The notes: generated by a model from the sequence alone, not told the origin. Positions 1 to 63,953 are shown, counted from the whole stretch's first letter. The stretch: DNA of 63,953 nt, filler included, from Globobulimina sp. (GCA_003354225.1; 28 parts of 28 records of this genome joined end to end with filler, not necessarily neighbours in it); one strand, 5' to 3'. Numbers and translations are program-made.

Positions 1-1053
1 AACCAAGGAATATACATATTGTAATGAAGATTCATGACTTGTGTTAACGAAAACATTTGGTGGAGTATCAATTTTATTGGTTGTTTCTTGCAACTCGGAA
101 ATTTCTTTCACAGTTTCTTGTATAAAAAATTTATTGGGAGTACCAAATAATTCTATTATTCCATTATTGCTGCCGAAAACATTCAGGGAACTTGCAGCCA
201 TTGTATAAATAAAGATTTTCACGAAGTGTGTCCAAACCAAAAGCAAATTGAAGCAGCCAGCCATGTATTAACTTGCTATTAATTGATGAATTATGTGAAA
301 ATGGCATAATATTTGCCAGTGAAGTCTCGAGCTCAGAGCAAACTGTAGAAAAGATATTGAATGAATGAAACATCACTCAAACATGTAACCAATTTAAAAA
401 TATTGATGTTACAAATAGTAATCCTATTAATAGTTAGATGCAGAATTTAATTTTAATATTACAGTGATTTTTTACAATATAGTATGATGGTAAAAAAAAT
501 ATAATAACAAATATTCGTTATTTGGATTACTTTAATTATTTCTTGCTGTTATGGTATGTCAATGCATTTAAATTTTAATCGCAGGTTATTGTGTATATGA
601 TTTTGTATTTATTTTTTTCCGACGCGCGACGTACTATAAAAAGATAAAAATATAAATATCAATATTATATGTAAAATTACACAGAAAGATCTTGAATATT
701 CACAGAGCAAATGATTCAATACTTGTATATTTAATGCACAGCTCACATTGATGGCAGCGCGGTAACTCCATCTCGATATCGACTATGTAACATCAGAGAT
801 GAATTGTGAATGGAATCGGAGAATAAAAAACAAAATGATAATAATTATAAAGCTATACAATTTGCGTTTGTTCGTCTATAGCAAAGATTGTATGTATTTT
901 CCAATTTCTGTGAAATATATATATATATATATACTCCAATTTAACGGAATCTCCCTAGTCCAGTAAAACGTTTTTGAGTCAAACTCCCAACTCTCATACT
1001 TTGTAGATTGTACCCGTTGTACCCAACTTCATTAACGTTTATAATTGGCCATA

Positions 1054-2177
1054 ATGAGCTGGTATTTTGTTGATCCAGACGGTGGCACCAAAGGCCCAAT
1101 GGACATATCCCAATTGAAACCATTATATGGCACTGAAATAACCGAAACAACATATTTATGGAATGGCATCAATATTCAACAATGGACAGAATTAAATAAA
1201 ATCCCCTCACTCTATGCAGAATTGAGCGGAGAGATTCGAAATGCTGCGGTCAACGCAGATGGATTAACACCAGATGACATTGATGATATTTTGGATGAGA
1301 TTGATTCTCAAAATAAAAATAATATGTCAGCTGTATCCGACGAGAAAGAGGAGAATGAGATACAAAAAGAAAAAGAAAATTCCAAAAAACAAAGCAAACC
1401 AAGAAAAAGCAAACCAAAAACCAAAAATAATAAAATGTATTCCATAAATTGGCGAGAAATCTATTTACATCGGCAATCTATACTAAATCTAGTGCAATCT
1501 GGTGATATTGACATAGATGTTCAGAATCCTTCCGATGGCATGACATTGTTGATGCATTCCATCATCATCGGCGACTTCAATCTGTGCGTTATTATTATCA
1601 ATTATGGCGCCGACATATTCATACGAGATAACGACGGCGATGATGCCTTGGATTATGCGCTGGTCTTCCAACGATACAAAGTGACGCAATTATTGTTAGG
1701 TATGCCATTCATGCACAGTTTGAACCATTTGTATGCCCTCAATCATAATTATAAAATGTACAAAACACAAAAAAAGTGCTTGGCTTTCTGCGAAATAAAA
1801 ATGAAGGCATCGAAGAAGCGATTGCGTATAAAAACAAACAGGCGAAATATATGATGCAGCAGCAATTCGGCCGCCTAAAAGAGAAAATCATTCAATTTGT
1901 GACCAAAGCCATTCGGGAGAAGGAATGTTTTGACATCAATTTGTTATATTTTGCATGGTATTTTACCGTAAATATGAAAGAGTTTGGCCATGGCCATAGC
2001 AGTACGAGTCCATCGTCGACGGTCTCTCCGCAGTCCACTTCGCATTCATCGCGCAATAAACATAAGCATAGACATAAGAAGATGATAAAATATAACCCGT
2101 ATCAAGACCCATTGCAATCGAAATTATTCAAAATAATGATGAAGACTTATTGGGCGATTATAAGCACTAAATCCTAG
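1054..2177 (+). CDS. GYF-like domain + ankyrin repeat protein, two exons (intron 1700-1776)
   Basis: N-terminal WYFVD..GP....L...I...TYLW...W (GYF_2-like); ankyrin repeats DGMTLLMHS, DGDDALDYA; removing GT1700..AG1776 joins ORF 1045-1854 in frame to ORF 1776-2177. Confidence 0.75.
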
Positions 2178-2189
2178 GCCAACAAAGGA

Positions 2190-2289
2190 NNNNNNNNNNN
2201 NNNNNNNNNNNNNNNNNNNNNNNNNNNNNNNNNTTAATTAATTAANNNNNNNNNNNNNNNNNNNNNNNNNNNNNNNNNNNNNNNNNNNN
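2190..2289. other. Artificial contig-joining linker (first of 27, recurring about every 2288 nt up to ~61668-61767)
   Basis: N-run + TTAATTAATTAA (stops in all six frames) + N-run, identical each time; flanking contigs are all ~2187-2189 nt. Confidence 0.98.
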
Positions 2290-2320
<31 letters not shown>

Positions 2321-2652
2321 CTTTTTTTTTCTTTTTCTTTTTTTTTTTTATTTCTTTTTTTTTCTTCTTCTTTTTTAGTAATCCTTATTTATTCGGGCGC
2401 GTGTTTTCCTGTGTTTTGCTTTTTTTTTGCCCGACTTCAAAGTTGGCCATCAATGTGTGATTCTTTCGTGGAGATTTATATGTGTATTTGAATGTTATTT
2501 ATTATTTTCTATGTTTTCATCACATTTTTATTCGCTATCTCTGATAAAAAGTCTTTGCGTTTAGTTAGCACATATATAACAACTAAAAACATCCAATCAC
2601 ATATATATATATTCGTATTAATTTGGAATTTGGATGATAATCTTAATGAATA

Positions 2653-4317
2653 TTACCCTTGACATTTTGCAAAGTTATTGATGATGGATTGATAATTATT
2701 AACCTGATCAGTTGACAAATTAAACCACGTATTATTAGCTCCCCAAAAATCTTGATCCAAATTGTAAAATTCACCCTGTCCTTCGGCTTGATCTGCTGGA
2801 CATTGCACTTCATTTTTTCCAGCATCAAAACATGTAAATGTACAATAAATTGTACCATTGTCAGCATTCGCAGGTATAGACCGTACACATTTATATGTAT
2901 TATTCCATTGGTCGCATACAGCCGACACAAATCCGGGTATTGCACATGAACAATTTTGATAGCCCCAATCTGAATTTCCCTGTTCGCCATAATATTCCAC
3001 AAAAAATTGTTGATCATTTGTATTGTATGAAGAGTTTGATTGCCATTCATCCTCAAACAATATGGGCAATAACGACAATCCGTCCATGTCCTGTGGTACT
3101 GCGCCCGTTGCAAGTTCTGCGATGGTTGCTGCGATATCTATGGATACGGCAATAGAATCCGTTGATTGCCCTCTAGGCACACCTGGGCCCATAATGGCCA
3201 TTGGAACTCTCAGATCTGTTTCATATAACTGTCTTTTATCAAAATGCATTCCAAATTCACCCAAATGGAAGCCGTGGTCACTGAAATAAATCCAATATGT
3301 CACATTTAGTAAACCCATTCGATCCACTTTGTTATAAACATCTTGAATCATATCATCAACACTTCTGAGTGCACCATGTCTATATCTATAAATAGCATCA
3401 GATTGATTTATTTTCAATTGTGACATTGCTGGTACTTCTCGTATTAATTGGTGGTGATCAGATACATCAGTCCCAGTTAAATCCCATGTCACTGTTCTTG
3501 GCGCAATCTCTCCTGACTCAGTATTGCTTTATTTTACATATTTTATTAATTATATATTTAATTGAATTTATATGTACAGTGTATTCATACTTATATTGAG
3601 GAGCGGGAGTAAATGGATCATGACAAGTTGGAGGAGATAATACCATTAAAAATGGCATATCAATGGGTTGATTATCTAAAAATTTAAGTGCACGGCGAAG
3701 TACATTATCAGGCAAATAATCGGTTGTATAATTTGAGCCAAAAGAGAAAGTTTCTCCATTATCACTAAGATCATAATTATAATATCTTGAATTTCCCTGT
3801 AATGTGTACCATTCGCTCCATCCTGGCGGGACATGGGATAAACCACCACAGCAATTATGCCCATACTGATTAAGGTATTTTCCAGCATAAACTGTATAAT
3901 TATTTGAAATGAAATGGAATGGATATATATAATTCATATCATACGTGTACGATATCCAGCATTTTGAGCCTGTACCGCATATGTTCTTTTTTCGACATTA
4001 TCGTTCCATGTTTGTGTGTTTTGACATCCTCCGGGTGCTGAATTATTAAATGTGTAGGTATTATGGACATATCTTCCGGATAACATTGAAGCTCTCGAAA
4101 CACAGCAAACCGGAGATGATACGAAAGCATTTCGAAATACTAAGCCTTGATCATATAATATCTTTTTTGTTTCCTTCATGGATTCTAATCCATTTAAAAT
4201 GACATCTTGATCATCAGTTAGTATCCAGATAATGTTTGGTTTACGATCCAATGGAGGACCATTTCCTGATAACACAATGCTCACAAATCCATACAATGCA
4301 AGCAATACAAAGTACAT
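2653..4317 (-). CDS. Secreted sulfatase, N-acetylglucosamine-6-sulfatase (GNS)-like; introns 3892-3944 and 3527-3590; a further 3' exon is possible
   Basis: Signal peptide, PNIIWILTDDQD, SSPVCCVSRASMLSGRY, YAGKYLNQY, SDHGFHLGE, DKRQLYETDLRVP; both introns are GT-AG and restore the frame. Confidence 0.9.
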
Positions 4318-4888
4318 TCGATAGACGCTAATTTAAGAGGACTTACTAGTTGTTTTTTTAGGAAAAGCAATAAATTAATTTCAAGAAACAATATGCAAAA
4401 AAATACAAAAATGAGGAAGGAAAATAGGTTAATAATAAAATGTTAATGGTTCCCGATGAAACACAACCTTTAAGAATTNNNNNNNNNNNNNNNNNNNNNN
4501 NNNNNNNNNNNNNNNNNNNNNNTTAATTAATTAANNNNNNNNNNNNNNNNNNNNNNNNNNNNNNNNNNNNNNNNNNNNGATAAAGCTCACAAATACTACG
4601 CGGCGTTTATCAAATAGTACATTGTCGATTAAATTTTTATTCAATGCGTTATATTTCAAAATAAATTCTTCTTTTGTCGCTTTTTTGTATTGTAATAATT
4701 GTTTAGATCTGCTGGTATTTGCATCGATACAGAGCCTTATTTAAATGTCAGAGTATGTAGATTTAATATTTGTAGCATGCGGACAAATAATAAACGTAAC
4801 GTGTTTCCCATGATGTTGTTGGAAGATAAAAGATATTTTTTTTAAACTTTTTGTTGTGTAGAAAAGAGAAAATTCACTCCCACAAAAA

Positions 4889-5503
4889 TTAGTGTTTCCG
4901 ATATCGATCATAGTTATTGTTATGATATCTTTTGTTTCTTTGATTTGAATAGTTTTGATTACAATTTTCTGAGTTATTATTTTGAAACAACACATTTTCT
5001 GAGTTACCATGATGGCAGCAATTAAAACAACATATTGGTTGCTTACAAGTTTTACATCCAAAACGCTGTGAACATGATCCAACAGCTCGATTATTAACAA
5101 ATTTCTGGTGTTGGCAAAACATGGCGTTGCAATTTTTACATTTACCATGCTTATCACAAATTGTTTTTGAATGACCACTGCATTTTCCACCATTTATTCC
5201 ATCCATAAACATATTGTGACAGATGACTCTTTCCCAAAAACTCCCCATCATCACAGAACAGGCACATTTTATCAATTTTTGGCTACATTGCCAACAAAAT
5301 AAATATGAATCATGATTGTAATATCTCTCATTTAATATGGGGTCAAATGAATATTTATTATCATTCTTTTCTAATGATTTGTGTGCATTCAATATCAAAA
5401 TTGCTGTTTTACACATTCTATTTTTACATTCTTCAATTTTGCCTGTGGCAAATAGTGCGATTAAAATCAAGATATTCTTTTCTGGCACGTTTGATGTTGA
5501 CAA
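4889..5503 (-). CDS. Hypothetical Cys-rich (possible zinc-binding) protein
   Basis: 204-aa ORF with several CxxC pairs and an Asn-rich tail; no family recognised. Confidence 0.5.
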   Translation of the reverse strand: MSTSNVPEKNILILIALFATGKIEECKNRMCKTAILILNAHKSLEKNDNKYSFDPILNERYYNHDSYLFCWQCSQKLIKCACSVMMGSFWERVICHNMFMDGINGGKCSGHSKTICDKHGKCKNCNAMFCQHQKFVNNRAVGSCSQRFGCKTCKQPICCFNCCHHGNSENVLFQNNNSENCNQNYSNQRNKRYHNNNYDRYRKH

Positions 5504-6199
5504 TAATATTTTGTATATATTTTCGCATTGCTTATAATCTTTGGGGTCTTTGAAATATTCTGTTATTTTTGCCTGTACAAAATAAACATATTACAACATA
5601 TTTTAGCATGCAAGAAACAACCTAAACATAGTAAACTAACAGTGTTGTCCATGGTGCTTAGTAGTACAGTTTTGGATAATAATTACTTGGCAAGAGTGCA
5701 AAATCGTAATCGCATCATTTCTCAAAAACGTATAATCCAATATGTTTACATTACAAGATTACATTACAAGATTGCAAGATTTATTAATTAATTATTTAAT
5801 TGCTGTGTGGACGATGGTATTAATTGACAAAATAAATACAAAACAAATTACAAACAATCAACACAAATATTAATAATACAAACAAAGAGAATTATTAATT
5901 ATAATTATAATATGTACGGACAACATTAATATGTTGTGAGTCTTCATTCAAATGGTTACACTTTTAATTGTATATTGGTTCCTGAATCCTGATGCGTTGA
6001 AAGGTTGAAACAAAATTCTTTTGCAACATGGAGAATGTTAAAATGTTCAGACTTCAGATCCTCGCAGTTTGACTCAAAATTTATTTTTGTGAATGAATGT
6101 TATATTCCCAATATATTTATAGGTTTTATATTTTTATGAATTTCAACAAATGTATATTGTCAGAGCAAAACCCTTTTGGTGCATGAAAAGTTATGCAAA

Positions 6200-6767
6200 C
6201 TACTTTAACGTTTGTAATTTTATTAGACACCACATACTGGAATATTGTTTATAATATTTCAAGTCAGTTGCCTCAAACAACAACATTTGCTCTGATAATC
6301 TGTTTTTATTGTTGTTACCTCTCCATTTTTGCAATATGGATAAAATGAGTGAATTATTAATGAATAACTGTCTCTTTTCAAATTTTGTTGATAATAACCA
6401 TTCTATATTTTGTATTGCTTTATCACCTAAAAATTGTTGCAAATCGATTGAATTTAACCATTTATTATTTACATTTTGATTGATTTTATAATTACTATTT
6501 ATTAAATATACATTGATCATTTTAAAACTTCTATTTCGAAACAAACAATGACAATCACTCCAATCCATTCTTATCATATTATCCAATCCGCCATCATTAC
6601 TATTTATTGTTGGAACATCAGTGATAATAATAATTGATTTCTCCTTCTCTTCCTCCATTAACATCTTTTTCTTTTCGATTAACTCAATGCAAATCGATAT
6701 ATATCCTAACAAAATCTTATAATTATTTCTTTTTCTGCCAATTGTTAATATATTTGCATTAATTGAT
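6200..6767 (-). CDS. Hypothetical protein, 3' part (5' end beyond contig edge)
   Basis: Open frame of at least 170 aa near the linker; no family recognised. Confidence 0.45.
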
Positions 6768-6867
6768 NNNNNNNNNNNNNNNNNNNNNNNNNNNNNNNNN
6801 NNNNNNNNNNNTTAATTAATTAANNNNNNNNNNNNNNNNNNNNNNNNNNNNNNNNNNNNNNNNNNNN

Positions 6868-8245
6868 TAATACATAAATATTGTTCATCTGAATGTGAAC
6901 CAAGACATTGTTGATAAATAACATCGCACGAACCGCTCTGTATACTTTGTTTAACATTCCACGCATTATACGCTGCATCATATACTGCCCAATTACCTGA
7001 ACAGTCCATAATATCATCAAACTCATCACAAACAGCACCACTATAATTTCTATTGTAATCGATATCAATTCGCCACGAATTACCGTCACAAAAATAATGC
7101 AGTGTCAGATTCCCGCCATGTGTCAAATTATTTGCATAGTAATCATCATATTGAGTGTGGTTATAGGAATGCATTAATTCTACACATGTGTCATACTCAT
7201 AAATGCCAACCATTAATTCAAATTCATCTCTGCCAATTCCACCATAGATACAAAATGTATCATGTTTCGTATCTGTACAGGCTGTCATTATAAAAGGTAT
7301 AATTATATCATTTATATGCGTGTTTGTACTGTACAGATACGGTCAGAAACAAGAAATTGTTTTATATTATGAGCAAACTAAACTATTGCATAAACCAGAG
7401 ATGACTGCAGAATCTTTGACAGTGTCCTCTCCGTCCCATATATACCAATTATTTGAACACATTTTAAGATCATTATATGAACAAAAAGCAAAGTGACTCC
7501 ACGCGACTACATTTACAGCAGAACTCATATACCATGCATTCATCTCGTTGTCCCATGAGATTACCTGACCATTACTTGTATAATATGCCTTTTCCTCTGA
7601 ACACCCACTCACTGAAAAAGAGCCACTAATTCCAACATTAACACTGCGATGATGTGTGTTACGGATACAAAAGTCTTGCTCATTGTGGTTGCCTTTGCCA
7701 AATGTATGGTTATATTGTGCTAAACATTGGGTATTGTCATAGGTGCATGGTACGATACTCATACTATAGTCGGTTTGCGTCGATGTTCCATCAAATCTCG
7801 ACCATGTGTTTACTGTGCAAGCATCTAACGAAGAGTGCAAGCAATATGCCCAATAATCGGTTGATGAGAGACTTGAGCCAATGTACCATTTATTTAACCC
7901 ATCATCCCAATGAATATATACATTATTCTCAAACGTTTCTGGTAATTGTGTATTCTCAAAACTATTATGCCGTATTCTTACAATTAATTTGCAACACACA
8001 AGGTATAGATAACAAAAACTAAACTATTTGCAACCTTCATCCATTCCTTTGTATTGGTAACGTGCTCCAATAAATGATGCATATTCGTTTGGTGATAATC
8101 CAATGAGACAATAAGAATTATAATTTGCACAGCTTGTGTACATATCTGTGGTTGACGGACCGCCGGGACCGGTGGTTGGTTCTTTGGTCGGCGTCACTGA
8201 TGCGAGTGATGGGATAATCCATATTATTAATAAAATTAATAACTA
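6868..8245 (-). CDS. Secreted Cys/Trp-rich repeat protein, multi-exon, 3' truncated
   Basis: Signal-like LLILLIIWIIPSLA then TPTKEPTT; repeated module (W..W.I/M...A.C....L..C...W..FDG) in ORFs 7367-7999 and 6812-7288; start codon not located. Confidence 0.65.
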
Positions 8246-9056
8246 TGTTTGTTAATAATTCCGTTTATTACGAATAAATCGGAAAAATTGTACGCGATAT
8301 AGACAAGATAGAATATTGAGCGATTTTGCTTTTGGTGTTTGGTTTTGTGGTGATATTTGATGACAAAATAAATTTTGATGTTTGTAGGGAAAGTAAGGAA
8401 ACTAAAATTAAATTAAATAAAGAATAACACTGTGTAGGGCCAGAGAATTATTGTGTTAAGCACCCTCTGCCATCAATAATCCCCAGTCAATGAATGAACA
8501 CAGAAAAGTTTTTGATGATAGAAACGAAAAACACTCAAAGCACTAACACAAAACACAAAAATTAAAAATATAAAATTAAAACTGAAATATCCATAAAATT
8601 CCATTCCAAAATAGCGACAAACAATTTCACTTTTAAAAAGTATGGATATCGCTCAAGAACCTTCAACACAAATGGTAAATTTCAATGGAAGGAACTTGGC
8701 AAATTGTTGAAACTTGGAGAGAAATAATAATCTGATCCCAAGGACGAATAATAATAAAATAAAATGTTAGAATAATATGATATTTGCTAAGTGAAACAAT
8801 AAATCCATATCAGGAGCTTGAATGTAACTTGTACTGTACTCACGATCCAATCTGGAATTTTGGATATGTGAGTTTGATACACCAATTATCTGAATACAAT
8901 AACCCATTCTTCTCCACTTAATTCCGTCGAGCCTGTCACAGCCAAAGCTGAGGAAATAATTAATAACTATGTTTGTTAATAATTCCGTTTATTACGAATA
9001 AATCGGAAAAATTGTACGCGATATAGACAAGATAGAATATTGAGCGATTTTGCTTT
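8234..9056 (+). repeat. 99-bp exact direct repeat (8234-8332 and 8958-9056)
   Basis: aattaataactatgtttg...gagcgattttgcttt occurs twice; the second copy ends at the contig edge. Confidence 0.9.
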
Positions 9057-9157
9057 NNNNNNNNNNNNNNNNNNNNNNNNNNNNNNNNNNNNNNNNNNNN
9101 TTAATTAATTAANNNNNNNNNNNNNNNNNNNNNNNNNNNNNNNNNNNNNNNNNNNNT

Positions 9158-9510
9158 TATCGTGAAAAGGCGCGGAGGGTATTACTGCTCTATAATCCAC
9201 CATGGCCATCTCACCAACGATTACTGTCTGATTTGCTGAATGTTTATTGTTTGGCAAAGCTGCAGGTAGCGGTTCATCATCATTATCCAACAAATATTGT
9301 ATGGCATCATTTAAGTTCCCGTTTCTTGCTCTCAATGCTTCCATATTTTTTGCTTCGTTTGTAAATCCCATACATTGTAATGCCATTTGGTGTTCCTTTA
9401 TTTTACATCAACATGTTTTATTTATAAAATACCAACCCATACATTGTCATATGCATAAAATATGGAACCTGATAGTTTTGGCGATTTTTGTTGCTGCTAC
9501 AAGTTCCCAT
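9158..9510 (-). CDS. Probably N-acylated UBA-domain protein (intron 9396-9468), 3' truncated
   Basis: Exon 1 MGTCSSNKNRQNYQ splices in frame to EHQMALQCMGFTNEAKNMEALRARNGNLNDAIQYLL (UBA MGF motif). Confidence 0.75.
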
Positions 9511-9562
9511 TATTATTATTAGTGTACTTCGAATTTCGAAACTAAAACTACTATAAAGTTTA

Positions 9563-10579
9563 ATGGCAACTGTTAACAAAAGTAGTAGTGATTCGAAAGT
9601 ATCATTATTAGGCACAAAATATGAAGTAAAATGCTCAGAAACATATGCATATTACGAAGGATATGTGTGTGATTATGACGAGTATTTGCAACGATTAAAG
9701 GTTGCATATACATGGAAAGCTGATGAATATGTTGACATTTCATGGGTGAGGCCACCTGCATGGTCAGCTCATCCCAATTGGAAACCAAAAAAAGGTGATA
9801 CAATTGAAGCTAAAGCAAAGGCAGAACAGGATGAACCATACGGATGGTGGAGAGTCACCGTTAACGAAGTAAGAGATAATCGTTATAAAATTGGCTATGA
9901 AGGCTGGGAAAATCATCATGAAGTACTCCAGCTATCCATGTTAAGACCAAACAATGATGAACCACCATTGACAGCTAATGGAATAATTCGCACTTTTTAT
10001 GATATATCGCCAGAAATAAGTCTACATTTTGCAATTGGTTCTGTGAATGAAGCGACAAGGTATACATTGCAAAGCATTGCGCACCAAACAAAGCTAATAC
10101 ATTTAAATTACAGTGCGGATCAAAAATTAATATTAATTGGCACACGAGGGGCTGTTGCAGACGCCACAAAAATACTGAATCGGTCTTTTGATGATAAATG
10201 TAATCAATGTGGAAAATTGCAAAAAGAAATGAAAATACAAAGCGAAAAGGTCGATGAGTTAATGGAGAAAAACGAGGAATTGAACAAGAAAATAATGTTA
10301 TTTGAGGGAGCTCGATATTTGGTCGACCGATTGAATATGGATGAAATGGACGCATTGGAGTCTAAATTGTTTGATGCAATGCACAAAGTGCAACAAGCGA
10401 AGAAAAGATTGCTTGGAAATAAATATAAATGTGTAGTTTGTCGAGAAAATGCAAAGAATGTTTTGATCGTTGCCTGTAAACATGTTTGTTTGTGCTTTGA
10501 GTGTGAACAGAAATTGCAACGAAAGAATTGTCCAATTTGTAGAACACCATATCGAAAGATTGTTAAATTGAAATTTTAA
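9563..10579 (+). CDS. Tandem Agenet/Tudor + KH0-like (FMR1/FXR N-terminus-like) + coiled coil + C3HC4 RING protein
   Basis: EVK...YYEGYV.D...VRPP and GDTIEAKAKAEQDEPYGWWRVTV..LRP match the FMRP Agenet pattern; C-terminal CVVC..ACKHVCLCFEC..CPICR. Confidence 0.8.
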   Translation: MATVNKSSSDSKVSLLGTKYEVKCSETYAYYEGYVCDYDEYLQRLKVAYTWKADEYVDISWVRPPAWSAHPNWKPKKGDTIEAKAKAEQDEPYGWWRVTVNEVRDNRYKIGYEGWENHHEVLQLSMLRPNNDEPPLTANGIIRTFYDISPEISLHFAIGSVNEATRYTLQSIAHQTKLIHLNYSADQKLILIGTRGAVADATKILNRSFDDKCNQCGKLQKEMKIQSEKVDELMEKNEELNKKIMLFEGARYLVDRLNMDEMDALESKLFDAMHKVQQAKKRLLGNKYKCVVCRENAKNVLIVACKHVCLCFECEQKLQRKNCPICRTPYRKIVKLKF

Positions 10580-11446
10580 ATAATTAGTATCCCTTTATGT
10601 ATTTTTTTTCGTTTGTTATGTTCCATTTTATCCTGTGATTGTTTGAATTATTTGATTAGTATGCAACAACTATGTGTTATTATATGTGTGTGTTTCACTC
10701 ACATATTTAGTAAATCCACTGTGGATAAGTAGTAACGTGAATTATTGTGTGTATTTAATTAAATTAAAATCTTGTAGTCATAGGCCAATATAGGCTTGGA
10801 ACATTGTTATAATAATAATATTTTGCGTGAATCTATATCGATCTGTAATATATTTAATGAACGACATTTATACGAAATATTCAACAAATATTGCTACGAA
10901 ATATAAAAAAAAACTACATTCAACAAATTGCTACGCATTCAATAGCAATTTCACAGCTTTGTGAGTGCAACGACATAACACGAAATCCAGAAACTTTACT
11001 TTGTGAGAAATACTCTTCTTCAAAAACATTATAATTTGATTTCTTCAAAACACTAAGAAATCAATTTCTGAACGTGAGAAATACGCATTTCCCTCAACTG
11101 CTATGTATAATCATGTAGCGGACCTACAAAATGTATTAAAATTTTCAAACAGCACAAAAACACTATAATTTGAAATTAAAATTCACATTACCAAACATTC
11201 TTGGTCACCGTCACCGGTTGGTACATGTGGTTGTATCGGTCCATTTGGTTCATTTGGCTGTTGCAATAATGGTGGTTGAACAGCTACTGGTGTTGGATAA
11301 TGATGTCCATTAACTGGTGTTGGATAATAATCAGAATTCTGATTANNNNNNNNNNNNNNNNNNNNNNNNNNNNNNNNNNNNNNNNNNNNTTAATTAATTA
11401 ANNNNNNNNNNNNNNNNNNNNNNNNNNNNNNNNNNNNNNNNNNNNT

Positions 11447-11605
11447 TTATATAGTCAATTTGTGATTTTCTGTGAAGAACATAATCTGGGTTATTTCGAC
11501 GTTTTTCACCAACTTCGAACAAACCACTTCGTCAAAGGCGACATTCATTTAAATGGTAGTGGAAAAGCTGTGTTTCAACAATTATTAATTAACAATTTTT
11601 TGTAA
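11447..11605 (+). CDS. C-terminal fragment of an SGNH/GDSL-type hydrolase
   Basis: Manual translation LYSQFVIFCEEHNLGYFDVFHQLRTNHFVKGDIHLNGSGKAVFQQLLINNFL*; GDIHLN..G resembles SGNH block V. Confidence 0.55.
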   Translation, partial: LYSQFVIFCEEHNLGYFDVFHQLRTNHFVKGDIHLNGSGKAVFQQLLINNFL

Positions 11606-11879
11606 CTGCGCCATTCTATCATCATTTACCATTCTACATCTTTACCGTAATTACGTCTATATAACCGTTACTTTTTACTATTACTGTGTATTTTTACGCT
11701 ATCTATAGTTCTGAATTAATAATTATTCATATAATATGATTGTTTTAGAATATAAATAACATTTTTACCCAGCCTCGACCAGTCATCTTTCCAATGCTTT
11801 TTAACCACCGACTATCGAATTTATTTTTGGCAAAACTTTTCAGTCAGTCTTCTGTTTAACACACTACTATTCGGTAACC

Positions 11880-12800
11880 TGTTTTGCTTCTATCTCGCAG
11901 ACTAGATAACTTGATTAACAATAAGGCTATTTAACCACGTTCGAATGGTGCGTACCGATCGGGCCCTTCTATATTTTATAGTGGCGGTTGCCGTCAAATA
12001 TGGCTTTACGTGCTATATTTTTTTACCTGGCTGAGACAAGAAATTAGTCCTGAGTATTATGTGAAATATTTTATGATCTTTTGCCGCATTAATTAACGTG
12101 TAAAATTGTCGATACAGACTGTATGCAACCATTACGAAAACAGACTAAACTAGGTCGTTCAGCTATGTAACATTACTCGATCGCATGAGCCCGTTTTGTA
12201 TATGTTTCATAATTGGCGAGATTATATAAAACCGCTTGATTACTCTATCTCTAAGATCTATTTGAACAGCTGCTTCTGGAATTGAAAACCCAGAGCTGTT
12301 GTTCTTATAGATTTTGCTAATTTTACTGACTTCATGAAATAATTTATCTTTTGTTGAAATTTTAGATTTCAATGTAGTGTTTAATCTGATCCTAGGAAAT
12401 ATGTCGACATTGTAACTATAACGTTGATGATATGTTCGAACTCTTTAACGAGTTAGCAAATATTGTAAATATATCGTTTTTGCTTCCGTATTTTCATGAA
12501 ACGACCCCAAATTGTTAAAAACCAAATCTTAGCTGATAAATTAAATATCAGCTTGGTATTACATTATTGAGTTATTGCTTCAATAACTTCAGCAATTGAT
12601 TGGACGATTTTGTGTCCAATAGCTTTGGCCAATGCAGGAGGTACTGCATTGCCAATTTGGCTTATAGCACGTCAACCAATATTTGACGGCAAACCCCGCT
12701 ATAAACTATATTGGGGCCGATCGGTACGTACCTCTCGATCGTGGTTAAATACCATTATTTTTAAATTAATTTATCTAGCCTGCGAGACAGAAACAAAACT
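11880..12800. repeat. Imperfect inverted repeat pair, ~140 bp arms (11880-12017 and 12664-12800)
   Basis: gttttg.ttct.tctcgcag.ctagataa...tatttaaccacg.tcga...cgtaccgatcgg.ccc...ttgccgtcaaatat...acgtgctata on + and on -. Confidence 0.8.
12564..12659 (-). pseudogene. C-terminal fragment (motif X) of a C5 cytosine DNA methyltransferase
   Basis: Manual translation QIGNAVPPALAKAIGHKIVQSIAEVIEAITQ*; in-frame stop a few codons upstream, inside the inverted repeat arm. Confidence 0.7.
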
Positions 12801-13935
12801 AGCTACTGACAGCATTTACTATAACGTGATCGATCTCGTTCTGATCGTAGAGACGTCTGCCGCAAGGCGACAGAAACTATCGAGTCAGACATTTTAAAAA
12901 ATATCTCTTGTTAAAATGCTCAACTCGCGTTATGAATAGCTCTGTTGTTGTATGTATTACTGATAACGTAATAAATATACGTCTAAATACTCGTAAAATT
13001 CATAACGTTTACATATATACATTCCGGTACTAATTATTTAAGTCAAATAATTAAAGAGTTCAGCATGATTACAGAAATATTGGTCTGATAGTCTGTTTCT
13101 AGTGTTTAACATTTAGAAACTGTTATTACTGTAAACGTAGCGATTATTTTATGGTGTTCATAATATATTGGGTTTGTTTAGCTTCTTTTTTTGGTTCCGA
13201 AATCAATTACTGATATCTATGTTTTTAATTTCAGCTCCGACCGATTATTGTTGGTCGAGTTATGGCTATTTTTATACTTTCGAATTTATAGTCCGACCGG
13301 GCCGTGAAATGTAATTTACTGTGCTAAATTTTAGTCCCGATTCGACATTTTGGAAAAAAAATTGTATTTCAATTTTCGGCTCGATCGGGCAAATATTAGC
13401 CGAGTTACGGCTATGACACGTTTTTGGGTCGATTTATTCCTGATCCGGCCGTTGTATGTTTAGTGTAAGTTAGATACAGTAACCGTTTTGGTGCCGGACC
13501 TCGTTTTACCGTATTATATCGAGTATCGATATCAGTGTTTTTAGCATCTTTGGGGAGAAATAATAATTTATCCAGTTCCGGGTGCATTTTCGATAATCGT
13601 ACTAACTGTTGTCGCATTTCTTAAATAAATAAACNNNNNNNNNNNNNNNNNNNNNNNNNNNNNNNNNNNNNNNNNNNNTTAATTAATTAANNNNNNNNNN
13701 NNNNNNNNNNNNNNNNNNNNNNNNNNNNNNNNNNCCTGCTCTGGATTGATCCTTGCACTCTTAATTATAATTTATGTCAACTGAGTTTAAATATTAGTTT
13801 ACACAAAATCAGGACAATGGCAACATGTGTGTTGCGTGCAATATTATATACAATTAAACAATAATTCTGCACCAAATAGACAGCGGCAGTCAACAAATCA
13901 ATGACAGCGACGAATCAAAAGACAATGAAAACAAA

Positions 13936-14667
13936 ATGCAAGATTATGATCATCGAAATGATATGCAAAGAGTGCGCATAATTTGCATATCAGACACGCA
14001 CAATGGACATAATGCATTAACAATGAAATTGAAAAATTTATATAAATCGGAAAGAGATATATTAATCCATTGTGGAGATATGACAAATAGAGGAAGGAAA
14101 TCTGAACTCAGTAAAATAAACAAATGGTTTGGAACATTGCCGTATAAGAAATCAAACATCTTTGTGATTAGTGGCAATATGGATGGATTAGGTCTTGATG
14201 ACAGCATTAAAAGTTATAATATCAAAGGACATGAAATATTTACAAATGCAACATATTTACAACACGAATTGCATACTATTCCACACTTAAATAATTTGAA
14301 AATATTTGGTACGCCATATACGCCTAAATTTGTCGGTGGATTTCAGTTAAAAAATGGAAGAGAGTCAAAGCAAATATTTGATACTATCCCGAAGGACATT
14401 GATATATTGATCAGCCATGGTCCACCATATAAGATATTGGACAGAACATCAAGGAATATGCATGTCGGTGATATGTATTTGCATAATCGAGTGATAAATG
14501 TCATTAAACCAAAAGTAATGGTATTTGGCCATGTCCACGAGTCATTTGGACAAATAACAAAATCAAATATCACATTTATCAATGCGGCGCAACACAATGG
14601 CATACATTTGAAAAATAAATCTGTGTCTCCGATCGTGTTTGAGTTTGATGTTAATGCTAAATTATAA
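13936..14667 (+). CDS. Calcineurin-like metallophosphoesterase (MPPED/239FB-like)
   Basis: ISDTH, IHCGD, SGNMD, ISHGPP, FGHVHE motifs. Confidence 0.9.
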   Translation: MQDYDHRNDMQRVRIICISDTHNGHNALTMKLKNLYKSERDILIHCGDMTNRGRKSELSKINKWFGTLPYKKSNIFVISGNMDGLGLDDSIKSYNIKGHEIFTNATYLQHELHTIPHLNNLKIFGTPYTPKFVGGFQLKNGRESKQIFDTIPKDIDILISHGPPYKILDRTSRNMHVGDMYLHNRVINVIKPKVMVFGHVHESFGQITKSNITFINAAQHNGIHLKNKSVSPIVFEFDVNAKL

Positions 14668-14775
14668 AGTATTTTTTAACGCAAAATCCTTTTCATTCGA
14701 GTGAAGCCATAGTAGTAAAGCAGCAATCCTCTCTTGTCTGTTCCTGAAAGTTCTACTAATAAAAGAAATAAAATA

Positions 14776-15259
14776 ATGTCTGAAGAATTATCCAAAGCAA
14801 TAGCTCGCGCAGAAGCAGCAGAGAAAGAGCTTGCGTCCATGAAAAAACAGAATGAGCAATTTGAACAATACTATGGTTTATCTCGCGAGGAATTGGTAAA
14901 AAAATTAAAACAAATCCGAGAATTGGTTCAAACCGACATGCAAAAAATGCAAGATCAAGAAGCTGAAATTAAAAGACAAAAAGAAATGATGCAACATATT
15001 CGTACACAATTACAAGAAGTTAAAAAGGAATTACTTGTTTCCGGTGCACGGTTAACGCCACAGCAATTTCGGGATGCTCTAAAGGGATATTTACAAGATA
15101 TCCGTGCGCAAATTGTTGCAGGTTTGTGTTATACATATTATGTGGCTATGTATTAATATCTATAAAATTCTACTTTCTTTTTGCAATACATGCGAATTTG
15201 CGTCATAATGAATTGTAATTTCTATGCCATTTTACACAGAACAACAGCAAAAGAAATAA
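14776..15259 (+). CDS. Small coiled-coil protein (probable intron 15122-15239)
   Basis: E/K/Q-rich heptads; GT..AG removal gives ...IVAEQQQKK*. Confidence 0.55.
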
Positions 15260-16023
15260 AATATTTATCAATCTAAAACACTCAAATCCTCCAAACACAA
15301 AACATGTAAAAACACAATTTAATATTCAATTGGTTTATGAGTTGATTTTATGTTTGATTGATTCTTTGTATTTTTTTTTTATTATTATATTCGTATATTA
15401 ATCATTTGTCTTAATATTTATAGATATGTACGTTAATTTTTTCTTTTTTGCTAAATATTACCTAATTTGACTCATGATGTTAATTTACTTAATTAATCCT
15501 TGCACTTCGCACATTCTCACTTGTTTGTTTCTGCGGTGCATGTTATTCTTGCAGAAACACTAATTTTTTGTTGCTAAAAAGAGGTTTTGGGTCATCTTTA
15601 CAGTACACAACAGTGACAACACCTAATATTTTAAACACCATTTGCAGCAGATCTCGCCGTCCGCGTAGTCCCTATTCGATATTAAACATTACGAAGAACA
15701 AAGTGGAAAAAAAGAAGTGAATTTGCATAGAGTTTCAAGGAGGATTGTTTTTCGCGAAACATACATATATAAAATTAATCAAATATAAAACAAAAATACA
15801 AGTCCGGTATTTTTATAGCAATATCAAATGTCAAAAACATGAATTAATTTAAACACCAGCTTCAGTTTTCTCTTCGCATAACTCCTTCTCCGACGCTTTC
15901 ATCAACGCTTTAATATCATCCCCNNNNNNNNNNNNNNNNNNNNNNNNNNNNNNNNNNNNNNNNNNNNTTAATTAATTAANNNNNNNNNNNNNNNNNNNNN
16001 NNNNNNNNNNNNNNNNNNNNNNN

Positions 16024-16293
16024 GAGACGTTTTAAAAGGCCTTCTTCAATGAAACTGAAGGGATAAGGTAGTTTAAAATCCTTTTAAAACAGCCTTCTGA
16101 AATGGACAATGTAGGGATAAAGTAGTTTTAACGCCTTTTTAAATGGCCTCCTTAAAGAGAAAATATCGGGAGAAGGTGGTTTGAAAGCCTTTTTCAAAGG
16201 TCTCTCAAGAAAACATGTAGGGATAACGTAGTTTGAAAGCCTTTTCAAAAGGCTTTCTTAAAGGGAGCATGTCGGAAAAGGTAGTTTCAAAGT
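16024..16293 (+). repeat. Degenerate tandem repeat, ~53-54 bp unit, about 5 copies
   Basis: GGGATAAGGTAGTTT-like core at 16060, 16114, 16168, 16220 and 16274. Confidence 0.8.
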
Positions 16294-17661
16294 TTTCCCA
16301 ACACGGATATTTGCGCATTGTTTGTTGAATATATTTTGAATGTTGTCATTATTCTTGAATACTTTACAATCATTAAAGCTGGAACTCAGAAGCCATATAG
16401 CATACAGCCAACCAGATTGCTTTTGGATTATGTAATAATTGGCATGTAATTGCAATTTAAGTGTCACCAACATAGATAGTAATGAATCAAACATATCATT
16501 ATCATCTTTAGAGTTTGCTTGTATCGTATATGGAGAGCCAGTATTTGGCTTTTTATCAAAATCATTGAATATAACCTCACCAAACACATATCTAATCTCC
16601 CTATTTTTATACGCTGTATCTCGTATTATAGCAGTTACATTTTCATCTTCCGAGCTCACAATCAAACTGTTAATATTTAATTTATTATCGACAACCATAT
16701 CGTAGGCGGCCTGTAACCATTTCACAGCACTCCAACATGCCATTTCATGCCGACATTTATCTGAGCCTCTAATTGGTAGAGACATTGTAGTGTTTGCTGA
16801 TATCCATTTATATCGATCCCGTAATAAATCATTAATTTGTGTATCGATCAATGCATAAATATCAGGCTGAAGATTCAAAAAAAAGTATGAATGCAACATT
16901 GCATTGAATTCGAAATAATTGATATGTTTCCACTGTTTCACTTCGATGAGTTGCTTTGTTAATTTCTTGTTATAATATGTTGCAAAAAAACAATATCCTT
17001 TGAAGACTGAGAGTTGCAGCCAATAAATAATTTTGTAATTTGCTGTGATAGCTTCGAATTTATCGATACTATCAATTTTATCATCTATCCATTGAGCACA
17101 TGTATACATATCGATTGTTAATGTATTCTCTTTATATTTTTCCAACATCTCTTGAACTTGTTCGTTATTTAAATTTGAATGTTTTTTGAAAAAGCAATTG
17201 CGACCCTTTCGGTTGTTGCATTTAAATGGAATTGTTTTTCCGTTGGATTTTTTCAACCATTTCCAATGTTTTGATTTTGGATTTGAAAACAAAAACTTTC
17301 GATTTGATGCAATTGATAATGTCAATAGAGGATGAATCACATTTATTTTTGATGTTAACCCCCAATGATCGAAGTTCTCCACAATAAAATATCTGTCATT
17401 TTCATTATCTGCTCTAAATTGGAGGTCATTAAAGTCATTCAATGGCTGCAAATACTTTCTTTTGTCAAATTTGTTATTTAATTCGCCACAAAATCCTATA
17501 TTGGTTATTGGAGATTTTGACTCCAGCTCAGTTGTACTGGAAGTTATAAGAATTTCTGTACTATTCAGTGCTGTGAATATGTTCAGCAGCAGATTGAGTG
17601 CAAATATAGTCACCAACAAATAGAACACTCTCTTGCTGTTCCGGTGATTAGGAGAACTCAT
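16258..17661 (-). CDS. Type II membrane glycosyltransferase, alpha-1,6-fucosyltransferase (GT23/NodZ)-like; last residues derive from the tandem repeat
   Basis: N-terminal TM helix; WGLTS, SLPIRGSDK (cf. HVRRTDK), IVSSED, QSGW motifs. Confidence 0.6.
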   Translation of the reverse strand: MSSPNHRNSKRVFYLLVTIFALNLLLNIFTALNSTEILITSSTTELESKSPITNIGFCGELNNKFDKRKYLQPLNDFNDLQFRADNENDRYFIVENFDHWGLTSKINVIHPLLTLSIASNRKFLFSNPKSKHWKWLKKSNGKTIPFKCNNRKGRNCFFKKHSNLNNEQVQEMLEKYKENTLTIDMYTCAQWIDDKIDSIDKFEAITANYKIIYWLQLSVFKGYCFFATYYNKKLTKQLIEVKQWKHINYFEFNAMLHSYFFLNLQPDIYALIDTQINDLLRDRYKWISANTTMSLPIRGSDKCRHEMACWSAVKWLQAAYDMVVDNKLNINSLIVSSEDENVTAIIRDTAYKNREIRYVFGEVIFNDFDKKPNTGSPYTIQANSKDDNDMFDSLLSMLVTLKLQLHANYYIIQKQSGWLYAIWLLSSSFNDCKVFKNNDNIQNIFNKQCANIRVGKTLKLPFPTCSL

Positions 17662-17896
17662 CGTGTGTTGATGCAGTTTTTTTAATATATTATCTTGACT
17701 AGCTTACTCCGTGAAACAAGAATACTAAGATTAAAACCAGCTTAAATGAATGATTTTGTCCTTGACTTGCATTAAAAGCTCCGACAACAAATAATTAAGG
17801 GCAGAAACGTTGCTGATCTCACTTTTAAATCAATCATACACAAACAAACAAACACGCTCAGTCATGGGATCACATTGGTTATTAAATCACAAGCAC

Positions 17897-18092
17897 AATC
17901 CAACATATTTAATGGCACAACAAAACAATGGATTTGTCAATGTATTATTGGTCAAACAAAAGGTAATTGATGTAAACCTTGTATTAGTACATAAAATAGC
18001 TATTAGTCTATTACCTGTAATAAAACGAACCACGCCACGAATAATACATTGACAAATCCATTGTTTTGTTGTGCCATTAAATATGTTGGATT
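17897..18092. repeat. Perfect 53-bp inverted repeat with 90-nt spacer
   Basis: 17897-17949 is the exact reverse complement of 18040-18092. Confidence 0.9.
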
Positions 18093-18311
18093 CGTAGTGT
18101 TGATAGGTGGTGAGAACACCCATTTGACACGCGTGCGTTAGAACCACTTTAGAAACATGCTGCAGTGATCACGCTGTCGTGACAACGGGTGTTTGTAATT
18201 ATTTTGTATACNNNNNNNNNNNNNNNNNNNNNNNNNNNNNNNNNNNNNNNNNNNNTTAATTAATTAANNNNNNNNNNNNNNNNNNNNNNNNNNNNNNNNN
18301 NNNNNNNNNNN

Positions 18312-20499
18312 AGCGTATTAATAATGTGATATCATTGAAAAATGTGCAGTTTTCATGGGATGATAAAGGTCATCAAATGGCATTATTCAATATCACCGTT
18401 GATTTTAAAGCAAATAGTTTGACGATGATCATTGGCGAAACAGGTGCTGGTAAATCAGCGTTATTGCGTGGCATTTTAGGTAATTTGACAAAGATCCGTG
18501 GTCATGTAATTTATAACGATCATATACAGATTGCATACAGTTCGCAGGTGGCATGGATACAAAACGAAACCATACGGAATAATATATTATTTGGCGAGAA
18601 GTATGAAAAAACATTCTATGACGCTGTGGTCCACGCTTGTGCCTTGGAAGACGATTTACAAATGTTTGCCGACGGCGATCACACAGAAATTGGCGAAAAG
18701 GGAATTACTTTATCAGGTGGCCAAAAACAAAGAATATCATTAGCGCGGGCAGTATATTCCAGTGCTCACGTTTACATATTTGACGATCCACTGTCTGCGG
18801 TCGACTCTGAAGTCGCAAACCATATCTTCAATGAATGTTTGATTGGTTTATTAAAACACAAAACAATCATATTAGCCACGCACGCGGTGTCATTCTTGAA
18901 ATATGCCGATAATGTGTTGGTTATGGAGCAGGGCAGAATAGCATTACAGGGGCAATTAGAGGACTTAGTTGAGGCAAAAGTAAATTTAACAAGATTTATT
19001 TTACATAAAGAGGCAGGGTCAGAAATAACATGCGATGATGAAAAAACGAGTGCGAAAATATATTCATCTCCGACACTGAAAGCTGAGGCTAACAAAGCTG
19101 GGGATTTACATCATTTAATTGAAGAAGAAGAGCGTGAAGCGGGTATGGTGTCTGATGCTGTGTATTGGTTATACGTGAAAGCAGCGGGCGGAGTGGGTTT
19201 ATTTTGGTTATATGCGTCATTCATGACATTGTCTGCGGCGGTTACTGTTTTCGCGTCATTTTGGTTAGCATTCTGGTCGAGTAATGAGGCGGATAAGACT
19301 CGATATTACAGAAGAAAGCCAGAATGGTGGTATTTGAAAATATATGGTCTGATTCAATTAATTATATTAGTACTGATAATTTGCACTGCCATCATGACCT
19401 TAGTGATTCAAATGAATGCGTCCAAATATTTGCATCAAAAGTTAATCTCAAAAATATTACGTGCGCCAATGTGCTTTTTCGATACTACTCCCATTGGCAG
19501 AATAATCAACAGATTTTCACGTGATATGAATGCAGTGGATATGGCGGTTCCTGCCTCGTTTTATCTGACTTTGCGTATTGGTATCTCGTTAATTTTCGTA
19601 GTGTTGGCGGTTTGTGTGGTGACGCCCTATTTTTTTGCCATTTTAATACCATTAGGCTTTGGCTATTATTACTTACAGGAATATTACATTCGCGCATGTA
19701 GAGAATTGCGCAGATTGTCCACTTTACAAAATTCACCAATCTTGTCGCATTTCAGCGATTCCATTGATGGGGTTGACATAATACGCGCATTTGGAAAAAC
19801 AGACTCATTTGTTACCAAAACTAAACATTTAATCGACTGTGATCACGCTGCTTATTATCCATCCTTTGCAGGGAGTTGGTGGCTATCTGTGCGCTTACAA
19901 TTCATTGGAAATTGTCTAATTGGCTTTGCTGCGCTCTGCTGTGCCATATTGAAGCCGTCTGCTGGCTATGTAGGTGTTTCATTGTCGACTATAATGGTGG
20001 TTGGCTATGCTTTGGCGCTCTTTGTCAAACAAAAAGCTCGGTTGGAGCAAGATATTGTTTCTGTGGAAAGAATTTATCAATATTCCAATAAAAATGCGGT
20101 GGAGGAAAAAGCATACATTTCAGCAGAAAACAGACCAAATAAAAGTTGGCCGCAACATGGTTCCATTTCGTTCAACAATGTGTTTATGAAATACCGGCCC
20201 GAATTGGATTACGTATTTGCTGGGATAACTTTTAATATATTTGGTGGGGAAAAGGTTGGCGTGATTGGTCGAACCGGCGCAGGCAAATCGTCATTGTTTG
20301 TTTGCTTATTACGAATTGTCGAGATTGAGCAGAATGGCACGATGGTAATTGATAATGTTGATATTGCAAACATTGGTTTACGCGATTTGCGACAAAGAAT
20401 ATCTGTGATCGCACAGGATCCCGTTCTATTCACTGGCACTGTGAGATTTAATTTAGATCCATTTCAAGAAAAAAGCGATGACGAATTGATTGAAGCACT
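18312..20499 (+). CDS. ABCC/MRP-family ABC transporter, internal fragment (NBD1-TMD2-NBD2)
   Basis: GETGAGKS, EIGEKGITLSGGQKQR, FDDPLSAVD, FFDTTPIGRIINRFSRD, SVERI, GRTGAGKSS, QDPVLF. Confidence 0.97.
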
Positions 20500-20599
20500 N
20501 NNNNNNNNNNNNNNNNNNNNNNNNNNNNNNNNNNNNNNNNNNNTTAATTAATTAANNNNNNNNNNNNNNNNNNNNNNNNNNNNNNNNNNNNNNNNNNNN

Positions 20600-20808
20600 G
20601 GTAAAAATATGGAGGAAAATAATTTATAGAAATCAAAATTATTGTTATTATTTTTATGTGTAACATTATTGTTATTTATTGGCACTTTCTTCCATTCACC
20701 ATTCGAGACAGAGAAAATTATCTCTTGGTTAACATCATCTTTTTTATTGGAGATTACTTTGTCATTATCATCCAATACTAAGTTAGTGAATGCAACTTGT
20801 TTTGCCAT
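20600..20808 (-). CDS. Hypothetical protein, 5' fragment
   Basis: ATG-initiated open frame running into the linker. Confidence 0.4.
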
Positions 20809-20884
20809 GATCTGACTTTAGCTGAAGTTTTTAGAGTTAATTTTGTATGCCAATAAATTGGTTATAATACAAATAAATTATAAT

Positions 20885-22406
20885 TTAAGAAAAAGACGTA
20901 TCAATTTTGGCCAAAACAAGTAATATCGGCATGAGATTCACAAACGTACCTAAAATAATGCATATTATGACCCAAGTTTGTATTTTTATTTTGTTGGATA
21001 ACTTGAATTTTTTATCCACAACCTGCTTTACAATTTGTTGCATCACATTTTGTAATTCTTTTCGACTAAAATTTTGAATCACTCTTTGCTTGCCATATTC
21101 ACCCATTTTTAATGTTAATCCTTTATTGTCAACAAATTGTTTCATTGCCTCGACCCATTCAGTTTGATCCTCATTTTGTTGACATAAAAAGCCAGTTTTT
21201 GTATGAATAATTGTCTCCAATGGACCACCACTTTTCTGTGCAATGACAGGTCTCATTGCTAACATTGCTTCAATTGGAACAATCCCAAAATGTTCATTTT
21301 GTGGCGTATATATCACACAACAACACTCTTTCAATAATTCTTCTTTTTCCTTATCTGCAAATTTTGTAACAAAATAAACAGAAACTGAGGCATCGATATA
21401 CTTTCTATCTAAAAACAGTATATTTTCATCCATTTTTTCATCATTAGCTTGTGATTGCAAATTAATAAACTGATATTTTAATTTCATTTCATTACAAAGC
21501 TCAATTAACTCTGAAAAATACTGTTTATTTTCAAGCACTCTCTCATCATAACCTCCAGCAACAATTAATTTGATATTTTGTATTATTTTTTCATTTCTCT
21601 TCTCATTTTGTAAAGTAATAAATAGTTTATTTAATGCTTTGATAGCGATATCAATTTGTTTCTTTCTTTCATAACGATTGATGGATAAAAATGTAATTCG
21701 TTTGTTTTGTTTGTGATTATATTTATAAATAGAATGGAATTGATTGATATTAATTGCTGGATAAACAACTTTTGGTTGTAAAAATGGCATTTTTTTTAAC
21801 AATGGAAACGTTTTTAAGACAATTTGTTTTGTATATTGTGAGTTAACTAATAATTCATCGCAATTTACAGTTGTGATGCTTTCAAACCAATCAATTAAAA
21901 CTCTATATTTCTTATTTAAATTTAAAAATGAGGCTTTTTTATTTCTATTTTGCACCAATAATAAATCTGGATGGTGACAATAATAAATAACTTTTGTTTT
22001 TTGGTTTTTTAATTTTAAAAATGGAATGACTGCGGCGACCTGGTCAATGAATATAATGTCATAATGAACATTGCTCCATAACACACGTAAGGAACACCAT
22101 AGCATTCGATAGATGGACAGTAATGCATGACATTTACCAAATATATGACGTGGGATCCAATCACCATAAACTTCAATATTATTTCCTAAAATATCTATTT
22201 TTTTGGGTGATTGTGTGTGATTATAATACAAGAATATAATTTATCATACTTTCATCGGTTGTTTCATCAAAAGCTCTATTCCGATCGTGATGTGATGTGT
22301 AAATTGTTATGTGATGACCGTTTGCTTTCAATGCAATTGCTTCATCAATGGTTTGTCTCTCAGCACCACCTTGACCCAAATCCAAATGAACGATTGCTAT
22401 TTTCAT
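20885..22406 (-). CDS. ALG2: Alpha-1,3/1,6-mannosyltransferase (GT4), intron 22195-22249
   Basis: HLDLGQGGAER, HHD....FDET, VYGDWIPR, LSINRYERKK, AGGYDERV.EN, YTPQNEHFGIVPIEAM, SGGPLET. Confidence 0.93.
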
Positions 22407-23037
22407 AGAGTACTAGTGAAGTTTTTTTTTTCCTTTTTTCATTTCTGAAGAGCAATAAACACAATTTAAAGATACAATCATGATGAAGCTAATAATAATT
22501 TGTAGCATCTTGTTGATCTGTTTGACGCAGATGCAATTATTGCATGGATCCATGACGCAAGCGTTAGTGCGACAGTATTCACCTCTTTTCGGTATTCGAA
22601 TGAGCGTGCCAGGAAACCGTATTGATCGGGATATCGCATCTACGGGGTTATCATCATCAATATCAATACCAACATCAAGAGAAACAACACCATCTCACCA
22701 TGCATCGCCTTCAAGTGTGTATTTACATCTTATCTTCGTTTCTGACTCAATAAAATACAAATACTCAGGACCTCTGACTGCAAACGANNNNNNNNNNNNN
22801 NNNNNNNNNNNNNNNNNNNNNNNNNNNNNNNTTAATTAATTAANNNNNNNNNNNNNNNNNNNNNNNNNNNNNNNNNNNNNNNNNNNNGTCTTCTTTACTG
22901 AATTTACGGTTGACAAATAAACTGTTTTTTGAAGTTATTGTTTTTTAATTTCGTAAAGTAAATGTCTTTAAAATAAGCGAAATTCAACTCCTAAATATAC
23001 ACTATATTTCCATCTTCTAATCGTTAAAGCATACTCA

Positions 23038-25074
23038 ATGGCAGGCGTCCCAACTGGTTTTTATACGCGATTCACATTTACTCAAATGATATTTGTTATA
23101 TGTTTATTCGGAATGTCTACAATTGTATCATATCTGGCAGTTTCATGGAAACTATCACAACAATGGACACCTGATATTATCAATTCACCAAACACAGTGA
23201 CTTCATTTATGATACAACCAATTCATTCATCCAATATGTCAATATCCATTATGTCTCATGCTGTTTTCCTCAACAAGGATAATAGTCAGCAGACTGTTAA
23301 TGGACAAGAACCATTAGAACTAAAAACTGATTACACTCAAAAAACTGATTCTCAAACAAACAAAAACGACCATGCATCAAACCCAGACAGACACACATCA
23401 TATCATCCGGAATGGGGCACTATCAATGATCCACACTTGGTAATAACCAATGCATCATATGACCAAACTGATTTTAGTTTGTGGTGGACAGAGGGAGACG
23501 GATCACCATTATTCATCAATGCGTCCAAATATGATAAAGATGGCAAGAGTGGCTATGAATCATTTGTATTCTGCCCCATCCCCAAAGTTGGTTGTTCCTC
23601 ATGGAAACAGGTCATGCGTAGAATAAAAGGCATTGATGCGTATTTAGCAGATGATTATTGGTCATTGCATCATCGCATTGAAAACGGTTTGGAAATGGAT
23701 CGAATTTTCCGTCGACACGCAATTAATGCCACTGAAGTTATTGACGTTAATGCAGCCAACGAAGTTCTCCATTATATTGATGGCAGAACAAATAAATCAA
23801 TATACCATGCTGCATTTGTGAGAGATAGTATTGAACGATCACTATCTGCATTTCTTGACAAATGCGTTCAATCACAATGGCATTCACGATATTGGTGCAA
23901 ACCTCAAAATCGTAGGATAATTGGGAGATATTCGCATTTCGATATTTTTGTTGAAGCCATTATCGGCAAAGCGAAGAAACCAAAAAGCTCATTTTTACAG
24001 AGATATTCTTTTTGGGGCTTAGACTATCATTGGCTGCCACAAAATTGGATCTGTGATTTGTATAAATTCATTTCAAGATATCATATTTACGATGCAGACA
24101 CTGTCTTGGACCGCAAACATTTCTTCCTCAATATTGGTGGTAACAAATCTTGGAATGCCATCGGTGAAACTGGCTGGTTTCATCATGCTAACAGACGCCG
24201 ATTGCACTCATCGCAGCAGCACAATATATTTGTTATTCCAAAGTATAAAGAATATGAGTATGTAGATACTGTGAATGATATACGTAGACAACATCCACCC
24301 GGATACAGAGGATACAAAGCTGGGGATACGTTGGATATTTCTGGTTCATTGTTAAGTGAAAATGCTGCGCATGCTCAAAATACCAGACATAAAGTTTACA
24401 GTTATTATAGAGCAGATTTAGTGGCTAAATTGATTGTGTTTTACTTGGATGATTATGTGTTGTTTAAGCGAAAACTGCCGAGCTGGATTTGTGCATTTAT
24501 CAATGTCGAACCTGTGTTGAAGAAATTGAAACATGTAAATCGATTATATAAGGATTGGTTGGATGGTACATTGGACAAAGCTATGTTACAACAGATGGAA
24601 CAAAAAATATTGTTTGGAGCGAATGGAACATTGACTAAAAGGCATTTTGAGATTGATGGTGAGAATTTATTGAGTTTGGGTAAGACGTCGATATGGAATA
24701 AAGATTCAAGCAATTCGGAGAGAAGGAATAGGTCTGAAAGAAATATGGAATTAAGTGATGATTTTCGAATGAGTACCAAACTGAAATGTTTTTATGATGT
24801 ATTGATCCGAGTGGATGAAGCGGATGGCACTTTATTTGGTGTTTTAAGAGGTGTCTCATTGTTATTGGATGTGTTGTCCAATGTAAATGAGACTATTTTG
24901 CCAAATGATGGTGAAAAACTTAAAGATAGTGTCGAGGAAAAGAGCAAGATCTTACTTAATATTATGGATATTTATTTGAATCAATACATTCCGAATAGAT
25001 TGAAGGCGTTTAATTGGTTTGAGAGAGCATGGAATAAGATTTTGCTGTGTTTGGATTTGGAAATTGTTGAAGGA
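23038..25074 (+). CDS. Type II membrane carbohydrate sulfotransferase (Sulfotransfer_2 family), 3' truncated
   Basis: TM anchor; 5'-PSB CPIPKVGCSSWK; 3'-PB FVRDSIERSLSAFLDK; HWLPQ. Confidence 0.88.
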
Positions 25075-25299
25075 ANNNNNNNNNNNNNNNNNNNNNNNNN
25101 NNNNNNNNNNNNNNNNNNNTTAATTAATTAANNNNNNNNNNNNNNNNNNNNNNNNNNNNNNNNNNNNNNNNNNNNAAGCGTTTTAATGTTGTTCTGTGCG
25201 TGTCTTGTAGGTTGAAAGTGATCAGGGAAGATTTTGAAAAGTTTAGTGCTTTTCGTGTGTATATTTGTGTGTTTTTATATGTTTTTTGTTTGTGTGCAG

Positions 25300-26863
25300 A
25301 GCGTTGAAGGATATTACCCCATCTTCGCAACGCTCGTCGTTGGTGTATGCGCGTGCGTTGCCTGACTTGTTGCAGCCGTTATTGATGAGGTCATTGGAGA
25401 GTATCAAATGCGACATTGAGGGCATATTTTCATTAAAGAAAGAAGAATATGAAGAGGATGCGATAGCAGTCAGGCAAGATAACAATAACAATACAAACAA
25501 CACAAACAGCCATCGACATAATAGTCAACATTATCGATATTTGATTCATGGCAGTGATGCGTCGCAAGGACAGAACCATTTAGGTCCGGCAGTGTTGCAT
25601 TTACTGGAAGAATATCCAATGTATTCCTTAGACTTAGCCTCAATTTATGGCGATTCCAGCACCAAATGCGCCGATGAGGCGATATTGAGGATATTCAAAG
25701 AAGCGGCTCGCAACACACCGTCAGTGATATACTGGCCGCATGTGGACCGATGGTGGCAGGCCGCCCATGAAATATTAAAAACTTCCATAGCGTTACTGAT
25801 CAATGACATAGCCGCGTCCACGCCGATACTATTGATTGCCACCAGTAATATTGGTATGGAACACTTAGAGCCGGATTTATGGCAAATGTTTGAGAAATTC
25901 GCCTTCCATGACTGCAACCAAACTATTTCCGACTCGCAGCGGACGCGATACTGGGCTCAGATTAAAGTGTTTATGACTGAGAAACCGAAGCATAAACCAA
26001 AAACTATAGAGCAATATCCACAATTACCCATTGCTGAGTTGCCACTGGAAAATAAGGAGACGGAGAGGCAGAATCATGCATTGATGGACAAGACGGAGAG
26101 TGAGATATTAATCGAACAGGAAAGAATGTGCTGTGTGAATTTACGGACATATATTCGTTCGGTGTGTAATCGTTTATGCAAACATTTTAAGAATTTTATT
26201 GATCAAATGGCAGAGGATGGAGTGTGTAATAATAATTTGAGTCTATTTGAGATTCGACAGAGGAACAATGAGCGTAATATCCCGACTGTCATTGCGTTTT
26301 TGCAGGATATTGATCAGTTGGTGGAGAATGTGAGGAGTTCGGCGCAGACGGAGTCGTTGAAGGCGCGGCAATTTGTGAATGAAGCGTGTCATTTGCAGGA
26401 CCAGGCACTGTCTATGATGTCTCAGGTAAACCGGGATTTGGTCAAACAATGTGATAAAATGGCTGCTGGTGGGCAGGAAAGGAGGGTTTCTTTTGCGCGG
26501 ACTGATGTTATTTTGAATAATGGGCATAACCATAATAAACACAGTGATAAGTCGGAGAAGGATGATGAGGATATGGAGGATGTGGAGGATATGGAGATTA
26601 TGGATGATGATAATAAGGAGAATGGTGAAGAGGATGAGGATGAGGATGAACATGGAGTGGAGATAAATGTGAGTGGCATGGATGCGGTGATTGGTAAACT
26701 AATAAAAGTAACAAAAGATTATGCGATTGAAGAGATGGAAGAGAAAATGTATAATTTATTGCGAATAATATATGGATACAGCAATCAATGGAATAGAAAT
26801 AAAATGGTGGATGAATTGGATGAATATATTGATATGTATTTCAAACCAAAACAAAATCATTAA
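25300..26863 (+). CDS. ATAD2/Yta7-like AAA ATPase, C-terminal part (second AAA domain, divergent bromodomain region, acidic tail)
   Basis: RYLIHG..GQNHLGPAVLHLLE, FKEAARNTPSVIYWPHVDRWW, PILLIAT. Confidence 0.85.
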
Positions 26864-27168
26864 ATTCTTTTATTTTTGGAAATTCATTACATAGATTGTA
26901 GTTTTTTTTTGTGATTGTTGATGTAGCTTTGTATTTCTTTTTTTTTTGTGTTTTAAACACCGATTTCATTTTTTTTCTTGTGTTATTTATTTATGTGTGG
27001 TTTTTGTAATGTTAACATTTCATTCAGTACAAAGGGTATTTATTTTTTGCATATTAAAATAACACAAATATTTTGCTTTTTTGGCTTAGTCCTGACATGA
27101 AGTGATCGAAACTCTGACATCTAAAAGATTTACTTCAGCTGTTTTTAATCTAATTTATAATAATTATA

Positions 27169-27363
27169 ATGCCAATCCCACCGAAAAAGGAGGATGAATT
27201 TAAACAACCAGATATAATAAGTTCGCAGTCATTTGTATTTGTCGGATTGATAGCGGCCGCAGCCACTAGTATTATGATTTCAAAGGGAGGATTTAAAATG
27301 AATAGAAATTTAAATGTGATGCAAAGATTTGTTTCGAGTCATTCAAACAGATTGGGCAATTTA
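27169..27363 (+). CDS. Hypothetical membrane protein, 5' fragment
   Basis: ATG ORF with one hydrophobic segment, cut by the linker. Confidence 0.4.
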
Positions 27364-28030
27364 NNNNNNNNNNNNNNNNNNNNNNNNNNNNNNNNNNNNN
27401 NNNNNNNTTAATTAATTAANNNNNNNNNNNNNNNNNNNNNNNNNNNNNNNNNNNNNNNNNNNNCATCGGTTCCGCTATTTGGTACAGTTGAACCACCACG
27501 GTGTTGTCCTCACTATCCTATCCTATCCTATATTATCGGAAAAAGCGAAATTGTTTTACTGTATATTTATATAATTGTTTACTTATTTATTTTAATTCAA
27601 TTAATCAAAATAAAACAAAAAAAAAACAAAGAATTCAAAATTAAATATTTGGACAAACAAGTCTCAATTAGGTACGATTTGCACATGATACATAATATCA
27701 CAAACAAATCAAAAAATATTAATTGAATCTATATTATATGGTTAATACTTATATATTTACATAAATTAGACTGTAATATATTAAACATATATTCTCGCCG
27801 GGCCCGAACTAAGCGGGCAGATTCTTCACTATCCCTTGTACTTAATTAAGAGAGCATACCAATACCAAGCATCTTTTTTTGCTAAATAAATAAAAACTAC
27901 CGTACATGTTAAATATGCTCCAACCATACATGATGCAAAAAAAAAAAGAATGACAAAAAAAAATCCTGAAGAAATTTCAGGAAATTTCTTTTTCTTTAAA
28001 TGAATTTGTATTCTCTCCAATTGTTACCTT

Positions 28031-28260
28031 CCATACTAGGGCACGGTTGGAAAAGCCGCTGCAAGGGCGCAAATGGAGTCCGGATCAGGCCAGGTTTCAT
28101 CTTGAAACCTGGGTCTGAATTCAGACTTGTTTGAGGAATATACTCTGGTGGGTATAATTCAACAAACAAGGGCTCACTTTACCCACAGGGAAAGCCTACA
28201 AAGGCCTTGCAGAGCTAGGCTAGGCTTGCCAGCCAAACGGGACTATATGGGGTGCTTTAG
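28031..28260. ncRNA. Unidentified highly structured RNA candidate (strand uncertain)
   Basis: GC-richer island with nested helices: ctagggcac/gtgctttag, ctgcaagg/ccttgcag, gagtcc/gggctc, ccaggtttca/tgaaacctgg, cttgtttg/caaacaag. Confidence 0.55.
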
Positions 28261-28331
28261 CTCAGAAAAACACAACGCGTAACAAGCGAATGTTATCTTC
28301 GGATGCGTGGGTTCGAATCCCACTTCAGGCA
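28251..28331 (+). pseudogene. Degenerate or chimeric tRNA; 3' half is tRNA-Leu-like
   Basis: Stem TAACA/TGTTA with a 6-nt loop, long variable arm, T-arm GTGGG-TTCGAAT-CCCAC, 3' TTCAGGCA; the 5' GGTGCTTTAGCTCAG looks like a tRNA start but does not pair with that acceptor strand. Confidence 0.6.
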
Positions 28332-28343
28332 TATATACTTTTT

Positions 28344-28416
28344 GCCGATGTATCATAGTGGTTATTGCATCTGCTTTGTAAGCAGAGGGTCGCGAGTTCG
28401 AATCTCGTCATCGGCT
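28344..28416 (+). tRNA. tRNA-Thr(UGU)
   Basis: Acceptor GCCGATG/CATCGGC, anticodon arm TCTGC-TTTGTAA-GCAGA, T-arm GCGAG-TTCGAAT-CTCGT; no encoded CCA. Confidence 0.92.
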
Positions 28417-28657
28417 GTTGTCGTGGTCCAATGAATAATATATATTATTCATTGGACTACGACAGGGCACTAAATTCATATTAGAATTAGTCCATAGACA
28501 TAGATTGAGATTGATTACAGTCCATAGGGGCCAGTGAAATAATATATTATTAGGGGGGAATAATATATTATTTTGCCCGAACTTACACGAACTAGAGCGG
28601 CTTAGTCAAACGAACAAGACGAATCGGAATTAATTAAATAAACATTTTAAATATTAA

Positions 28658-28951
28658 CTACATAACATCTTTGGATATCATTTTAAATATGATTGACTTT
28701 AGTTCTTTAATTTCTTCACCTTGGCTCCTTAATAATTCGGCTTGCATCCTTAATACCTTAGCATGGTTCTTTAGTACTGCTTGATTTTCCGTTATTACCT
28801 CAGCTTGGTTATTTACTGCAGCAGCTTGGTCCCTTAATACAGCAGTATGGGTATTTACTACAGCTTGTGTTTGATTACGTGTATCATACAATGCTTCAGC
28901 ATGGTTATTTATACATGTTCTTGTTCTATTCATAAATTCTTGTAATGACAT
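28658..28951 (-). CDS. Small coiled-coil protein with heptad (V..Q/H.AV) repeats
   Basis: 97-aa complete ORF with 7-residue periodicity. Confidence 0.6.
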   Translation of the reverse strand: MSLQEFMNRTRTCINNHAEALYDTRNQTQAVVNTHTAVLRDQAAAVNNQAEVITENQAVLKNHAKVLRMQAELLRSQGEEIKELKSIIFKMISKDVM

Positions 28952-29092
28952 TATTTCTTGCGATCGTTTTTGCCGGAAACCTAAATGTAAATGAAAGTGT
29001 TTTTTATTTTTGATTTATGAATCATAACAGCTCAACAAATACGTCAACACAATAATTAAATTAAATTAGAAACGAAAACATTACAACGATTC

Positions 29093-29308
29093 TCATTTCT
29101 TGTAACGTTCTTTATTTTGTGTTTCAGAATCTTTCATTATTAACAACTTTTCAATTGCGTATTCATTTGACTTTTGATTTTCTTTTAAATGTTTAATTGT
29201 GTATTCATTTAATGTTTTAATTTCTTTTAACTTTTGATTTTCTTCATTTAATGTTTCAATTCTTTTATTTAACGTTTCAATTCTTTTTTCAATTTCATTT
29301 AATGCCAT
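29093..29308 (-). CDS. Small coiled-coil protein
   Basis: KRIETLN repeated; E/K rich. Confidence 0.5.
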   Translation of the reverse strand: MALNEIEKRIETLNKRIETLNEENQKLKEIKTLNEYTIKHLKENQKSNEYAIEKLLIMKDSETQNKERYKK

Positions 29309-29348
29309 TTTTCTTCTTTCTACAATTTTCTAGATAAAGTTCATTGAA

Positions 29349-29651
29349 TTGAAGGATAATAATATTGTTGGGAGTGATTTGATTGTAAATATGAAGGTTG
29401 ATTGTAAGAATAAAGAAGGGTTTTATGATAAACCCATTTTTGGTGGAATTATTAAGGGTGGTTTAAATAGGACATTGAAAATTGATTTAGAGCCAAAACA
29501 AATGGCTATGAAAATATTTGGACCGTATAGGAGAAGATATTTAAAGAATTGTACATTGGAATATACTGTTGAAGGTAGTTATGATGGTGAGGATTATGAA
29601 AAGGTTGTGATATTTCAGCCAGTTTGGGTTTATGCCGATGAGTTTGATCGT
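29349..29651 (+). CDS. Hypothetical protein fragment
   Basis: Open frame to the contig edge with no clear ATG start; no family recognised. Confidence 0.4.
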
Positions 29652-29802
29652 NNNNNNNNNNNNNNNNNNNNNNNNNNNNNNNNNNNNNNNNNNNNTTAAT
29701 TAATTAANNNNNNNNNNNNNNNNNNNNNNNNNNNNNNNNNNNNNNNNNNNNTCTTGCACGGTATCATTTGGATCCACATCTAAAGAAATTAAACTGTATT
29801 AA

Positions 29803-30102
29803 TTATATATATTTTATAGTGTTGTTGTGTATAACACAATTAACTAAAAACGTAACACATAACACTGATGTCCCATCCATGAGAATTGCAGTCATCATTA
29901 ATGATCGCGATTCACTAATATCATAATTGCGTAATGTATCGCCAGATTTAAATTCTAAATAACCATGGAAATAACGTTGATTCTCTGGTATACCTTCTTG
30001 ATGTTTTAGTTTATATTTGACATCTAAAATAGTGTCTGTTAGTTCTACACTTAAAACAAAAATCGATCCTGTTACAGATTTAATGAATATTTCGGGTGCC
30101 AT
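29803..30102 (-). CDS. Divergent ubiquitin-like domain protein (probably continues after an intron)
   Basis: IFIKSVTG....L.VE..DTI..VK.K....EGIP..Q.....L....TL.NY.I. Confidence 0.75.
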   Translation of the reverse strand: MAPEIFIKSVTGSIFVLSVELTDTILDVKYKLKHQEGIPENQRYFHGYLEFKSGDTLRNYDISESRSLMMTAILMDGTSVLCVTFLVNCVIHNNTIKYI

Positions 30103-30167
30103 TAATATAACATGTTTTTGGAAAACTCGAACAGAACTACTAGTACATCAAAGCAATAATTATTTGT

Positions 30168-30899
30168 ATGTTTGCGTACGGTGAGACACAGAGAGTTCGT
30201 CGTTCTGGATTGGAATTTTGTGTTAAATGTGGCGTTGCAGCCAGTAAGCCAAGCACATTAATGTTATCACATACTATCCAAAAATATATTGTTTATGGAT
30301 TCCTCAGAGGGATACAAAAATCATCTTTTTTTATTATGCCTGTTTCATTGTATAATATATGTTTATTGTATTATTTTGTCTGCGAAGAATGGGATCCAAA
30401 GTACATTGGGAAATATATTGAGTGCAATGGATTTGTGCTAAAAACAACAAGAATGTCCTTTCAAACCGGATGTTTTGGCAAAGTTGTGGTTGGACCAAAC
30501 ACCATAATATCATGGAAAATAAAATTAAATAAGTTTGGTGGCTATGGTAATTTATTCAATTCTCGTTATGGAATCATCAGAGACGACGGCGAGAATATGA
30601 AAGTTTTAGATAATTTCGATCCATTTTATGATGATGGACACGGATATGCATTTACAGCGAGTATGGATTATCAAATTAATCCAGGATATAAACGATATGG
30701 TGAAGAATTTTACAAAAACGGTTCTATAATGATAATAACACTAAATACAGTACATTGGACACTTATCTTTGATATAAATGGCAATGATCATGGTGCTGCT
30801 TTTAAAGATGTAAAACAACAAAACTATAGATTGTGTGTACTATTGTCACAAAGTAACACGGAAATTGAACTTTTAGCTTCAAAGATTCAGTTCTTTTAA
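30168..30899 (+). CDS. SPRY/B30.2-like domain protein with an N-terminal helical motif
   Basis: WKIK, YGI, GYAF, YGEEF..G..MIITLNT...TL.F.ING.D.G.AF......YRL.V.L. Confidence 0.65.
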   Translation: MFAYGETQRVRRSGLEFCVKCGVAASKPSTLMLSHTIQKYIVYGFLRGIQKSSFFIMPVSLYNICLLYYFVCEEWDPKYIGKYIECNGFVLKTTRMSFQTGCFGKVVVGPNTIISWKIKLNKFGGYGNLFNSRYGIIRDDGENMKVLDNFDPFYDDGHGYAFTASMDYQINPGYKRYGEEFYKNGSIMIITLNTVHWTLIFDINGNDHGAAFKDVKQQNYRLCVLLSQSNTEIELLASKIQFF

Positions 30900-31030
30900 A
30901 ATCTTTTAATAATAAAAAAAAGCTCATTGACAAAGGCAGACATTTGACTATGAAAAATTGGTAAGATATACAGGCGAATCAGTCACATTTTTGATACTCA
31001 CTTGAATGCCATCAGAACATATTTTATCCA

Positions 31031-31939
31031 TTACATTACCAAACATATCATACACATTATTCCAACATTTGCGCTCACTAAAATATCAACATTTACGCAC
31101 ATTTGTTCTTGCGCATACCAGGCCACAATGGTTGGAACATTTGATGTCTTTGCAGCAACCACATAAATAAGTGCATCATTGCATCCATTACTATTGCATT
31201 TTGCAGCGACAGTGCTAAAATCTTTGGTTGTCTTAACTGATCCCAACAATTTTTGATAAGTCATTGCTCCAATATACGATGGTTTTGGTGCATATGGTAC
31301 TGTAGAATTAAGATAGGCATAACCAACCGTTCCAAAATTATTCTCACCCGCTGTGCTATCCGCACCGTCATTTTTATAATCATAAAATATCGATACTGGA
31401 ACATCAGCAATATTATTTATTAAAAAATGCCGCACCAAATAGTTTGCCTGATCCAAATATGTGTTAACAGCTGGCGCCGCTCCACCTTATTCACACAATT
31501 AAATCCCAATCAAAATGAATTTTCTCAGAGAAAGCTATTGATGCATACCATTACATTTCACAGGAGCACCGTCTTTAGAACATGTAGCCCATCCCTTTGT
31601 GCATAATATTTATATTTACTGACACATTTATAACAGAGTTACATACCCATTCTCCAGATATGATAGGTAGTGTCACATTTTTATTTGGATTATATTGATC
31701 AATTAAATTCCGCAGATTTTTATAATCCGCTAATACAGTCTCTGGTGCTCCGGCTCTGTATGCATGGACACTCACTGCGTCAAAATAGTTCAACACGCCA
31801 GCCTTGAATATAGTGCTTAAATAATTCGTATCAAACCCAGCCACAGCGGGTCCAACATATATTTCACTATAAATCGGAGATGAAGGATCCGATTTGATTG
31901 CAGAGCCAACTGCATTTGCTAAAATTGCATAAGCTGTCG
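31031..31939 (-). CDS. Clan GH-A glycoside hydrolase (GH39/GH5-like) fragment with at least two introns
   Basis: YVGPAVAG, YFDAVSVHAYR...PE, PIISGEWGW after splicing, QANYLVR, YDYKNDG...ENNFG, PKPSY. Confidence 0.75.
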
Positions 31940-32154
31940 NNNNNNNNNNNNNNNNNNNNNNNNNNNNNNNNNNNNNNNNNNNNTTAATTAATTAANNNNN
32001 NNNNNNNNNNNNNNNNNNNNNNNNNNNNNNNNNNNNNNNTCGTAAGTACGACTTGTTTTAACACATTTCGAGTGATTGCAAAAGTTCATTGATTCTATAA
32101 TTTTTGCTCAATCATTTGCACTGCTACTCCAGACTACTAGTAAAAAACGTGATA

Positions 32155-32862
32155 ATGGAAACTGTAAAATGTGTAGGTGTTGGTGATACTGGTGTTGGTA
32201 AAACGTGTTTGTTTATCTCATACACAACAGATGCATTCCCGGGTGAATATGTGCCCACTGTCTTTGATAATTATTCTGCAAATGTCATGGTTGATGGTAA
32301 ACCGATTCACTTAGGTCTGTGGGACACAGCTGGTGGACAAACATATGACAAATTAAGGCCACTATCATATCCTGATTCCGATGTTATATTAATTTGCTTT
32401 GATATTATGAGCAGACAATCATTTTTAAATTGCCATACTATATGGTCCAAAGAAATAAAGCATTATTTACCCAAAACACCATACATATTGACTGCAAACA
32501 AAATGGATCTGGCTCAGGAATTCAATAATGATGAATGCAATATGCATGATTCATCGTTAAATGTGGCGTATGACAAAGTTGCTTTGTTGATTGAAGGATA
32601 TTTGCGTAACATATGTATGGATGGCAATAGCTTTATATTTCCCAACGACATTGCAAATATTTGTGCTGATTACTATTATGCAAAGGCACCGATCACCAAA
32701 CGTGAAGGCATAAGAATGGCAAAAGAAATTGGCGCATCGATGTATCTCGAAAATTCTGCTTTAACCCAAGAAGGATTGAAGCAATTGTTTGATGAGGCTG
32801 TGAGGGTTGGTTTACAGCGCAAAAAGAAAAATAAAAAAAAGAAAAATTGTGCAATGATGTAA
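32155..32862 (+). CDS. Atypical Rac/Rho-family GTPase with a long insert and CAAX end
   Basis: [55 protein letters not shown], polybasic tail + CAMM. Confidence 0.93.
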
Positions 32863-32899
32863 AATTTTGTTTGTCTGAGTAGGATGCCACACTTTAATC

Positions 32900-34227
32900 A
32901 GATAACTAAATATAATGTTTTTTATGGAAAGACGCAAACAAAAAGCAACAAAACAAGCAAATAAAAAAGAAGTATCAATTACATTAAAATGATATCGTTC
33001 TTTCTTTGTTTATCTTGTAATACACCATCAATATTCAGAGATTTATCTTGTAACATTTGGTGTTTTTTTCAGAGATTTCAGATGTTAGTTGTTGGTGTAT
33101 TGATGTTGTTGGGAGTGATTAATGTTTGTGGTGGTTGTTGTGGACGGAGTGCGTGCGGCGAAGCACCAAATAAGCCAAATAATCCACTATTATCTCCATC
33201 TAATATTAACATATGTTGCATAGCTGCCTGTTGCTGTGGATTATTCACAAATATTTGGATTATATTGTAGGTGGTATGTGTGTTGTTGCTGTTGGTGTGA
33301 TTAATGTTGTTGCTGTTATGGAGGTTGTTGCTGTTGTGGCTGTTGTGATGATTGTTGTTATGGTTGTTATGATGATTTAAACAATTTGTAATTTCATTTT
33401 TGTTGTTGCTGCTGTTTTTAAAATCCGGACAAAACGCGTGTTTAACGGATGCCATGATGCAACAATATCTAAGCAATTTGAAAAATGTCTCAAGTCAAGT
33501 GAACTTAATCTTTTCTCGTTTTTTATCTAACCATAATCTACAACACGGAAGAAAATGATATTCATTTGAAGCAATGATTTATTAAATCGAGTTCTTGCAA
33601 TTGTAGTTGGGAGGAATTGCCGGAATTATTTTAATGAGCTACGATTTGCAAACCATATGGTGATGTTTAATATATTATTTTAATAAACACTTTAATCGGA
33701 TAACTAAATAGTAATGTTTTTTATGGAAAGACGCAAACAAAAAGCAACAAAACAAGCAAATACGTTCAAAACGATATTATTCTTTCTTTGTTTATCTGTC
33801 ATATTTGAATTTAATGATTTATTAGCATTCGTATTATATAACTGATTCATTTGTATTGATTGTTGGTGTCGATGTTGATGAAACATTTGGTGTTTTTTTG
33901 ATTGTTCCATGTGGTTTCATCTCCAATTTTTTAATTACATCATTATTTCCAACATTTTTATAATTTGTTTCCGTTTCGACGCCATTACCATCATCATCAC
34001 AATCATCATTTCCTTTCATTGAATTAATTTCTATATTTTTACTCGAATTTGAATCAAATAATTCATCATTACCTCCATCCAATAACATATTTTGTATCGT
34101 GGCTTGTTGTTGCGGATTATTCACAAATATTTGAATAATTTTACAATTGTGATAGTTTTTGTTGTTGTGGCTGTTATCGGAGTTATTGCTGTGATGGTTA
34201 TTGTGATGGTGATGGTTATTGTGATGG
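32900..34227 (-). repeat. Two diverged tandem paralogous segments encoding Asn/His-rich low-complexity peptides
   Basis: Shared ttttatggaaagacgcaaacaaaaagcaacaaaacaagcaaata (~32920 and ~33720); IIQIFVNNPQQQA encoded in both. Confidence 0.7.
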
Positions 34228-34853
34228 NNNNNNNNNNNNNNNNNNNNNNNNNNNNNNNNNNNNNNNNNNNNTTAATTAATTAANNNNNNNNNNNNNNNNN
34301 NNNNNNNNNNNNNNNNNNNNNNNNNNNTCTAAATAAGTCGAAGTCCATTCGCCTGTTTAAAAGGATGAAACAAAAGAGATTACAAAGTCTGACAGTAATT
34401 ATATTTTATACTCTGTCGGCAATCTGTTAATATGAATTAACAACAATACGATATCAATATGAGTTCCAACACTTTGATTAATTGTTGCGATATGGTGGTG
34501 ATCGGAGTGCAATGGTATTTGTAATTGAATATGCAATGACGGACAGATTACACATATTTGTCACGTAATGTCTCGCATTGTTGTTTTTTGTTTATTGTGT
34601 TTTCTACGTTATATCGATAAGAGATTGCGACAGAGTCCTAAAATATAATGTTGTCTTACGTAACTTTGTAATTATGAGTGTGTGAATAAAAAAGAAGTAA
34701 AGAGTGAGAAGTGACAATGTCGTCTGCCCCAAAAAAGGAAGCAAGAAAAGTAAAGTCATCAAACAAGATAGGAAATGGAGACGAAGATCATGTTCGCGTC
34801 GCAATTCTAGTGCGACCATTTAATTCACGCGAAAATAGAAAAGTGATGTCGAG

Positions 34854-36120
34854 TCATTGACTATCGATACTTAATATTTTTTCACCAAATTGGGATAAGA
34901 ATTTTTTGACAAAGACACGAACCACATTTAATAATCCATAAAAAGAATGACCAACGCCCAGTATAATAAATAACCGCCACACTCGCGTTGATTGGGCCAA
35001 TGTCACAACAAATACCCATTTATGTCTCCAAATCAATTTTCTTTGAGCAAATAAACCCAATACAGATAATAAGAAAACTCCGCTAAAAAATATTTCAATA
35101 TAAAACTGAGTCCATTCATTCAACGGTTCCAAATAACATGGAAAACAATATCGGGGACAATCTTTCCATGGTAACCACGAATTGCATTCAGATGCACATT
35201 GCTGCGCTGCAGTTCCGCCGCGACCGGGACATATTTTATGTGAAAAATAAGTAATCGGCGACCATTCTATCATATCATATATGTATGTGGCAAATGGTAA
35301 TTTAAATGTAGCGATACCAAATAATATAATTCCAATCAATAATATAATAAAAGATATAATTTTACTCGTATTTGGATGTGAAACTATATCCGCCCATTGT
35401 GTACGGCGCAAATTATACTCATATTGACACTGATCACATCTATAATAACTACGTGCGTTTGGCGCGACTGCTCGCCATTCATTTAAGCATTTTACATGAA
35501 TCCATTTCATTGTACCCGAACAACTGAAACAAACAACACATCACATCACAAATCATAATCAAGTTTAATACATAAGTTACATACCGACAAGGTTGAAATA
35601 ATTGGCCTAGCGAAGGATTTTCGAGCTCAGAACTGAAACATAAACGACATATTTTGTGCTCATCTTCATTCCCAGTCAGATTTTCATATTGAAGGTCCAC
35701 AATGTCACTCGCATCTGGCATGCTTGCTATGTCATTGTCGTCATTATTATTTTTATTTTCTTGCTTCTGATTCAGTTTCATTGCATTCATTTCATTTTCC
35801 TTTTGTCGCGTTGTACGTGACCTTATTGTTTTTGCTTGCAATTTTTTGAGTGTTATAAAGAGTTTAGGTAATGGTCGATGTTGATTTGGCACAATGTCAC
35901 TTGATTGTAGTGTTAATAGATCATCTTTTAACACTTTACCTTTGTATGCGATATGAATAACGTATTCCGATAATGATTTGTTTAAATGTTTACATATTCT
36001 CTCTCTTAATGATTTGACAGAATCTGATGGTTCACAGTAAAGCTTAAATTGTTGGTAATTGTTACTTGGTGATATTGTATCAATCACTGTAACCGACACA
36101 GTGTAAGCTTCTTCAGCCAT
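34854..36120 (-). CDS. Ubiquitin-like domain + RING-CH (MARCH-type) membrane E3 ligase; intron 35524-35584
   Basis: CRLC..LFQPCR-CSGTMKWIHVKCLNEWR..CDQC after splicing; N-terminal Ubl (YKGKVLKD); C-terminal TM helices. Confidence 0.88.
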
Positions 36121-36301
36121 GCTAGTATGATAGGTTGAAGAAGTTAGGTTAATTAAAAACCGCTAATTATATATAATTAGGATGTTATCGGCTATATTTA
36201 TTGGAGGTGCTACATAATCCTCCATCCATTTACACATTCTCTTATTTTATTTTTTTCAGCCGAATATTTCTCTTACGTTTCCAACAAACGTGAACCAGGG
36301 G

Positions 36302-36344
36302 GTGCTGGATTTGCAAACCCAAGACAAAGGTACAACAAACCCAA
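36302..36344 (+). repeat. Short interspersed palindromic repeat, copy 1 (others at 47306-47362 and 63849-63900)
   Basis: gtgctggatttgcaaacccaag.caaag.ta.aacaaacccaa shared across three contigs. Confidence 0.8.
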
Positions 36345-36615
36345 TGCAAATTTTCTTTGCATAAAATCATATACACATATAGGCCACAGGGGGTTATCCG
36401 TATCAAAACAATATTGGGTATAGTGTGTTTTGTTGAACAATGTCTTATATATTGTTTTGTAATATTCGTAAAACTTGGACTTTTTTCGCAGTCATTTTAA
36501 ACAATGTCATAAACANNNNNNNNNNNNNNNNNNNNNNNNNNNNNNNNNNNNNNNNNNNNTTAATTAATTAANNNNNNNNNNNNNNNNNNNNNNNNNNNNN
36601 NNNNNNNNNNNNNNN

Positions 36616-37324
36616 AGAGGATGAATGCAAATCGTGTAAGAACCGGCCCCTATTCAATATGTGCTGCATTTCCTGCTGTTTGAAGTCCAATGCATTGCTT
36701 GGATTATATCAAAAAATGATATGGTGTTTCTTGATTGTTATAAAACCGTTAATCACTTATTTATCATCGTATTTTGAATACGATTATGGGACAGATTACG
36801 ATGCTAAAAATATTATATTTTATGTGATGAAAATATTAACTTTATTCACCACATTTGTTCCTATGCAGACTATGAAATCTTTTTATTTAACATTGGCACC
36901 GTATACGCGGTTAAGACGGTGTTGGATTAAGATGATTTTTGTAGCATTGTTAGCTCCGGTTTGCCAAATCCAAGAAATGAGCTTTGAGTTTTCATTCAAA
37001 GCGATCATCAAAAGACCGCTCGGATTCGAAGGCCTCGACGAACAGTATCGCTGGGCGTGTGCTTATGGCATATTGTTGTGTTTGGAAATGATGATTATGT
37101 CAATGGTTATAACATCGGTTGCGTTTCGCCCAAAAGATTTGAGACTGTGGACATTTTCTGAATGTATGCTTAAACCAAATGAACGGACACCTTATTTTGA
37201 GAATGTTGGTGCTGAAAATCAAGAGGAAGAGACAACGGGAACCATGGGAGATGCCACTGCCTCGCTTGCAAACGCATCGCTTGTGAGTTATGATCATGTT
37301 AATGGTATCAGGAAAAATAGCTAA
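36616..37324 (+). CDS. Multi-pass membrane protein, OST-alpha/TMEM184-like, 3' part
   Basis: LYQ.....IVIKPL, K..F.......Q, LLCLEM......AF pattern; 4-5 TM segments. Confidence 0.55.
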
Positions 37325-37694
37325 TTTTAATATACGTATTGTTATGGAAAATTATAAAAATAACACTTACTTTATGTAATATTATACAAATTTATAAATC
37401 AATTAACTCGAATGAAATTAAATCAAACTTAAATTATCTCAATGCGTTCAGTAATTATTTCTCTTTTATTTAAATCCAAATGATCTTATAAAGTATCACT
37501 ATTGCTCTATTGTTCTATTTATCATTCATTGAAAATACTGTTTAAATATACAACATTACAATTATGAGAGAAACAAAAGTTGTCAATAGTGTACTTATGA
37601 GAGAAATAAAGGACTAATCCTTTGCGAGCAAAATTGTTAAATTGTTCCGCAAATAAAACTTACTTACTCACTCACTCACATTATCCTCTCATTA

Positions 37695-38615
37695 ATGACA
37701 ATGGGTTCTGTTCCTTCAAACGACAATCGATCCAAATCTGTGTTCACTCGAAAGAATTTCAATGAAAGTTACGAATTGGGCGAACAAATTGGCGTTGGAT
37801 CATTTGCTGTCGTGAACAAATGTTATCGTAAAAACGATTCCGCGGAATTTGCAGTCAAAATACTAAATAAATATTTTCTCTCAGACAAAGAACTAATTGG
37901 ACTACGAAATGAAATAAAAATATTACGAAAAATAGCACATAAAAACATCATTAAACTAATTGATGTGTTTGATGATGGACAAAATGTATTCATGGTCTTG
38001 GAACTATGTAATGGCAAAGACCTATTCGACGAAATCGTGTCCACAAAACAGAAACATTTCTCTGAGAAGAAATCCGCTGAAATAATACATGCTTTATCGA
38101 ATGGATTACAACACTTACACGAAAAGGGCGCGATACACAGAGATATCAAACCGGAAAATATCTTATTTGGACTGGACGGTACGGTTAAAATAGCGGATTT
38201 TGGGTTGGCTCATTTTTGTAGAAAATCATCCGATGAGTCATCAGAAAATGCATCGATATCATATGAGTCATCATTATTATACACAACCTGTGGTAGTACA
38301 CATTATGTCGCGCCTGAAATATTAGCCAATAAAGGATACGGTAATAAATGTGATACGTGGTCCATTGGGGTGATTTTGTACATCTTATTGGTGGGTTATC
38401 AGCCATTTTATGCAGAGTCTGTGTGCGCAATTTATAAACTAATAGAAAACGGGAAATATAACTTTGATTCGAATCGATGGGATAATATTTCCGATGGCGC
38501 AAAGGATTTAGTGACGTGTTTATTGGAAGTTGATGCAACAAAACGATACTCAGCAAACGATATTCAATGCCATCCATGGATTATTAAAAATATTCAAAGT
38601 AATCAGAAAGCATAA
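37695..38615 (+). CDS. Ser/Thr protein kinase, CAMK1-like
   Basis: GVGSFAVV, FAVK, HRDIKPEN, DFG, TCGSTHYVAPE, DTWSIGVILYILL, HPW. Confidence 0.95.
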   Translation: MTMGSVPSNDNRSKSVFTRKNFNESYELGEQIGVGSFAVVNKCYRKNDSAEFAVKILNKYFLSDKELIGLRNEIKILRKIAHKNIIKLIDVFDDGQNVFMVLELCNGKDLFDEIVSTKQKHFSEKKSAEIIHALSNGLQHLHEKGAIHRDIKPENILFGLDGTVKIADFGLAHFCRKSSDESSENASISYESSLLYTTCGSTHYVAPEILANKGYGNKCDTWSIGVILYILLVGYQPFYAESVCAIYKLIENGKYNFDSNRWDNISDGAKDLVTCLLEVDATKRYSANDIQCHPWIIKNIQSNQKA

Positions 38616-38902
38616 ATGATAGTTATTGAAGAATGATAGTTTACGTTCATTTCGAAAGTGTTTTTCTTTTACACATAGTTTGCATACTTACTCTGTGGTT
38701 TTGAATGTAAATTCTGTCTTAAATTATCATCGTTTGCAATTGTTTTTTTTTATTTGTAGTGTTTGAATGAGGCATTAATTTTAAATTAATTTAAAAAAGT
38801 TANNNNNNNNNNNNNNNNNNNNNNNNNNNNNNNNNNNNNNNNNNNNTTAATTAATTAANNNNNNNNNNNNNNNNNNNNNNNNNNNNNNNNNNNNNNNNNN
38901 NN

Positions 38903-40939
38903 CATCCATCATTATTTCCTGTTTTATTATTATTATCAAAATTAATTCCACGGCAAAATAAAGCAAGCAATGCTAGCAATGATTTGAATGAGAACGGGAA
39001 TGGGAATGGATTGATTGCGTTTAAATCTTATGTTATTAAATGTGCATCACATAAATATCAACGAGTCAGACTAATGTCGGCGAGAGCATTATTACCACTT
39101 ATTTCTACGCATCAGTTGATTCCATTTTTAATTAATTTAATACAACAATTACCAAATAATATAGATGCAAATGATAGAACCAGTTCAATGAACAAAGTGC
39201 ATGGATTATTGCTACAAATTCAGTCTGTATTACGATGTTGTTACATATACATTCCTTTATTGTCACCATGTGGTGATATTTGGATCATTAATAAAATAAT
39301 TCCAATGCTAATACATAAATTATGGTTGTTAAATTGTATAAATATTGCATGTATCATCCAACAGTCTTTAATAATAGTTTGCATTTCCTTGTTGCATCGA
39401 ATATTTATCATTCAACACAATAATTATATAACTTTATCAGCCAAACAATCAGAAATTGTCATGTCTTTTTTAATCAAGATTTATAAATCTGCTTTAACTC
39501 TTTTATCAAAACGTGCGCATATTTCAAATGCAAATATTATTGAATTGGATATTGGCGAGAAAAGATTACGGAGTTTTGCAGCAAAGATATTGAGTGAATC
39601 ATTGTTATTATCACCGAATTGCACAATGAATAAATTGCAATTAAGTGAATTAATTTGTATTATGTTGTCAGATTCAAATGAATTGGTTGTCGAGTCAACT
39701 GCGAATTGCTTACGTTCAATTATTAATCATTATAAATGTCAAGAAAAGAAAGATGAAGGCACAATAAACAAAATCAATTTGTCAAAAGTATTATTAATTT
39801 GTATACGTTTAATGGATTCCAAATGTTCATTGTGGTTAAAAAGACGATTATCTTCAATCATATTATTGTTTAAAACTATAATTCAATTCAATCACAATAA
39901 TAAGTCAATCGGTAATATTCAATCATTATGGAATGTTTTATATGACATTGCATCAAATAATTGCCATTTTATTGTGCAAAGCGCTGCGATGCAAACACTA
40001 GGTACTCTCATTCATATTTTATTTATTAAAATAGCTAAATTTAATGATTTAAATCAAGAAAATGTTATTAAATCAATATTAAAAAATTGGATTATAATTC
40101 TTGTTAAATTCAGTGATGAAAATACAGCAGAAGAGCTACGATCAGTTTGTGTTTTGAGTATTCAACAATCAAATATTTTAAATCAAAATCAAGCGTATGC
40201 TGCATATAGGAATGAGATAATTGACATATGGTTGATAATGATCCGATTATTACAGGATTTTGAACTTCCAATTCGAAATATTGCATCTAAATCCATTTCA
40301 TTTTTGTTTAACTGTTCATTTGTACCGAATTATTGCATTAAACTGGTTTTTGATCATTTAGAAAAGCATTTTTTATGTATTAATTTATTGAGCAAGTTAT
40401 TGGATATTATTATTCATCCAAATGTTTGGTTTACATCATGGATATCGAAAAGTGATAAATTCAAATTATTTTTACCAGAAAGACCAAACGATGCATTTGA
40501 ACCATTACTAACAATGCAAATGGCTACACATATATTTCTTAAATATGTAAAACATAATACTCAATTTGATATTGTTACTTTGATCAATAAAAATGTAATA
40601 AACAGTATTTTATTTACTATGCAAGAGATAACAGATATTCATTTAACTAAAAATTCAATTGGAAAAGTTATTGATGCTCAAACTCACTTAATATGGACAA
40701 TATGGATGGTTCATTGGTTATCCCTATCATATTGTTACCAAATACTGTCCATATCAAGCAATCAAAATCAAGAAAAATATAAATTATCTTCCTTTGTAAT
40801 AAATCAACTAAAATCGGAATTATACAAAGTTAAAAATTGTTATAATAGCGTAACGACCGATTTTTGTGATAAATATTTGACACAATTAGAAGAAAATTTA
40901 ACTGATTATAAATCTTTGTTGTTCTTATGCTCATTTTAG
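38903..40939 (+). CDS. THADA/Trm732-like HEAT-repeat protein, C-terminal part
   Basis: VRLMSARALLP, NKVHGLLLQI, LLQD....IR, LF..E.PN...EP. Confidence 0.75.
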   Translation, partial: HPSLFPVLLLLSKLIPRQNKASNASNDLNENGNGNGLIAFKSYVIKCASHKYQRVRLMSARALLPLISTHQLIPFLINLIQQLPNNIDANDRTSSMNKVHGLLLQIQSVLRCCYIYIPLLSPCGDIWIINKIIPMLIHKLWLLNCINIACIIQQSLIIVCISLLHRIFIIQHNNYITLSAKQSEIVMSFLIKIYKSALTLLSKRAHISNANIIELDIGEKRLRSFAAKILSESLLLSPNCTMNKLQLSELICIMLSDSNELVVESTANCLRSIINHYKCQEKKDEGTINKINLSKVLLICIRLMDSKCSLWLKRRLSSIILLFKTIIQFNHNNKSIGNIQSLWNVLYDIASNNCHFIVQSAAMQTLGTLIHILFIKIAKFNDLNQENVIKSILKNWIIILVKFSDENTAEELRSVCVLSIQQSNILNQNQAYAAYRNEIIDIWLIMIRLLQDFELPIRNIASKSISFLFNCSFVPNYCIKLVFDHLEKHFLCINLLSKLLDIIIHPNVWFTSWISKSDKFKLFLPERPNDAFEPLLTMQMATHIFLKYVKHNTQFDIVTLINKNVINSILFTMQEITDIHLTKNSIGKVIDAQTHLIWTIWMVHWLSLSYCYQILSISSNQNQEKYKLSSFVINQLKSELYKVKNCYNSVTTDFCDKYLTQLEENLTDYKSLLFLCSF

Positions 40940-41269
40940 TGACACAGTGTATTTTTCTTTGAAAGTTTTTGTTTGTTGACCATGTCAGTAATAGAGGGTA
41001 TACCAACCAAAGACAATATATTTTGCTTTGAAGAATGGTTATCCTCATCAGGATTATCTGCATTGCAAGATATATTAATAAAACATAATNNNNNNNNNNN
41101 NNNNNNNNNNNNNNNNNNNNNNNNNNNNNNNNNTTAATTAATTAANNNNNNNNNNNNNNNNNNNNNNNNNNNNNNNNNNNNNNNNNNNNGAGGCGGGACG
41201 CCCGAGCCTCCTTCCTTGGACGACGCGAAGCGACTTCTGGCCAAACGGGGCAAAATGGGGTACGACCTG

Positions 41270-41687
41270 AAGCGTCGCTTAAAAATGCAGTGATTTCTTC
41301 GGTTGTCGGTGGATTATTATTATCCGCAGCGTCATTATTATTATTTGGTTTTGTACTTTGTATTGGCTCTAATTTTTCTTCTTTTTCGTCTTTTTCGTTT
41401 GTTTCTGTACGGTTTCCGGCAGAATCAACAATGTATAGTTTCAATGATTTCTTTCCTGATTTGGTGCCGAATGCAAACGCATCTTCAAAATCTTCTTGTG
41501 ATGCCATTGTGGTTTGGTCATCATCATCATCTTTGAATGTTACTCGAAATTGTTTGACATCATCGAATTCAAATGTTTTACACACAAACGCCAATAAATC
41601 TTTATATGCTGATTGTGGCGGTTTAGCTTCGGTTATATTGTATCGCCATAATCTCATATCTTCCCCGTAAACGATTTTAATTTTCAT
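41270..41687 (-). CDS. PB1-domain protein, 5' fragment
   Basis: KIKIVYGEDMR and the acidic OPCA motif FKDDDDDQTTMASQEDFEDA. Confidence 0.85.
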
Positions 41688-41845
41688 ATTGTTTGGTCAC
41701 TACGATAGTGAATAATGGGTTAGTTTTAGCAAGAAAAGAATGAATAGAAAGTTGTAAAAGAATGTGTTTTTGGTTGATTTTTTGATAAAAATTTCTACGA
41801 AAATTAACCTACTTCAAAAAGTATTTTACTAACGGTAACCTGATC

Positions 41846-43149
41846 ATGTCTCAACATCAAGCCCTAAAACACCGAGCAACAAAGAGCTACGGGTCTACAG
41901 ATTCACGTTTTGAAGTTAAGGATGGAGAATCTGATGATGAAGATCTAGATCAATGCGGACCAAAGTTCAACAAAAAACTCAATGAAGTTAGATCCATGAC
42001 TGAATTCTATGAATGGCTAACTACTGATATGTGGAGTAAACTTCATATCCTATTTTTTTTTATTTCAATGCTTATCCCATTCATAATTGCATTTTACTAT
42101 TTTATATTACACGAATACAATACATCTTATGTTGTTGCTGGAATCTATGGAATTTGTGCTTCATTATATGCAATGAATCATTTTCGAACATTATTTGCAT
42201 TAAGAAACGAAGTTAATACCTACCAAACTATGAATGTTCAATTTAGAAAAGAACGGAGCAAAATGGACAAACAAATTAAAACATTAAGAAAAGGAAAAGA
42301 AGAATTAAGAGATATTGACACCAAATTACAAACATCGAATCTAAAAATGATTGATATGATTAAAAAGTTTCAACATTTAGAAGATCGATTGAATGCATTA
42401 AATATATCAAACAATGAAACAATTTCCGACATTGGTCACAGAGCTGATGCATTGAGGTAAAATTAATTGTTTCTGTCGCATTTGATGCAATGTTGTAATG
42501 TTTGCAAAGAGTCAAAAACGAATTAAAATGGAAATGGAATATACTTTGATTAACGTTTTCAGTGTTTGCCAACATTGCAACTGTTGATTGTGATGTGTAA
42601 TGTGACTGTGACAGGAGCAAATATTATGATGTTTCACTACAACAACAACGCCATCTGTTATGGAAACTATTTGAACGATTAGAGTTTGCGGGTACTAATA
42701 AAAGTGGATTAACAAAAGAAGATTATGAAACATTTTATGAATTGGTACCAAAGCAATATCAGGAAAGATTTGATCGTTTGGGTGGATTCCCCGCATTGTT
42801 GAAAATGTCCAGCAAACCGCAGAAAAACTATGTGGATGCAAAAGATTTTGAAAGAGCATTGAGTATTTATGCAAAAATGCATGTTGAAAATGTAGATTTG
42901 GTGTTTAAATTGGATGCAAAGAAAAGGAAAAATCAATTGAAAAAAGGACAGAGTTTCCTTAGAGGTGTCACAATTATTGAGACAAAACAACGTAAAGGGT
43001 TTTATTTGAGCAAAGAAGCCATTTGGGCCGCAGCAAGAGAACAAGAATCATCATCATCACGTTCAGCGTCAGAATCTCCAGTACATATTAGCGATATTAC
43101 GGAACCGGTATTTGGACGCCAAAAACGTATCAATTATCAAGTATCTTGA
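41846..43149 (+). CDS. Two-TM + coiled-coil protein with EF-hand-like C-terminal region, multi-exon
   Basis: ORFs 41846-42460 and 42742-43149 separated by intron-like sequence (GT near 42458, AG near 42614). Confidence 0.55.
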
Positions 43150-43476
43150 TAGTATATTTTAGTCTATCTATTAATCTATTTTCTAATATACATATTTTAA
43201 TTTTATATTTGTATTTATTATCATTTTCAAAAGCATGTACTCTTTTTTTTTTGGTTTAAATTACTGAAATGCATTTGCAGAATTCGTGAAAAATGGTAAA
43301 ATATTGGTACAGTATGATTAAATTTTTTTATTTTTCTATTTTTTCATGATTTTCGAAAAAAAAAATACATGCGTTCNNNNNNNNNNNNNNNNNNNNNNNN
43401 NNNNNNNNNNNNNNNNNNNNTTAATTAATTAANNNNNNNNNNNNNNNNNNNNNNNNNNNNNNNNNNNNNNNNNNNN

Positions 43477-44463
43477 ATTCGATCCTCATTTCCAAAGATA
43501 TTTAACTTTCATAAAGATTTTCTCAATAAATTGAAATATGTTTTTTCTGATAACAATGCAGACAATAAAACATTGCCCAGTGTGTTTAATAAACGCATTA
43601 AACAAAATAAGGAAGAATTCATTGATAAATATATGCAATTAATCAGCGATTATGATAAAATATTGGATTTATTTGTTTCTGTATTTCATGGCAACTTGGA
43701 ATTGGACCACTTTTTGCAAGAAAAAAGAAAAGAAGGAAAAGCTTTGTCTGGCTATTTAATATCACCCGTTCAGAGAGTGCCGAGATATATTTTATTATTG
43801 ACAGATTTGCGCAAAAACACAGAGATGGCGCATGACGATTATGCGGATATCAATGATGCAGTCGAAATGATGGAAGAGATCACTCGAGAAATAAATGAAA
43901 GGAAGCGGAAAATTGAGAACTTATCACAATGTTTACAAATTCAAGAAGTATTAACAGGATTAAAGGAATGCATTGTGAATGATGATAGAAGGTTTATCGA
44001 ACAGTTTATTTTCATCAAAAAATGTATAAAACATCAACGCTTATTTTTATTATTTAGTGATATTGTTATTGTAGCAAATGAAAAGTGGCAGGTTTGTTTT
44101 TATTAACTGTTACTGTGTTATATGATAAACCACAAACAATCCATTATCCATATCATATGCATGCAGGTTAAACATATTTTGGATATTCGAACATTGGAAG
44201 TTAAAGTGTTTAAGGATAATTTTAAAAATGGCAAATCATACAAAGCGAAGAGAAAACACGTACATTTACCAGAATTCGAATTGGTATCGGTTGGATCAGG
44301 GAGCGTCATCTATATCGGAGAAGATATAGACACAATCATTAAATTTAGGAAATTAATCGGAAAATGGAGAGTGCAAATAATGAGTGATGATGTACGGCAA
44401 AGAAATGAGACTTTAGGATCATTGAGAAATGAATTGAGTCGACAAGCATTGTTGTACGATTAA
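43477..44463 (+). CDS. DH-PH RhoGEF, 3' part; intron 44092-44166
   Basis: LSGYLISPVQRVPRYILLLTDLRKNT, INERKR, RLFLLFSDIVIVA. Confidence 0.9.
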
Positions 44464-44861
44464 TATGTTTTTGTAATGAATTGATTTTGTTACAAAATGT
44501 ATAGTGTCCATATGAAACCATAATGAAACAAGAATTATTGTAAACCTATAAAATGTGATGCTAGAAAAAACTGTTCAAATATGCTATCAACATCAAGTGA
44601 GTCAATACCTTTATTACAGAGCAAATTGCATGGAATGCCGTCCAAATGGCTAGTCCTACAAAGTACGTATGTGCGTTCACATATCTCTTTCTCTAAAAAC
44701 ACAATTTGCAATTGTGAAACATGCAAAATTAAGGTTTATTTTTTTTTATAATTACAATCATTCTGTGTTACATTTTACTAATCTTCAATAAACCAACAAC
44801 ATTTTCAAAATATCCAACAAATACAACCAATTTAGATTTTAAATCTTTTCAATTCTCATCA

Positions 44862-45663
44862 ATGACACCATCCATTGCTTCCATCCAATATAATAACTAT
44901 TGTAATCTAAGAAAACAGAAGGAATTTACTAATGATTACATCCATAAAAATGAATATTTTGCTGATTATGAATCATTTAAAAAATACGGAATATCAATAA
45001 AATATAACCAAAATACGATAAATAAAGGAATATTTAATACAATTGAAAATATATCTCAATGGATAATAACATCAACAAACAGAACAATACATTTGTTTGA
45101 GAGTGGATGGCAGTTTGTAGAATCGACACAATTTAAACAAGAAATAATATCCATTTTACAATCAGAAACAACATTTTATAACAAACAATTTCTGGAATAT
45201 TTGTTATATTTATTAAATAATAAAGAGTTAACGTTGAATAATACTATTTTAGTATCAATGACAGATACTTTTGGAAATAGCCAATTTGATGATATTAATT
45301 ATGCAAAGCTTAAGCAAATATTACTGCAGCAAAGTATTGATTCGTTTGGTGGTGGCATTGGGTTTGGAATACAAATATATTGTGATGATATTTTAATATT
45401 TGATGGTGGAGCAGGTGGTGGCGGTGGATATAACACAATGGATAATCCAAATATATTTGAGTATGGTGGAGGTGGTGGTATCCAAATAAATAACATATGT
45501 ATTGGCGGTGGCACTGGATTTGAATCCTGCAAATTTAAATTTGATCCAAATACCAATTACAAACAGTTTTATGATGTTGAATTACCATATTTTAAGGGAT
45601 TATTTGTCGAGAACAGGAAATGTGATATGTTGCGGCTAGTCAGTGGTGGTGGAAGTGGTTCCG
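44862..45663 (+). CDS. Hypothetical protein with glycine-rich motifs, 3' truncated
   Basis: Open frame of more than 260 aa with FGGGIG, GGAGGGGG, GGGGG. Confidence 0.55.
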
Positions 45664-45763
45664 NNNNNNNNNNNNNNNNNNNNNNNNNNNNNNNNNNNNN
45701 NNNNNNNTTAATTAATTAANNNNNNNNNNNNNNNNNNNNNNNNNNNNNNNNNNNNNNNNNNNN

Positions 45764-46950
45764 CTTCCAATGCTTTCAATTCAACGGAGGTTCTCCATAT
45801 TTCATGCGATGCAATATTTAATGATTTTGTCTGAAATGAATTCTGTATTTTTTCTACATCTTGTTCTAAGTCAACCAATCGTTTCTTAGTTTGCTCCATT
45901 TCTGAGATATTTGAATATTTGAGATCATTGCAAATCACCGTTAATTTCGAAAATAGGCTTTTTGCTGCTTCTAATTCTTTCTCAACAATTCTTCGTGGAG
46001 GTGCTGGTTGTAATGATAATCGTTTTTCAAGTTTTTTCTCATCGCGTTTTAAAACTTTTACTAAAACCTGACTTGGAAATTCTTTTTCGTTAAGATTTCT
46101 AGAGTTTATAGCTTTATTATATTCGATTATTTTGGTTAAGCCACTAGTCCATAATAAATAATCATTCTTATTTTTGCTGATTACATCCAATGTTTTCTCT
46201 CCTCCATATATTAAAGAGAAAGAACACGGCCCTAAAAGTGGTTGCAAGTGCTTTTTAAAAACTGCAGTCATCTGACCGACTACGATACGACTTACATCTC
46301 GCAAATCAATACGTGATTTATTCAGTTTCTTTGATGAACTGTACCACATTAAATATCGCGAATCTTGCGACAGTTCAAAATGCCTAAAATGTGGATAACC
46401 GATTCTTCCGTATTTTAACATTGAACTACCATTTTTCATAAACTCCAATGCGTCAATTGTTTCGTATTCGATTTTATTACTTTTAACTGATTGATTGTCA
46501 TCCAACTGAGTCAAACATACCAATCGTTTTTCTTGTAACACTTTTAATTTATCTTTGTATTTCTTAATTTTTGCGTCGATATTACCCAACTTTTCGGTGA
46601 TAGTTTTCCGAGCTAATTGCTGGTTTTTATCTGGTTGCATGTGTTCGGAATTGCCATTGTCAGATTGTGACTGTGAAATGATGTTATTACTTTTTTCTCC
46701 TTCAACTCCATCATTATCTGCGATAATTTGGTAATTGTTGACATTGTTTGAAAGGTTTGAGACAGGAAAATCACAGAAAGGTTCTTGTTTTATATTTATG
46801 TTAAAAGTGTTTTCCACTTTCTGTGGTTCTCTGAATGGAGTATCACCGAATATATTCAATATAGATAATGTGTCTGTATCTATATCATTTGCATTTGAAT
46901 TTAAAAATGATACTCGATCGTTATCGTTTGGTTTTTGAGGTGATTTTGCT
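45764..46950 (-). CDS. Coiled-coil + PH-domain protein (PLC/PRAF-type PH), exon fragment
   Basis: MKNGSSMLKYGR.G.PHFR.F.LS.D...L.W, IVVGQ.T..F, SFSLIY...TLDVI......W..GL. Confidence 0.8.
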
Positions 46951-47467
46951 AATCAATAAATAAATTAAATAAATAAATGTAATGATAGAAAAAAAACACA
47001 TAACCTCTTTTCTTTCTTTTTTTGGATTGTTTTGGTGGCGGAAGAGTGACAATATCCGTAATATCCATTACTTAAAGACAATATCCGTAATATCCGTATT
47101 TCCTCGTGTATTAATTATGATATTGTTACGTGTGTACTGGAGGACTACGCTTAGTATTTTGATATAATGAATTAATAAAGGATATACATGTGCACATTTT
47201 AAACAACTGTTTGTTTGCAACACTAGGTGAAAACTTTTAATAAAACCACCATTTGGATTAACTTCACGGCACCACCTTTGTATATACATTCCATTCAGTC
47301 ATACATTTGTTATAACTTTGTGCTGGATTTGCAAACCCAAGGCAAAGTTATAACAAACCCAACAAAGTGTAACTATATAGACTGTTTTTAGTAATATCTT
47401 CTTCAAAACAGTAAGCAATACAAAACATTAAGAAATACAAAACAAATGAAAAACAATGCAGTCAATA

Positions 47468-47950
47468 TCAATTGTTACCTCTGCCTCTGCCTCTTTTCCT
47501 TCCCCTTCCCCTTCCTTTTGCTCTCGTGCTCTTTTTCCTTCCTCTTCTGCCTCTCCCTCTACTCCGACTATTATCCATCATAAAAGAAAATGCATTTGGA
47601 GCTGCATTATTATTATTATTACTATTGCTACGCCGCGCATTATTACCATAATTATTGGAAGTAATACCTCGATTATTAGCACCAAGCAAATATCCCTCAC
47701 CATTTGAAGGGGTCGAATTTATTCTCGTTTGTCTTAATCGACTGGCTCCAATATGACGACTATTATTTCGTAATCGATTCCCAACATTCCTACTCACACT
47801 CCGATTATTATTATTATTCCGATTATTATTATTATTACGATTATTATTGCTATTATTATTATTATTGCTATTATTACTCCTATTATTATTATTGCTATTG
47901 CTATTATAAGCACTCGCTGATCTAAGCTGACTCTCAAAGTCAAGCAATTC
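47468..47950 (-). CDS. Asn-rich, RG-rich low-complexity C-terminus
   Basis: Poly-N tract and RGRGR repeats; (TAT)n microsatellite-like DNA on +. Confidence 0.55.
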   Translation of the reverse strand, partial: ELLDFESQLRSASAYNSNSNNNNRSNNSNNNNNSNNNRNNNNNRNNNNNRSVSRNVGNRLRNNSRHIGASRLRQTRINSTPSNGEGYLLGANNRGITSNNYGNNARRSNSNNNNNAAPNAFSFMMDNSRSRGRGRRGRKKSTRAKGRGRGRKRGRGRGNN

Positions 47951-48050
47951 NNNNNNNNNNNNNNNNNNNNNNNNNNNNNNNNNNNNNNNNNNNNTTAATT
48001 AATTAANNNNNNNNNNNNNNNNNNNNNNNNNNNNNNNNNNNNNNNNNNNN

Positions 48051-50237
48051 TGGTATCGGATGACGACCATAACACAGTGATTGCTTTTGGACCACAAACA
48101 AGGGTCAAATCCGTTGGAATTTGTGGTTTTTTTAATGGCCGCAATTTGATCGTATTACTATACTCAGAAACACCTAATTTATTTCGCGCGCGTACTTTGA
48201 ATGAATAATCCCATCCATTGCGGAAGCCGTCCACTCTCTGTTGGTTTGATTTGGTGAAAGCTATTTGTTTGTGATACGGCGTAGCTTTCGTCTCAAATAT
48301 TGGCGCATATCCACCACGCGCATAATACGAATAATTTGCACATTTATACGCTATCACTACACTGCCATCAAAGGCCGCCGATGATACAAAGGTTGGTTTC
48401 GGAGGCGTTGTTTTCACAAAAATTGGATGATATTGCAATGATTCGGTAAAGGCACAAATATTTACACATTTTACTTTGATAATATACGTTTGTCCGGCAA
48501 ATATAGGCGATAATACAATCGGTGATGAATAATGTTTTGATTTTAATATTTGCTGAATGCGGGAATCCAATGTAGACTCAAAATCATTCGATTTCTGTTC
48601 ATCAATAATCTGATTGGGATCTACAAAATGTCCATCTTCGTCAATATTTAATAAATTAACATTTGTAGCTGCGATATTGCTATCTGTCACATCGCCAAAT
48701 TCTTCTTTGATTTCGGGATCAATCAATTCAATCTCGAACCAACCGCGACAATCATTCTTCTCATAGCCCGCACACGAAACATTTATAGTCATTTCCCAGT
48801 TTTTGTCGTCGGTTTCGACGGATTCAATGATTGGTTTTGGTGGTACACAAACAGGACAATAATTGCACGGAGCACTCACCGTACTTCCAATCTCATTTTG
48901 GGCTTCAAATCGAATATCATATTCCTGTCCAAATACCACATTGGACATAATTAATTGTTCGAACTCATAAAATTTAGCATCGTGCGATAACTTGCCTTCG
49001 TGGGCAATGATAATTTTGTTACTGTCATCGTCAAATACATAGGAATTTGCATTGTTGTTGGAATTCTCATCCGAAAGAAAGGCATTTGTGCCCGGCCAGG
49101 GTGTGATTACTATGGTAAATGTTGACGGATTCATGGATTTATTCTCATAATCTGCGGCATTGACTGCATAGTTAATATATAATAATCTGTTATATGCGTC
49201 GCAATGAACATTACTGATAATACCCACCGATGGCAAGGTCATTGGCATGATGGTGGCGGATAAGTTGGACTCTGCAAAAGTTATACAATTTGATAATTTA
49301 ATGGTAAATTTATAGTCTTGCTCTAATCTTAATTCGTCAAATTCGAACTTTGTCCGTATCCAATCGATTTTTTTTAATTTGATTCCTCTTTTTGTCTCCA
49401 AAAGTTCTGCGTTGTGCGCAAATATATTATATGCGCGCTGTGACGCAGTCAGACCATCATCTTCTTCTTTTTTCTCTTCTTCTACTTCTTCCTTTTTCTC
49501 GTCCACTTCTTCCAATTCGTCCGTTTCTTTTTTGATGTAAATAACTTTGAACATATCGGCGCTCCGTGGATCGGTCATATTATGTGCCGCGATTTCAATC
49601 CATTGTTGTAAATGTGGCACATCCGTAATCTCTAATTTTTTATAATCATATTCAATCAGAACTGCTTTGGACGAGTTATGTGTTAATTCTATAATTTCCG
49701 GCGCCGGAATGGAGCCATATTTTATCTCTTTTTCTAAAATTTCCATATTCAAATCTTGATTGTTTGCGGAATGATATTCATTGTCATCAATTAATCGCTT
49801 CCAACCACTGTCTGGCGGCTTATACAAATCCTTACCATCCTCACTTTGATACATTACGCTTTTTTTCTCCACATCTATAATAATCCAGGTTGCTTTGACA
49901 GAAATGCCATCACTTTCGGATTTATCATGTTGTAATACGCGCATTTCTAAATTTACATTCTTGTTATGTCCATACACCATACTTTTAAATGTCTCATCAA
50001 ATATTTTGGGCGAAAATAATCCATCCACATATTTATATTCATCCGGTACCACATATTCAATATAAAGGTCAATATCAAGTAAAGCTGCAATTACATCTTC
50101 AGCCGGGGCCTCCTCTTCATTTCCCTGCGAATTTTCTACTTCGGCTTCATTTTTCTCAGCTTTCGCTGGTAATTTCCATGCGATTTGTTCCACTTTAATA
50201 ATATTATACGTTGTATCAATGTGTCTTTTTAATTTCT
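48051..50237 (-). CDS. Large fibronectin type III repeat protein, internal fragment
   Basis: More than 720 aa open frame; GQEYDIRFEAQNEIG, GQTYIIKVKCVN, GWDYSFKVRARNKLGVSEYS. Confidence 0.85.
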
Positions 50238-50337
50238 NNNNNNNNNNNNNNNNNNNNNNNNNNNNNNNNNNNNNNNNNNNNTTAATTAATTAANNNNNNN
50301 NNNNNNNNNNNNNNNNNNNNNNNNNNNNNNNNNNNNN

Positions 50338-52200
50338 ACGGATATTTCCCCCGCTTGCATAACGAAAAAGATTCTGCTGAATTCACTCAAATATTTACAA
50401 AAATAAACAAAGAAAATGAAGAAAGTAAAATCTAGGATGTATGTTTTGTCAAACAACCGTTTGATAGCAAAAGAATCAATGCTTACTCCTGGTATTTCGA
50501 GTGCGAACTAACTGGATATTGCTCGTTTTTAGGTGGCGTTGCAGCACAAGAAGTGGTGAAAAAATTTGGTAAATATACCCCCATTGAACAGTGGTTGCAT
50601 TGCGATCATATTAACTTAGTGGGCACCGAAATAGCGTCCGATGCCAGCCCAGAAAATTGCAGATACGACCATCAAATATCGATATTTGGCAAACTATTTC
50701 AAAAGAAATTGTCCAATCAGAAAATATTTTTAGTAGGTACAGGCGCTTTGGGCTGTGAGTACTTGAAAGGCTTAGCTTTAATGGGTGTTTGTGCCGGGAA
50801 ACACGGCAAAGTGTGGTGTACGGATATGGATCATATTGAAATATCAAACTTATCGCGGCAGTTTTTATTCCGCGCGCAGCATGTTGGGAAACCTAAATCT
50901 GTGATTGCCGCTGCCGCAGCACAGGAAATCAACCACTTATTGAACGTGGAAGCGTTGACAATGAAGGTATGGCCAGAGACGGAACACTATTTTACGGACA
51001 GTTTCTGGGATAATTTAGATTTTTGTTGGAATGCATTGGACAATGTATTAGCCAGAAAGTATACAGATAAGAAATGTTTGTTGCATTCCAAAGTTTTATT
51101 AGAATCTGGAACCCAAGGAACGAAATGCAATTCCGAGATTATTATTCCATACAAAACAAAGACTTATAACGATGGAGTCGAGCAGGAAACGGAAGGCATT
51201 GCCATGTGCACTTTGCAAAATTTTCCATATTTGCCGATACATTGTATTGAATGGGCCCGATCGAAATTTCTTGGTTTGTTTGGAAATGAAGCAAAAATAT
51301 ATAATACGTTTATGGGGGATGAGAAGGAATGGGGCCAGCAATTGCAGACTGCGCAGGGAGAGGAAAAATATGAAATGCTGAAAACCATTGAAAAATTTAC
51401 AAATATTGATGTTAATGACAAATATAATGAATGTGTAAGGTTAGCGTTTGAAGAATATGTGAAACAGCACATTCATAAGATTATGGATTTGAGATTTACC
51501 TTTCCTGAAAATGATGTTGTGAGAGATAAATCTGATAACATTATTGGCAAATTTTGGAGTGGACATAAAAAATTCCCATCCATTCCTACATTTGATTTAA
51601 ATGACGAAGATATTTTGAATTATTTGTATGCAACGTCTAGTTTGTATGCGTATACGTTTGGTATTGAAAGAGATGACATTGCCAATGATATACAAGAATT
51701 TAAAGTAATTGCAGAAAAATGTAATTTAACAGTCGCTGAATGGGAGAAACCGGTTGGTTTAAATATAAAAGTTGATGAAGACATTGAGGAGAATAAAGAT
51801 GAAGAACAATTAGATGAACAGAAAGAAAACGAAATGAATGAATTGATTGAGAGATTTGAGGAGATGGATAAAAGTAAATTATTATCGGAAATGAAAGAAA
51901 TTGAGTTTGAAAAAGACGATGATACTAATTTTCATATTGATTACATGACATATGCTGCAAATGCACGAGCCAGAAACTATAAAATTAAAGAATTATCACG
52001 CTATCAATGTAAAATTATTGCTGGTAAAATTATTGCAGCATTGGCCAGTACAACATCAATGATTTGCGGTTTGGTTGAATTGGAATTTTATAAATTGAAT
52101 TTAGGATTGAAATATGTTCAACAAAATGCATTTTATAACGCAAATATTAATTTGGCAGTGTCGACGTTTCAATTCTTTGAGCCAGAGGCGGCGGTAAAAA
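50338..52200 (+). CDS. UBA1: Ubiquitin-activating enzyme E1, internal fragment; in-frame TAG at 50433-50435; 3' end replaced by foreign sequence
   Basis: FLGGVAAQEVVK, RYDHQI, VGTGALGCE, DMDHIEISNLSRQFLFR, ALDNV.AR, catalytic MCTL.NFP....HCIEWAR, FEKDDDTNFHID, IAGKIIAA. Confidence 0.93.
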
Positions 52201-52205
52201 AGGAG
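52200..52205 (+). promoter_or_regulatory. Shine-Dalgarno-like site
   Basis: AAGGAG 5 nt before ATG 52211. Confidence 0.6.
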
Positions 52206-52210
52206 ACACC

Positions 52211-52523
52211 ATGGCGTTTGACGAAGGGTTGGCGGAGCGGCTGAGGGACATTTTGCGAGAGCAAAATGAAGTGGAGGAAAAGAAAATGTTTGGCGGCCTT
52301 TGCTTCATGGTGTCCAGACACATGTGCTGCGGTATTGTGGGTGAAAAACTCATGGCCCGGGTGGGGGGAGACAAGTATGACGACTGCCTTGCCAAAGATC
52401 ATGTCCAGGAGATGAATTTCACGGGAAGATCAATGAAAGGGTTGGTCTATGTGGCGCCTGACGGATTTGCGGAAGATGAAGATTTATCACAATGGGTGGA
52501 TATCTGTCTTGGGTTTATTTCAT
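52211..52523 (+). CDS. Bacterial TfoX N-terminal domain family protein, 3' truncated
   Basis: MAFDEGLAERLR, EEKKMFGGLCFMV..HMCCGI, MNFTGRSMKG.VYV, L..W; GC-richer than the flanking gene. Confidence 0.88.
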
Positions 52524-52623
52524 NNNNNNNNNNNNNNNNNNNNNNNNNNNNNNNNNNNNNNNNNNNNTTAATTAATTAANNNNNNNNNNNNNNNNNNNNN
52601 NNNNNNNNNNNNNNNNNNNNNNN

Positions 52624-53046
52624 ATGTTCAGAAAAATATTTGATGTATGGTTCAATGCATCAAATATATTTAATGGAACTTGTTTGCCTCACATAACTAC
52701 TAAACAACTCATACAAATATCATTCAAATATTATGCCCGATATCAAGGTGTTTTGTGTGCATATACGCAATATGAAGATATTGGAGACGATGAAGATCCC
52801 ATTTGGGAATTATGGCATTCGTGGATTATTGATTCGGATGGAACCGTTTATTCATCAAAATCCCAACAATTTTTTGATGATATCATGTCAGGAAACATTG
52901 AAAATGCAATGCAACATAAATTAGCGCAGTATGAAAAGAGTAGGGATGAATTAGTTAAACGTGGAGTGGAGACATTAACTTTGACACAAATCACACACTT
53001 AAAAGATACGCCAGAATTCAAATGGGATTGGCTTCATGTTAAGTAA
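52624..53046 (+). CDS. Hypothetical protein, possibly 5' truncated
   Basis: 140-aa ORF starting at the contig edge. Confidence 0.5.
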   Translation: MFRKIFDVWFNASNIFNGTCLPHITTKQLIQISFKYYARYQGVLCAYTQYEDIGDDEDPIWELWHSWIIDSDGTVYSSKSQQFFDDIMSGNIENAMQHKLAQYEKSRDELVKRGVETLTLTQITHLKDTPEFKWDWLHVK

Positions 53047-53063
53047 TAAAATTATGTCATAAA

Positions 53064-53396
53064 TTGACATTTGAAATTGTTTTATATGCACAGATAATCG
53101 ATCAACGAGTACGTGTTTCTCTATTTGAAAAAAAATTATCTAGCAAACAAATTGGGAAATTGTCGTCTTATTTGATGGGATATCAACGTGGAATCGAGCA
53201 AAAATATCGGCGTTTCCATAACCAGCGGAGTTGTAACTTTCTCAACAATGGAAGAGAAATTGCAAAATTTTATGGTGAGGAGGTTATTGAGGATGATGGA
53301 GAATTTATTATTGTTCAATCTGAAACAATATGGAAACAATTATGCCATTTTTTGACCACTGAGCTAAATTATAATCTGCGTTTTTATCCTCTATAG
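53064..53396 (+). CDS. Hypothetical protein or exon
   Basis: 110-aa open frame, start is TTG rather than ATG. Confidence 0.35.
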   Translation: MTFEIVLYAQIIDQRVRVSLFEKKLSSKQIGKLSSYLMGYQRGIEQKYRRFHNQRSCNFLNNGREIAKFYGEEVIEDDGEFIIVQSETIWKQLCHFLTTELNYNLRFYPL

Positions 53397-53532
53397 CACA
53401 AAAGTTATGCATCAATCAATGATGGCATATCGATTTGTGCAACAAACAAGTTCCATGCTTGCACTGTCGACTTCTATCGGATCGTTTTCCTGCTTTCAAA
53501 ATCTTGTTAAATAAAATAGAAAGATAATAATC

Positions 53533-54198
53533 ATGGCAACAGTAAAAGCACTAACTCAGCTCATAGGATTGTTACAGAGCCATATCAACATTAATAAATC
53601 GAAGAAGAAACGGAATATTCCTTTGAAATTCATTGATGTCGGCCAGCATAAGTTGTCGTGCAGTCATTGTCCAACAAACGCATTGATTGAATATTGGTGT
53701 GTTGAGCAAGGAATAACTGATATTGTGACTTTATTAAGAATGAATGAATCGAAATGTAAAAGTGTTGGCGACAAATGCCGATCATTGAATATTAAGTGGC
53801 ATCATTTACCAATATCTGGCGCAAAGAAACTATGCGCATCCATTCCCAAATCAGGCTTTAATGCGCTAGCAAATAAAGAAAAAAATGGCGATATAATGAG
53901 TTTGTTTGAGATACAAAATATAGTGAATCTGCTGAAAACGGTGAATGAGTCAAGGAATATTGTTATACATTGTGCAGCGGGACAACATCGAACCGGATTA
54001 ACCATGTATTTGATACTCAGAGATATGGGATATAATAAAGAGGACACATTGGAAGCAATTGGTAGAGTGAGGTGGGTCACATACGAGGAACTGATAAAAA
54101 TTAGGAGAATTAATACGTGGTTTCGCCACAAAAAAGTTAAAACTTTGGTAGATTTTGCTGAAGCTTTTATAAAATATAGCTATGCTAATCATCGCTAG
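53533..54198 (+). CDS. Cys-based (CX5R) dual-specificity/tyrosine phosphatase
   Basis: GITDIVTLL, WHHLPI, IVIHCAAGQHRTG. Confidence 0.88.
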   Translation: MATVKALTQLIGLLQSHININKSKKKRNIPLKFIDVGQHKLSCSHCPTNALIEYWCVEQGITDIVTLLRMNESKCKSVGDKCRSLNIKWHHLPISGAKKLCASIPKSGFNALANKEKNGDIMSLFEIQNIVNLLKTVNESRNIVIHCAAGQHRTGLTMYLILRDMGYNKEDTLEAIGRVRWVTYEELIKIRRINTWFRHKKVKTLVDFAEAFIKYSYANHR

Positions 54199-54388
54199 TT
54201 CGTATTCGTACGATGCGTTATTTAATTACTGTAATTTAAATAAATTAATGAGTCCTGACCATTCTTGATATCGATCGTATTTTGAAGATTGTTTTGAAGT
54301 GAAATAAACATTTGTTACATTCCTTCATCATAAATACAATTTTGATAATGAATGTAATATGAACCATTCCATTTATTGTAGTTAGGAT

Positions 54389-54719
54389 ATTTCAAATAAC
54401 ATACAAAGATGCAAAATATGGATCATTACTAGAGTTTGCCACACAATATACGTACATAGAAACAGTGTTATTATTATGACGCTATCATAATATTAAACAC
54501 ATATAAATACTGCTTTCACTTTGCGATCAACATATGCAAAGTTTAGATATGCATATAGCATATCCCATAAATCAATCGATGGTATCAGGAAGCAGTATGT
54601 ATATGTGTTTAATATTATGATAGCGTAATAATAATAACACTGTTTCTAGTATATTGTGTGCCTGCAAACTCTAGTAATGATCCATATTTTGCATGATATC
54701 TTTGTATGTTATTTGAAAT
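54389..54719. repeat. Long imperfect inverted repeat (foldback), ~128-nt arms and ~70-nt loop
   Basis: 54389-54517 is complementary to 54588-54719 with several small bulges. Confidence 0.9.
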
Positions 54720-54909
54720 TTGGGTATACACAAAAGGCCATTACATATGTCGTAAATATACGCAGAGGGTAAATTTTTTTTTGCGAAGGACAGAATCTTT
54801 TCCCAATAANNNNNNNNNNNNNNNNNNNNNNNNNNNNNNNNNNNNNNNNNNNNTTAATTAATTAANNNNNNNNNNNNNNNNNNNNNNNNNNNNNNNNNNN
54901 NNNNNNNNN

Positions 54910-55448
54910 TGCAATGATTTATTGTATTTTTTTAACGATTTCCGAGCTAATCCCCTACGAAAATATGCCTTAATCTGCGAAGAATCTAATTCAATGCATT
55001 TGGTACAGTCTGATTCCGCAGATTCAAAATCTTTATTTTTTAATTGTGCAATGGCTCGGTTGCTGTATAAAACTGCATTTTGCGGAGTTGCTTCGATTGC
55101 TTTGCTATAACTTTCAATCGCTAATAAATAATTGGCGGCTTTGAAGTATTTATTTCCTTCGGATTTAAATTCCAATGCAATTTCTTCCTGTTTATTGACA
55201 CTTTGTTTTTGTGTTTTTATTGATTTAATATTTGAAGACTAAACATTTTGCTTTAATTTCGCTGTTTGTTTTGCTTGATTTCGAATGGGTGGCAAACTAT
55301 CTTTTTTCTTGTTTTTGCCTTTCTTTTTTTGTTTGGCTGTTTGTTCCTTTTGGTTCATATCGTTTCCCCATGATTTTAGATCTGATAAATAGTCGGAGAG
55401 TTCGGATGCATTGTTACGAATACCTTGCTGTGCTTTAAATGCGTCCAT
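54910..55448 (-). CDS. RPAP3/Spaghetti-like TPR co-chaperone, 5' part; probable 57-nt intron 55188-55244
   Basis: Q..IRNNASELSDYLSDLKSW...M..KE, LPPIR, then TPRs (KSEGNKYFK, LYSNRA, KAYFRRG). Confidence 0.82.
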
Positions 55449-55508
55449 TGTCTGTATCGGCAAAAAGGAGGAGAATTATAAAACACTCAAGTTTTTCGCT
55501 TTTGTAAT

Positions 55509-57041
55509 ATGAAAAATGCGCTCAGAATTGTGGGATGGTTATGTATTTCAACAAGGAATTTTCCAACATTTTCAAGCAAAACAAGGCGGATTAATGTTGG
55601 GACGATAGTGCAGTATGAGGCAATATGGAAGAACAGAAAAGCGCTAAATGATAATCTCAATGATAAACAGATAATGAATTACATTAAGATTCCGTTAAAA
55701 TTTCGCAATGTAACAACTGAAATCTCAAATGAAACGTGTTCAAAACGCATTTTACACATTTTACGGAGTAACAATCCAAATAATTTATTTGATATAAGTG
55801 TGTATGCAATGGGCATAAGAAAATGTAATTTATTGAGTGATACTAATGCATCATTGGATATTTTCAATTTAATGAAAGAAACTGGAATTCAATGTAATGA
55901 GCGTATATATGCATTGTTGATTGATGGTTTATGTAACAACGATAAAGCATCAGCAGCATATAAACTGTTTAAATCCATGATAAATAGCGATGGAATCGAG
56001 CCAACCATAATACATTACACAGCGCTTTTAGGCGGATGTAAATATAAAACAAATATTACATTTGCAGAGAAAATATGGACGGAAATGAAAGGAAATAACA
56101 AAATAATAATCGATTGCATGTCGTACACTGTTATGATAACAATATATGGCAAAGCTGATATGATTGAAAAGGCCGAATTATTATGGCAGGAATTCATAGA
56201 TAATGAAAATATTGCAAATGAAGCCATATGTTGTGCAATGATCAATTGTTATAGCAATCATTTGTTGCCACATAAAGCGATTGAAATTATACAATATATG
56301 AAAGATAATCATATTAAATTAAATATTTCTCATTTTAGTTCACTGATTAAGTGTTTTTTGCGATTAAAACAACCGAATAAAGCCTTGCAAATATTTCATG
56401 AAATTAAATCAAATGATATTCAATTAAATAATATTGCATTTATACAATTATGTCGCGTACAATATCAATTATTAAAATATGAATTATTGAAAGAGAGCAA
56501 TGATAAAGATATGGATATGAAATTAGTAGAAAAGTATTGGAATGAAATAGTGAAATTACCGGCAAAATATAATGATAAATTAGTGGAATTGCAACAAGAT
56601 AAAATATTATATGGACAGATAAAGTTTGATTGTATGTTAGAAATGGTTGACAAAGGAATTATAATTAACAATGTGGATATTAATGAATTATTTGCGCAGA
56701 TGGTTGATGATGAATATTTGGCTGGATATTGGAAGAAGAGTGTGAATGGAGAATGGATGATTGATTTACATTTGCATTCAATAAATACCGCAAAGTTTAT
56801 ATTGAGATATATATTTGAATTTGAAATAGAAAATATTGTGGCAAATATGATTATAATTTGTGGCAAATCATCACATTCTGTTAAAATAACAACTCAACAA
56901 ACAATGAAACAATGCATTAAAAACGAATTATTATCATGGAAACCACCGATTCGTGTTTCTATTGATGAAAATAATTCAGGTCGATTGTTGTTACACAGTG
57001 GAGATGTTAATGGTTTCTTAACGTCCAACCAAACAAATTAA
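55509..57041 (+). CDS. PPR protein with C-terminal SMR domain, probably organelle-targeted
   Basis: R/S/T-rich N-terminus; 35-aa repeats (YALLIDGLC, YTALLGGC, YTVMITIYGK, AMINCY, FSSLIKCF); WMIDLH, IICGKSSHS, N.GRL. Confidence 0.88.
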   Translation: MKNALRIVGWLCISTRNFPTFSSKTRRINVGTIVQYEAIWKNRKALNDNLNDKQIMNYIKIPLKFRNVTTEISNETCSKRILHILRSNNPNNLFDISVYAMGIRKCNLLSDTNASLDIFNLMKETGIQCNERIYALLIDGLCNNDKASAAYKLFKSMINSDGIEPTIIHYTALLGGCKYKTNITFAEKIWTEMKGNNKIIIDCMSYTVMITIYGKADMIEKAELLWQEFIDNENIANEAICCAMINCYSNHLLPHKAIEIIQYMKDNHIKLNISHFSSLIKCFLRLKQPNKALQIFHEIKSNDIQLNNIAFIQLCRVQYQLLKYELLKESNDKDMDMKLVEKYWNEIVKLPAKYNDKLVELQQDKILYGQIKFDCMLEMVDKGIIINNVDINELFAQMVDDEYLAGYWKKSVNGEWMIDLHLHSINTAKFILRYIFEFEIENIVANMIIICGKSSHSVKITTQQTMKQCIKNELLSWKPPIRVSIDENNSGRLLLHSGDVNGFLTSNQTN

Positions 57042-57195
57042 ATAATGTGTTCTTTTTGTTGGATCCATTTGCAAATTGATTGGTTGATACATGAANNNNN
57101 NNNNNNNNNNNNNNNNNNNNNNNNNNNNNNNNNNNNNNNTTAATTAATTAANNNNNNNNNNNNNNNNNNNNNNNNNNNNNNNNNNNNNNNNNNNN

Positions 57196-59381
57196 ATTAA
57201 ACCGGTGAAGACTGCGAAAAACAATATAAATCGTCAGATACTGAAATTATATGTTAAATTGCCGGAATCAGTGCAGGATTATATGTTGATGGCTGATTTT
57301 AACATTGACAAACCAGGCTTTTCTGAATCGTCCAAAAAGTATGATATTTATACCCGTGACACTTCGCAGGCGAATCATGAGGAATATTATATGGAAGAGG
57401 CAGAAGCCGAGAATCCTGAGCAAGATTATCGTGGATATGAGAATAAGCGGCGAATGGCAGATATTTATGACAAATATCTTTATGAGATGGATAAAGACGG
57501 AATTCCAAAACATGTTAGGAAAAGCACTGTACATTTCGCACCAGAACACGACATTGTACACGAACCACTACTCCCGAAGAAACCACCGGTAATTAGAGCG
57601 AAAAGTAGAAGATCAGTCGGACGCAGGGCCGCGCATAAAGTTCATAAAAGAACTAAAAGTGCAGCGAAGAGTATGACCCACGTTCTGAAAAAAGGTACGT
57701 ACCGCAGCGGAAAAGCAACAATCAAAACGAAAAACATGTACAAACAAAAAAGGTGCGAGCAGTGTCGGTCGGAGTTTGGGCAAACTGGTGTCGTGGATAA
57801 CGAATAAAAAAGAAAAACCGCCCCAGATAACGCCCGAATTTGCCGGCTCTTTTGTCGAGAAAGAGTTCACGGACGAAGCAGAGGCAGAGGGTTCGTCGGC
57901 CGATCCAGGCTTTGACGAACCAGCCAGAGCCACCAAGACTTTATTCCAGAAAGAATTCAAAGCAAACGTGGATGTAGCGGGGGAGATTATCGCGGCAAAA
58001 CAAGAGTGGGGGCCAATTACTCTTGAGGTGGATGGACAGGTGACCTTCTCCGCCGAGGCGATATTGAAGCTCAATCTGGACTTTGAGGGCAAGTTCCATT
58101 GGTTGCATTTATTCAAAAAGAGTGACGCTGGCAAAGCCACGTTCGATTTGAAACTTATCGGCACTGTGGACGCCACGGCAAACTTCCACTTGAACGCCAA
58201 AGCGAGTGCCAAAGTGACGGGCAAATTCCCCGAAATCAGTCAAGGTTTTTGGATTGCTGCGGGTCCCGTACCCATCTATTTTCGGCCCTATGTCGGGCTC
58301 TCCCTCTCGTTGGAAATTACACCATTAGAATTTGACTTTACTGTGGATGCAAAATACAAACAAGTGATTACGTGGAGTTATCTTTATTATCGTAAGAGGG
58401 TGGCACGCAGCGACGATTACACAAAGGATCCGGCGGCTCCCGAGGTAAACAACGGTTTTACTGTCACAAAAGCGCGGCCAACCAAAGATTTTGATGTTAC
58501 AATGTCGTTATCCAATGGCAATGGGGATGCATGTAAGGTTGAGCTTGGTGTGACGTTAGCTATTAAGCCCGAGGTAGGGCTGGAAGTGTACTGGGCGTTG
58601 GGGGTGAAGGCTGAGTTCGAGTTAAAGGCGCCGATAATGTTTACTGTGGAGATACCGAGAGCTGGGCCACTGTGCGGAAATGATAAAGCCGCTGTATGCG
58701 GAGATAAAAGTGGTTCGGTAACGGGTGATATGACTGCATTGCCATCGTGGAAGCTTGATCTCGCGGTCAAAGTTAGCGCCTATGTGAAAATGCCTAATTT
58801 TTTGAAGATTATTAAACAAGCGTATGTATTGAAGAAGATTGTGCAGGGAGTGGTTGCTGATTTGCTTGCAATTGCAACGACTGTGGATAATATCAACATT
58901 AGGACGCATTTACAACAAATTCAAACTGGTTTGACCAAAATGAAAAGTGGAGAAGCGAGGGAAGGTTTGGGTGACGTCCTTAAGGGGATGCTTGCAATTC
59001 GAAAAATGGCCAAAGGCCTGGAAAGAGGCTATACTAGCAATAAAGCGAGAATTGATAAACGGATGGGACAAATTGAAGAGTTTTATAATGCCATGGCTGA
59101 GATTATTGGTAATCCATTGGGAATAACTCACGCGGCCGTCGATCATACGTTTGGCTGGCCTATAATTGGGGAACTAACGCATCCTGATAAATGTGTTACT
59201 ATTCCTGGTGCGTCGGCGATTGCGCGGCTTATTCGGGAGGGTTGTTGTCCGAGGTTGTTTGATGCGCGTTTTGAGCAGTTTGACGATTGGTATTATGGCG
59301 GATATGATGCGTATAATGAATATGGCGGAGATAGGGCGGTGGTGCCTGTGGTGCGTAGACCGCCTTCGCTTTCGAACAATC
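57196..59381 (+). CDS. Large hypothetical protein in two overlapping frames (57205-57807 and 57776-59381), beta-rich central region
   Basis: Two long ORFs with similar GC-richer codon usage overlapping by 32 nt. Confidence 0.55.
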
Positions 59382-59529
59382 NNNNNNNNNNNNNNNNNNN
59401 NNNNNNNNNNNNNNNNNNNNNNNNNTTAATTAATTAANNNNNNNNNNNNNNNNNNNNNNNNNNNNNNNNNNNNNNNNNNNNTAATTTTCTCATTTTTTAT
59501 TTTATTTTTAATAATTTATATTGTTGACA

Positions 59530-60242
59530 GACGAAAAGAAGACAATGATGATTTGGACAAAACAACATTTTATTACTATGTTATTTATTGTTATAAACCA
59601 TCACATTGGTATTGGGAGTTGGTATTATTTTTACGCCGATTGATATTTGCATTTGTGTTTATTGTATTTGATAATAAAAATTTAAAAATGAGTATGGGAA
59701 TATTGTTAGTTATTTATTTATATATTCATGCATTTTCTATTCCTTTTCAATGGAAAGACGCCAATATGTTGGAAGCATATTTAATTGGCGCTGCCGCAGT
59801 GATAGTATTTATCGACATCAATCAAAGTAGTTTGAACGTATCATATCGCGATGTGGTACTCTCAATTTTAATTTTATTTCCATTAATTTGGTATTTGTAT
59901 TTTATGATTTCTCGATGTAAGTCCTTAGGTAATACTGATTCGAAGAACAGCAATATTAATATGTACCAGCCAGTACCGGCCGGCGGTAATAGTCAAGGCA
60001 ACGTACATATTGCTATGGGAAAGGAAGTAGGAGTTGAAATGTGTGCGAATCCATTGAATACAATGAAATATCAATTGCAAACATCAGAGGTTGAAGAGGT
60101 TGAAGAGGATGAAGAGGTTGAAGAGGATGAAGAGGTTAAAGAGGTTGAAGTGGGTGAAGATAATAATAAACTCGAAGAAATGTATCAGGATGAATTGGAT
60201 GGTGTTCCTAACTTGGAGAAATATAAGAGCTTAAAGCTCTGA
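59530..60242 (+). CDS. Multi-pass membrane protein C-terminus with an acidic EEVEED repeat tail
   Basis: YKPSHWYWELVLFLRRL, PF.....N.LE; four TM segments. Confidence 0.7.
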
Positions 60243-60373
60243 TTGACTCCATACAAAATAAGTATTTTAATATAGTTCTTTTTATATTATTAATTGTAGT
60301 GTTGTGTTTTTTATTATTTGTTTTTGACGAAAGAAAAAAAAAACTTCTTGGCCAAATCCTGCTTTACTTTATT

Positions 60374-61667
60374 ATGTCTTGGCCAAATCCAGCTGAATTT
60401 GGAGCATATATGCCTAAATTAAACGAAAATTATGAAGGCGATCCTGGTTACATTGGGTCTCCTATCATGAAATACAATGAATGCAATCATGGTATGCCAC
60501 TCGCAATCGATACATATCAAAATGTTGGTGACATCATTTATAAATTATACGCTATTAACCATGGAACAATTCCTAAACCATATCCAAAACCAAATTATAG
60601 TTTGAAAGACCCATTTGAGGATCCAGCACACACAGAGTGGGAACATCATATCAAACATACATTATTTTGTCAAAATTGTTGGTTTGATTTATTGCCGTAT
60701 CTACATCAATTATTAACACACATAAATCAAGATTTAAATTTAAAATGTACTCATAAACATCAATACATTGCCTATGTCAAAACAGAACAACCTTTAATCC
60801 ATTTACTATTTGTAAATGAAATGATACGCTTTCCATTTATTATGAAATATATATTACAAAATAGATTATTGTATAAATTGCTGTTTGATTATTATTTAAA
60901 ATTATTACAAATTATATATGGTCGCTCCGATATTTTCGTTTATCCCAAATACGAGGATCATGCAATAATTACAGAATTTAAAATAGTTTTTCAAGATTTA
61001 CCGTTTGCAAAGTCATGCATATTTTGGAAGAAAAAGCATAGGAATTATCTCTTGAAGAGGCAGTTCAAAAAGTTGTTAACAAAGGAAATTGTTAACAATT
61101 TTATATTGCAAAAGAAGGAAAATTTATGGATTGGACCCTCCAATATATTATCGTTGGTGACAGCTTTTGACTATTCATCAAAGAACAAACTGTTACATAA
61201 TAAATTTGAAAAACGAACTTTTATTCGAAAAATAATGCAATGCGTTTTGCCCATTCATATAACCGATACAAATCTCGATCATGTGATGCTACGCATTTTC
61301 AATGATAAGTCAGATAAGAATCTAATGTTCGAATTCAGTGATGCGTGGATCGCAAAATTAATTCATTTGGTATATAATGAAAAGAAAAGAAATAAAAAGA
61401 ATGAAAAATGGTTGGAAGTAGCATCCAAATATAAATTGCATTATAAAATGATGAAAATGTGTTTTAATCCAAGATGTTGTATTAGAAAATATAAAAAAAA
61501 GAATGTCAAAACTATGAAAGACTCATATTTGTTTTTAATGCAGCCCCACATCAAACAAATGAAAGAGTTAAAGAAGAGAAAGTTTTATAAATGTAAAGGC
61601 TGTTTGATTGCAGTATATTGCTCCATAAGACGTCAAAAAATACATTGGAATAAATTCGATCATGGCA
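60374..61667 (+). CDS. MYND-type zinc finger protein, 3' truncated
   Basis: CFNPRC...FYKCKGCLIAVYCSIRRQKIHWNKFDH. Confidence 0.75.
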
Positions 61668-61767
61668 NNNNNNNNNNNNNNNNNNNNNNNNNNNNNNNNN
61701 NNNNNNNNNNNTTAATTAATTAANNNNNNNNNNNNNNNNNNNNNNNNNNNNNNNNNNNNNNNNNNNN

Positions 61768-62677
61768 GACTATCTTTAAAGATTTTAAAATTGAGGAAAA
61801 ATTTAATTCATATTCATTAAAAAAAAAATGTATCAAATATATCCGTATTCGGTTCATAAAATCTATGGATTGGAATGCAAAATTATCACCAAAATATCTA
61901 GGGAAATTAAATTTGATTTGCTTACCAGACATAAAACAATTATACATTGAGTATTTAAGTATAAATAGCAATAATTTTACCAGTATATTCAACAAAATGT
62001 GTAATATGATGTTTTGTGAATTATTTGCGAACGTAAAAAGTATAAATTATATTCAATTAATAAATAAAACAGAACCAAAACAAGATTTTACGTGGAAACT
62101 ACAGTCTTTTAATCATGTTATTTCTTCATTAAATAATTTTAATCGTCTTCGGATTCCATGTTGGAATCAAAATATATTTAATCCCAAAATATATTCATTA
62201 AAATACGATTCATTCAATTTCAACACGGTTCGGAATATTGAATATATTTATTTATCTGATATGAGGTTCGACAATTTTTCCTCGTTATTACCAAATGACA
62301 ATGCTGGGATCGAAGCAGTGAGTTATTTTCAACAATTACAAAAATTAAAAGGTATTATTTTAATATTTGGTGAAGATCCAACAAAAAAACATCAAGAAAT
62401 GATATCTGTTTCAGAGTCTATCATATCTTTATTAGAAATGTTATGTGACAGCATCCAATATCTTATTATTGGCGTTAATAAATTAGATGAAATTCTTCAT
62501 AATCCATTTATTGAAACTAATGCACAATACAATGATTACATGGCCATGGATGATATGAATATATTACCTGAATGTTATAAGTTATATGAATTTAATTATG
62601 CATTTAAACAAGAAATAAATAAGATATTTTGGACAGATTATGTGAATCCTGATGAGGTATGTTCGGCAAATGTATGA
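61768..62677 (+). CDS. Hypothetical protein exon, may splice to the 62882 ORF
   Basis: Open frame of at least 270 aa; GAG/GTATGT donor-like site near 62657. Confidence 0.5.
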
Positions 62678-62881
62678 AATCTGCTGTGTGTGCAAAGCAA
62701 GCATGGTTATGATCCACTAACTAACTTCAAAATGTTTTCACTTAAACACACCTTGAAATTTCATGCATTTTTCATAAATAATTTATCGATCTCCGATTAG
62801 AAATATAAAGATGAAAAAAAAATAGATATTCTGAAACAAAGAGAAGAAAAACAAAAAGCACTGCAAGATGTTATAAAGAAT

Positions 62882-63550
62882 ATGATTCAGTTTGAAATTA
62901 AAAACCAAGCACCGAAAGCACAGCAATTAATGAATGTCGATATTGGAGATGATGAGGACAATGAAGATGAAGATGATTATTCATCGTCGTCGTCAAGTCA
63001 TAGTATTGATAATGCACATTATTACATGGCACGAGGTGATGTAACTGATGATGACGAGGATGAAAAGGATGAGAAAGAAAATAAAATACATAAATTACAA
63101 GATTTAGGTGATAAATTGGCGAGTTATAATGAGCAAAAAAACAGATCCAAATATAAAGCAAGAGAGGGGAGGACAGCATTTATAGTGATCTATAATACAC
63201 AGATTTATATTGAACAAGATGCGGTATTCGGAGCGAATGATAATCGGATACCAATAAATAAAGATGCCGCGGGACAATGGCAATGTCCATTTTGTACAGT
63301 GTGGAATGCTCGACATAGTACGCGATGTGAAATGTGTCGCAAAAAAAAGACAAGATATATACCACAACAGGTCTTAATGCAACAACAACAAATTGAACAA
63401 CAGAAACAATATCGGAATATGGCGAATATGGTTGGATATAATGATGATGCTGTTTTAGGTGGCCATGGATGGAAATGCCCTGTTTGTCAGGCTGGGAATG
63501 ATGATAATGATAAAAATTGCAAATTATGTACGCTTGAAAGGCCCATATAA
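62882..63550 (+). CDS. Protein with two RanBP2-type zinc fingers
   Basis: WQCPFCTVWN......CEMC and WKCPVCQAGN......CKLC. Confidence 0.8.
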   Translation: MIQFEIKNQAPKAQQLMNVDIGDDEDNEDEDDYSSSSSSHSIDNAHYYMARGDVTDDDEDEKDEKENKIHKLQDLGDKLASYNEQKNRSKYKAREGRTAFIVIYNTQIYIEQDAVFGANDNRIPINKDAAGQWQCPFCTVWNARHSTRCEMCRKKKTRYIPQQVLMQQQQIEQQKQYRNMANMVGYNDDAVLGGHGWKCPVCQAGNDDNDKNCKLCTLERPI

Positions 63551-63953
63551 TGAATGCATTCACTTGTCAGAGGTTCTTAAGATCTTATAAAATTATGTAT
63601 AATTTATATTTTAATGATTGGTTGTTTGAAATTTACCATTACATGTTGTCGAAGTGATTAATTTCTTAAAGTTTTGAAGAACAATTCTATTTAAAAACCT
63701 TTAGTCTCAACCTTAACGCTATATTCCAAAAGAATGAAAAGATAACCCCCTCCCCCGATAAGCTGTATACATTTGATTCAATTATCTGAGAAACGCGTTG
63801 CAAATCCAGAAACGGTTTTCTATAGGTTTGTCTTGGGTTTGTTCTGTGTTTGTTATAACTTTGTCTTGGGTTTGCTAATCCAGAACAAAGTCAGAACAAA
63901 TTTATAATTGAACCAAATGTATACAAAGGGGTGGGGTTTCTCGTTCAAACATT

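What the first reader, a model, noticed from the sequence alone, without database searches (positions are those of the whole stretch)
9563..10579. FMRP-like Agenet-Agenet-KH0 module fused to a RING E3 finger in a protist-like genome
Seen: the first ~205 aa follow, by eye, the FMR1/FXR N-terminus in order (EV...YEGYV.D; W.....V....VRPP; D.IE......EP.GWW...V; E......LRP.N...P.T; LNY....KLILIG......A..IL). A coiled coil and a C3HC4 RING follow instead of KH1/KH2/RGG. Established: FMR1/FXR proteins are characterised mainly in animals and have no RING. Inference: a methyl-lysine/arginine-reading ubiquitin ligase built from the FMRP interaction module, relevant to FMRP origins. It sits head-to-head (52 nt) with a UBA-domain gene.
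Basis: partly seen in the sequence, partly recalled or inferred. Interest (0 to 1): 0.72.

Follow-up and report, generated by a model that had tools for sequence, protein, structure and literature searches.

The report
FMRP-type reader module fused to RING
A probable foraminiferal gene encodes the front end of the fragile-X protein family (two Agenet domains plus KH0) joined through a coiled coil to a RING ubiquitin-ligase finger, a rare domain swap that shows this "animal" protein family also exists and diversifies in protists.

Summary
Window 9563..10579 (+) is an intact, intron-free 338-aa ORF. Residues ~15-219 are an FMRP/FXR-type Agenet-Agenet-KH0 module: FXR2 E 5e-11 by sequence, and the AlphaFold model (pLDDT 92.9) aligns to human FMRP 4OVA at Z 17.6 over 194 of 199 residues, while plant tandem Agenets cover only 15-137. 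Residues 195-288 form a coiled coil, and 289-338 are a complete C3HC4 RING (Pfam E 4e-13; 40% identical to the MUL1 RING).

The closest relatives of the N-terminal module (48-57% identity) are foraminiferal and metatranscriptome proteins with the full FMRP plan (KH1, KH2, RGG). The coiled-coil-RING cassette recurs behind RRM, zf-CW, ankyrin and TPR domains. Only 2 of 150 best representatives from 1.84 billion proteins share both modules, one of them from Nonionella stella.

My reading is a dimeric RING E3 that uses the FMRP module for targeting and arose as a derived paralogue of a foraminiferal FMRP-like gene. Methyl-lysine reading is not shown: FMRP T102/Y103 correspond to N117/H118 here. 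It is a new variant of a known kind (reader domain plus RING). The window is a concatenation of ~2.2-kb contigs, so only the UBA neighbour is genuine context.

The parts
9563..10579 (+). Complete single-exon CDS, 338 aa including the stop codon (P0001)
   Evidence: Contigs of runs X5, X6 and X8 cover the whole ORF collinearly, with no internal joint from 9626 onwards.
9614..9748 (+). Agenet/Tudor domain 1 (aa 18-62)
   Evidence: AF2 strands 18-23, 30-39, 44-48 and 55-58. Aligned to FXR2/FXR1/FMRP Tud1.
9794..9955 (+). Agenet/Tudor domain 2 (aa 78-131), with W95/W96/Y112, and N117/H118 at the FMRP T102/Y103 positions
   Evidence: Pfam Agenet 78-129, E 6.8e-6, 26.9 bits, just under the cut-off of 27. 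Alignments.
9980..10144 (+). KH0-like domain core (aa 140-194; beta-alpha-alpha-beta-beta, its last helix running on into the coiled coil). No GXXG in the alpha1-alpha2 loop.
10145..10426 (+). Coiled-coil region (aa 195-288): helical hairpin and predicted homodimer interface
   Evidence: AF2 helices. Complex prediction ipSAE 0.47 against a best control of 0.00, interface residues 198-283.
10427..10576 (+). C-terminal C3HC4 RING finger (aa 289-338) with a C-terminal aromatic residue
   Evidence: Pfam zf-C3HC4_3 E 4.1e-13. Ligand spacing. MUL1 RING 6m2c Z 9.8, 40% identity.
9157..9510 (-). 5' part of the divergent UBA-domain gene: exon 1 about 9469-9510, intron about 9396-9468 (73 nt, GT..AG), exon 2 from 9395 down to the contig end at 9157
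9057..9156 (.). Artificial linker (44 N + TTAATTAATTAA + 44 N), left end of the real contig
11346..11445 (.). Artificial linker, right end of the real contig

Best explanation
This is a real, conserved gene of a probable foraminifer. It encodes a homodimeric RING-type ubiquitin ligase whose targeting end is the N-terminal interaction module of the FMRP/FXR family (Agenet1-Agenet2-KH0).

Shown:
- The domain order.
- An intact RING with all eight zinc ligands.
- Descent of the N-terminal module from within the foraminiferal FMRP-like proteins.
- Membership of the C-terminal half in a coiled-coil-RING cassette that the same organisms attach to other binding domains (RRM, zf-CW, ankyrin, TPR).

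Inferred:
- A duplicated FMRP-like gene lost KH1-KH2-RGG and acquired the cassette. The junction lies in the helix that follows KH0, where human FXR1 has its dimerising CC1.
- The protein dimerises through the coiled coil, the RING recruits an E2~ubiquitin, and the FMRP-type module docks the ligase on the same ligands that the KH-bearing FMRP-like paralogues use. These would be protein partners or components of FMRP-like RNP assemblies, possibly the paralogues themselves, and they are then ubiquitinated.
- Because KH1/KH2/RGG are absent and KH0 has no GXXG, the protein is not expected to bind RNA itself.
For: - Intact ORF.
- The same ORF occurs in contigs of other runs: X5 with 11 differences in 1025 nt, and X6/X8 with about 92 differences. 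Of the 29 listed X6 differences, 18 are at third codon positions, and 15 of 26 changed codons are synonymous. Only part of the differences was listed.
- FMRP/FXR match by sequence, by fold and by profile (probability 100, E 8e-63, 389 columns, collinear through KH0).
- N-terminal module lies in a starred (97/91) 9-row clade with Nonionella, Bolivina and metatranscriptome KH-type proteins.
- RING: Pfam E 4e-13 and all ligands present. All 33 RING-bearing rows of alignment A1 keep the seven Cys positions counted; the His count there was muddied by misaligned rows. Nearest solved RINGs are MUL1, cIAP2, IDOL, XIAP and MGRN1.
- Cassette behind other domains. Several cassette proteins are foraminiferal.
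- Same architecture in Nonionella stella P0007 and in JGI protein P0011.
- Homodimer model: ipSAE 0.47 against a best control of 0.00, runs agree in at least 96% of contacts, partner pLDDT at least 85. The mark was reached by 21 of 30 proteins solved as pairs and 0 of 23 solved as single chains; on eukaryotes 17 of 29 and 0 of 30, and a pass may come from memory.
- FXR1 CC1 around N202 mediates dimerisation (bioRxiv 10.1101/2023.11.05.565677, passages read).
Against: - No biochemical evidence of any kind. The ligand of the FMRP-type module is unknown in these organisms.
- Pfam KH_9 (FMRP KH0) does not recognise the protein. KH0 therefore rests on a predicted fold, which may lean on FMRP structures seen in AF2 training, and on the profile alignment.
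- FMRP T102/Y103 are N117/H118.
- P0011 lacks KH0, so KH0 is not essential to every member.
- The KH-type paralogue of the same organism was not in hand. Only a hint of one was seen in run X5.
- No run is on record as RNA. That X6/X8 are RNA is inferred only from a splice-like joint in the neighbouring gene.
Confidence: 0.6

Rival explanations
1. Chromatin-directed reader-writer. The tandem Agenet reads methylated histone lysines, as reported for FMRP and the plant AGDP1/ADCP1 proteins, and the RING ubiquitinates chromatin, working like UHRF1 (tandem Tudor plus RING).
For: Tandem-Agenet fold matches to H3K9me-binding plant Agenets (Z about 12.5) and to the UHRF1 tandem Tudor domain (Z about 10). 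W95/W96/Y112 are conserved. FMRP Agenets are reported to bind methyl-lysine and nucleosomes (PMC4259889, passages read; PMC2970552, passages and section 9 read). A sister cassette protein carries zf-CW; that zf-CW is a methyl-lysine reader is recalled, not checked here.
Against: The positions of FMRP T102/Y103, needed for nucleosome binding, are N117/H118. No nuclear-targeting or DNA-binding feature was looked for or seen. The best matches are the cytoplasmic RNP protein family, not the chromatin readers.
Confidence: 0.2
2. Non-catalytic or regulatory paralogue. The protein acts mainly as a dominant-negative or scaffold that heterodimerises with FMRP-like proteins, and the RING serves only as a dimerisation or structural knob.
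For: It retains every part that FXR proteins use for protein-protein contact (Tudor, KH0, the CC1 position; passages) and lacks the RNA-binding parts.
Against: All eight zinc ligands are intact, as are the Pro after the seventh ligand and the Arg after the last ligand (the roles of these two residues are recalled). It is 40% identical to the active MUL1 RING. The RING positions are conserved across the cassette family.
Confidence: 0.1
3. Artefact: an assembly chimera of two genes, a mis-called ORF or a decaying pseudogene.
For: The window is a concatenation of very small contigs from a fragmentary assembly. Read depth is low, about 4.4 in X1.
Against: Single contigs from three other runs and two further coded organisms span both halves. 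Two independent proteins share the architecture. The frame is open, differences are biased to third positions, and the model has pLDDT 92.9.
Confidence: 0.03
4. A generic Agenet protein unrelated to FMRP, whose resemblance is confined to the Tudor fold.
For: Pfam names only 'Agenet', at 26.9 bits against a cut-off of 27. Tudor_FRX1 and KH_9 do not hit.
Against: FXR2, FXR1 and FMRP are the only non-RING PDB sequence hits. The FMRP N-terminal domain aligns over 194 of 199 residues, while plant Agenets stop at residue 137. The profile is collinear with P0148, a protein carrying Tudor_FRX1, KH_9, KH_1 and FXMRP1_C_core.
Confidence: 0.03

Closest known systems
FMRP/FXR1/FXR2 N-terminal domain (PDB 4OVA, 4QVZ, 3H8Z, 3KUF)
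   Same: Two Agenet/Tudor barrels followed by a GXXG-less KH0, in the same order and packing (Z 17.6, 194 of 199 residues). The WW and Tyr positions of Agenet2 are conserved. A helix after KH0 lies at the position of FXR1 CC1.
   Different: About 20-29% identity. KH1, KH2, the FXMRP1 C-core and the RGG box are replaced by a coiled coil plus RING. T102/Y103 are N/H. Pfam Tudor_FRX1 and KH_9 do not hit.
Foraminiferal / marine-metatranscriptome FMRP-like proteins (P0002-P0006, P0008; Nonionella stella, Bolivina argentea)
   Same: 48-57% identity over aa 8-210. Same clade in the tree. Same GW(E/D)NHHE motif.
   Different: They continue into KH1-KH2 and RGG-rich tails; the window protein continues into CC-RING.
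C-terminal-RING E3 ligases of the zf-C3HC4_3 type (MUL1, cIAP1/2, XIAP, IDOL/MYLIP, MDM2, MGRN1)
   Same: C3HC4 RING at the extreme C-terminus with a short tail. A dimer is predicted. Dimeric activity of the IAP, IDOL and MDM2 RINGs is recalled knowledge.
   Different: The N-terminal domains are unrelated. The predicted dimer contact here is the preceding coiled coil (residues 198-283), not shown to be the RING itself.
UHRF1/UHRF2 (tandem Tudor + PHD + SRA + RING)
   Same: A tandem Tudor-type reader and a RING in one chain. The tandem Tudor fold matches at Z about 10. It works as a reader-guided ligase.
   Different: No UBL, PHD or SRA. The Tudor pair is of the FMRP type with KH0. No sequence relationship beyond the fold (10-12% identity).
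RNA-binding RING ligases such as MEX3 (KH-KH-RING), and TRIM ligases (RING-B-box-coiled coil)
   Same: A KH-fold domain or coiled coil combined with a RING. The MEX3C RING is a weak sequence hit (E 2e-4).
   Different: KH0 lacks GXXG. Domain order is opposite to TRIM and there is no B-box.

Membership tests
FMR1/FXR (FMRP) family | Tandem Agenet/Tudor domains at the N-terminus | tested here: met
FMR1/FXR (FMRP) family | KH0 domain after the Agenets | tested here: met
   Predicted fold aligned to 4OVA through residue 219; collinear profile alignment to the KH_9 region of P0148. Pfam KH_9 itself gives no hit, so this is met by fold and profile, not by the curated model.
FMR1/FXR (FMRP) family | KH1 and KH2 RNA-binding domains with GXXG | tested here: not met
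   No KH_1 or KH_2 hit. Residues after 195 are helices and the RING.
FMR1/FXR (FMRP) family | C-terminal disordered region with RGG box | tested here: not met
   The protein ends in the RING at residue 338 and has no RGG.
RING-type E3 ubiquitin ligases (zf-C3HC4_3 subgroup) | Eight zinc ligands in cross-brace C3HC4 spacing | tested here: met
   C290, C293, C305, H307, C311, C314, C323, C326. Invariant in the three Agenet-RING proteins.
RING-type E3 ubiquitin ligases (zf-C3HC4_3 subgroup) | Score above the curated family threshold | tested here: met
   49.4 bits against 27
RING-type E3 ubiquitin ligases (zf-C3HC4_3 subgroup) | E2-dependent ubiquitin transfer | not testable with these tools
   Needs an in vitro ubiquitination assay.
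Methyl-lysine readers of the Royal family (FMRP Agenet2 pocket) | Conservation of the residues needed for methyl-lysine/nucleosome binding in FMRP (T102, Y103) | tested here: not met
   They align to N117 and H118. Among rows of A1 this position is H in 18 and Y in 9 of 47 filled. W95/W96/Y112 are kept. Binding itself was not tested.
Plant tandem-Agenet histone readers (AGDP1/ADCP1/AGDP3) | Tandem Agenet repeats alone, best match to the plant proteins | tested here: not met
   Plant entries score Z 11.8-12.7 over 15..137 only, below FMRP (17.6) and FXR1/2 (about 15).
UHRF1-like ligases | UBL, PHD and SRA domains beside the tandem Tudor and RING | tested here: not met
   No such Pfam hits
TRIM/RBCC ligases | N-terminal RING, then B-box, then coiled coil | tested here: not met
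   The RING is C-terminal and there is no B-box hit.

The most novel reading that the evidence does not exclude
The FMRP family is not an animal invention. Foraminifera and other marine protists carry the complete Agenet-Agenet-KH0-KH1-KH2-RGG plan. In them the N-terminal module behaves as a portable docking unit that has been joined to a coiled-coil-RING cassette, possibly more than once. The N-terminal tree separates the three RING-bearing proteins (AU p 0.028), whereas the RING tree does not (p 0.47). The resulting ligase would be a client of FMRP-like RNP networks: it co-assembles with the KH-type paralogues through Agenet/KH0 and the CC1-position helix, and ubiquitinates them or their cargo. 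That would give a built-in turnover switch for FMRP-type granules.
Probability: 0.2. Interest if true: 0.75.

Novelty: new variant of a known kind. Interest (0 to 1): 0.5.

Why it matters
Three points would matter if this holds.

1. It extends the fragile-X protein family's N-terminal module into a new functional setting, ubiquitin ligation. It shows the module working as an autonomous unit separable from the RNA-binding half. That fits the view of Agenet-KH0 as a protein-interaction platform.

2. With the full-length FMRP-like proteins of the same organisms, it places the family well outside animals. My literature searches found no paper describing this. The library lacks most subscription journals, so this is absence in those searches only.

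3. It reveals a modular protist E3 family (binding domain, then coiled coil, then C-terminal RING) that includes RNA-binding (RRM) and zf-CW versions.

The practical limit is that foraminifera are hard experimental systems. The first tests would be done with recombinant protein.

Tried and rejected
- The search for homologous proteins with the single protein found nothing at E <= 0.001 among 551 candidates. With the 3-sequence profile it found 4 proteins, and only P0011 has a RING.
- The ESM Atlas gave no usable hit.
- Single-sequence AF2 failed (pLDDT 39.4). The alignment-based model replaced it.
- No whole genome is held, so copy number and the same-organism KH-type paralogue could not be examined. 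tblastn of P0004 and P0040 against the window hit only this ORF.
- The metagenome scan gave 2 weak loci. L001 is KH-type and neither has a RING.
- Earlier findings of this scan: nothing.
- Sequencing runs: no RNA holder is listed. X6/X7/X8 are only guessed to be RNA. Parts without cover in some runs are not interpreted.
- dN/dS could not be computed, because only 29 of about 92 differences were listed.
- Aromatic-cage residues are not named in the parts of the FXR1/2 structure paper that I read. I used the T102/Y103 mutants from PMC4259889 instead.
- Single origin of the fusion is neither shown nor excluded: N-terminal tree AU p 0.028 against one clade, CC-RING tree p 0.47 (quick tree, 127 columns). 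Both P0007 and P0011 sit on long branches.
- Rows dropped before the N-terminal tree: 12 near-duplicate cluster members and 4 short or partial rows (P0068, P0087, P0107, P0151), leaving 39 of 55.
- Genomic context beyond 9157..11345 was rejected as meaningless, because the window is stitched from separate contigs. The ALG2 ORF used as a taxon check therefore lies on another contig (best hit 70%, a EukProt entry; animals at most 43%).

Full report
**What is there**

Window 9563..10579 (+) is an uninterrupted ORF of 338 codons from ATG to TAA, with an in-frame stop two codons upstream of the ATG.

The window itself is not a chromosome stretch. It consists of 28 pieces of about 2.19 kb joined by 27 identical 100-nt linkers (44 N, TTAATTAATTAA, 44 N). 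The only genuine context is therefore the contig 9157..11345.

**N-terminal module**

Pfam reports one Agenet domain (aa 78-129, E 6.8e-6, 26.9 bits against a cut-off of 27) and no Tudor_FRX1 or KH_9.

- Sequence: against the sequences of solved structures, the only non-RING hits are FXR2 (3h8z, E 5.2e-11, query 19-137), FXR1 (3kuf, 1.7e-8) and FMRP (2bkd, 4ova, 4qvz, 4qw2, about 2e-6).
- Model: a single-sequence AlphaFold run failed (pLDDT 39.4). With a 66-row alignment (A1) the model reached pLDDT 92.9 and pTM 0.72. It shows two five-stranded barrels (18-62, 78-131) and a beta-alpha-alpha-beta-beta unit (141-194) whose closing helix runs on from 195.
- Fold search: Foldseek ranks the FMRP N-terminal domain first (4qw2, 4ova, 4qvz; E 7e-14 to 1e-12, about 207 columns, TM 0.73-0.75 on the target). 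VIA-align gives 4ova_C Z 17.6, rmsd 3.9, 194 of 199 residues, model 15..219. FXR1/2 Tudor pairs score Z about 15 and plant tandem Agenets Z 11.8-12.7, and both stop at about residue 137.
- Profile check independent of the model: the window protein aligned with its foraminiferal relatives (A4) matches a profile of canonical-type proteins (A5, headed by P0148) with probability 100, E 8e-63, over 389 columns. The alignment is collinear through the KH0 region. P0148 carries Tudor_FRX1, Agenet, KH_9, KH_1 and FXMRP1_C_core.
- No GXXG lies between the first two KH0 helices.

The Agenet-Agenet-KH0 reading is confirmed, with one caveat: KH0 rests on a predicted fold and a profile, not on the curated Pfam model.

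**C-terminal half**

Helices 195-247, 251-255 and 259-288 precede a RING with all eight ligands: C290, C293, C305, H307, C311, C314, C323, C326.

- Pfam zf-C3HC4_3: E 4.1e-13, 49.4 bits against 27.
- Nearest solved RINGs: MGRN1 by sequence (E 2.5e-9); MUL1 (Z 9.8, 40% identity), cIAP2, IDOL, XIAP and Bre1 by fold.
- Two copies of aa 195-338 gave a predicted homodimer: ipSAE 0.47 against a best control of 0.00, runs agreeing in at least 96% of contacts, partner pLDDT at least 85, interface residues 198-283. The mark was reached by 21 of 30 proteins solved as pairs and by 0 of 23 solved as single chains; on eukaryotes 17 of 29 and 0 of 30. A pass may reflect memory of similar complexes.

**Relatives**

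HMMER against 1.84 billion representatives found 2186 proteins at E <= 0.001, 131 at E <= 1e-10 and 9 at E <= 1e-30.

I split the query into parts and re-scored the 150 listed proteins. Of these, 55 carry the FMRP-type N-terminal module, 97 carry the RING (60 of them with the coiled coil), and 2 carry both: P0007 and P0011. A protein with both halves would score high, so further examples below rank 150 are unlikely; that is an inference.

- The five best hits (48-57% identity over aa 8-210) are long proteins. P0003-P0006 carry KH_1 domains and Gly/Arg-rich tails; the fifth, P0002, is a 477-aa form with no Pfam hit, whose 791-aa cluster member was not scanned.
- P0004 also hits the FMR1 KH1-KH2 structure 2qnd (E 2.6e-6).
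- Of the 55 N-terminal-module proteins, 31 have KH_1, 10 Tudor_FRX1, 3 KH_9 and 2 the RING.
- Where the sources give names they are foraminifera: P0002 and P0007 Nonionella stella, P0008 and P0020 Bolivina argentea. Several cassette proteins are also foraminiferal: P0038 and P0054 N. stella, P0043 and P0115 B. argentea.
- The rest are unnamed metatranscriptome or assembly proteins.
- An ALG2 ORF on another contig of the window has a 70% EukProt best hit, and animals reach at most 43%.

The organism is therefore probably a foraminifer or a close relative. No whole genome is held.

**Origin of the fusion**

In a maximum-likelihood tree of the N-terminal module (39 rows, 254 columns):

- The window protein lies in a starred clade (97/91) with P0002-P0006, P0008, P0009 and P0012.
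- P0011 is sister to the KH-type P0017 (96/95), in a group with B. argentea P0020.
- P0007 sits unresolved near that group.

Forcing the three RING-bearing proteins together costs 24.9 log-likelihood units (AU p 0.028). In the coiled-coil-RING tree (79 rows, 127 columns, quick search) they are not together either, but forcing them costs only 1.1 units (p 0.47). P0007 and P0011 are on long branches.

One fusion or two therefore remains open. What is clear is that the window gene's N-terminal module derives from within the foraminiferal FMRP-like proteins. Its C-terminal half belongs to a cassette also found behind RRM (P0040), zf-CW (P0044), ankyrin (P0108) and TPR (P0046) domains. P0011 has an acidic linker in place of KH0.

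**Is the gene real and in use?**

- Contigs of other public runs hold the whole ORF. X5 (another coded organism) covers 9557..10581 with 11 differences. X6 and X8 cover 9551/9590..10599/10620 with about 92 differences, and X6 also has an in-frame 18-nt deletion in the Ser-rich N-terminal tail.
- Of the 29 differences listed for X6 within the ORF (the remainder were not printed), 18 are at third positions, and 15 of 26 changed codons are synonymous. That is the pattern of a coding sequence under constraint.
- No run is on record as RNA. However, X6 and X8 contigs skip 73 nt (9395/6..9467/8) with GT..AG ends on the minus strand in the neighbouring gene, which is how spliced cDNA looks. This joint is absent from X1 and X5. 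It hints that those runs are RNA and that a 91%-identical version of the ligase gene is transcribed. It is not proof for this copy.

**Neighbour**

On the minus strand, 9386 downwards encodes a UBA domain (Pfam E 2e-5, 24.8 bits against 22.4). It is cut off by the contig end at 9157.

From the ATG at 9386 the gap is 176 nt. A divergent pair of a ubiquitin-binding protein and a ubiquitin ligase is suggestive of shared regulation, but nothing more can be said.

**Mechanism**

Shown:
- The domain order, an intact RING, and the absence of KH1/KH2/RGG and of GXXG in KH0.
- Membership in a modular cassette family.

Inferred:
- Dimerisation through the coiled coil, recruitment of E2~ubiquitin by the RING, and targeting by the FMRP-type module.
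- In human FXR1 the helix after KH0 is the dimerising CC1 (N202), and Tudor, coiled-coil and RGG domains recruit clients into the FXR1 network (bioRxiv 10.1101/2023.11.05.565677, passages read). In the model the FMRP chain aligns up to residue about 219-227, into the start of the long helix. The window protein therefore keeps every protein-contact element of the family and swaps the RNA-binding half for a ligase.
- I consider docking on the partners of the KH-type paralogues (or on the paralogues themselves) the most likely targeting mode.

A chromatin methyl-lysine reader role is the main rival. Against it, FMRP T102 and Y103, whose mutation abolishes nucleosome binding (PMC4259889, passages read), correspond to N117 and H118. 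W79/W80/Y96 correspond to W95/W96/Y112. The N-H-H motif is shared with the foraminiferal KH-type proteins.

**Comparison and novelty**

The protein fails two defining features of the FMR1/FXR family (KH1-KH2 and RGG), so it is not a family member in the strict sense. It is a paralogue sharing the N-terminal module. It meets the sequence definition of a C3HC4 RING E3.

In kind, a reader-type domain guiding a RING, it resembles UHRF1. In cassette logic it resembles modular E3 families. I found no description of this architecture, or of FMRP-like proteins in foraminifera, in six full-text searches. That library lacks most subscription journals, and supplements were not consulted.

I rate it a new variant of a known kind, with moderate interest. 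The more far-reaching point, noticed in passing, is the presence of the complete FMRP plan in these protists.

Noticed in passing
whole window; linkers at 2190-2289, 4479-4578... 61668-61767: The window is a size-sorted concatenation of about 2.19-kb contigs joined by 27 identical linkers (44 N + TTAATTAATTAA + 44 N). Gene neighbourhoods across linkers are artificial, and some long ORFs listed by the ORF listing into linkers.
   Followed up: yes
proteins P0003-P0006, P0010, P0013, P0020 (not in the window): Foraminiferal and marine-metatranscriptome proteins carry the complete FMRP plan: two Agenets, KH0, KH1, KH2 and an RGG-rich tail. 31 of 55 N-terminal-module representatives have KH_1. The profile match to canonical FMR1/FXR-type proteins is E 8e-63. 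My literature searches found no report of the family outside animals.
   Followed up: partly
proteins P0040, P0044, P0108, P0046, P0043 (not in the window): The same coiled-coil plus C-terminal RING cassette follows RRM, zf-CW, ankyrin, TPR and a TAN-like region in other proteins, several from Nonionella and Bolivina. This is a modular protist E3 family.
   Followed up: partly
window 9157-9510 (-): UBA-domain gene with a 73-nt GT..AG intron right after a 14-codon first exon. The exon begins Met-Gly and has Ser at position 6, a pattern that recalls N-myristoylation signals (recalled, not tested). The gene is cut by the contig end.
   Followed up: partly
window 10635-10811: Depth in run X1 rises to 84-118 against about 4-6 on either side, with many short contigs and loose ends. 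This is a dispersed repeat just downstream of the ligase gene.
   Followed up: no
window 9694-9732 (run X5, record 11): A 402-nt contig of run X5 touches only this stretch. Its loose ends, read in frame, resemble the KH-type foraminiferal FMRP-like proteins. This suggests that organism B has both the KH-type gene and the RING-type gene.
   Followed up: no
window 9582-9599: The X6 version lacks 18 nt, in frame, in the Ser-rich N-terminal tail, which is the only low-confidence part of the model (pLDDT under 50 for residues 1-14).
   Followed up: no
window 8300-8340 and 9020-9056: A stretch of about 37 nt is repeated within the preceding contig, the second copy lying at its very end next to the linker (seen).
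   Followed up: no
window 20885-22105 (-): Complete ALG2-type mannosyltransferase ORF on another contig. The best hit is 70% identical (a EukProt entry), three ENA contigs are at 60-65%, and animals reach at most 43%.
   Followed up: partly
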